Source of the DNA: Eledone cirrhosa
Lineage: Eukaryota
Direction: 5' to 3'
NCBI GenBank assembly: GCA_964016885.1
Contig: OZ024742.1
Location: forward strand, 157,976,001 to 158,040,000
Length of the DNA: 64,000 bases
The first letter of the stretch is position 1. Each line of letters opens with the position of its first letter. This document shows positions 1 through 64,000 of the stretch, one piece after another. The notes under the pieces are model-generated. The model saw nothing but the letters and a program-made list of their open reading frames with translations. It had not been told where the DNA came from and searched no databases. The position numbers and the translations under genes were made by a program.

Positions 1-290
1 TACCGTCACATAAGTATAGAAATAAATGTAAAAATTATTATAACGTTGACAGCGATACAGGCAACAAATAAATGAACACGTGGTAAGCAATACACACAAT
101 TGCACATACACACATACAATAGATTGGAAGCACTCAAAATTAATGGTTTTCCAGAGCTATATATATATATATATTGAGTTATTTTTCCTAAATCTTTCGT
201 TAACTACTTTTCCCATCTTGACGTTATAGTCGCATATATGTTATAGAATGCCGTTAGCTTCTTGCTAAAACAATCTCTATACCTCTCATT

Positions 291-349
<59 letters not shown>

Positions 350-433
350 CTCCGGACAGCCAAAACTGTTGAGTGCTTCCAATCTATTGTAGAACTCATT
401 CTTTGATTTATTCCTTGAATCTTGTTTAACCTT

Positions 434-481
<48 letters not shown>

Positions 482-1088
482 TGTGTGCGCGTGTCTGTGT
501 ATGTATATGTGTATATGTTGGTGATGTTCCGATAAACAAATTAGACGTTCACCGTTTCTTGATTATGCGCCAGACGATTAGCTATAATGTAATTACGTAT
601 GGAAATGACTATTTCAATTAATTCGAAGCAATGTCATACAATACTTCGTAATTAATTACAATTATGATACTACTAATTGAGATCACGTGTTAAAAAATAA
701 TAGACTGTTCTTACAGTAACATAATTGAGTCTCCATGAAATTGGGTATGCACTGAAAATGCAGAAATTCTGAACCGTCTTATTTCGAAAATCTTTGATTC
801 CCTTTAGATACAAAAGTAGTTGGAATCTGCAATATGCTACATATTTCCGTTTAAAAGATTTATTTAGCACCGCTAGTTGGCTAAGTAGTTTTCACATCTA
901 CATAAACACACATTAACTCAACGTTTTGTATCACGTGCAGCTGTATTAACAAAATACTAAGGAAATATAGTGAACAGCTCTGACTACGTTACATTAGACA
1001 TTTAAGTCGTTACTTTCATACTGCAATGATTTATTCCCTAATAAAGAAACTATAAACATTCAAATTAACAGTCGTACATATAGACATA

Positions 1089-1235
1089 GGCGACGAATTG
1101 GCAGAATCGTAAGAACATCGAATAGAGTGTTTATTCCTTCCCTCAGCTCTTTCATTTTAAATCCCACCGAGGTCGACTTTGCGTTTCATTCATTCCTGGT
1201 TGATAAATAAGTAGCAGTCTAGTACTGGGAGTTGG
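1089..1235 (+). mobile_element. SINE family A (tRNA-like head, aaatccc(a/g)ccgaggt..actttgcctttcatcc..ggtcgataaa..agtaccagt core)
   Basis: The core is shared with at least 7 other copies in the window. Confidence 0.75.
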
Positions 1236-1794
1236 TTGTTTCTCTATATATCTTTATCACTTCCATTCTTTCACCCTCTATCCTTCTCTGGAAGAAATCT
1301 GCTGTCCTCAGGCCTGGAAGAGGGATGGGGTCAACCAGATTTAAAAATGCCTTAAGAGATCCCGTATAGGTCCATAACATACCACATAACATACCACGTT
1401 ATAGGTCCTTAACATACCACATTTAAATATGTTTCCTAGAATACTACAAGATTACAGGCTTCTATTATGAACCCCACAAAATTAGTGCTAATTCAAATAA
1501 ATATTACATCGTCAAGCCTGCAAACTATCCAAATGAGCACCTCTAGCATAAGCTCCATAAGAAAATCTCTCTATATATAAGCGACTGCATATTTAGCCCC
1601 AGTAACGAGCTATTTCCGGATTATCGAAGCCGTTTAAAAACGCTATAATATCCGATATGACAGAAAGGGATTATCTGCCTATTAGTCAGTGGAACTCTAA
1701 TGTATGTATATGTGTGTGGGGTGTGATTGAAATAATATCAAAATTTAGGTCTATCTCTGTATCATTACATGGATTACATATTGAATGCCATGTG

Positions 1795-1872
1795 CCATCT
1801 GAAGACGGCGTGTCAATGATAGTGTCAAGGAATGAGAATGTAGTCATCTTACCACAGAAATACGTATCAAGT
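1795..1872 (+). ncRNA. Decayed hammerhead-like motif
   Basis: CTGAAGA-cgg...acc-aca-GAAA-tacgta-TC. Core and palindromic stem III are present but stem I does not pair. It lies about 190 nt upstream of (TA)n. Confidence 0.4.
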
Positions 1873-2052
1873 ATATTGCGTTATTAAAGGAATAGTTAAA
1901 TCAAGTATTTTTGTTGTATTATTGATGTACTTAACTCCGTGAAAGTATACAATATCAAAATTGATAGAATATACATGTCTAGTGTCCTTTCCTTATTACA
2001 CCATTGTTTACTTAATTACTGCACCTACTAGCAATTAGGAAACACCCTGTGA

Positions 2053-2113
<61 letters not shown>

Positions 2114-2443
2114 GTCCCCTAACGTATGATTAGGAATATACTTAGATATCTCCTAATGTTTGTTGAGTGAGATGGAAGTTGGTCGGAGTATCGCTATTAG
2201 CTTTCTCTGTTAATGTATTAAATATATATATATATATATATATATATTAGGTATAGGATTATCCTAGATGTAGTAATGGTTAATTGCTACACTGGATATG
2301 GTTGACGTACGGTGAGAGGTTACTCAACGAGTTATGGAAGAATTGTTGAAGAAACTTAGTTCCTGATCCTTCTGTATTCCGGAGTGTAGATAAAGAATGA
2401 ATAATAACAGGTAGACATCATAAAAAAGGTAATTTATTCCGTG

Positions 2444-2555
2444 TGCTTACAAATGTTTCCACGGTGGTACTACAGCCTAGTTATGCTATGTGCAAATTTT
2501 CAACTATTTGCAGAACTCAAATATCAAATGCTGTGGCCACTGTATCATCAGAGCA
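2444..2555 (-). ncRNA. Type I hammerhead ribozyme
   Basis: Minus strand: tgct-CTGATGA-tacagtgg...ccaccgtg-GAAAC-attt-GTA-agca. It lies about 200 nt upstream of the (TA)n at 2222-2247. Confidence 0.78.
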
Positions 2556-3246
2556 GAGTGGTTAAAATGTACAATGTAAATACCGTTAAGTGAGGTTATT
2601 GGAGAAGATAGAGTAGAAAAGGAAGAGAGAAGAGTAGGGGAGATGGAGAGAGAGAGAAAGATATGCAGGGGTTGGAGAAATAGGAGAGAGTGGTTTGTAG
2701 ATATCTTAATCAAAATGTTATGGTAGGGGTTTTATTATACTGGTTACTTTTAGGGAGATGCGTTGATAGTCAAGGTTGGAATTATTTATTGCCCCAGAGG
2801 GAAGGTTCATAGATGTGGAGAGGGAGGGAGGTAGGTCAAAGGCGAGAGAGAGAGAGTGGAATGGATATAGAGGGAGAGATAGAGGGGGGACAGACGAAGT
2901 CTATGGGGTGGGTAAACTTTGGGTTCGAAGTAGTAATCTGCGAATTGCACTGAGTTACCATTTATAGTCTTGTAGTGTGGGGGAAGAGAAGGTGGTTAGC
3001 TAGAAAGCGATGTTATAGTTACGGGTTCGAATGTTAAGTTATTTTATAGTGAGAGAATTTAGCTTTTAGTTTGTGGTTGCAGTATAATGATCGTTCGATT
3101 CTATCGTTAAGTTGTTTATTTTTGGATTTTAATATGTAAAAGAGTTCAAGGTTACATAACCTGCAGTACTTCAATCCACACCGATATGCACATGCGCTGG
3201 AAAGTATAAACATATATATATATATATAAACATATATATATATATA

Positions 3247-3317
<71 letters not shown>

Positions 3318-3378
3318 TTATTTATGAAAAAAACAGATTAAATTGTAAGCAAGGAATCGCTACTTTCACCTTTATTAT

Positions 3379-3810
<432 letters not shown>

Positions 3811-3944
3811 TCTTTCAATGAAGGACTAACGTACAACGCATTAAGAATCTTTTCCTAAGTTTAACCAATATGCATTATCATTATACCGCATTTTCTTCCT
3901 GAGTTGCTTTACCTCATTGATTTTCTCATATCTATACATACATA

Positions 3945-4234
3945 CATGCGTGCATAATGTATACATACGTATGTACGTACGTACGTACATACATATATAA
4001 ATACATACATACATACATACATACATACATACATACATACATACATACATACATACATACATACATACATGCATACGGTACGTACGTAGATGCACACATA
4101 TATAGATGTTCTGAAAAAATTATAAAATAATAAAACCAGAAGAACAAACACACACACTCACACACACATACACACACACGTATATATATATTTTTGGATT
4201 ATACATACACACACACTTATACAAACACACACAC

Positions 4235-4310
<76 letters not shown>

Positions 4311-4335
4311 GCATATATATATATATATATATATA
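3945..4335. repeat. (CATA)n, (CA)n and (TA)n microsatellites
   Basis: Read directly. Similar compound microsatellites at 10657-10870, 27606-28250, 28580-28840, 32148-32257, 40873-41016 and 48140-48540. Confidence 0.95.
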
Positions 4336-5212
4336 TTAAGATTTGTTTGCTTTGATAAAGTGATTTGTTGAGTTTGGTTGTTGGTATTAAGGGAGAATTC
4401 GCATGCAATTCTGAATAGATCAGATGGCGATAATAATATTAGTTTTCATATTGCTAGGAGGAATACTAAAACAAATGTTCTCATTCTTATTACTTACGTT
4501 TATACCTACATTTTATAATATACTCTACCATTCTATCCCCTTGGTTAATAACAATTTGCAATTCTTATTTTCCTATTTCGTTTCTCATCATAATTTTTAG
4601 CTTGATATTTTAAAGTAATATCCTATCCTTTTGTAACTAATTGCCAAAATGCAAGAAACGATAAGTAATATGTGTAGCGATAATTTAGTTGATGCAATAT
4701 GTATATAATGTTAAGACGCCGTCATCGAGAAGTTATATGCATTACGCTTAATAGATTCTTATAACTTGAGATAATTGTATGTTAACAAATGTTCTCACTC
4801 GTATACTCCGTTCATATATTGCGCAAACATTCCGCTGCTTATTTTTTATATATAAAATTTGTAAAATATGAATTAATGTACACTTCTATGTTTATAATGT
4901 AAATGTAATCTACTTCGATAATGAATTCATTTAGACGAGAAGAAAGCTCGAAGGTATACACCATTATCTGTAAATCGTCTCTGCAGAAAGTAAATGAAGC
5001 TTTTTAGATTTAAAGAATGTGAGGAGCGCACCGCTCTTCTCTACCAGGTTCAGTTAAACTCTTGTTTGATGTTTAATGGTTATGGAAACATAGGTTCAAG
5101 CGGCGCCTATGCATAAATATTTCTCTCATAGACTCGCTCCGTAGCAAGTCGTTTAGGAGTGTGCTAATGAGAAACGCGTTCTTATTTTTTCATTCTAGAT
5201 ACATCGGCAGTC

Positions 5213-5408
5213 GATCGACTTTCGTCAAATTGGACCGAGAAAACAATGTTCCCGTTCGTCTTTCCAATTGATATTACTGTCCGTCGCAACTCCAGGTAGA
5301 AGGAGCAACGTGAAATAAAGTGTCTTGCTCAAGGACATAACGCATGGCCCGGAACTGTCAATCTCACGATTGCGAATCCAATTCTCTAACCACTCAGCCA
5401 CATGCCTT
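5213..5408 (-). mobile_element. tRNA-derived SINE family B
   Basis: Matches 63150-63362 over most of its length. Confidence 0.85.
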
Positions 5409-5949
5409 TAGATACATCTATGACTATAAATATTCAATTCAGGGTTTCACTTCAATATGCTACTCCTCTTTCATTCGCAATCATGTGTTTCTGTGTTCAA
5501 TCCCTATTTAATGTCTCATAGCTTTATGTCGCCTGAATCTTTGTGAGAGGAACTGAGTAGATGAAAGCCATACAGAAGTCACGTAATGTTTTCTGCTTTT
5601 CCGTAGATAGTAGACTGAATCCATTGCTCGGATTAATCCCAAATCTCGTCTATATCGGCGGTATTCTTCATTGAACAAGGGCTTTAGTTTGATGACAAAA
5701 TGTATCCCAGGAGATCTTAGAAGCCTTGCAAAACTGTTGTAGTAGCTGTTATTCTTCTTCTAACTTATTTATTTCGGTGTTGAGCTGTCCTGCACAAGAG
5801 GTCGACAACGTTTTATTTCGCGAAATTTCTGGGTACGTTTTATTTGGCGACGTTTTATCAAGGAGCAATATCGATGCTACAAAATAAAACACCTATTCAG
5901 ACCACATTAGTGTCGCCATGATCAGCCAATATTTAACCCATAAAGAGGT

Positions 5950-6680
5950 ACCAGATTACTAAAAGTTCATCATCCGGCGGTCTCAGCCGAATTCCACTCA
6001 ACAATTTATCTCCACATGCGTCTGTCGTTAATTGCAGTTGCTAAGTCCTGGATTTCAATACAAGAATCACAGGAGATGATATCGAGATAGGAGAGCTTGC
6101 AGTTTCCATAGCACTAGTACGGACACAGCCTCAAAGGTGGCAAGATGGCATTGGCCAGCAAATCTTATTCTCCTTTTACGTACACTTTCACATATATATG
6201 GGAAGCCGGCTTATATTTCGTTCAAGGTCATATGTCGACAGCTTATGTTCTCAATGAGACGAACTAGCGAGTGTAGGTGCCATCAAGACGCTTTTGTTGT
6301 TTTGATGAAAGCAACCATATTTCACTTCCATATAGTAAGATAGGTTGAATTGTTACTTGGAAGAGTCTGATGTTGGTGTGGTTGGAAGGATTTGAGCACC
6401 AAACTCGATTCATCTTGTTACAAGCTTTGGATTTCTGGTGGCCAAATCCTTCCCAGAGTCCATGATACAAGACCCGAAATACTTAAAATACTCGACTTGC
6501 TCGATATCACTGCCATTGATTGCATTGATGTTGTTGTCTGTACAGTTTGATATGTACTCTGTTTTACTCAACAAGGGCGGCTGCTAATTGGAGAGATGTC
6601 AAAATGTGTTACGCATTTTCTAGGCAATCTGCAAGAAGCGCAATGTTATCCTAGAACTTAATGCACCGTTCCTGTGTTCT
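5950..6680 (-). pseudogene. Degenerate RTE-like LINE RT fragment
   Basis: QVEYFKYFGS and RLFQVTIQPILLYGSEIW..KRLDGTYTR, followed by FAG.CH-like sequence. Frameshifted. Confidence 0.75.
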
Positions 6681-8254
6681 CAAGAGTGCGATTAGAATAG
6701 AATTAGTAGCCTATAGTAAAATAGGAATAGAAGGAACTAGAGCTGTAGGTATTTGGTAGCTAAATTAGAAGAGGCATTCCAATTCACGTGTTAAAAGCAA
6801 GAAATGCCCTGGGCCATTTCTGAGTTCAGAAATACGAAGTTTAAATTGTCATAGATAATGCATTTACTCTGAGACATAAGGGATGGAAAGCTGTTTAATG
6901 GATCCGAGTGCTAGAGGCGCAGAATTGCATCAGAGGCATAATTCGGTCTTTAGTGGAACAGGATGGGCACGTACTGCATGATTTCAAACAGAATGCACTC
7001 AACGTTTCAGTGACACCTTGCATAACTCCTTGGGGAAATCGAGGGCAGGGAGACGGTGGTGAAACTGCTTCGGATCATCTGCTCGGGCCGTCAAGAATGT
7101 TTTTCACCTCCCCTCTGTATGTTCTGACGCTGAAAATACTGCGGACGCTGGAGTTGTAGAAAGAGGCCTCGCTTAAACTGAGGAGAGAAAGTGATGCATC
7201 GATTCATGAGAAGGACATCACAGTGGTGATGGTGAGACTTTTAATCGAGGTGGTCACCGGTTTTTTAGAGGAGAACATTTCGTTGACTGCAACAAATATC
7301 AACCAGCTCAAGTCGCTAGATTTCCAGTTCGGCATGACGTGGCTGACGTTGTGGAAACATGCTCCGAGGCTACGGCTTTTCAAATATACCTAAACAGTTG
7401 TATTCGTGTTTTGTCAAGCGCCTCATTCTAAAACCCAACACTTTGACTGAGCTGCAGTCTCGAGTCAGGCGAAGCCCAGCACTGGGTACCATTCATTTGG
7501 AATGTTGTCAGAACCTTCTACCAGTTGGACAATGCGGTCATTAGTAATTTCACGTTAGCGTCCTGTTGAAGACTGGTGTTGAGCAAGGGCGATGATGATT
7601 TCGGCGCTGACCAACTCGAAGCAACTAGACTGTTTTTTGGAGTACTTTCAATCCGAAAATAATCGTCAATTTCCATAAATCCCTGGAATGACAGGGTTAT
7701 CGGGAAAAGGGTGTCCAGTTTGAGATAAGCTTAATAGACTCGAATCCAGGTATTAGCTAAATATATCTTGAAGCTCTGCCCGGTGCCCTTTGCGAAGGAC
7801 AAGGTGATTTTTATATCCCTGATGGCCACGTTGAAACAGTTGAGAAGAAGCACCATACTCTACGGAGAATCCCGGATTAACGTTTTTCATATTTCATAAA
7901 TCAGCATGAAGCATGAAGTGCTGCCTTCCAACTAATTTGTTAAAGGTGTATGAGGGCAGTAAACATGGACCGTGTGCACGGGCCTGCTTTGAGAATGCGC
8001 CTATAGATTGCAGGAGGACAACAATGGGGTGGGGGCCTTGTCCGCGTGGTTAGGGGGACTATGGCATTTTGGAAGTTTTATCCCCGACTGCCATTCGGAA
8101 ATTTTCCCATTATCGTTGACTTTGATTTTGGTCAAGTTCTTTTACATGGTTTTGATTATCGTACCAGCTTTGTATACGCTAAAATCCACATCCTGTACCG
8201 CTCTACGTCGTGTTTAATGTTTTCTTAATGTCCGCCCTATGTGGCTAAAAAATA

Positions 8255-8272
8255 GACTACTAGTACTACTAC

Positions 8273-8314
<42 letters not shown>

Positions 8315-8422
8315 CAGTAGTAGTAGTAGTAGTAGTAGTAGCAGCAGCAGTAGTTATGCTACTATTATTGCTAATACTACTACAGCTACTATTACTGCTG
8401 TTGTTACTATTACTACTACTAC

Positions 8423-8464
<42 letters not shown>

Positions 8465-8530
8465 AACTACTACTACTACTAATGCTGATGCTACAACTAC
8501 TACTAGTACTACTGCTGCTGCTGCTGCTGT
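8255..8530. repeat. Compound trinucleotide microsatellite, (TAG)n then (CTA)n
   Basis: Read directly. Orientation switches near 8355. Confidence 0.95.
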
Positions 8531-10654
8531 ACTCCCTGTGTATTGCCGACGAATAGATCTTTCGATTATTTTCTGACAAATTTTCGGAGTAAATAATGTC
8601 TGTAAATATCTTTCGAGAATCCTTACATAAGGTTGGTGGATTTAGATATAAAAATATTGTTTTTTGACTTTCATTCTTTTATCAGGATCTGAAGATTTTT
8701 TTTTTTTTTTTGTAGAAATATCGAAAAGACATTTCTCTTAATCTAATTAAACATTAAAAAACATAATTTCTTTTCTTCTATTTTCGTTAATTTCTCTCCC
8801 AATAATTGCATGCAAGATACTTATAACTTCAACGAGACTATTTATATTTATTTTCAGTAACATAAAATTGATAAATAACTAAAAGAATTGCATGAATTAC
8901 GATTCAATGCGTCTTTTCACATGTTTAACCGAACTGTTGAAAAAAGTGATTTTCTTTCTTTCATATATATTTTTTTATAAACTTTTCAATCAGAAATCTG
9001 TTCTATAATTCAATTTTCACTTCCATATAGGAATATTGCTGACTTTTCAGATATGTGGCCATTATTTTCTAGAGAAGTTACAGCTTGGCTATATTTATGA
9101 AACCTGTCAATAACGATAACATATTTATCAGTTTTGTCATAGATCATTAGTTCCGTGTCGCCAAGAAATGTTTCTTGAGCAGCTCTCCCTGAGATCTTGA
9201 TATAATCTTGCAGTCATATAAGAACATGACATTATAAACAGTGGAATGAAATGCTTACTGCCAAGATATTATTGCATAAAATGCGCATTTTGATTCAACA
9301 AATGAATTTGTGCAGCGTCATTTTACGTTAATATAAAAATAGAAAAACAAATAGTTCTATAAAACATTGTTTGAAAACTTATATAAATATTGCCTCAAAA
9401 CTCATTCGAACATGCTTACAATGCTATATATTTAAGCTATAATATATTTGCTTCCACTTATAGCAATTTCCACATCCTATCTACATTATTGGAAATACAT
9501 CCGTTTATTCGGGGAATTTCTTTTGGTTAATTTATTGATTTTCGTTGGTTTCATGAGCCAAGGTCCTTCGTCATGAATAACCAACCTGTTTAACATATAA
9601 TTGTAAAATATTGATCAGCTTCTAGTTTCGTTTGCAGATACCCAAAATACAAAATTCTTATAGTTATGTAACATACGTTATCAATACTGAACCACTGGAG
9701 AACCACTTATTTGTGTAGTGTATCTTACTTCTATTGTACGAGGGCGTAATTGCTTTGAACAAATCATGACGTCAACAGGTTTAAAGACGTAAATTTAAAA
9801 CTAATGTTTATGCTGATAACATGTTCAAACTTGTGTTCTCATTGCTAATCGAGTTATCAAATGTGCACGTATTCATTTTAAAGCAGATTCATACAAATAT
9901 TTCTTGTTTTATCTTTATTTTTGTTTGTGAACAGGATGAGATATAAATTAATCACACTACGACATTGTATCAGAATATGGCTGTGTCCTTCTATTAATCC
10001 TGCCAAGAAACTGCTCTACTATTAACGATGAAATTATAGTTATTTATTTTTTGGTAAGCTACAATTATTCTGGATCATTTTCATCATAACATTCACTGAT
10101 ATAGCGTTCACACATTTCCTGAAAAAGTGACTTGTTCACTTTCGTCAACTCAATGAATATCCCCGAGAACGTAGTCGCTTTTAATCCTCACTAAATCTCT
10201 ATAGAATAAAGATGTAAAGTTTCAAGCAGTTAGTAGAATGATGTTAGTGCTAGAAGATATTCCACAAGCGCTCAATCTCGTACCGTACATGTTAAACCTA
10301 GCTGGAAATGCATACGCTTTCCAAAGTATTCAAGAACATTATATTAACACAACCATGCTTATGCTGCAAATATATTTGATTTGATGGTTTGAAATTGAAA
10401 CAAAATAATACCACTAAAGCGAGAGCTACATCTTTGAGTATGCAGATTTATATTATATATTGCCTCGTTTCTTTAAAATCAAACCATTAATTAATATTGA
10501 ATGAATCAGGAAAGGCATCGTTCAAAATGATTTCCTTTAACAGGGTACATATACTAATGTTTAGAAGTATATTTCAATATTCAGTCGATATAACTTGGTG
10601 GTAACATATAACGTGATGCTTCTGGTTGTGTGCTGATATATAGTGATCTAAGCA

Positions 10655-10736
<82 letters not shown>

Positions 10737-10765
10737 GACCCACAGACAGAAAGAGAGAGAGAGAA

Positions 10766-10800
<35 letters not shown>

Positions 10801-10822
10801 CCCACAGACAGAAAGACAGAGT

Positions 10823-10853
<31 letters not shown>

Positions 10854-11682
10854 TGGGATATAGATAGATATATAGATTATATGCACGATCCTGTTTACAA
10901 TTGTATAAGCAGAGCCACTATTTCTATGTCGTGTAAACTGCTGCACTCTGTTATTGTAGACACTTTCAACTCACAAGCTACATCTAATTTATCTGTATTA
11001 TATACCTTCACCATTCAACCACACATTTATCAATTTCATCCCGACTTCATCTTACAACAAAACCCTATATAATTACAAGGCTATCAAAGCGCAGAGGCCT
11101 GTAATCTAAAATTGACTGATGTAAACTGATGCCAATATAAACGATTCAAAACTATGCAACAACGCACATTTTTCCCGTTTCAAATCTATCACTAACTCCT
11201 TCTGTTATATTTTAGATATATATGTTTGTGCCGGTTCGATTTCGTTCAATTATCCGGTCCATGTATATATATATATAAATATGTATATATATGACCACGT
11301 AGCTCCCGAGTGAGTCGTAAATGTGCCGAATTCATATACGGCGTTTCTAGTGCAATTTTTAAACCGGACGGAGACAATGACTCTACAGGTTTGAACACAG
11401 CTGATTTCTCACAGAGAAGCATAGCGAGAATGAAAGGATGGAAATGAAAAGATATATAGAGGGAGGACCAACCTTAATACTTCACTGCCATATTTAATCG
11501 TCCGGCATATCACAAAATCGTATTTTCATCTGGAAATACCGTTATAATGACATCAACAAATGCATAAATTTCATTATGGATTGCATAAGAGAACCGTTGA
11601 AATAATTATGAATCAATAATTTATATAACATCAGTATCTTTCTTAATGTTATTTATATATATATGTGTTGGAAGTATTTGTA

Positions 11683-11813
11683 GAGGAGCGGACACTCTGA
11701 GCTCAAATCCCGCTAAGGTTAATTTTGCCTTTCATCCGTAAGGGGTCGATAAAATATAGCACAGTATAGCACTGGGATAATTGCTGTCCTTGTGCCAAAA
11801 GTTGAAACAATTA
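11683..11813 (+). mobile_element. SINE family A
   Basis: ctgagctcaaatcccgctaaggttaattttgcctttcatccgtaaggggtcgataaa...cttgtgccaaaagttgaaacaattatt. Confidence 0.8.
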
Positions 11814-11819
11814 TTTCTA

Positions 11820-13030
11820 TTAAACTGACGTTGGCAAGGGGTCGGTATTAAATAGGTTATCATGTTCCTGTTTATTTCTCGTATGTTTTCTTTTGTGTGT
11901 TTGCTGTGTGGTTATCGAATACTGGAGTGGAAATGGCTAGGTTAATATTTGGATTAATTAGATTTGAAAGTTGATGGTTGTTGTGTAAGTCTTTGAGTTA
12001 TTATATAATTCGGTTCGCGCCTTTCGGGATGCTACATCAAAGTTTTGTGCACAATTACATTGGCTATGTGTGTTGTGTGCATATTTTGTGTATGTGTGCT
12101 GTGGGAATGTTTTATAGTGGCGTGACAATGGTTTCGGTATAGTTAACTTGTATTTAATATGAACAATATCTTTCAGATGTGTGCAACGGTAGCTCTCATA
12201 TATGAGTATATGTGGTGTAGTAAATATTTATTATATGTGAACAAAATGGAATGAAATTCCCATTGTCACTCCCTTCTTCTCTCTCCCCTTCCCCATCTCT
12301 TACTATTATAATCAAATGGGGGCCCACGCGTCGGCCGTCCACGACCCCGGCGGACAGAATAGAGAAGGCGTTTGCGTTAATACGAAGATGAATTAGATAG
12401 GTATTGGTGATTTATAATATAACCTTTCGGATTGATAGGTAATTCAGTTGGATGCTATTTTGGAGTGCTAAGACTGTTGGTGTTATCGATCAACCTATTA
12501 TTATATAGGAATTATTCTACAAAAGCGGTATTAGCAATCTAGATTGAGGGGGCATTATACGTTCAGATGTAAGTGTGTATAAATCTCCTATTGCAAATTG
12601 TCTCCACGCCATACAGTATATTCAATTTGGTTCCACCCCTGCTCCCATATGGAACTATAAGCTGGATTTCATCTTTCTCAACTAACATGTTTTTACTATG
12701 CTTTAATTTAAAATTATTTGTCTGAATATTACAAATTTTGCTTTTTGCTATTAGTTGGCTAATTGGTATCATTGATTGTAAGGGTGCTTTATATTACATC
12801 TAAATGATGACGCGGTATAAATTAGTAATATTATTTTGAAGTCAATATTATATTAGTTCTATAGATTTTCAGCTTCAGTAGCAATATTTTAATAAAGTCT
12901 GTGTTTAAATATTGCGGCAATCATCCATTATTATTTATTTGCGTGACAATCAACGGGGAATGTATTTTTATTCAATTCTCTATTGGCACGTGTATTAAGA
13001 TGCCTATTAATAAATACCGATTTCATTAAA
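11820..13030 (-). pseudogene. Possible highly degenerate PLE RT/EN remnant
   Basis: Minus-strand peptide fragments NITNLYRVI (cf. DIANYYSSI), VPYGSRGGTKLNILYG (cf. ITMGSSDSAQVTDLVG), IQVNYTET (cf. IKLTYSST), QCNC and LYNN occur in the expected order. Many stops; no YxDD seen. Confidence 0.35.
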
Positions 13031-13156
13031 CAGTAACGTGTTATTACATAATGATATTATATTGATTCAATCGCTGAATCCGCCAATCATATTTTTTCTT
13101 TTCTTGATATATATAGACACACACACATATGTATATATACATGTATGTGTGTGTAT

Positions 13157-13196
<40 letters not shown>

Positions 13197-13198
<2 letters not shown>

Positions 13199-13293
13199 CA
13201 TCATCATCATCATCAGGTTTAGCGTCCGTGTTCCACGCTTGCATGGGTTTGGACGGGGGTTTTCGCACTTGAGGCAAGAGTGGTTGTCTTGCT

Positions 13294-13295
<2 letters not shown>
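13197..13295 (-). mobile_element. Short 3' end of a LINE/SINE with (ATG)n tail inserted in (TA)n
   Basis: (CAT)n followed by gtttagcgtccgtgttccacgcttgcatgggtttggacgg. Confidence 0.5.
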
Positions 13296-13336
<41 letters not shown>

Positions 13337-13351
13337 ACATGTATATATGTA

Positions 13352-13419
<68 letters not shown>

Positions 13420-13440
13420 TATATGTATATATATATATAT

Positions 13441-14143
13441 AAATTGATGAGCAGAACAAACAAACATTAAACAATCCTTTAAATAAATTAAAAACTGATT
13501 TAAAAATCTACCTGTTCATAATGCTATTACCAGCGGTTTCCATCTACAAAAGATTGGAAATTCAGAGAATTTCCAACGGAAAGTAGATTTCATCAGATAG
13601 CTATTTCCTTTCTATAGGACATACGTCCCACGGTCCGCAAATATAATGCCAACTACTAGCTCGTATGAGTTATAGCCGTTAAAGTGACCCACACGTGACC
13701 CGGCCGCTAGAGCAAGCGGCAATATTACAGACTTGTTGATGGCTTGGCTGCTAAAAAAATAGCAGTAAGCAACAACGAATTTTTTCTCTACATAGATTGG
13801 AGAATGTATAAAAATGAGGTAAATATCTCACTGAGTACTAGGTACCCATAGGGTGTCTATAATATAATTGTTGTTCTATGGTACTAATTCGAGATACCAG
13901 AACTATAAAAATTGATCAGCAGAACAAACAAACATTAACCAATCCTTTATATAAATTAAAAAATTATTTAAATATCTACCTGTTCATAATGCTATTACCG
14001 GCGGTTTCCATCTACAAAAGATTGGACATTCAGAGAATATTTTGTAAATGGAAACCTCCGGTAATAGCATTATGAACAGGTAGATATTTAAATCATTTTT
14101 TTAATTTATTTAAAGGATTGTTTAATGTTTGTTCTGCTCATCA

Positions 14144-14148
<5 letters not shown>
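13441..14148 (-). mobile_element. Non-autonomous PLE-like insert: direct repeat plus inverted repeat, flanked by (TA)n
   Basis: 13441-13570 recurs directly at ~13908-14038 and inverted at ~14040-14148. It contains a hammerhead. Confidence 0.8.
13523..13601 (-). ncRNA. Type I hammerhead ribozyme
   Basis: Minus strand: gctat-CTGATGA-aATCTAC..TTGGAAATT/AATTTCCAA..GTAGATg-GAAA-ccgctgg-TA-atagc, with a perfect 5-bp stem I. Confidence 0.8.
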
Positions 14149-14216
<68 letters not shown>

Positions 14217-14378
14217 GGGGGGGGGGGCGTGTGTGTATACATTTACATATGTATCGTTTTTGGTAGTATCTACCCATTTGAACAGCATTTTACAGAATTG
14301 TATACCATTTTCTTTAACTTTTGATCTAATTTGGGCATGTAAATTGTAAATTGTAATGTATACACGTAATTTTATATC

Positions 14379-14606
14379 TTAACCCTTTAATGTTCAAACC
14401 GACCAAAACCGGCCAGAATTCTCTACCTCTTTCTGTTGAAACTGGCTGTAACCAGTCGCTCAAACTGATTTTAAAGTATTGTTCTCAAAATAAATACTTT
14501 CAAAATCTCATAGATTCGATATTATGTGAGATAATTATGCGAGATAAAGCCTTTACCATGAAAATATAATAGTACATATAGAGTAATGTAAATGCTAAAG
14601 GGCTAT
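14379..14606. mobile_element. Non-autonomous DNA transposon with TTAA-CCCTTT termini (piggyBac-like MITE)
   Basis: ttaaccctttaatgtt...aatgctaaagggcta. Confidence 0.5.
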
Positions 14607-14650
14607 ACTATACTATATTATTTGTATTTATTATTATACATACATGTATA

Positions 14651-14760
14651 CTGAGTTCAAATCCTGCCGAGGTTAACTTTGCCTTTCAGCCTCATGGGGT
14701 CGATAAAATAAAGTACCAGTAATGCACTGGCCTTGTGCGAAAAAGTAGAAACAATTATTA
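14651..14760 (+). mobile_element. SINE family A
   Basis: ctgagttcaaatcctgccgaggttaactttgcctttc..ggggtcgataaaataaagtaccagt. Confidence 0.8.
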
Positions 14761-17648
14761 TACATACATGTAACTCCGTATGGTATACACATTTTGTTTT
14801 GTATATAGTTATAATCGTTCATAGATGCCCGAACATGCGAACTGCATTTGACTTGAAGTTTAATATAGAACGTTCACTGTATAAACAAATATTTATGCAT
14901 TGTTTTCTTAGACCACAATTGTCTGTAGACAATTCATTTTGAAGCTGGGTGGATGTTTTAATTTTCCATTCTAAACAATCGACTTTATTGCTCGTTTTCT
15001 TTTGCCAATTAACAAAATAAAAGTTAAACCTAACAGAAAGAGTGTTAAACCCGTCTGTGTAGCAATTTATACACAAGACAGTGAAACCTATATGTAATAT
15101 CTTATGCAATGACACGTATTATGAATATTAATTATATGGCAGAGCAAATGTTCCTCTGGGAATCATTGTGTATACGAAATAAACATATTACAGACTCTCA
15201 CATATATTAAATGCCATTATACCATCTCAGATAATGAAAGTGTGAACGCACATCCGTATCTTAATTGGATACAGCACCTATAACGTTCCCCAACTGTATA
15301 TTCTCTGAACCGATGTGTTAATAACTTAATAAACAGCTTCACTGCTTCATCCTTGTCCCATATTTATCAATTCTAAGTCTTGCCACTGACTAAAATGTGT
15401 TTTTTTCTTTCTAGAATGGCTTTAGCTAAAAGCCTGCCCTTGAATTTTTCCAGTTGCGTTTCAATAAATGACTACGGTATGGATTCTCTTAAATTTCCAG
15501 CTTTTGTGATCAGCTATTTTTGCATATGCGCTTATCTTTGGAGGTTTTCTATAGGGAAGAATGTTTTAATAATCGCATGGATAATCTCAGTTATTCAACG
15601 TTTCCTTCTTCTAATATTGGCCTTTATAATTGTGTTGTAGGCATGATTCGCAGCCTGATTTAATATCATCACTTGGCCTTTCGGAAACAATATTTGATAC
15701 CCATTTATTGCAAGCATTCAGGCTATGTTTTTGATGTGTGAGATATAACCTATTCTTTCATCCCACCTGTCTCTGAGAACCTGCGAAGATGTATATGCAC
15801 TGCCGTTTCTTCTTTAACTAATTCATGATTTGGAATGAATCTTTCCGTTACGGTGTTAACACTTCGAGTTTTGTGCCAACGTATTAGACTATTGATTTCT
15901 TTTAAAATCTCTATTTCCTTTTTCCTGCTAGGAATGATTATTATTGGATAATTTACTAAAGAGGATTTACCAAACTTAAAATCAATTACACATTTTCTAA
16001 CAATATGTTGAAGTACTTTGTCATATAGGTATATCGCGTTTCTCGGGAATACTCTGTTACACATAATTACTAAAATGTACTAAAAATCAGGTACGGTTGA
16101 AATGCAAACTTTTTCATATCCCTAATATATGCAATGAAATGAGTTAAATACAGTTGAGAATTAAGATTGGTTTGGCTAATATGGAAGCAAACCAACATTT
16201 CATGAATGGAAATACTGGACATAAGATTATCATATATCTTAAATATAAGAGACACATCGTTGAGGGAACGTGAAATTTCAACTTGTTTAATTTTCCAGAA
16301 AGTCTATTTACAATATCTCAAAATAACATCAACTAAAGTCCATATAACATTAAGCATCTTGCCTACAAATAAAATAGAACGCACAAAGATGATTTCAGAA
16401 CCCATACTAGAGACAACATAGCCTTCATGTAATTTCTCCTGACTGCTTTCACTATGGTAACCAACACATTTTTTTAACGCATATATTTCTCCTCACTTTC
16501 AAGAAAGTACGGAAGTAACAAATCTAGTTATTGCAGTGAAAGTTTTACACTATTGGTATTATCATGAATTCTATATTTCTAACTTATATCATTGGAGTTA
16601 TGACATAGAATTATACAAAATGTATGTGATGAAGATGCTGTCTATATTTCATCAACCCAGACATTTCACTTAAACGAAACACTTTAAGAAAATTGATGTT
16701 TTCTGTGTTTAACATAGTTCTGCCAGTTTGGTTCTGTGTTAAATGCTTTATTGGTACATTATTGAAACACTCACAAATCGCTACGTGCGTAGCCGTTCTT
16801 TGACATTGTCGTCTAAGTGCAATACAGATTAAAAGTGACAAGTCATAAATATCTATTTTTTTCTCTCCATTACTGAAACATAACATCAATCATGAAATCC
16901 ACAACGAAATTGCGATTTCTCAGAGAGGTAATATTTTAAATGATTATAACCTATATAGTTGTGATTACGTAGATAATAATCAGTTCTACATTTTAAACGA
17001 GAGTTTCTAGAAGGGAGAGGGTAAATGTCATCTAAATCGAATCTCTACTTTTTCGTTTATATTATTGACCCAAAGATGAATTAAACGTAAGATGATCCCA
17101 CAGGACTCAGAAAGTAAGCCATTGTCAATAAATAACCCAAGGAAACTTTGCTTTACATAGTACCCACTACAATATTCTATAAAATTATCAGGATCATTAT
17201 TAGTGTTAATATTATGAATTTGATATTTCAGTCATTGATATTATTTAACTGGAATATGTTCCCAAATTAACACCAAGACGCACCGTAAAGCCTCAGATAT
17301 TCATGACGTATTGGAGGGCCTTACTTTTCCTGTTAGGCATTCATTTTGAAGTGTTCCAAAAAAGGAGGCTGCGTTAATGACTTTTTAACTAGCCATGGAA
17401 ATTGTTCATGATAGTAGCTGGTGTTCGTATGTTGATGATCTCTTGACAGTCTGTCCCAAATCCCTTCCAGTTCTCATTTTAGATCCAGGTTCCAGTTAAT
17501 TTTCTCTTTTTCATTTTCTTGCATTCTTGTGTCAAACGGCCAAGCTATATATATTATCAAACACATACATATATACACACGTGCACAGATGTAGAAACAC
17601 ACAGACACACATACACTCACACATACATATATATGTACATAAACACAA

Positions 17649-17715
<67 letters not shown>

Positions 17716-17724
<9 letters not shown>

Positions 17725-17940
17725 ATGTTTACATATATATATATAAAGTCATAAATATATATGTGTTTTGCAACGGTTCACTTTGTGGCTCAATGAAGAA
17801 TTAATAAATTAAATAATCAGAGCTATATATCATAAAACTGATTATTTAATTTATTAATTCTTCATTGAGCCACAAAGTGACCCGTTGCAAAACACATATA
17901 TATTTATGCCTTTATATATATATGTAAACCTTTATATGTA
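17716..17940. repeat. ~105-bp inverted repeat with 17-bp spacer adjoining (TA)n
   Basis: 17716-17820 versus 17838-17940, with few mismatches. Confidence 0.88.
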
Positions 17941-18162
17941 ATAATCTCCCGTTAGGTTGAGATACAATTTTGGCTGTATTGGGCTGCGCTTTCTAGCAAA
18001 AAGCCTACCAGCGGTAAGCAACTAATCACATCCTTTCTAACTTGACCGCTGCCACGTCACGATTCTTAGCCATTTTTTTATGTATTCTTGGCGCGATCAC
18101 TTTGGAAAACTAATTGTCTAAATTTGAGCTAACTTCCTGAAGAATCCGAAGCTCTAGATATA

Positions 18163-18345
18163 TAATTGTTTCTACTTTTGGCACAAGGCCAGCAAATTAC
18201 CCAGTGCATTACTGGTACTTTATTTTATCGACCCCGTAAGGATGAAAGGCAAAGTCAACCTCGGCGGGATTTGAACTCAGATCGTAAAGGGACGTAACTA
18301 TGCTGGAAAGCATGGCGTCCGACCCTCTACCGTCCGACCCTCTAC
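18163..18345 (-). mobile_element. SINE family A
   Basis: Reverse complement of the same core, including a B-box-like gagttcaaatcc. Confidence 0.85.
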
Positions 18346-18414
18346 CTCTAGATATATAATGGTATCGGATGTCTTAAAATGCAGATGAAACCATGGTAGA
18401 GGTAATTAAATATG

Positions 18415-18671
18415 TACACTTTTCTTCTAGTTTATTTTACACCTAATTCTGTTTAGTTGACTGTATATCTGGTCGATTTATACATGCTGTTGTAATAAAA
18501 GATCCGTCGTAGCCGCCGCGAAGTGGCTGCTTTCGGTTATTTGTCGGAGATTTCTTCATAGGAGCCTTTATTTTTATAGCTTGGTCTAATTGATATTTTA
18601 TATGGTTGAGTATGGTAATTGGGAGAGAAGACGGTATATATATTATCTGGTGATTCTATAGACACGTTTTA

Positions 18672-18675
<4 letters not shown>
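18415..18675. repeat. Dispersed ~260-bp repeat ending in (TA)n; second copy at 45275-45535
   Basis: ctagttttattttacacctaattctgttt...tatctggtgattctatagaca(c/t)gttttatgatatata occurs at both loci. Confidence 0.8.
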
Positions 18676-18724
<49 letters not shown>

Positions 18725-19120
18725 TAACATATTGTATACGTGAAGAGAGAGAGAGAGAGATGAATTGCATGTTTGCATTCAAACGGACTTGCCTGTGTAT
18801 ATGTATATGCATATCTATATATAAATATATATATATATTCATATATATTTAAAAGGGGAAGAATATATATATATATTCTCCCTCTATGCTTTCCTTTCTT
18901 TCGTCTTTCTTCAGTAGTTTTTTAAAAAAATGTTTAACTGTTATATTGAAGCCATGTTTTTTTTAAGCTGTATTACATGCACCCTCTCTATTGTTTGTAT
19001 TATATATTATTCTCATGTTCTGAATATTAGGGTATAAATATTGAGTTTTGTCAAATGTTAATCACTACCACGACTGAAACTTAACCATGTACTATGTCAG
19101 GGTATGTCATGCATCATTTT

Positions 19121-19185
19121 ATTTTATCTGATGAGGACGTACTGTTGAACTTAACTCAGTACCTCTGAAATATGTATAATAAAAT
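19121..19185 (+). ncRNA. Minimal type I hammerhead ribozyme
   Basis: attttat-CTGATGA-ggacGTACTG..CAGTACctct-GAAA-tatgta-TA-ataaaat, with a perfect 7-bp stem I. (TA)n follows about 55 nt later. Confidence 0.82.
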
Positions 19186-19260
19186 ATAATTGATCACAAG
19201 AATATCTATTTTGTTAATACTTTGAATTAATATATATTCATATATATATATATATATATA

Positions 19261-19980
19261 TAAAAGACGTAAAATAAGATTTTCTTATTTTACGCCTTTT
19301 ATATTATTGTTCTGCATCCTCCTGCATTGAACCACCTAGGTACTATGACATAACCTGTGTATTTGCTGGCATAGGCGTGCATCTGTGCGCTTATGTTAGT
19401 TGATATATTAAATTATCTATTTCTATCTCCAAATCACTGATTTGTCGAGCAAACCTGCCAAAACCACTTCTAAAAAAATATTTTTGGGGGGTGTTAGTAG
19501 GCGGCAGTCATCTTACCATCCTATTCCTTCTAACTAGCCTCTGTGTCACGTGATTGATTCTTTAGAATCGGCCATTTGACTAGAAGCAGTGAGGATTTCA
19601 GTACATAGAATTCAGTCCTCGCCAGCTGTTCTATCTACCGAATTATTATTATTTTTATATGAGCCGCCAGTGTCCGCGCATTGCCTGGAGACTTTGCTGA
19701 GAATAGACTCCCTGATGACGCAATGAATTCTCGACAGTTAGATTACGTAACTGTCTTTAGCCCATTGCAGAAACTAATTAGTTGGAGTGAAAATTTAAGT
19801 AAGTAAGTAAAAAAAATTTTTTAAATTTTTTAAAAAAGATTTTCTTATTTTACGTCTTTTATATTATTGTTCTGCATCCTCCTGAATTGAACCACCTAGG
19901 TACTATGACATAACCTGTGTATTTGTTGGCATAGGCGTGCATCTGTGCGCTTATGTTAGTTGATATATTAAATTATTTAT
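19261..19980 (+). mobile_element. Non-autonomous PLE-like insert with partial-tandem terminal repeats, flanked by (TA)n
   Basis: ~140-bp direct repeats at 19277-19417 and 19837-19977. A short hairpin sits at the 5' end (19261-19302) and a hammerhead at 19707. Confidence 0.8.
19707..19788 (+). ncRNA. Type I hammerhead ribozyme
   Basis: actcc-CTGATGA-cGCAATG..GACAGTTA/TAACTGTC..CATTGCa-GAAA-ctaattag(palindrome)-TT-ggagt. Confidence 0.82.
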
Positions 19981-19993
19981 ATATATATATATA

Positions 19994-20426
19994 TATATAT
20001 TGGTAAACGGAATAGAAAATGCTGACAAATTGTTCACAGTTGAAAAATGGTTTAATTAGGAATAAAAGAGTATTAGTGATTGTATGGGTTAGTATTCAGT
20101 TGTGGTTTTAAGTTTTTAAGTTTTTACCGGTTGCGCATTTCTAAATGCTTTTCAAAAATAATTTTGCGATAGAGTGTCCGTGCTGTTTGCTCTGATCAGA
20201 GCAAACAGCACGGACACTCTATCGCAAAATTATTTTTGAAAAGCATTTAGAAATGCGCAACCGGTAAAAACTTAAAAACTTAAAACCACAACTGAATACT
20301 AACCCATACAATCACTAATACTCTTTTATTCCTAATTAAACCATTTTTCAACTGTGAACAATTTGTCAGCATTTTCTATTCCGTTTACCAATATATAATA
20401 ACTTGTGTGTTACACCTCTATTCTTT

Positions 20427-20430
<4 letters not shown>
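19994..20430. repeat. ~400-bp spacerless palindrome between (TA)n tracts
   Basis: 20001-20195 is the reverse complement of 20196-20390, centred on tctgatcaga. The right arm has about 33 extra bp before (TA)n. Confidence 0.92.
20233..20269 (+). ncRNA. Hammerhead-like motif, U3-A8 core variant, probably inactivated (GCAA instead of GAAA); mirror copy at 20122-20158
   Basis: ttt-TTGAAAA-GCATTT-ag-AAATGC-GCAA-ccgg-TA-aaa. Same layout as the 58403-58438 motif. Confidence 0.55.
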
Positions 20431-20502
<72 letters not shown>

Positions 20503-22131
20503 TACATACATATGTAAATATATATATGCACGCATATATATACATATATATATATATATGTGCGTGTGGGTGTGTGGGTGTGGGTGTGGGTGTATGTGTG
20601 TGTGTGCGTGTGTGTGTGTGTGTGTGTAGATAGATATGTCTGCATAATCATACATGCGTAATCATGCATGCGTATATACGTAGAGATTTGCTACTAAATG
20701 GATTTTAATCGAAAAATATTCATGTGAGATTTGACATTTAACAAGCAGATTAAGAAGAGAGCGATACTTATCCTTCAGTGAACTATTCCATTTGCAATAC
20801 TTGGCTTGTTGCCAAACAACAAATATAAAGCAGAGATGTTCATTTTTTCCCCTTTAATTTTGTTTGTATCTCGTTGAGATATGAAAGCTAGGATTTTCCT
20901 TTCCTCTGTTTTGGCCAAATCCCAACTGGATTTCAATTTCTCTGATCTGACCAGATTACATCGAATCTACAACAATTATAACCGAATGTTTCTCGATGTT
21001 GTGATATTTACCTCCATAGCAACAGCTACCGATATTAAAATGTATGTTGGTGTCATGTTTATACTTTTAATCGTTATTCTATTAGTGTATGCCGGGTTGT
21101 TTTAAATAGCAGTGTCGGTAAATGTTATTTTGAATAACACAGTTTGGATTTTTCTAACACAAATATAAACACACACGCCACGAAGAAAGCGAATAATCAC
21201 TGAATGAGCTAATTGTTGTTCACCAACAAAGCGACACGTACATGTAGCAAGCTATGCTCCATTATATAACAATTTAAAATGGAAGCTCATATCGTAATAC
21301 TCATTATGTTGCTATGTCTTTCCATGTTACAAATTTCCATTGATACAGGCAATTGTATTTATAATAAAACTTGCCAGAAAATGAAGGCATGTGGCTTAGT
21401 GGTTAAAGAGTTGGATTTGCAATCGTAAGGTTTATTTCACGTTTCTCCTTCTGCCAAGAGTTTCGACCGGTAGATATTATTACAAATAGAAAGTCCACAC
21501 CACTTGGTAATCAAATGAGGCCTGGGATGCTGTCCATCCTTCAGAGCGAGAAAGCAGGAGGAAGTAAAACCATGTGAAAAAACCTGTAAAAATCTGTTTT
21601 CGGGGAAATTATTATATTTTTTCCAAATTTAAAGGTTTCTTAGGAACTTTCTATGTTTATTTTAGGTTTTGCCGTCAGAAGAGCTCAGGCTATCATAATT
21701 GATATTTCTCAATGAAATATGTATAACGAAGTTTTAAATAAACCTGAATCAAATGAATATGGCCTCAGAACATTTATCAATATATAATGCTCTGTCTTGT
21801 ACCAATTATACAAGTCCTTGAGCGCCTCTTTTTATCTGCTTCACGTTGGTACGATGTGTGTATCTTTAAAAATGCAACACGTGCGACGGGTCATTCGCAG
21901 ATTTGCATTTGCTGTGTAAACACAGATAGTTAAATCTTCTCCCCTGTTGAAAATCCGGATTTTGACTACTTCGATTTTCCAATTAATGGTGGAATATATT
22001 TCTTTAATGAAATATACACAAGGAAGATTAATCATTTTAAAAGGTATCTATATTTGAAGTTCTAGTTAAACTTTAATTAGTTACCTACCTAGCTGTGTGT
22101 GCTTACACACTTTACAAATTATCCCCTGTGA

Positions 22132-23060
<929 letters not shown>

Positions 23061-23081
23061 TATGTCAATCAATTATTAGTT

Positions 23082-23136
<55 letters not shown>

Positions 23137-24944
23137 ATGTGTAGAGTACACCATGGTCCTTCGGCTGTGACGCAGATAAAAAGAGGCGCTCAACGTTTTT
23201 AATCTAAAATATATTTTCACCATAATCATATTGAGTGAGACATTATCATATTTTTCTTTCTAAGCAATTTTTGTACTGACATATTGAATATTTTAATCAT
23301 TGCAGTCTTATTTCTTTTAGGAACCTTACTTTTTATCCTTTACTTGCCCCTGTGGGATATATATTTTTTCTTCAATCACATATCTTATTACCGGCTACTT
23401 CTTAATCTGCACTTCGCAGATTCACGATATTCCCTATTTTTCAAACATGGTTTCAAACATGGTTTCTTCTTACTTGTTTGGGACCTGAGATCATTGGAAG
23501 GAGCGATAAACTATGCGGAGGCACAAGAGGGCTACTTCAAAGTTGATTAGCAATTGATCCTCACCAAAAACCTCTCCCACCTTGAAAGTGAACAAATTGT
23601 CGGCAGATATCCTTTATATATCTGCTTTGTCATTGTTTATCTAAAATTCTGATTTTCTTCAAATACTCTACACAATATGCACTACAACATTTGATGTAAT
23701 CTTCAAAAACAGTTTTTGTATGTACTTTCATGCATAAATACTTACATTGAAATGCCAATGAGAATACCAAACCGGTTCTACATGAGCATTAATAAATGTA
23801 CTTTTTTCATCATTTACAATTGCGAACAATATTATTTGATATTAGTTAATTTTTTTACTTTTTCATTTTGTTAATATTCTTTCTTTGATATTTTCGAGGA
23901 AGATATGTTTATTTTCGAAATATGTCAGAGGACGAATATTTGACTCTATAAAGTAAAATAAATCTAAATCATATTTGGTATCAATTTCCATTTCTCGTTA
24001 TCAGACTAATATGAAACTGGCACCGGTGTGTACATAAATATATGAAAAGGAATGCTTGTTTGCTTATTTGCTTGTTCACAGGCCATCATAATCGACATCT
24101 CTCTCCCTCTGTCTATATAGAATAAAATTGTATATATGTGTGCATGTGGGTTATATATATATATATATATAGTGAGAGATAAATAGATAGATAGAGAGAG
24201 ATACAGAGATAGGTAGATATATAGAGAGATATTATGCAGGTTGAATACTATTTGTATTAGCAGCTGTTTCATTGGTCTTTATAGCATTTCCATTTTGAAA
24301 ATGTTCAAACTTGCGACGCCTATATGGTAAGTACAAAACCTTATAAAACACAGACAACTCTATTATTCAACACGCTTCACTGATTTTATGAGGAGGACTG
24401 CTAGATTTTCATATCATATGCAGACCTATCACATTCCCATAATAGTTGGATAGACAGTTTAAAACGATAATATGGAGAGAAAAAAAACTATTGAGACACA
24501 GACACAGCCTATGAGTATAGAATATAAATTTGATGTAGCTTTAATCTTGTTTTACACCGTATAGTATCTTTTTCATTAGAAACATGTCGGTGGCGGGGAT
24601 TGATTATTGTCCAGAGAAACACGTACATAAGCATTACTATATATATATCATTCTTGGGAATATCTGTCTTATCCTATATTGTGTGGGGTATGTATGTACA
24701 CATGATCGAGTGTGTGTATAAATGTACGCATCTATGTGAATTCTTTTCAATATTTAAGGTATATATGTGTCTATCTATGTGTGCTTATTCGCTAGAATAT
24801 AAATATCCATATACTATTATAATACATAGCAGTTGCCAAGCTAAGAAATATAGAAACGGACTGAGAGACATTTTTGATAAACTAGATATCACACGCAAAT
24901 GTATCTTTATATGTGTATACATTTATATATATAATATATATATT

Positions 24945-25568
24945 TATTAAAATAACAGATTAAAGTTTAAGCAAAGAATCGCTGCTTTCACCTCTAACGG
25001 GATATTCTGAAACTAAAAAAGTCAAGCTGTGAACGCAGAAGTAAATATTTCAAAAAACGTTTCAACCGAAGGAAGACAGGATTTTAGTCTTCAAATTTAT
25101 TATTATTATTACTATTTGGTTAACTTTGCCTTTCATCCTTACGGGGTCGATAAAATAAAGTACCAGTAATACACTGGGTAATTGCTGGCCTTGTGCCTAA
25201 CGTAGAAACAATTATTACTATTTGGCTCCCTCAGTTGAGCACTCTATTAACTTATATTCATCATGCAGAAACAACATCTGAATATTTCTACAAAGAACAT
25301 ACCCGTACCAAGCAGGTAAACATACCTAAAATCGTCTTCCTGTCTTCCTTCGGTTGCAACGTTTTTTGAAATATTTACTTCTGCGTTCACAGATTGACTT
25401 TTTAGTTTCAGAAGATCCCATTAAGGGTGAAAGCAGCGATTCTTTGCTTAAACTTTAATCTGTTATTTTAATAAATATTTGCTCTACGGTTCTAATATAT
25501 CTGATATATATTTATCCTTATCGAGCCCTCTTTGCATTTTAGTCTTCAAATGTATTATTATTACTATG

Positions 25569-25570
<2 letters not shown>
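24945..25570. mobile_element. Inverted-repeat insert between (TA)n tracts with a nested SINE; related fragments at ~3320-3385 and ~35548-35652
   Basis: 24945-25080 versus 25338-25478 inverted. The tail attttagtcttcaaat..attactat is repeated at 25081 and 25536. Confidence 0.75.
25118..25217 (+). mobile_element. SINE family A (5'-truncated)
   Basis: ggttaactttgcctttcatccttacggggtcgataaaataaagtaccagt...agaaacaattatt. Confidence 0.8.
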
Positions 25571-25599
<29 letters not shown>

Positions 25600-27731
25600 G
25601 GGGGGGGGGGGAGTCATACGTATGGAAGTATGTAAATGTGTATATAAGTTTTTGCATATATATATTTATATCCGCTCTGTTTTTACTGAATAGTTTCCCA
25701 ACTATGATTTATATACATGCGCTTTAGGCTCAGAAATACTTGAAATAAATATACAATATCGTTAGTAATATTTCAGTTTTACAATCGGCATTTATCATTG
25801 GCTATGTTGCAACACTAATTAGATAATGAGCTGTTTTATGTTGTTTTATATCAAGTTATCATGCTTATAAAATTATTTCGGCTTACTTCAAAATTTAATA
25901 TTTAAATTCATAGCAACATATATTTCTGTGGCTAAATCACAGTTTCTGTTACCAGTTTCGTTCTCTATTAGGTCTCAGTATTTGATGAACATTCAATCAA
26001 TTGGTGTCTTGCTAATCCTAAACTATATTACTTGAGAGAGAAACTTTATAATCATTCCAACACCACAAAATATGCAGAAACTACTACCGACATGTGACAC
26101 ATCTCAGTAATGTTTCCCTTATCGTAGGGGAGATATCATAACAAGCTGTGGTGGAATTGTCTTACCTTCTCGCAAAAATAATTATGGTTTTAACAATCTT
26201 TAAATGCTTAGATGTATTTTAACATACACTGTAATACAGATCAAGATATAAAGAGATATACAGCAGGAACTGGTCCCAGTACTAGAATGATACATTTCTA
26301 TGGACGTCGAAAAGTCTCAAGGCAAATGTAGCCTCAGGAAGTGTTTAACCTACATACATTCAAAATTCTCATCTATTCGGACGCCTGAGGGAATACGTCT
26401 AAGTAGTATTTCGGTTTAGTATGTATACTAATTCAAACTATGTAGACTCCCACGCTACACATACATGCATATTCACACATAACTACATGGAATCCTAACC
26501 ACTTATAGAGGAGTACACTGAAAGGTTTACATATATGAATAAATGTATAGCTAATGTGACCACTTGATATTTATAGAGAGGCGGAAATGAAGGTATCATA
26601 TGAATTAATTTATATACACAAGTTCAAAAGTCTCTCACATCAACAGAATTGAACACAGGCGCGTCAACTAAATGCTCACTTACCACCAGGTGCTCACTCA
26701 AGTATATGTATATATGCAAGCAGACGCGTATGTTGGCCTGTATGAATCTATGTCTGTATGCATCTTTGTAAAAGCAAATTTATCTAGATGCAGACATATA
26801 CAAACACATTACCATACAAACGACAGTATACAATACATGTATCAATGTGTGTACGTGTAGATCTGTAACATTTGATGAACTCATGGGTGCAATATAGTGA
26901 CATGTATCATGTCTTGAGCAATTAAACTTGGAGCGCAACACCTCTATATGTCTGAACATATCTGATGTCTTCTACAAGAGAGAGAGGGAGCATAATAAAT
27001 AGGAATAAGAAAAGGGTGTAGAGGAAGGATAGGCCCGAGTACTAAAATGTTACTTTTTTTTGTCGACCTCGAAAAATAAACGGCAAAATTGAATTGGAGG
27101 TTTTAAAAAAAAAAAAAACAGCGCAGAGAGTCGGAACGAATACCTCAAATCATTCTAACGCACATTATAGGACACTGCCAATTCTCCGACTACATAAAAT
27201 ACATACACATACATATATCCTTACACAATATTAGTAACAGAAATACATGTTTTCCTACATAGTGTTAAACAAAAAACTCCAATATTCAGACAATGAAATT
27301 GTGAGATAGAGATGTTTGCTTCTCAGTTCCTGAATCAAAACTTTTTTTTTTTAAATATCTGTCTCCGAAAAGAAAAAAAGCAAAGCGCAAAGATAGTAAA
27401 AGCCAAACTAAAATGGAAACGAAATGAATGGCTACTACTCCACAGTGTTGTACATTAATAACTGTCTTAAGATTCGCACGGTTAATTGCACGCAATGGAT
27501 AGAACCTCTTAATAATAACTTACTTTTTCTATGATTATCTTTGACAGTTAATGTTATGCTGAGAAAAGAAAAAAAGTCGTCTGAAACACGTACAAGAGTA
27601 AAGGAGTGTATGTATGTATGTATGTATGTTTGTATGTATGTATGTATGTATTTATGTATGTATGTATATATGTATGTATTTATGTATGTATGTATGTATG
27701 TATGTATTTATGTATGTATGTATGTATGTAT

Positions 27732-27762
<31 letters not shown>

Positions 27763-27992
27763 TGTATTTCTATATGTATGTATTTCTATATGTATGTATA
27801 TAAGTATATGTGTGCGTGTGTGTTTATTTGTAAGTGAAATATGCTTTTACGTGTTTCTCTACGTGTATTCACTCATTACAAACATACATTCACCCATATA
27901 TGAATATCTAATCACTCTCTCTCACTCACTCCCCCTCTCTCTCTCTCACTATTTCTCTCTCTTTCTCTCCCATTTCCATCTCTGTTCTCTTT

Positions 27993-28027
<35 letters not shown>

Positions 28028-28127
28028 GTGTGTGTGTATGTGTATGAATGTGTTTAAATATATATGTATATATGTAGGAGTTATATGTTTATATACGGAC
28101 ATATATAAAAATACAGGTGCGCAGGTT

Positions 28128-28210
<83 letters not shown>

Positions 28211-28678
28211 GTGTGTGTGTGTATGTGTGTATGTTTGCATGCGTGTGTGATTTTGACTGTGTGCGCTTGAGTGTATGTGTCAAAATGTGATTGTGTATGT
28301 CTCTGTGTTTGAATGATGCGTTACTAAAGGAGAGACTCTTAGGAAATACATTTAAATAATTTATAAGAAAAGTTAAAATATCCAAATCAAACAAGTGGTA
28401 CCGACATTATAGACGTTTCCAGTTGAATGCCCAAGACATTCTTATAAGTTGGTGAAGCTTGACCTTAGACTACATCAGTAAACAATGAAGAAAAATAGAA
28501 ATATATAAATAAATATAAATATTATGGAAAAATGAAAAAGAAGGAAGGTGAAATAGAGTAAGATATTGTATATAGTGAAAAGTATATATATATATATATA
28601 TACTTTTATACTTATATATATATACTTTATATATATATGTTATGTGTGTGTGTGTGTGTGTATGTATATATACATATA

Positions 28679-28725
<47 letters not shown>

Positions 28726-29597
28726 ACACATATATATTTATATATATATACATATATATGTATATATATATATATATATATGTATATACATATATATGCA
28801 TATATATATGTGGTATGTTTATGTATGTATATCAATATATATAGCATGGGCTCGCTCGATGAAGCGGGCTTATTCGATTTGGATAGATTATGCATACATA
28901 AAACCTTACTTTTTCTTTACCCATCAGTGAGATCCGGCCTGTACTGAGAGGCCGCTTTAGCTACAGTCAGCCTTACAAATGTGCCTACACATTACAGACT
29001 AAGGAAAGATATTCAGACATTTAGATCCATTGGCTGGATAATTAAAGAAAAAGGCAGACTGAGCAGCGCTGATGGGGGTTTGATATGCTATACCTCAGTA
29101 GATACTAACGCCTGTCTTGATAATAGAGGTGAAATATGAATACCTTGCTTACACGCACTGCACAGGCTTCATCCTCTATTTCTGGCCTACACGCAACACC
29201 ACGCCCTGGGCACCCTAAGATTACCACAACCAGAATCAACAGTATGGATGCTACAAGGCCGGCTCTAGCTAGGCAGCTGTTAGAATAAACAGGATGCCAT
29301 GTGAGAATTATTCTTGGGATAAAGTGCTAGTGAGGCAAAAAACCATATAGCAGACAAAACAAGAATTTCACCCGACATTCCCTTACAAACATCAAAAGGA
29401 TTCTACACCGGACGTAAACTAGATCATGAGGCTTATATATATATATATCGCAAAGGCAAACATTTGGTGTATGCTAGAATAATTTGCTACGATTAGGATA
29501 TACGACCATCATGAAATGCTGAGTATCAAGAAAAACATATGCTTAATCGCCATGTATATTAATTTACATACAGACTGTATTAAGCGAGAAGGCTCAT

Positions 29598-29852
29598 TTG
29601 GTAGGTACTTATCCCGGTTTCATGGCGTGAAGCGACCTAGAGTACACGATGTACTCCTGGACAGAACGCCAGTCCATTGCAGGGTTAAACCCCCAGCTAT
29701 TGGTGGTACTCATTTTCAGCTGAGTATACTGGAGCAACGTGAAATAAAGTGTTTTAATTAAGAGGCTCAAGAAAACAACACGCAACCCAGTAATGGAACA
29801 CTTGACATTATGATCGTAAGTCCAACACCTTTACACTGGGCCACGTGCATCC
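29598..29852 (-). mobile_element. SINE related to family B
   Basis: Shares ggagcaacgtgaaataaagtgt and a tRNA-like head. Another head fragment lies on + at 21385-21445. Confidence 0.65.
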
Positions 29853-29854
29853 GC

Positions 29855-30490
<636 letters not shown>

Positions 30491-30562
30491 CATGTGCAGG
30501 GTATGTACATTATTATAAATAACAAACTATAAATAAGTAACTATAACAATAGGCTATCACTC

Positions 30563-30758
30563 CACGAGGGTCAGTTGAAAAGTTCAGTGTGTGACCAAGA
30601 TACTCTCAAGGAATAACCAAACGAGGTGTATGTTTCTATGTACTCTAGTCCCTAGAAAGAAACAATTAATAAGATTTGAAGTTAATGAATGCAAGATTAC
30701 ACAGCCATAGAATCAGTATTTCATAGTCAGCCTATGAACGTTTCAGCCGAGCCTCGTA
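30563..30758. mobile_element. Mariner-type MITE
   Basis: Imperfect TIRs cacgagggtcagttgaaaagttca / tgaacgtttcagccgagcctcgta, similar to the 22161 TIR. Confidence 0.7.
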
Positions 30759-32162
30759 AATAAATTAATGTTACAATAAATTACCTTGCGCCCACTACGT
30801 TTAATATTTAAAATGTTGCCAGTGTTCCTTAAGTCAAACATATGTTTACCTTTCCAGCCACAGGATTCTAAAAGTCGGTATTTACTAACGAGGGATACCT
30901 TAGCCAAATGGTTATCGCATTTTCCTGAGAGATGCTGGTTTTGATTCCTCACTGGTGTCTGCACTCCTCCGTCAACAGGAGCGTTTAACTAATTTTCACA
31001 ACTATTATTTATATTGATCAGTTTTTGTTATAGTCAATTGAATTGGAACAGCTATAATGCCAACTGCAAATACTCGTGTTATTCTTGCTCATGTCAAAAT
31101 TGTTCTTGTTTCATGTGACTCTTGCATTATTAGAATATCATTAATTCTGTACAAAGTACCATTTTATCTCAATATTAATAGAATTAGCACCGCAATAACC
31201 ACCGGAAAAATCTGAATATAAGCAAACAATCAGCTCCCATATACACTTATCTATTATTAATCAACTATGCGTTACTATGCGTGTCGGGAAAGTCTGAAGA
31301 CATCGAATTACCTTAGTGCAATAAGTGTAGTACCAAAATTTATCAAAGTGAGTTCGGTTTTATATTTCGAAGCAAATTTTAAGCCATATCATATGTTCAA
31401 TTCCAAGGGAAATTTATATACAACGAAGTGAACAAAATTAATATCTTTAGAATTAGCTTTGTCATATGACTTTTATATCTTATTATAATATTACAGTAAA
31501 ACACTGAATAGCTGTCGTCATTTAAGTCTGCAACCTCTAGCAGTATTCCGAGTGTCACAGTATCACGAGCCTAAGCCTTTGTAGACATAAATGTGGATAT
31601 ACGGATGTAAGGTCGGATAAAGGAAAGAAATAGATACAATATGCGACTGATATAGCATAAAATAATGTTTTAGATGTGTTTAAAGAAAAAAGTACTTTTC
31701 AGAAAAAAATTATGGAAATATATAAAAAGAAGTCATATGTGTGTCTGTTGCCCTACATGAATAGATATATCTTGGTTTTCTATGTAAGTAGATATTTAAC
31801 AGAAAAAAATATGTATTTATATCCAAGTAATCTTAGATCTGTTGTCTGTAGAAATATATATAGCAATTATATAGATATGTGAAGACTTCCTAGTGCTCTC
31901 GCATATCGTGTGATGTTGAATTCCGGCATGGTCTATTCATAATTTCGCTTTCACCAACAATAACAATTGTTTTCTGTATTTGTCAGAAATAGCAGCCAAA
32001 TTTCTACTAATCCCATGTTACTCTTTTTCAAGAAAAAATGGCATTTTGCTCAAAATAATTCTAAATCTTTGTTCCAATATTTCATATAATACTCAAAGTA
32101 AGTTCCAGTACAATAATTCGATCGTCTTGCTCTCGTCTCGTCTCTAATTTCTCTCTCTCTCA

Positions 32163-32260
<98 letters not shown>

Positions 32261-32749
32261 CTGATATATAAAAGCCATATAAAAGGCTGTATGAATGTAT
32301 CAAATGGGAATCTTGCATTTCTGTTGTGCCTATTAATTCTCTTATTTTATATACCTAGAATCACGAAAGCCAAGGGAGATATTGACGGCATTCTAAATCA
32401 GAACTGAGAGATAGGTAACTAAATATCGGTTAGCATTTTGTCAATCGCTCTATTAGTTTTTGCCAATTGATCTTCTTCGCTGCTCTAAGTGTCCTAATTC
32501 TAGCATTGAGACAATGCTATTAACTTCAAGGACAAAGGTGTAGCCGATTAACATGAGCCTTTTACTTTTGCTGGCACATTAATTATTAACACTGGGAGTA
32601 TGAGTGACAATGTTGACTACTTTTAAATTATAGTTACGTCCCATTATTGTTGTAGATATTCATACATTAAATAGTTCTGACAATGCATAATAATGTATTA
32701 GAATAGTTCATATTGAACAAACGTCTTTTTAAATAATGGCTTCTTATAT

Positions 32750-32952
32750 AGGCACAACGCCAGCAATGTTGGGGTGGGGAAAGTCGATTAACTCGAGCCC
32801 AGAGTGTGACTGGTACTTTTTTAACCCACTCCAGAAGGATGAAAGACAAAGTTAACATCGGTGGGATTTGAACTCAGATCATAATGGGCCGTAAATCTAT
32901 GCTGCTAAGCATGGCGTCGGACCCTCTGACGATTCTGCAAATCCGCTGCCCT
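32750..32952 (-). mobile_element. SINE family A
   Basis: Reverse complement core plus head (gggcagcggatttgcagaatcgtcagag). Confidence 0.8.
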
Positions 32953-34199
32953 CGTCTTTTAAAATGATAATTTGGCTTGTACCATGTAAGATCCAAGGTA
33001 CATCAGCCTCAAAACGTGGCTAATGTCCAGGTGAAATACACCTATGAGATCTTCCCACTTCCCAATCTACTATTAATCATTTTAGTTACTTGCCACCTTT
33101 GCAGAAACATACATTCATCCACTTCGTCATAACGAGTAATAAGAGAACGGTATCCCTGTAGAGAATGCCTCCATACGTGCTTTACATCCAACTATATTTA
33201 TTTTGTAATTCTCTCCACTCAGCACTCTCTCTCTCGTTATCGTTGTTAGGGCTAATCCTGCTGGATGCGTGCTAAACTTTACTCTCAGTTCTCCATACAG
33301 GGATTGTGGCATACCCTTCCAGCATGTCTTTTTTAGGAATCAAATTTACAATCATGTAATTAGAAGATTAATGGCATAAAACTATCTAATATAGGACATT
33401 TGAACCTGAATATTCTTCCACATATTTCAGATAATAAAACACACAAGAAAACACAATATTAGTTTCAGAATGAAGCTTGTATCAGCCAGCAATGCTAGGT
33501 CTACCCCAGCAGGATTGCATCGCATGGTTCAATCTAGTAAAACAGTACATACGCATTCCAAACAGATCTATTAATTTGTGACTGGAGAAGGTTATATTGT
33601 GTGTCTCATGAGCTACGCGTGTAATATATTAATTAGAACGAAGATCAATTTCATTGCATTTGATCGAATTCAGAATCTTTTGAGGAGATAATATTGCTAT
33701 CCTTTCATGTTCCGTCTCTAGGGTTAAACCATGCAGCCAAACTAATTGTCATTAATTAGACAACTCTATCAATGCCAAAGTGCTAGTATATCTCTATGTA
33801 CTGCACCTATTTGCACCAAGGAGCAATGCCATTTGCTTAACACGTTAACACGTTATTCCATATATTGTATAGTATGTATTATTTTATCTTTGATCATATT
33901 ACCGATTACATTACCATGGAATTAAACCAGATACAGATCAATTTATTCCTTGGAATAAATGGCAAGCATCTTTGGTATATAAAATCGGCGTATCGCAATA
34001 TATATTATTCTCAATTATACAAAGCCCTCTACCTGAAACATGTCTGGGAGATTTTTATCTCCAGAATCTTGAATCTTTCAATTACTTTACTGCTGCGGCT
34101 GCTGCTGCTTCTTCTTCTTCTTCTTCTTCTTCTTCTTCTTCTTCTTCTTCTTCTTCTTCTTCTTCTTCTTCTTCTTCTTCTTCTTCTTCTTCTTCTACG

Positions 34200-34935
34200 C
34201 GCACTTATTCCTGTTAGCAACATCCTCAAACTATTCTTTCAGCAGGCCCTGTCAGTAGCAAGCGTTTCTACCAGATCAGACTGGAGCCCCAATTGGGACA
34301 AGCAGAGCTAATGGATGTTATCCAACCATCTTATTCAAGGCATATCCATGGGTTTCCTGCCAGTTCGCATTGCCCATAAAACTTGTCCAGCGATTCTATC
34401 GTGGGACATTCTAACAACAGGGCTACAATACCGGTGCTGTGATCTCTCACTTCGGATAAAGAGCGGCTCTACTAAGAACAAATCTCTGATATCTGAGCTA
34501 CGCACTCTAGCGAGTAACATTACTCCAAGCATCCTTCGAAGAAAACCCATTTGGGTCGCTTTTATTTGTGATCGTATTATTTCGCTCTATTCCACAAGAT
34601 TCATAGCCATAGGCAATGGTTGGCACGATAACTGCATTGACTTTAGGGAGTTTTGCTTTTAGACCTACTGATTACCGAATTACTGCACTAGCTATTTCAA
34701 TTCTTGTACTTAATTCAGCCTCATGCCTTCGACCACTCGTGAGTATGGCCTCAAAATACTTGAATTTCTCCACCTGCTTTAGTGGACTTCCATTCACATG
34801 TAGAGTACACTGCGCTGGCTTACTTGAGAAGACGAGTGTCTCAGTTTCCCCAGCACTAATTTTCATTCCAGCCATGCCGCACTCGGCATGAAACCTATCA
34901 AGTCGGAGATGAACTTCTGTCGCGTTACGTAATAC
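34200..34935 (-). pseudogene. RTE-clade LINE 3' fragment (RT C-terminus)
   Basis: LDRFHAEC..AGMKIS..ETLV, LKQVEKFKY, RIEIASAV, MGFLRRMLGV..ARVRSSDIR..VEPL..ERSQ, GRKP. Followed on the minus strand by a (GAA)n tail at 34108-34196. Confidence 0.88.
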
Positions 34936-35450
34936 CATATATATGTCTTTATAAATGTCTTTGGATTTTGGAGATATTCGGAACAGTAGAACTATATATG
35001 TGATATTTCAAGTTCTATCCACACAGAATACATGGTTTATTTTGTTTAATTTGACCGTTTGTATTTCAAATTCGATAGAAAAAGCCTATGAGTAGCAAAA
35101 ATTCGAGAAGTTATGGCTAGCAAAGAAGTTGTGACGAAATAAGGAATAAGAGAAATAGAAATACGGTTGGGACGAATTGAATTAGGTGGTGGGGGTATGC
35201 AAAAGACTAGTAAATATGCGTAGGGATTAGTGAGAAAAAGACGAGAGATTCACACGGCAGTGAGTGAGTTGTTGATTGAGTTGTTTCTTGTTGTTGTCAT
35301 AATGCAAATTATATTAGATATGCCAAGACTGGGTTAAATGATTTGTAATTTCATATGCTACCATCATTCGAAAACCCTTCGTTTGGACACGTGCTGCGGT
35401 ATATACATTTAACAGAAACTAAACATGTATATACGTATATATATATATAC

Positions 35451-35550
<100 letters not shown>

Positions 35551-35646
35551 TATTTTAATAAATATTTGCTCTACGGTTCTTATATATTTGATGTATATTT
35601 ATCCTTATCGAGCCCTCTTTGGATTTTGTCTTCAAAATTTTATTAT

Positions 35647-39645
<3,999 letters not shown>

Positions 39646-39670
39646 AATATATATATATATATATATATAT

Positions 39671-40089
39671 GTAGATAAATCTACCAAGAGTTTACGGTAG
39701 TGTCCAATCCGTATGAAGAACTCAATGTATTCCGGATATCATGGAAAGAAGAGATGTAATGAAAAATCACTTTCGGTGAAAGATAAACGGTATACAGAGT
39801 CAAGATAAAATATTAAACAAATAATGAATAAAACAATGAAACAGTTCCTTATATTAAACAAAAAAAGTTCATTATTTAAAGTTCATTATTTCTGAAGACG
39901 GCGTATATATGTGTTGGTATGTATATTTAATCTTGATAGTTTGTATAATTTTGTATAATTTTATACATAGATCTGTTGAATATGCATGCCAATTCTAACA
40001 CATATATATCCTAGAAACGATCGTTAAATAATGAACTTTTTTTGTTTAATATAAGGAACTGTTTCATTGTTTTATTCATTATTTGTTTA

Positions 40090-40097
<8 letters not shown>
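39671..40097 (+). mobile_element. Hammerhead-bearing inverted-repeat insert between (TA)n tracts
   Basis: 39807-39879 is the reverse complement of 40024-40097, with the hammerhead between the arms. Confidence 0.78.
39881..40036 (+). ncRNA. Type I hammerhead ribozyme with long stem II
   Basis: gttcattattt-CTGAAGA-cgg..tatatatgtgttgg...ctaacacatatata..ccta-GAAAC-gatc-GTT-aaataatgaac, with an 11-bp stem I and palindromic stem III. Confidence 0.75.
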
Positions 40098-40135
<38 letters not shown>

Positions 40136-40145
40136 GGGGGGGGGG

Positions 40146-40185
<40 letters not shown>

Positions 40186-40870
40186 TATGTATGTTTACAC
40201 ATATACACATATATACTTATATCTATACTTATGCGTGTGTGTATGTATATGCGTGTGTGTATGTATAAGTGTTTGTAACCAAGGAGGCTCTCGGATGTGC
40301 ATGGCAACACGGAGTGTCTCCTCATCATAATCAACAAATGCATCCACACCTGCGACCAGACAGGCTGCTTGAAATGTACCATTCATACTGTATCCCTATA
40401 CCCATCCATCGACATTGATTTTGCAGTGGAAATATACTTGTAGATGATCAGTGAGAGCGGAGATCCGGGAGTGTGTCACTGAGGAACTGGACCTTCTCGT
40501 GAAATATATATTCAATAGAGTATACCTGAACAAATACTACATTACGTGTTTAGACACCGTGAGAGTTAGACGTCCTATCATCATTTAGATGCTCAAACAG
40601 ACGCCCATAGAAATTTAGAGCGAGTAGAACAGAAATATACAAATCACAAAAATTAAAATCATGTGAGAAAATGAACACACATTCAGTACTAAAACTATTC
40701 TAAAGGACCGTAACAAAACTGATATCAAATTCAATAACAGAACATGCCCTAGAAGAGAGGGAGGCCATCGCTGTCAGCATCGTTGTAGACCTGGTCAATC
40801 GTTTTATATGATGGGACAGGAGACATTAGGATCGTTAAGTCAAGAGCTCCATATCCCTTACGATATAGGC

Positions 40871-41018
<148 letters not shown>

Positions 41019-43236
41019 TATTCTTGCTTGCTGATGAGGTGTGACAGACGACCAAAAATACGGCCCAGACAAACGGAGTTAACGCCCCAGGCTCTGTCTA
41101 CTTCCGCATCATACAGGTGTAGTAAGTAATGAGCAGTTGCTTTATTTGACATACATGTTCTACGTCAGAAAGAGGGGGTTTATTTACACGGAGGAAGTTC
41201 GGTTCGGGTAAGGTAAAGTTTCAATTTTGATTACATTCTGTGTATTTTAGTAATTTTAGTAATATTTATTTTGATTAATTTCCTTTATTAAATCTTAACT
41301 TGTTTGATAATATATTTAGTGTTTTCACGTTGATTTAGTCCTCTCATCTGAACGAATGAGTACCATCTACAACTGCGAAATTAATCTCGTGACGGATTGT
41401 CATTCCCTCGCGGTGATAATCTTGTTCTTTCAATTGTTTAACACTTCAAGAAACCGAAATAACCTCCGCCTATTGAACTTCTAGGCTTGGGACATTAACA
41501 TGGATGGTAGTTCGTAACATCACTTCAAACAGTTATACACATTCATTATAATATAATATTAATAAATAGGGCAGAAAACCTGAAAGAAACTTTGCAAACG
41601 GGTAGAAGCTGAAAACATGTAATGCATAAATTTGCAAATAATATCAGCATTTTAAATTCCTTAGAACCCACGAAACATTTATTTAGTATTATAACTGATA
41701 GTATACACATCCACGTGTATATTTTCCTTCTCTGTATTTTTCAACAAAGTATAGCTAACTTGAGAGAATGTCAATATATAGAAATGAAATATCATTCATA
41801 TGATAAATACTTTTTTCCTGTCATTCTATCTTTGGCACAAACAGAACAGCTCGCAAATAACATAATAATGACTTACCTAAGCCACCATAATATACTGTCT
41901 ATTATTGCATATCTCTATACGGCAGATCTGATCCAGCATCCGCTTCAACAATGCGTTGTTTGTTCAAAATCTATTTTGAAAAGAACTCCGAAGTAATTAA
42001 ATAATTGATTTCACCTATATAAACAGCAAAACTTACTTTATTCTAGTAATTTCGAATGTGAAATCTTGTAAACGTCATGTAAATATGATTGGAGAGGTAA
42101 ATCGCATTTTGTATAACATTTCTATATAAGCTAGGTCGAAGGTTAACAGGAGAAAAAATAACAATTTAGTCAAAATGAAATCTAATATTCCAGCATATTT
42201 CTGCATCGGCAATTCCTGTTTCTGTGTATTATAGATTGTTGTTTTTCATATATTTCATGTCGGAAACATAAATCAAATAATGTCTTTAAATAATATTTAT
42301 TTCTCATTCTATTATTAGAGACGTGTTTCTGTGAGTAATTTCAAAAAGAAGACGAAGAGTGAAAAAAAAAAGAACGTGTGAATATTTTGTTTTGATGAAC
42401 ATAAGTGTTTACAAGTTGTGTTCAATGTACTCCAACTCTTCAGACAGTTGTCTGGAGAAGCATTATTTCAAATCAATAATGAGAGATAATTTACCAAAAG
42501 ACCTCTTTCTTTCTTTATCGTGTTAAGAATGACATTGCTGAGAGCCAATACATAGAAGTTTTCTGAATGTAAGTAACTATTAAAAGCATACAGCCATTTT
42601 CAAGATATACAGCGATGGTGAGAGATCTTTCGGACATTAAAAATAGCGAAGAAAGAAAGGGAAAAACAAACAGCGTTGTCCTGATGTACGCTAAATAGTG
42701 AATTTCTTCGATTTCTTTAGAATGTAGGTTTACAATTAAGTAGAGGTATCTCAAAGCATTCTGATAAAAGTACTATAATAGATATGTATGAGTGTGTCAT
42801 TTAGTGTGAATGTATTTGTACGTTAGTGCAATTATCTATGTTTACATCATACACACACACACGTGCGTGTGTGTGTATATGTGCATATGTATTAGCTTCG
42901 ACTAATAAATGTTTGACTAAAGAGCAGTCTAGTGGTTATACCTTTAGCAAACGCAGCTAACAAATGATTATACATGCTCGGACTATTTTCTTTAATTCCT
43001 TCATAGTTTAACAGTGAATATGTTCTAAGATATAAGTATTTACACACACACACATACATATATATAGGTATGCACACGTACACACATATATACACATGTA
43101 TATATATACATAACCACACACGTATGGGTTATATCTAACATTATAATAATGTTCGATACGTTTGTAAAGAAAAGGCCATATTTGAAGCTGTGCCGGTGAC
43201 TGATCATCATGTTTGTTCAACACAGGCTTTGAGGAA

Positions 43237-43276
43237 TTATCAACATGTTTCTTGGTCATTACCCATCATTAGGAAT
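43237..43276 (-). ncRNA. Decayed hammerhead motif, positional homolog of the 51-52 kb ribozyme
   Basis: Minus strand: attc-CTAATGA-tggg-taatga-ccaa-GAAA-catg-TT. Core G5 is changed to A. Confidence 0.45.
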
Positions 43277-43461
43277 GTATACCTCTGCCAGTCTGTTCAA
43301 CGGTTGAAAATATATAGTATTTTCTTAAGTACAGATCGGCTGAGTTGCCTCATTTGCATACCAAACGAGTTACGGCTGGCCTTGCCGAATATTAAATATA
43401 AAATTAGAATGTTATTTCTCGCCCTAGCACAGCTGATACATAAATGTAAGTATGCACACGT

Positions 43462-43504
<43 letters not shown>

Positions 43505-43540
43505 ATATAAGATCAAAAGATGGTTAAAGGAGTTCCATAT

Positions 43541-43609
43541 ATTTTATTATGCGCATTTCAAAAACAAACATCATCAAGCAATAATATTTGTGTTTTCATC
43601 AGATAAAAC
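43541..43609 (-). ncRNA. Minimal type I hammerhead ribozyme (left arm copy)
   Basis: Reverse complement of 44748-44816. Confidence 0.82.
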
Positions 43610-44747
43610 AGGAGAACATGATATGAAGGCTAAAAAACACTTGTGGATAGTGCAGTTTTAAATCAACATATGAAAAGTGGTTTTAGATTGATGTGTGATA
43701 TTGGGAAAAATATTTTATTTAGAGAGGGGGGGGATGAAAAGGGAAGGAGATGAGAGGGAGAGATGGGTGATAGAGAGAAAGAGATAGTTTTTATAACTGA
43801 GAGGAGATATATTTTTCACATAGAGGGGTTGAAAACCGTTGGAAGATACTGTATAAATTAAAAATTTTGAAAATTAACGAAGGGAGGATATGTGCGAGGA
43901 AAAAATATTTTATTTAGGGAGGGGGGGGAGGATGAAAAAAAGGGGGAGGAGATGAGAGTGAAGGTGGAGAGGGAGAGATGGGTGATAGAGAGAAAGAGAT
44001 AGTTTTTATAACTGAGAAAAAGATATATTGTTTTAATATAGAGAGGTTGGGAACCGTTGGAAGATAATGTATAAATTAAAGGAATTTGAAAATTAACGAA
44101 GGGAAATTATGTATGAAGATAGAGAGAAAAAAATAATAATTGTGGGTGAATATTCTAACGTCAAAAGAAGAAATGTATGTATTGTGGCAATTTCAAAATT
44201 AGCGAAGAGAAAAATTGTTAAGGTTTGTGTGTAGAAGGATTTGAGAAAAATAATGTGAAGTTAAAGTTTGTATATTGAATTGATAATATGTGCGAATAAA
44301 GAGTTAATATGTATTAATAATGAGTTCTTTGATGGGGAGAAAAAAATAATAATAAATTAAGGATGAAATTGAGATTAAAAAGATTTATGATAGAGAGAAA
44401 AAATAATAATGATTGCGGATGAATATTCAAAATGTCAAAAACAAATGTTATTATTTTACGAGAATATAGAATGAGGGTAATGAGTAAACGAGTATTATAG
44501 AGTGTATCTTCCAACGGTTTTCAACCCCTCTATGTAAAAAATATATCTCCTCTCAGTTATAAAAACTATCTCTTTCTCTCTATCACCCATCTCTCCCTCT
44601 CATCTCCTTCCCTTTTCATCCCCCTCCCCCCTCTCTAAATAAAATATTTTTCCCAATATCACACATCAATCTAAAACCACTTTTCATATGTTGATTTAAA
44701 ACTGCACTATCCACAAGTGTTTTTTAGCCTTCATATCATGTTCTCCT

Positions 44748-44816
44748 GTTTTATCTGATGAAAACACAAATATTATTGCTTGATGATGTTTGTTTTTGAA
44801 ATGCGCATAATAAAAT
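44748..44816 (+). ncRNA. Minimal type I hammerhead ribozyme (right arm of fold-back element)
   Basis: gttttat-CTGATGA-aaacaCAAATATTATT-gctt-GATGATGTTTGttttt-GAAA-tgcgca-TA-ataaaat. Confidence 0.82.
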
Positions 44817-44943
44817 ATATGGAACTCCTTTAACCATCTTTTGATCTTATATTATGCATACTCCAGTCCCACAAACTGTAGAGTGCTTCTTATCCGATAT
44901 CTGCATTGCTTTATTGTACTACAATAAAACTCACCTCCTACAT

Positions 44944-45059
<116 letters not shown>

Positions 45060-45555
45060 CATACACACACATATATACATATACATAAGTACGTATGGAT
45101 TATCTCAAACATTAATAATAATATTCGATTCGTTTGTAAACAAACGGACTGATTTGAAGTTGTGTCGTGCCGGTGACCGAACGCCACCTCTTTGTTCAAT
45201 TTATGTATCAGCTGTGTTAGGGCGAGCTATAAAATTCTAATTTTATATATATATATATATATATATAAATGTATTCTCTTTTCTCCTAGTTTATTTTACA
45301 CCTAATTCTGTTTAATTAACTGTATATCTGGGCGATTACACTGTCGAAATATTCAATAAATATTCCGTCGCAGCCGACGCGAAGGGCTAGTTTCGGGTAT
45401 TTGTTGGGGATTTCTGCATAGAAGCCTTAATCTTATAGCCTGGTCTATTCGATTTTTTATATAGTTGATTATGCTAATTGGGAGAGGAAATGGTATATAT
45501 TTTATCTGGTGATTCTATAGACATGTTTTATGATATATATATATATATATATATA

Positions 45556-45820
45556 TAGTTATCAATATTTCTTTAAGTGTTGTGAGTACTGGATTTAACG
45601 ATTGTTAAATCCAGTATGAGCAATTACAATATTATATTTGTAAATATAATTCTGTAATTAAACAAATCTGTGTTAACATTTATTCGTATAATGAAGTGAC
45701 CCCGTATCACTGTTGGATTATATACAGCTGGCATGGAGTGCTTAATTCTGTTAAAACCAAATTTCCTTGATGGATTGGATTGCGCAAAGGCACCACTCAC
45801 AACACTTAAAGAAATATTGA

Positions 45821-45826
<6 letters not shown>
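45556..45826. repeat. Small insert with 32-bp terminal inverted repeats and an internal hairpin, flanked by (TA)n
   Basis: tagttatcaatatttctttaagtgttgtgagt / actcacaacacttaaagaaatattgataacta, plus the hairpin tactggatttaac-gatt-gttaaatccagta. Confidence 0.8.
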
Positions 45827-45886
<60 letters not shown>

Positions 45887-46064
45887 GAATTCTATAGCTC
45901 GCCCTAACACAGCTGATACATAAATTGAACAAAGAGGTGGCGTTCGGTCACCGGCACGACACAACTTCAAATCAGTCCGTTTGTTTACAAACGAATCATA
46001 TATTATTATTAATGTTTGAGATAATCCATACGTACTTATGTATATGTATATATGTGTGTGTATG

Positions 46065-46133
<69 letters not shown>

Positions 46134-46306
46134 ACGTGTGCATACTTACATTTATGTATCAGCTGTGCTAGGGCGAGAAATAAAATTCTAATTTAATATT
46201 TAATATTCGGCAAGGCCAGCCGTAACTCGTTTGGTATGCAAATGAGGCAACTCAGCCGATCTGTACTTAAGAAAATACTATATAGCTATCCATCTATCTA
46301 TCTATC

Positions 46307-46358
<52 letters not shown>

Positions 46359-46973
46359 GGGAGAGGAACGGAGGATATATATATTTAAATGTTTTTTTAT
46401 GTTTTAATTTTTTAATTTTAATATTTTTAATTTGTTATTTTATTTTTATTTTTTTTTTATTTTATAATTTCCCCTACTCAGATTTCATAGAATTCTTTTT
46501 TCGCCTGCTTTCTAGCTAGCCTAATTCAACTCCTTAGAATTTGCTGTATAGAATTTACTTTCAACGCTTGACCGGCTTCACCCACTCCCTCATTGTTCTA
46601 CAGGCAAGTTCAGCCACCCCACCCCCTACCCACTGCTATGAATGATTTAACTATATATATATAACATGTGTGTGTGTGTGTGTGTGTAAAAGGTAAACAG
46701 AAATAACAACACAATAGGTAGAGTATATGGAAGGTATATATTAGGTTAACGCTTGATATAGGAGGAAGAGGGTCTTAACTCTCACTTCTATCAGTGTTGT
46801 TGTTTTGAATAAGTTTCAATATTGAATTTTGTGCAAACCTTACTTCGTGATCTCAAGTACAACAATTGGCAGGATATTAATACCACCATCAATCGAACAG
46901 TTATTAGTCCAATCCTGATGCTATAGACCCATTGACACTGCACCTAAATATACGTAAACAATCAACTATAAAA

Positions 46974-47160
46974 TAATTGTTTCTACGTTTGGCACAAGAC
47001 CAGCAATTACCCCAGTGTATTACTGATACTTTATTTTATCGACCCCGTAAGGATGAAAGGCAAAGTTAATCTCGGCGGGATTTGAAATCAGACCGTAAAG
47101 AGACGTAACTCTATGCTGCAAATCATGGCGTCTGACCCTCTACCGATACTGACAATCTAC
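46974..47160 (-). mobile_element. SINE family A
   Basis: Closely similar to 18163-18345. Confidence 0.85.
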
Positions 47161-47433
47161 ATAATGCCACCGAAATCGCGTAAGACCACTGATGTTCCGC
47201 ATCAGTAAACAAAGCTGAAAGTGGTGCTTGTGGTGTGGGCTTCATTAAACTGTTACGAAATTTGAATGTTCCAAAGTTCTATAACGGTACAAATCTAGCT
47301 GACATAAATGTTTATGCCATCGTAATCACAATTACGTTTGGTTGAACCAATAACTAAGTTGTTTCCGCTCTATCAAATCAGATAGGCTATTTCAATTCAA
47401 GCATCGTGATACAATCATGTTCTATGAACATCA

Positions 47434-47504
47434 TCATGCCTCAGTGACAGTTCCTGAAGGCTGCTGGATCCGAACTGAAGAATCCATGTTTCTCAAATTG
47501 TCAA
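47434..47504 (-). CDS. Tentative terminal exon, in frame with the 47857-48003 exon
   Basis: ttctaat..aaaatacag| then (V)DNLRNMDSSVRIQQPSGTVTEA-stop in phase 1. Confidence 0.3.
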
Positions 47505-47856
47505 CTGTATTTTGTATAAATAGATATTAGAACAAGCGATAAAGTTTTCATCAAAGTTCCAAACTAGAGGAAAGAAATGATGTATATTTTCATAGAGGTC
47601 TTGTTGACAGAAACATATTACTGATAGAAATTCAACGCTTCCATGTGATATATGTTAAGGTGGACATACAAGATAACTTATTAACTAAGAGATAAATATA
47701 GGCCTTTCTTTAGTCAGGAAATAGGAACTTGCTCTAGTTATATTCACAAAAGTTTTGCAGAGGGGACAAGCTCCAGACACCTGTATTATGCAGATTTTCG
47801 AACAAATAAATATAGGTGATTAATCAGGGAGGCAATAATATTGCACAATTCGTCAC

Positions 47857-48003
47857 CATATTGGTCACAATATCCAGTAATTTTCGCGTATGTCCATGCG
47901 CAGGGAGAGGGCTGGCACCTCTCACACAAACAATTTTGTCCGAACGGCATCAGTTTTGGCGGAAGAAAATAGAGTCGTATATATTTTGGATGGGCATGTA
48001 TGT
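47857..48003 (-). CDS. Tentative Cys-rich internal exon of an unknown host gene
   Basis: ttttcttaaag|...|gtgacg, 147 bp, phase 1-1, encoding DIHAHPKYIRLYFLPPKLMPFGQNCLCERCQPSPCAWTYAKITGYCDQY. The donor site is weak. Confidence 0.35.
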
Positions 48004-48180
48004 CTTTAAGAAAATATATGGGTGCAATTGCCAATAAATTCATGAATTACAACCATATTGAGCAGCAGCATACATGAATATATAATCACTGTTCCGTGTA
48101 TGTATTTGTGGACGTGCATTTACTTTATCTGATATATGTGTTATATATATGCATACACATATATATATATATATATGGGT

Positions 48181-48375
<195 letters not shown>

Positions 48376-49057
48376 TATATATATGTGTGTGTATATACAT
48401 CTAAATATACACACACATATATACATATCAAATATATATATTTTTATATATATATATATATTTGTATATGTGTGTGTGGGTATGTGTGTGTGTGCGTGTC
48501 TGCGTGTGTGTATGTGTGCGTGCTTGTGTGTGTGTGTGTGTCCGTAGGGAAATATGTTTCTGTATCCGAATATGTGGTATGTGTACATATCATTGTTTGA
48601 ACGCACACCTGAGCTAATGTGGGAAAGTTAGTGTCTGTCATTATATTTAACAGAACTAGCTACTTCGATCGAAGGCACTTAACTGCTCAGGGTGCCTTTA
48701 TTGAATATTTTCTTCAAGGAAGTGCTATATTAACAAGTCATACAGTCATGCTGCAAAATATGAGAAATGCATTAAATATGTCGTGTAATAGAGAAGCGGT
48801 CATTGCTATTCACTCTAGGCGCATTTTTCGTCCCATGATACTAAACATATAAATCACTTATTTTGAAAGTAGCATACATAAATGGTTCTGCCAGTGTTAG
48901 TTCCGTTTGGGCTATGTCAATAATAATCATAGATTCTGGTACTAGGAAAATTGGCTTGAATTTAAAAATAAATGTTTATGTCTTTCTACATGCACATATA
49001 TACTTATAGGCATACAATTATGAAATCAGACACAGTATTGTATAGTAATGACTCCTA

Positions 49058-49139
<82 letters not shown>

Positions 49140-50294
49140 TGTCTGTGTGGATATTCATGATAAAAATTGACACAGCTTCAATCCTTATCTGCGTTTCACG
49201 ATACCGCTCATTGAAATCATCCAAGTACGTAAGTATGATGTCAAATTATAAAAAAGAATATTCGCAATACGATTTACATGAGATTAGACACCAAACTATG
49301 ATTTGTTGCAACACCCATTCCTTAGAATAGGCATTGCACATTCATTCTCTTTATTGTTACATGCAGAACAAATGCTAAATACATTTGCATGGACCCGCAA
49401 CTCCTGATAGGAGCGCCGTCGATTTATTCGGCCTTTCTTGGACATTATAACAATGGAAAAGACGATTTGTCCTCAATCGGCAGAGAGCCAGAAGTAATAC
49501 CCCAAATATTTTTATATAATGTTCCAACAACCTTTTCAATTTGTCGTCATGTAATTACCTCTATTAAATGCAAAAACAAATAATATTTTGATACTTGTAG
49601 CACATCAGTATTATAAGTTTAAATAAGTTTAAAACAGACATCAAAGAGATTTACTAGTGTTAATAGTTTTAGGTTTTACCAAAGTATATTCACCCTGTAA
49701 AATTATTTTAGTTAGAGTAAACCCATCACGTGCAAATTCATAAGTAATTATAGATAGAAGTGTCTGCAAACATGATTCTTAAAATTTGAACTCACCCTAT
49801 CAGCAAAAAATTCGGCATAGAAATCAAAATCTCTCCCAGAACCATCTATGAAAAAATTTCCGAGTCCAATGTTCGACTCGGTTAATCAATACAGGTATTT
49901 GAAAATGATGTAGAAAAACTAAACATTCTCATTGTGAAAATCGATAAAGGGATGAAGAAATGCCTTTCATTCTCACATATTGTATATATATATGTTGTAT
50001 TTTCAATACTTTCTCTTTCTCTCTCTGAATTATTAATCACTCGTGCCCCCCCCCTCTCTCTATGTTTTTCGCTCACACACACTCAGCCACTCACAATTTC
50101 TCAAATTTGCATGTACACGATACTCCTTATTCTCTCAATTTCTCTCATCCACGTAGTTTAGGGTGACTGAAATAATGTATACATTCCCCGAAATTGCCTG
50201 ACTGAATACATGTGTGCTTTATCCAAAAATTATTTTTTTCCGTTCCTTCTTCTCATTCTCTATCTTTCAATTGCAAGTTTTATTTCTCATTCTA

Positions 50295-50330
50295 TCTTCT
50301 GATGACGGACTAGTGTCCGAAATGTAAGGA
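50295..50330 (+). ncRNA. Minimal hammerhead ribozyme
   Basis: tctt-CTGATGA-cGGAC-tagt-GTCC-GAAA-tg-TA-agga. The tg may be a deaminated cg in stem III. Confidence 0.65.
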
Positions 50331-50809
50331 ATCGTTGCCTGCTATATCAAGCATTAAAATATTATATTTCTTCATTGTTGTTTTTTATTTACTTTTCAAA
50401 TACAGGTGTGTATTCACGCGCGTATAAATTCATATATACGCACGAAGGTCTTCCTCATTACACACACACACAGGTAGGCATACGTGTACAGATATGTGTG
50501 TATCTGTTGTTATGTTAGCAAGATTACTGTCAGCTACTACTGTGACTTTCGTGGATTCCCGTTGTGCAGACAACTGGCAATAATTTTTCCCCATGAGAGA
50601 ATATATGAAAAATATTATACAAGTGGCTAATGTAATAAACTACACAGATTTGACAGTAAAGTATACCTTTTAGAAAATATATATCTAGATAATATAAAAA
50701 TGAATATTAATTGCATTTTACAACTAACTTCACAACTATAAACACAAATTTGCCAACATACACATCTAAATGTTTATGTATTTACGTATATGTATATATA
50801 TATATATAT

Positions 50810-51030
50810 TACAAAGTGAGTTTTTTTTACAAATTGAAAAATAACCGAGGTGTCCTACACGAGTGAAAGTATAAAGAAAAAAAGATGAAATCGAAAATGC
50901 AACTGGAGTCTTATTTTTTTATTTAAATATATATATTTATATATATTTATATTTGAAGGAATCAAATAATTATATTTATTTAAAAAAAAAAAAAAGACTC
51001 CAGTTGCATTTTCGATTTCATCTTATTTTC

Positions 51031-51036
<6 letters not shown>
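50810..51036. mobile_element. Short fold-back fragment of the 58273-59125 family
   Basis: aaagtgag..cgaggtgtcctacacgagtgaaa..atcgaaaatgcaactggagt is shared with 58275-58369. An inverted copy lies at ~50957-51036. Confidence 0.75.
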
Positions 51037-51114
<78 letters not shown>

Positions 51115-51139
51115 AGTATGTGCGCGTACATACATATAT

Positions 51140-51601
51140 GAGTACAGACGTACTTTAGTATGTATATATATACATACATGCACACACATATATATATATA
51201 TATATGCACGTATGGGTTTACCGAACATATATTATAATGTTCGGTTTGTTTGTAAACAAACAGCCCGAATTACACCGTACAGTGCTCGGCAACCATGTTT
51301 GCCCGTTTGTTCAACACTGACCGATGTACTAGTTTCAAGCTTATTAGCTATCGTCAGCAGCGTATACCTTTCTGTCAGATGATTGAATATTTGAAAGTAT
51401 ATACTTTCCTTATAGATATTGACGGCTGGGCAGACTAATTTGCATATCAAGTGAGTTAGTCGGCCGGGCGCACCGAAAATGATAAATGAAATTTCATTTC
51501 TCACTTTTAGTACGGCTGATACCTAAATATAAGTATGTATACGTACTTATATGTGTACAGACGTACAGTAGTACGTATATATATATACATACATGCACAT
51601 A

Positions 51602-51648
<47 letters not shown>

Positions 51649-52335
51649 GTATGGGTTTACCGAACATTTATTATACTGTTCGGTTTGTTTGTAAACAACC
51701 CGAATTACGCCGTAGAGTGCTAGGCAACCATCGTCGCCCTTTTGTTCAACACTGACACAGGAACCATGTACTAGTTTCAAGTTTCAAGCTTATTAGCTAT
51801 CGTCAGCATCGTATACTTTTCTGTCAGATGATTAAACGTTTGAAAGTATATACTTTCCTTATGCACGTATATACTTTACGTATGTACGTCTGTATACATA
51901 TATGTATGTACGTATACATACTTATATTTAGGTATCAGCCGTACTAAGGGTGAGAAATGAAATTTCGTTTTATTCTTTTCCATCTATCGTTTTCGGTGCG
52001 CCCGGCCGACTAACTCACTCGATATGCAAATTAGGCTGCCCTGCCGTTAATATGCATAAGGAAAGTATATACTTTTAAACGTTCAATCATCTGACAGAAA
52101 GGTATACGATGCTGACGATAGCTAATAAGCTTGAAACTAGTACATCGTTCCTTTGTCAGTTTTGAACAAAAGGGCGACGATGGTTGCCGAACACTGTACG
52201 GCGTAATTCGGGCTGTTTGTTTACAAACAAACCAAACATTATAATAAATGTTCGGTAAACCCATACGTACATATATATATATATATATATGTGTGTGTGC
52301 ATGTTTGTATATATATATATATACATACTACTGTA
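51140..52335. mobile_element. ~440-bp hammerhead-containing repeat: 1.7 tandem units plus one inverted unit (retrozyme-like)
   Basis: cgtatgggtttaccgaacat at 51209 and 51648. Inverted unit at ~51915-52335. Each unit has a hammerhead. Diverged relatives at 43120-43450 and 45090-45200. Confidence 0.8.
52107..52147 (+). ncRNA. Minimal hammerhead ribozyme of the ~440-bp repeat; further copies on the minus strand at 51322-51362 and 51766-51811
   Basis: cgatg-CTGACGA-tAGC-taataa-GCTt-GAAA-ctag-TA-catcg. Confidence 0.8.
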
Positions 52336-52354
52336 CGGTAGTAGAGTGGGAAAT

Positions 52355-52524
52355 AGGAAAAAGGATGACTCCGACGGCAGAGCTCAAGCCGTTTCGACGA
52401 CTATTTCTGAACTACATTTGAATTTTCTGGACTAAATTAGAATTTTTTGGAAAAATTCTAATTTAGTCCAGAAATAACCGTCGAAACGGCTTGAGCTCTG
52501 CCGTCGGGGTCATACTTTTTCCTA
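52355..52524. repeat. Nested inverted repeats (outer ~55 bp, inner ~22 bp) adjoining (TA)n
   Basis: taggaaaaag..ccgacggcagagctcaagccgtttcgacg / cgtcgaaacggcttgagctctgccgtcgg..ctttttccta, with inner ttctggactaaattagaatttt / aaaattctaatttagtccagaa. Confidence 0.85.
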
Positions 52525-54545
52525 TATATATATATATATATCATATTTTCATTAGGTTAGAGGTACTAGTTGTTATTAAAGTTTCAGTGGGAAACCATTT
52601 CCAAATTACTTATTCTATTAAAAGTTTAAGAAATGTATGAATGTTTAACATACTTCTCGACGATCCTCAGGTATAATACCTTTGTATGCATACTGATATA
52701 CATGAATCTCCTATATTCGACACACACAAGTAACTTACATTTTATTATCTATTATTATGGTACTATATATTCTCTCATACGGTTAATTAAGAATCTATAT
52801 TTGAAAATTAGTGCATTTGTGAATTTCAACTGTAATGTATACTAAATTACACCTGCTAAAGAAAGTTTCTTTTTTATTAAGATCTTAAATATAGATTCAC
52901 ATAAGACATATCATAGACATGCCATATGATATGTTGGTGTTTAAAATGCCACTTTTGGTCTCATAATTTCACTAATATCTGCCTTAAAAACTTTATTCAA
53001 AATTCTGAACAGTCATCAATAGTTTCTTAAAGGAGCACTGTAACAATTTCAACAGAATATTCTGCAGTAACATTTTTTGCAGTATGAATCAACGCCGATG
53101 TTAAAGGACATGCCTAACCTTCAACTATTCATTATACCTCAAAGCCTTAAATTAATATTCGATGGGATAATATATCAACAATAATGCCCAGTAGAATGAA
53201 ACCTTGAAAGACAGAAAGGACATTAATAAGATAAAAAATATAGATAGAAAATTTCTAATGAATGTCAATGAATGGAAAAGGCGAAGTCAAGTTAGTGAAC
53301 AGAAACAACACAATGCTAGTGGTGATACTTTCAGAGCCTTTTATTCTGCAAATTTGGCATCTTAGCTTTCAGAGAAGCTAATTCATATCTCCCGTCACAG
53401 TGAAAACCTCACGCCACATAAACAATTTGAATTTCTTGAAGATCTTGAAAAGCTGTCGTGATGCCTGCTCTCGAATACAAAAACAAAAAAAAAATCATCC
53501 ACAAGATTAACTAAAGACAGACAAGAAATTGAAAACATAATATAAAAACATTATGTAGTCAGAACAATGGTTCCTGTAGGCACGCAAAAATAGAAATTAA
53601 AAGTAATTAGAAAACAGGTAACTAAAACAAAATCCTTCCATTATCAATAACATTTAAAATTAATAACATTTAAATTATATTTCTTATGATTAATTTTGCT
53701 TTCATTTTTTCTTTGTGGTGGTAGTCGTTGTCGTCGTCATGTTGTTAAATAATAGTAATATTATTGATAAATATCAGAAGACGGATGGTCAGATTGTTTT
53801 AAAGTTTATTAACTCCGTTTACTTTATTTTCGAATACTTTTCACTATTTTGTCTTTTACTTTAAATATAATAGAAAACGAGGAAGAAAGGATTTTGTTCC
53901 AGGCCCTAGTGACAAAATGTTTTAAATGTTTTGAAATTTCATTAAAAAATAATAAAATATGAAAAGATCATCAAAATTATTGATTTTATTTAAAAGAGCT
54001 GTTTGTTCGAAAGCTTGAAGCAAAAATCTCCTAAAGTTATGTTGAAAAATCTATGGGGTTCTAAACAACGTCTTCAAACGCTGATCTTTTAAATTCAAAA
54101 GCTCACAGAGAATGTCACACAAATCATTACAAGAAAAACAACAGCAACAACGTTGTCGTAGAAGAGAAACGAAAGTCGATGTTGCCAATCAAATAATAGT
54201 TATAAAGTGTGTATCAAAATAATTTACTTCCTTCCTATATAAAAATACAATACAAGTAAAATATGTACTGGCTTTTCTGCTTCAACTACCCACCTGATGA
54301 CAAATATGTTTTTATCTTTGCTGGTGTCTTTGCTGGTGTCTTCACTGCCCATTGTTGTTGTTGTTGTCAGGTCAGCTTTTATCGAACAATTATATGATCA
54401 AATATCTTCTAGCTCTAATGATATTTCTGTATTAGTAATTGTGTATTTCTCTTTCAAACAAAATTAACTTTACTAAAATGTTATTTCAAGCAGAACGACC
54501 ATTTTCAGAGTGCCTCTGTCATTGTCAGGGATAAAAGAATGTAAT

Positions 54546-54757
54546 TAATTGTTTTTACTTTAGGCACAAGGCCAGCAATTTGAAGGGAAGTGGAAAGTCG
54601 ATTAAATCGAGACCAGTGCTGCATAATTTTATCGACCCCGTGAAGATGAGAGGCAAACTAACCTTAGCGGAATTTTAAATCAGGACGTAAAGGTCTGTAA
54701 TGCTCTGCTTCGAAACATGTTGTCTGACACTCTATCAATACTTCCAATCCACCACCC
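54546..54757 (-). mobile_element. SINE family A
   Basis: Diverged reverse-complement copy (ggcacaaggccagcaatt...ttttatcgacccc). Confidence 0.75.
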
Positions 54758-57700
54758 TCATCTCCAGTTATTATTACCGTTGATTATCTCTAAACCAGTC
54801 CTGATTATATAAGGTGTTCCAAATGGAATTCATTAACTTTCTTTTTCGTGCAGTGTAACAACGACAAATATATTGGTCTTACTTCTTTTTAAGACGTTGT
54901 GCGGTGGAAATATCAATTAATGAATTCACTGACAATAAAAGACATAACATATTTTACAATCAATATAATCATAGGATTCGCAATCATTCTAACTCTGTTT
55001 TCTCACCGGTTGTGTTGGAATTGCTATTTATTTGTATATGACTAGGTGTGGTATAAACGAATGAAAAGCGTAAAGAATATATAACCTGGAGGTAAAGTAT
55101 TTGTTTGATATACTCGAGCATTATCCGATGTTTTCCCCGATACGCATAAACATGCCTAACACATCAAAGCTGCACTAAATAAACAAGGTATATGTCTATG
55201 CAAGGCGAAATTACTATTAATGTCAAAGGTTTAATGCAATAATCACCAACTCATCTCCGGGGAAAACCTTCAATAACTATTAAAATAACAATATTTTCGA
55301 GAGTGATTTTTCAAGACTGCAATGATCCATATGTGCACATGAGTTTACCGAATGTGTTCTGATGTATAGGAGTGTGTTTGGTTAATCCACCAAGAGATGT
55401 ACGGACGTTTCTACACAAATCGCCGATTATAAACCGGTTTTATGGATGCAGTGGAGCAGTCATTTGTTTTGGCCTTCTGAATTCATAAAATACTTTGTAG
55501 GTTAGCTTTGGAAAGGTATATACAACAATTAAAACAATTATGCTTATTGTATCAACTTCCAAAATGGTATATCGTTATACAGCACTCTAAAATTCAAGAG
55601 ATGTATACTATTTCAAAACTTCTTGCATCCTCCTTTACGTTTGTTTTCTGTTGGTGGTGCTAACGATCTTTTCCATTTATCCTTATATATTTCAATTACT
55701 TCTCTTTGAACATATTTTTAACCACAGCTGTACTTTGTGATAGATGTACGTTTTACACAGAAACTTAACATATGACACCTGTTTTGGTATCTTCTGATCA
55801 TTCAGTCATATACAATTCCGGGCTAATGTAAAAGAGGCATATGTGCCATTGTCCCAATATATCAGGTGGCCTCAAAAGGATTGTCTCTTGAGACGCGATG
55901 GTTTTCTGACATATAGAATGTCTCAAAATCTCCGGTATAAGCGTGAGATATTTTACAATATGTACGTAAAACACCCACATTCAATATAAGTAACGAAGTA
56001 ATACATACGCTTGCAACAAACAGCACTTTTGACTTGTTGATGAGCTACTGCGAACAGACATATAGCGCAAGAGTCCCGAAGGATTTGCTACTTTTCAGAT
56101 ATGTAATTATTTGAGACGCAAAATATGTTTATATAACTATATACTGGTTCACACTCCACATGTTTAGATTTTCGTTCTCTTTTTTGGTTGGTTTCAGTTC
56201 ATTATATTGGCATGGCCTTGATGAGGTTGATATTTTGTATTTGTTTGAAATTATTGATGTACATAGTTAAGGTGTGATTGTTAGACGGTTTAATTAATGA
56301 TTTTCTTGTTGACGTTGAGTATATAATTGATGATGAACATACATGTAAGGATGTCGATCGTATTTCATGGTATATGCTTGCTTAGATATACATATATGTA
56401 CAGAAGTACACAAGTATATACACTTTCACACATAAACCCAAAGACAGACACATACACACGAAATAACGCTTATAGCTCACATAATTGAATGTACATGTAT
56501 ATTCTCTTGTTCTAATTATTATAATACTCAATTACTCTAAAATATGGCAATACATTTGAGAATTGTTTTTATGTTAACATTATTCTATTAAAAGTTATAT
56601 TAGTCGCATATATATCTATGTATAAGTTAATGCTTGTGTCTTGATTTTAATAACCCTGATAGTTGCGTTTAAATCTGGATGTCGTCATGAAGGTTAAATA
56701 AGCTACATATTTACTTAAATATTGATCAGCGGTTCTCTCCTCCAAACAAAATACAAAAGAGTTGGTTGTAATTCAAATACTCGTTTTCATATCCAATGTT
56801 ATGAATGTACCTATATTATTGTCAATATTTATACAAATATTTTTAAAATGAGATTTATATATATAATTTTCTATTTATCATCCAATTTTTCTTTCGCATA
56901 GAAATATATATTGTACATTAGGAAATTTAAATGATGAATTAATATAATGTTATAACACATTAAACACGATACCTCTTAATATAATACTGTAGAGTATATT
57001 CATTTCATCAAATAGCTTTTCATAATATATATATAAGATTTTATTGGGTATATATAAATAATATAATATCATTAATTTAGTATTTTGTTTGTGTGAAGAT
57101 ATTTGGCTTTGAATTTGTCGATGCTTGCAGTTAATAACAATTTCCACAAGAATACGATGTGATGCAATGTTTATCGCATTGAAGATCTTTCTTCGGAAGG
57201 TGACTTCTCCGACAAAATTAGTACCGGTCCATCAACTTATGCTAAAATTAGATTTAGTTGACTTGTGCTGAATAAATGTTGGTCAAAACTGAACATATTC
57301 CTATCTTCTTACCATTCAAGCCCTTTCCTTTTTCGGAACCATAATACTTCCATCACACTTTGTTACCTAACCTAACAGTGATTCAACCAAATACACCAAC
57401 ATTTGTCGGTTCATGGAGTCTACGTAATGATATGTGTCTGGCTGGCAAGTGCATGACAATGCTAAGAAACCAAGCTGAACCATTAACCGATTGGGTTATC
57501 TTCCATTGTTATAATATGGAAACATTTATTAAACATACGCTGATTAATTTCAAGCAGACCAAACTGTTAATTATTTTCATTTACTCTTAAAATCTGCTCT
57601 TCAACTAAGGTTTCGATTGTGTAAACTGTATGCACGGACTCAGCTGAGAAATGAATCCATGTGAGAATAATTTGAAACCATTTTGTTACGTTCCTCATTC

Positions 57701-58272
57701 AGATAACACCAAAGAAAGACACACTGGAAAATTAAAGAGGTTGTAAACTAGAAACTAGAGATTATAACATACGACTGCTGCATGATGGCGAAGCTGAAAC
57801 AACTGTGCTATGACTGAAGCAGCTTCTGAGACACAGTCTCCTCAATCACTACCATAATTTTTGTGGTGCTTTAAAATGAGCCAGAAACTTACGGTTATCA
57901 AACGTTGACTTTCCCATTATTTAATATTAAGAAGCAATTTCCGTACACGAAACAATCATTTATCTATTGATCTCATTTAACGGAATCGTGAACGTAATTT
58001 TCTCTTGTGAAATTTATCCAATTCTCAGGTCTGATTCCGTCAAAGCTAATGTTTTAAGACTTGTCACACCAACCGATAACATATTCAGCTAAACCTTTTT
58101 CGACACATGTGATGGATTTTATGTTGCCACTTCAAGAAAGATACATACTGTTCATAATTTCCTGAGCAGTGAACTTAATTGTCATAAAGCTGTTCTGATT
58201 GACAGTTCCTACGCTTATCCCAATACGTATATATCCGTATAAATATACATATACTTAGGCATATATATATAT

Positions 58273-59125
58273 TAGAAAGTGAGGTCTTTTTACAAAATGA
58301 AAAAAACGAGGTGTCCTACACGAGTGAAATTATAAGGAAAAAAGATAAAATCGAAAATGCAACTGGAGTATTTTTGTTATTAAATATTTATTTATTTGGT
58401 TCCTTTACCGGTTTCGCAGTTCTTCTGCTTTTCAAAAGTAGAATTGAGCTGGAGGGTTTGTGGGTTTTCTCACATCTGGTTGGTGTTTGAATGTTACTTC
58501 TGTTTTATATGGAAAAAGGTGGCTTGAAATGCTAGGTTTTTTGAGAAGTAATTTGGTTGGGGAATAGGTATAATACATTTCGCGCCAGTTCGCGTTACAA
58601 AGTTCTTATTATATTTGTCTTCAAAAAAAGGGGGGCTCAGATTGTTTTTTCATATATGAGTGAAGTTTGGTTGGTTGATGCAGTCACGTAAAAAGTACAT
58701 CAGCTTTAGCGCCAGTTTGTGTTTGAATTTCCTTTTACTTAAAAAAAAGGTGGCTCACGAAGGCTTTTTTTTAAATGTAATTTGATTGGTTATAAATGAA
58801 ATTATCACTGTCACCTGAACAAGTACATTACATTTTGCGCCCGTATTTGGGTATTTATTTTGTAGCCTTTTCTAAACTCAGTGAGTGAATATGCTCCGAA
58901 ATCATTAGACGTGTCCGTCGAATCTGCGGATCCAGAATCAGACAGATCCACACAATGATCGCGTCTCGAGCTGTCCGCCGGCGAAACAATTGTAATACAC
59001 AATAAATTGAGTTCAGATGCGTCACTGATTTTTCGTTTTCTATTCTATCATACTCTGCTCTGTAAGAGCATAGAGTGCTCAACCGGCATACCGCATATGG
59101 AAGCATCTTAGCTACCATCAGACAC
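58273..59125 (-). mobile_element. Non-autonomous hammerhead-bearing element between TA tracts, with three internal ~115-bp degenerate repeats
   Basis: Hammerhead at 58403-58438. Repeated aaaaggtggct...tttggttgg...gcgcc(a/c)gtt units at ~58512, ~58625 and ~58742. Confidence 0.6.
58403..58438 (-). ncRNA. Minimal hammerhead ribozyme, U3-A8 compensatory core variant
   Basis: Minus strand: ctt-TTGAAAA-GCAG-aagaa-CTGC-GAAA-ccgg-TA-aag. Confidence 0.7.
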
Positions 59126-60580
59126 ATATATATATACGCATATGTATGTAATAGGTAAGCAGAAAAAACAGCACAAACGGTACAATATATGGAAGGAATA
59201 TATTAGTTTATCGCTTGAAATATATATATATATATATATTTCAGGGATATCATATTAACAATATGTTATGCCTTCTTCAGACAAAATACAATATAGACAG
59301 TCTTATAAATAAATAGATTCGACATACCTTTCAACATCGACTTGCATTTGAAAAGTTGATTTGGCAGTAAAAATATTATGGGCAGTTGTAAAAAGAAAGA
59401 AAGAAAGAAAGAAAGAAAAACGAAGAAAAAGAAGAAATGCATGCAACTAAATAGAGAGAGATAGAAAGATAGATAAAGAGAAGAACTTCATGTAAAGAAA
59501 CAGAGAGAGATATATAGAGAGAGGTAATAGATAGAGATAGATAGATATAGATAGAAAAAAATAGGTAGTTGAGCATCAGTTGAATGACGTATCAATGATA
59601 CATTTATTTATTTATTTATTTAGCTCTAGTATTAATGTAAAGAGAGATATATGTGGTTAGGAGAGAAAACAGCCGTTATATAGAGAGAAAAAAGAAAAAT
59701 GAAAAATAACCAGACATAAGCGAGGGAGAATTTAAAAACACTATGTTTCATCAATGTAGAAATATTAGTTCGTATAAAAACAGGCATTATAATGTAAATA
59801 TCAGTATTCATGAATGAGACACGTATCTATAATGTGTGAAAAGTAATGATCATATGTCTAGTTTTAAAAATTCATATGTTTATATCATAACTATAAACAT
59901 CGATGTGAATTTACGTGATCAGCTCTGCAAACTCCTATTTCACACGAAAACATTCTCATTGTGCTATAAAAATTCAAGTATACATTTATGTGCATATATA
60001 CACATATATATAGAGTCTATATTAATTTTAACAATACTATTCTTGTCTTTACTCTACATGATTATCGATCAAGCAGAAATAGAGAACAGATTTCAATATA
60101 TTAATACAATTAATAAAAATATCAGAAACAAAAATAAATAAACAGAAAACTAAAAAATATTAAATATTAAAAATAAAAAATATTAAAAATATTAAAGAAT
60201 ATTAAAAAATATTAAAAAATAATAAAAATAAAACATAGTATGCCACGCAAATCGACCACAAAGATCAACCCTTCAAAGTTAATTGACAATATATTGCCAA
60301 GTTCATTATAAGCATCAGAGTCAAAAACAGATAAAACCAAAAATTATTTACCAAATCCTGTCTAGCAGAAATCATTCCAAAAGTTTAGGATACCCATTTG
60401 GTCTACATATGTTCTTATATTTAATATAGAAGTGTATCTAGTGTAAAATTTATTCGATATATTTGGAGCATCAACTTTTAGGGTAGTTTAATTATTCATG
60501 AAGAATGTTTAAAATAAAAAGAAGAAATCGAAAGATTTATCGGCTAGTTTCATAAATAATTACAAATCAAACTAAATATA

Positions 60581-61237
60581 CTACATTTTAAATTTAAATT
60601 TATATTTAAAAGTTGAGTTTAATCTATGTCTGCAGCAACTGAATAAATTTGTCCGTAGATTAAGGGAATTTTTAGATTTTAGTATAAAGAATATCTCCTC
60701 CGCGCAGAGGTCACATGTCTCAGAGGATGAATTAAAAGGAATCCCTCTTGAACCTATATTCCAAGCCGTCGAATATCTAACGTTATCATGCCTAAGTTGC
60801 CAGAGTACGCCTGATAGTGCTGTTGAAGATTTTTTGCTTGGATCTGTGAAAGAATTCTTGTGGTTATTATAGCGAAGTTTAAATTCCGTCGATGTGGAAC
60901 CAACGTAGTTAAAAGAATTAAAGTCCGTTTTAACATTACAGTTGTATATTATATTTTTAACTAAGCAGTTGTTATTTAACGGACATTTAGATCTATCTCT
61001 ACAGTTACATTTGTTAACTTGGATATTTATGCTATTATCGCTAGCTTTTAAGTTCCTATTATTTATTCTATTAATATTTTGTGCTAAATTTTTCGTGGAT
61101 GAGTAGGTTAATTTTATAGTATGTCTATTGAAAATTGAGTGATACATATGTGTTCTAGGGAAGCGATTATCAAGAGCTTTAAAAAATAGTTTAGCGATGT
61201 GGGTTTTAATGTTTAGTGAGAAGGGGGGGGGGGGGGG
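60581..61237 (-). CDS. PLE linker + GIY-YIG endonuclease (continues the RT ORF after a frameshift in a G15 run)
   Basis: PPFSLNIKT..IFNRHTIKLTYS, CNCRDRSKCPL (CxCx5C), IIY..YVGSTST.FKLRYNNH (GIY-YIG with catalytic R), CDLCAEE, NLRTNLFSCCRH. Confidence 0.9.
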   Translation of the reverse strand, partial: PPPPPFSLNIKTHIAKLFFKALDNRFPRTHMYHSIFNRHTIKLTYSSTKNLAQNINRINNRNLKASDNSINIQVNKCNCRDRSKCPLNNNCLVKNIIYNCNVKTDFNSFNYVGSTSTEFKLRYNNHKNSFTDPSKKSSTALSGVLWQLRHDNVRYSTAWNIGSRGIPFNSSSETCDLCAEEIFFILKSKNSLNLRTNLFSCCRHRLNSTFKYKFKFKM

Positions 61238-62079
61238 CGGGCAAACCATATTATATTCCTAGTTCTATTTCTTTTTTGGCTTTTGGAATTATTGTAATGC
61301 TTTCTATTATAGTTGTTAAGGCTGTGGCCGTAATTAAAATAGTTGTTATTTTGTTTAGTTTGTCTATTATTATCTATGTACATAATTGTATCACTATATC
61401 CTGCTCTAGCTAACGCTTCATTGTAATACTGGGCTTTTTCGTCGAAAATCTTTTTATTAGACGAGATTCTAGAGATACGTTTTTGAACAGAGTTTACTAT
61501 AGTATTTTTAACAGATCTGGGGTGGTTAGAGTTAAAGCTGACATAGTTTAAGTTTTCATTCAACTTGTGAAATGGATAGTGAAGACATGTGTTGAGATTT
61601 AATGTTATATCTAGGAAATTGACTATTCTATGGTTATTCTCAATTTCTATTTTTAGATTAAAGTAATTAAAAAATTGTGTAATTTGTTTTCTTTTTCTAT
61701 TTCGTTCAGAGTTATTATTATCAATAAGTAAAAGCATGTCATCTCTATATAAACCTCCGGTAGTACCAGGTATTTTCCTATGCAGCGAATTGATTAAAAA
61801 TAAGCCCACAAGGTCAGTTACCTGAGCTGAGTCGGATGATCCCATAGTAATGTCAAAATTGTTATCTCTATCTGCTCTGGTCAATAGTTGGTCATTAAAT
61901 TCTATCAATGTTTTCCTAGCCGATAATATAATGTGCATTTCATTGCTAGTTAGGTCTGTATGTTTGAATGCGTAATTTAGTACCTTATTTAGTAGATTAG
62001 GGGTAATAGAAGAATAATAGTTAGCAATATCAAGTTGAATAAACTTATTATTATTGTTATATTTAATTTGCTTAAACCA
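61238..62079 (-). CDS. PLE reverse transcriptase (partial, 5'-truncated at the inversion junction)
   Basis: The frame stays open upstream of the listed ATG: WFKQIKY..FIQLDIANYYSSI (motif A), FDITMGSSDSAQVTDLVG (motif B), GLYRDDML (catalytic YxDD), FLDITLNL, YVSFNSNHP, RNIIWF. Confidence 0.92.
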
Positions 62080-62479
62080 CTCTCTCTATATAACGGCTGT
62101 TTTCTCTCCTAACCACATATATCTCTCTTTACATTAATACTAGAGCTAAATAAATAAATAAATAAATAAATGTATCATTGATACGTCATTCAACTGATGC
62201 TCAACTACCTACTTTCTCTATCTATATCTATCTATCTCTATCTATTACCTCTCTCTATATATCTATCTCTGTTTCTTTACATGAAGTTATTCTCTTTATC
62301 TATCTTTCTATCTCTCTCTATTTAGTTGCATGCATTTCTTCTTTTTCTTCGTTTTTCTTTCTTTCTTTCTTTCTTTTTACAACTGTCCATAATATTTTTA
62401 CTGCCAAATCAACTTTTCAAATGCAAGTCGATGTTGAAAGGTATGTCGAATCTATTTATTTATAAGACTGTCTGTATTG

Positions 62480-62545
62480 TATTTTGTCTGAAGAAGGCAT
62501 AACATATTGTTAATATGATATCCCTGAAATATATATAATGAAATA
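62480..62545 (+). ncRNA. Minimal type I hammerhead ribozyme in the PLE pseudo-LTR
   Basis: attttgt-CTGAAGA-agg...cct-GAAA-tatata-TA-atgaaat. Stem I pairs with G-U wobbles and stem III is palindromic. The mirror copy at 59232-59287 ends in (TA)n at the predicted cleavage site. Confidence 0.75.
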
Positions 62546-62672
62546 AATATGGTTTTATAAATATAATTTCCATTTATTTAATATCGTAAATATACTCCAA
62601 ATACTTGTTGAGTGCTTTTATATCAGTTATAAATATTTACTCGTTGTAACCCAACAATTTAAATATAACTTT

Positions 62673-62717
<45 letters not shown>

Positions 62718-63149
62718 GGTGTGGGTGTGTGTGTGTGTGTGTTCGTGAGTGTGCATGAGTGTGTGTGTCTGGATATCTCTCTATATATACACCAGAGTTC
62801 ATTTTACAGTCTCCTTCTCAACAAGTAAGATGAAAAAAACTTACTCAACACTTGAATTTAAATATTTAATTTTTAGTTTTTAATTCTTATTAATACTCTT
62901 TAATTGTAAAACTCAACATTTGATGAGATGAATTTTACTAATATTTAAAACCGGTAATAGGTTATATAATTTAAATACATTACAAAACTCATTTTTAAAT
63001 GAATTTACCCTCTCATTTTGTCAATAATGTCACTTTGACGAAAAAGAAAAAAGATCCTTAAATATATTTTCCGTGCTATTTCCTATCTCACTTTTTCTCT
63101 ATAACCATTGTTTTGTATAGAGCCTTACTTCCCTTTTCATATATAGGAA

Positions 63150-63362
63150 CGATCGACTTTCGTCAAATCGGGCCGAGGGAACAATGTTTCCGTTGGTCTT
63201 TCCAATTGCTAATACTATCTATCGGTCGCAACTCCAGGTAGAAGGAGCAACGTGAAATAGAGTGTCTTGCTCAAGGACATAACGCATCGCCTGGTCCAGG
63301 AATCGAACTCACAACCTTACGATTGCGAATCCATTTCTCTAACCACTCAGCTACACGCCTTC
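63150..63362 (-). mobile_element. tRNA-derived SINE family B
   Basis: Minus-strand A box tagctgagtgg and B box gagttcgattcc, body ccttgagcaagacactc. A closely related copy lies at 5213-5408. Confidence 0.85.
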
Positions 63363-63364
63363 AT

Positions 63365-63398
<34 letters not shown>

Positions 63399-63405
63399 AT
63401 TGTAT

Positions 63406-63436
<31 letters not shown>

Positions 63437-63607
63437 CATATATATATTGTATATATATATATATACATATATATATTGTATATATATACATATATATATT
63501 GTATATATATATATACATATATATATTGTATATATATATATATACATATATATATTGTATATATATACATATATATATTGTATATATATATATATACATA
63601 TATATAT

Positions 63608-63638
<31 letters not shown>

Positions 63639-63663
63639 TGTATATATATATACATATATATAT

Positions 63664-63694
<31 letters not shown>

Positions 63695-64000
63695 TGTATA
63701 TATAAATATATACATATATATATTGTATATATAAATATATATATACATATATATATATACATATATATATTGTATATATATATATACATATATATATTGT
63801 ATATATATATATAAATATATATATACATATACATATATATATATATAAATATATACATATATATATATACATATATATATTGTATATATATATATACATA
63901 TATATATTGTATATATATATATATAAATATATATATACATATACATATATAAATATATATATACATATACATATATATATATGTATATATATATATATAA
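63362..64000. repeat. (TA)n-derived minisatellite with catatatatattg units
   Basis: Read directly. Confidence 0.95.

What the first reader, a model, noticed from the sequence alone, without database searches (positions are those of the whole stretch)
51140..52335. ~440-nt tandem hammerhead repeat: retrozyme-like circular RNA candidate
Seen: two head-to-tail units (ribozymes at 51322 and 51766, minus strand) followed by an inverted full unit with a perfect motif (52107-52147). No ORF. Units include strong hairpins (ccgaacat..atgttcgg, gtttgtt..aacaaac), a TA microsatellite and an ATTTGCAT octamer. Known: metazoan non-LTR retrozymes are tandem few-hundred-nt repeats whose hammerheads release monomers that circularise. 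Inference: this is such a family. The second copy has a 7-nt duplication (gtttcaa) in its ribozyme.
Basis: partly seen in the sequence, partly recalled or inferred. Interest (0 to 1): 0.8.

Follow-up and report, generated by a model that had tools for sequence, protein, structure and literature searches.

The report
Hammerhead retrozyme spread by Penelope elements
This is one worn copy of a non-coding repeat of about 440 bases that carries a predicted self-cutting RNA motif and occurs more than ten thousand times in this animal genome; it is likely pasted into TA microsatellites by Penelope-like retrotransposons, perhaps from a circular RNA, and is a new member of a known class.

Summary
Observation largely confirmed. 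The three type I hammerhead motifs are real: across sister families the catalytic boxes are kept, while four helix pairs show compensatory changes. The family is very large: 1,916 exact 39-nt copies, 12,667 exact 22-nt copies, and arrays of up to 48 units. It fits the animal non-LTR retrozymes.

The 'inverted unit' is the 5' inversion typical of Penelope-like element (PLE) insertions. Of 87 copies, 77 end at one of two fixed internal sites, mostly in (TA)n, and 41 carry an inverted partner. A young autonomous Neptune-type PLE in the same genome shows the same signature, but its terminal repeat is not homologous.

Copies read through the cleavage site, and duplicated segments share one haplotype. 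So the template was a circle (about 60%) or an uncleaved tandem RNA, not a cleaved linear monomer. No RNA data were available: expression, cleavage and circles are untested. This locus is probably not a circle source, since both tandem ribozymes are damaged. The scan earlier noted similar anatomy, without a ribozyme, in other genomes.

The parts
51035..51114 (.). (TA)n microsatellite; insertion target at the 3' end of the minus-strand run
   Evidence: TRF; family copies end in such runs
51111..51865 (-). Main run, about 1.7 units: monomer position 344 to 436, one full monomer, then 1 to 214 (fixed 3' end A)
51322..51363 (-). Hammerhead 1: core intact, helix I with two mismatches, 7-nt deletion just behind; predicted cleavage after 51327
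51327..51768 (-). Cleavage-site-to-cleavage-site monomer, 442 nt (the hypothetical circle)
51438..51445 (-). Octamer ATGCAAAT; kept in 93 of 106 family segments and 17 of 24 sister-family loci; role unknown
51764..51812 (-). Hammerhead 2: 7-nt duplication (51774-51787) between helix II and III plus a helix I mismatch; MFE no longer gives the hammerhead fold; likely impaired
51861..51865 (.). Head-to-head (5'-to-5') inversion junction with a few shared bases
51861..52336 (+). Inverted partner, about 1.06 units (monomer 151 to 436, then 1 to 178); natural 3' end likely lost by a later deletion
   Evidence: loss is inferred
52106..52148 (+). Hammerhead 3, intact type I: helix I 6 bp, CUGACGA, U-U mismatch, helix II 4 bp with a 4-nt loop, GAAA, 2-bp helix III with palindromic ACUAGU; predicted cleavage after GUA at 52142
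52024..52031 (+). Octamer ATGCAAAT of the inverted partner

Best explanation
A decayed single insertion of a non-coding, hammerhead-bearing repeat family (an animal non-LTR retrozyme, monomer about 420-530 nt across subfamilies) that is likely copied into (TA)n microsatellites in trans by a Penelope-like element's reverse transcriptase and endonuclease. Inferred cycle: tandem source copies are transcribed; the hammerheads, probably acting as dimers through the palindromic helix III, would cut out monomers; these would be ligated into circles. The PLE protein would then nick (TA)n and start reverse transcription at one of two internal sites (monomer about 215 or 281), run through the cleavage junction for 0.5 to several units, and often prime on both strands, giving a head-to-head pair. 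Some arrays later grow by DNA-level duplication. Shown: copy number, anatomy, conserved fold, read-through of the cleavage site. Inferred: PLE mobilisation (about 0.9), cleavage (about 0.8), circular template (about 0.6).
For: Fold under selection: between this family and an older sister family 4 helix pairs change on both sides, 96% of cells pair against 26-49% in slid controls, and the helix III palindrome changes from ACTAGT to ACATGT. PLE anatomy: 77 of 87 copies end at two fixed sites; 69 of those 77 are followed by TA/TC runs against 39 of 348 flank windows; 41 of 87 have an inverted 5' partner; 34 of 43 inverted parts end at the same two sites. A young Neptune-type PLE in this genome shows two 3' ends about 37 nt apart into (TA)n (17 + 10 of 28 loci), with inverted and tandem copies. 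The literature describes these as PLE marks (PMC8557442, PMC11167929). The template spans the cleavage site: 0 of 30 hits chosen without the ribozyme have a 5' end within 20 nt of it, and 25 of 30 read through. One haplotype per insertion: diagnostic sites disagree at 21 of 287 comparisons within direct runs against 39.9% between loci; young arrays differ by 0.44% within and 3.39% between loci.
Against: No expression, cleavage or circle data exist. No autonomous PLE with a homologous terminal repeat turned up among 90 PLE-protein loci from three searches, so the mobilising partner is not identified. Homogeneous arrays can also arise at DNA level, and do so here: the 48-mer has identical units at lags 9, 15 and 24, and L218 shows a duplicated dimer. 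The 48-mer has a C3-to-A core change in 40 of 48 units and in its inverted partner, which a circle made by its own ribozyme would not predict. Covariation reflects only 2-3 independent lineages (427 of 500 shuffles reach the count of covarying pairs). The strong circular fold (z about -7) is equally strong on the antisense strand and is inflated by TA palindromes. In PMC11167929 the PLE hammerhead was not needed for insertion in vitro; in the 2026 preprint 8 of 9 Xenopus dimers did not cleave.
Confidence: 0.8

Rival explanations
1. Same family and same PLE-driven insertion, but the template is a linear, uncleaved tandem transcript (or one RNA re-primed by the RT). Circles, if made at all, are a by-product.
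For: Read-through of the cleavage site and haplotype concordance fit homogeneous source arrays just as well. The helix II U-U mismatch and 2-bp helix III predict weak cleavage (the axolotl motif with this mismatch cleaved 22% in an hour as a monomer, PMC7229834). Unprocessed RNA was the main substrate for the anole PLE in vitro (PMC11167929). The ribozyme-mutant 48-mer exists.
Against: The hammerhead fold is kept by compensatory changes across subfamilies, yet insertions neither start nor end at the cut, which a ligated circle explains simply. 75 of 87 copies are under 1.6 units, so multimers must be regenerated from single units repeatedly; array-private alleles are shared by all units and by the inverted partner.
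Confidence: 0.3
2. The copies are 5'-truncated pseudo-LTRs of an autonomous PLE, not a self-contained non-autonomous element.
For: End structure, target and inversions are those of PLEs. PLE remnants lie near many copies.
Against: Long copies continue upstream into the previous monomer, not into an ORF (54 of 87 exceed one unit). PLE ORFs near copies had their own 3' ends or opposite orientation where I looked. The motif has canonical 6-bp and 4-bp helices, not the minimal PLE form.
Confidence: 0.07
3. A satellite or minisatellite spread by DNA-level recombination, with a fossil or chance ribozyme.
For: The 48-unit array shows recent higher-order duplication and mostly mutated cores.
Against: Dispersed copies with fixed 3' ends, ragged 5' ends and inversions point to reverse transcription. 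Covariation argues against chance.
Confidence: 0.03

Closest known systems
Animal non-LTR retrozymes (Cervera and de la Pena 2020, PMC7229834: coral, mussel, axolotl)
   Same: Canonical type I hammerhead in each unit of a non-coding tandem repeat, low GC, dimers to large multimers, self-paired monomer. The U-U mismatch at the base of helix II matches axolotl HHR_Amex2.
   Different: Monomer of 420-530 nt is at or above the reported 150-450 range and holds a TA microsatellite. Most copies are 0.5-1.6-unit dispersed insertions with PLE-type ends. Expression and circles were shown there and are untested here.
Non-LTR retrozymes as non-autonomous PLE derivatives (Li, Clavereau, Pollet 2026, bioRxiv 10.64898/2026.07.22.740005)
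   Same: Co-occurs with active PLEs; monomers, dimers and multimers; proposed PLE-driven mobility.
   Different: Their evidence is co-occurrence and pLTR homology in Xenopus. Here no pLTR homology was found; the link rests on insertion anatomy.
Endonuclease-bearing Penelope-like elements, Neptune and Naiad type (PMC8557442; PMC4209133; PMC11167929)
   Same: 5' truncation, partial tandems, inverted 5' copy, two alternative 3' ends, (TA)n targets, no clear target-site duplication, hammerhead upstream of the 3' ends.
   Different: No ORF. The two ends are about 60-65 nt apart rather than 30-40. The ribozyme is canonical rather than minimal.
Newt satellite 2 (snRNA-type promoter; seen only as cited in PMC2220036, the primary paper was not held)
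   Same: Hammerhead tandem repeat; an octamer would suit an snRNA-type promoter (recalled).
   Different: The upstream profile of this genome's U1/U2 genes does not match the monomer, and those genes have no octamer within 300 nt.

Membership tests
Animal non-LTR retrozyme | Type I hammerhead with intact core and helices I-III in the repeat unit | tested here: met
   Rfam models do not score it
Animal non-LTR retrozyme | [quoted passage not shown] | tested here: met
   12 of 87 loci have 1.6 units or more; 3- to 6-unit arrays with intact motifs; 48-mer
Animal non-LTR retrozyme | Non-coding, GC below 50% | tested here: met
   no ORF of 110 aa or more; GC 0.37-0.38
Animal non-LTR retrozyme | Highly self-paired monomer | tested here: inconclusive
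   65-69% paired, z about -7 against 15 shuffles, but the same on the antisense strand and helped by TA palindromes
Animal non-LTR retrozyme | Self-cleavage of the transcript | not testable with these tools
   needs in vitro transcription
Animal non-LTR retrozyme | Expressed as linear and circular monomer RNA | not testable with these tools
   no RNA holder listed
Animal non-LTR retrozyme | Target-site duplications longer than 4 bp, when present | tested here: inconclusive
   junctions read by eye are mostly TA runs, in which a duplication cannot be told
PLE-mobilised non-autonomous element | Fixed alternative 3' ends, 5' truncation, inverted 5' copy, microsatellite target | tested here: met
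PLE-mobilised non-autonomous element | Autonomous PLE present with the same insertion signature | tested here: met
   777-aa RT plus GIY-YIG-type ORF, 102 scored copies without stops, two ends into (TA)n
PLE-mobilised non-autonomous element | Sequence homology to the pLTR of an autonomous PLE | tested here: not met
   none on the 3' side of 90 loci from three protein searches; these sample only the best hits of tens of thousands of candidates
Autonomous PLE | RT and GIY-YIG ORF between pLTRs | tested here: not met
snRNA-promoter-driven satellite (newt satellite 2 type) | Internal match to the host's snRNA proximal promoter | tested here: not met
   profile from 8 U1/U2 upstream regions scores -8.7 on the monomer against -5.1 +/- 4.0 for shuffles

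The most novel reading that the evidence does not exclude
These insertions are a genome-wide record of rolling-circle, target-primed reverse transcription: a PLE enzyme, recruited without any pLTR homology, starts at two internal sites on a ribozyme-made circular RNA and runs round it, on both strands of a cut (TA)n target. With young intact arrays and a near-identical autonomous Neptune-type PLE in one genome, the proposed circRNA-to-genome step of retrozymes could be reconstituted directly.
Probability: 0.45. Interest if true: 0.65.

Novelty: new member of a known kind. Interest (0 to 1): 0.42.

Why it matters
The class is known, and this copy is decayed. The family matters for two reasons. 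It puts over ten thousand hammerhead motifs, in several subfamilies of different age, into a genome where Rfam sees none. And its insertion anatomy ties retrozymes to PLE target-primed reverse transcription more directly than co-occurrence does, and excludes the cleaved linear monomer as template. How animal retrozymes integrate, and whether the circle is the template, is stated as open in the 2026 preprint; here both a young retrozyme subfamily and a candidate enzyme are at hand.

Tried and rejected
Rfam: no hit at gathering score in the window; at E<=10 only TA-driven microRNA-type noise and no hammerhead model among 90 rows.

Expression: no RNA holder listed. Three runs of unknown kind, one sample, contigs only, hold the family at high depth and list no pile-up of ends; this says nothing about RNA.

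Autonomous parent: two ribozymes 4.6 kb apart (L061) enclose unrelated sequence, not a matching PLE. The Neptune-type ORF beside L026 has its own 3' end. Two further protein searches gave no homologous terminal repeat.

Comparing genome-wide counts up- and downstream of the cleavage site was rejected as a test, because subfamilies share different segments; direct inspection was used instead. A genome-wide count of the motif across both families was not obtained.

snRNA-type promoter: not supported. A dimeric circle as the source of the alternating array L218 was considered and dropped: its first unit differs from both alternating types, which fits DNA duplication of a dimer. The 'intact 0' count printed is a script slip and is not used; 5 of 48 units keep CUGANGA. 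Earlier scan notes by sequence: nothing.

Full report
Observation. The region holds three hammerhead cores of one family. Against a natural monomer (L069, 436 nt, numbered from the predicted cut) the minus strand 51865-51111 reads positions 344-436, a full monomer and 1-214, ending in (TA)n; the plus strand 51861-52336 reads 151-436 and 1-178. The runs meet head to head. Their overlapping parts share 3-5 derived variants per comparison where about 1 is expected between loci, so I read them as one insertion. Only the plus-strand motif is intact; it folds with helix I and II as drawn (z -2.5). It has no second ribozyme on its strand, and both minus-strand motifs are damaged, so this locus is unlikely to release a monomer.

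The ribozyme. Rfam does not score it. A diverged copy in the window (43058-43468) led to an older sister family (1,815 candidates, 40 scored). In an ungapped alignment of 22 family and 22 sister motifs (I left out some family loci, the window's own sister copy and L167), the catalytic boxes are invariant or nearly so, 96.2% of cells pair, four pairs change on both sides, and slid controls give 26-49%. The helix III palindrome changes while staying palindromic, the base of helix II is a mismatch in the main subfamilies seen (U-U, A-A, C-A), and a third-position helix I pair appears as A-U, G-U and U-G. These changes come from only two or three lineages, so they are strong in kind and few in number. 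Helix sizes match the canonical metazoan type I form described in PMC4209133.

The family. The window is G000:C3:157976001-158040000 of a 3.0-Gb assembly. Exact matches number 1,916 for a 39-mer, and 3,387, 18,844 and 12,667 for three shorter patterns; reversed controls were 0 each time. I studied 87 loci covering the first 95 of the 100 places listed, all on C1 and all chosen for an exact ribozyme, so they lean to well-preserved copies. Their 3' ends fall at monomer 205-230 (41), 270-285 (36), elsewhere (9) or the locus edge (1). A TA or TC run follows 69 of the 77 fixed ends against 39 of 348 flank windows; for the second end, which is not next to the unit's own microsatellite, it is 32 of 36. 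Run length is under 1 unit in 33, 1-1.6 in 42 and more in 12; 41 have an inverted partner at the 5' end, and 34 of 43 inverted parts end at the same two sites. Median divergence from the majority letter is 3.5%. One locus extends to 48 tandem units over about 21 kb, with recent higher-order duplications and a mutated core in most units. A younger subfamily has arrays of 2-6 units with intact motifs.

The likely mobiliser. These marks are those described for PLEs: 5' truncation, partial tandems, an inverted 5' copy, an optional tail and (TA)n targets (PMC8557442), with the tail arising from two internal RT start sites and both strands being cut and extended (PMC11167929). The genome holds a very young PLE with a 777-aa ORF (RVT_1 E 4e-7; a CX4CxxC motif before a GIY-YIG-like end, read by eye, hence Neptune-type, not tested by a tree). 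All 102 scored copies lack stops and 57, the query included, share the top score. Of 28 loci whose 3' end was in view, 17 and 10 stop at two sites about 37 nt apart, into TA or TC runs, and one continues in tandem. Its terminal repeat carries its own hammerhead-like motif and has no BLAST similarity to the monomer; nor do 60 further PLE loci on their 3' side. So PLE mobilisation is inferred from anatomy, and the partner is not identified.

The template. [quoted passage not shown] They do not: 3' ends lie 215 or 281 nt past it, and among 30 hits chosen by a pattern away from the ribozyme (some in the same insertion) none has a 5' end within 20 nt of it, while 25 read through. Segments duplicated within an insertion carry one haplotype: 21 of 287 diagnostic comparisons disagree in direct runs and 50 of 363 in inverted pairs, against 38,819 of 97,195 between loci (the 48-mer left out, pairs not independent). 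In 12 hand-picked young loci, 34 ribozyme-centred windows differ by 0.44% within and 3.39% between loci. A circle read more than once explains this and explains why cleavage is conserved. An uncleaved homogeneous multimer, re-priming, or DNA-level duplication, which does occur here, can explain it too. I put the circle at about 0.6.

Promoter. The octamer is conserved (93 of 106 segments, 17 of 24 sister loci), but the host U1/U2 upstream profile does not match the monomer. Its role stays unexplained.

Literature and novelty. Read: parts 1-3 of 5 of bioRxiv 10.64898/2026.07.22.740005 (supplements closed); parts 2-3 of 6 and passages of PMC7229834 (its supplement could not be read, and may list related repeats); parts 1-2 of 4 of PMC4209133 and of PMC11167929; passages of PMC8557442, PMC13282606 and PMC2220036. 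Five searches listed no description of this family, and the 2026 Octopus vulgaris repeat annotation has no 'hammerhead' or 'ribozyme' in its main text. Repeat libraries could not be searched, so the repeat may already be catalogued under another label. Two earlier scan notes describe the same insertion pattern for tRNA-bearing repeats in other genomes; I did not check them.

Verdict. A real and well-supported new family of a known class, with unusually clear genomic traces of how it moves. RNA-level claims are untested.

Noticed in passing
window 60581-62085 (-): 5'-truncated, frameshifted PLE with RT and C-terminal endonuclease motifs, Hydra-type by recalled motifs; no Pfam hit; 150 scored genomic copies at 96-100% identity, 60,874 candidates.
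   Followed up: partly
window 50299-50326 (+): A separate minimal hammerhead-like motif with a strong helix II, not part of this family.
   Followed up: no
window 50810-51036 and 52337-52525: Inverted repeats flanking the finding. They end in TA runs and recur in other loci with a tail extension, so they look like head-to-head ends of other PLE-type families rather than MITEs: a nest of insertions in one microsatellite.
   Followed up: partly
window 43058-43468, 44944-45145, 45981-46258: Copies of the older sister family, about 67-79% identical to the unit.
   Followed up: yes
window 43602 (-), 44755 (+), 58435 (-), 59262-59310 and about 62480-62530: Further hammerhead-like cores of other repeat families, some with long helix II or a U3-A8 core.
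   Followed up: no
L157:1046-4573 (G000:C3): Very young Neptune-type PLE with a 352-aa upstream frame and a 777-aa RT-endonuclease frame; its terminal repeat has a hammerhead-like motif with a U3-A8 core and palindromic helix III.
   Followed up: partly
L154, L160, L161 (G000:C1, about 70,055,900-70,076,700): 48-unit array turning into a satellite: about 15 distinct units 3-5% apart, recent 9-, 15- and 24-unit duplications, core C3 changed to A in 40 units.
   Followed up: yes
L237-L260: U1 and U2 genes share upstream motifs near -88, -56 and -255 and have no octamer within 300 nt.
   Followed up: no
window 22132-22838 (+): Broken mariner-type transposase frames, judged by recalled motifs.
   Followed up: no
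window 36580-37809: GC-rich tandem repeat with a 172-173-nt period.
   Followed up: no
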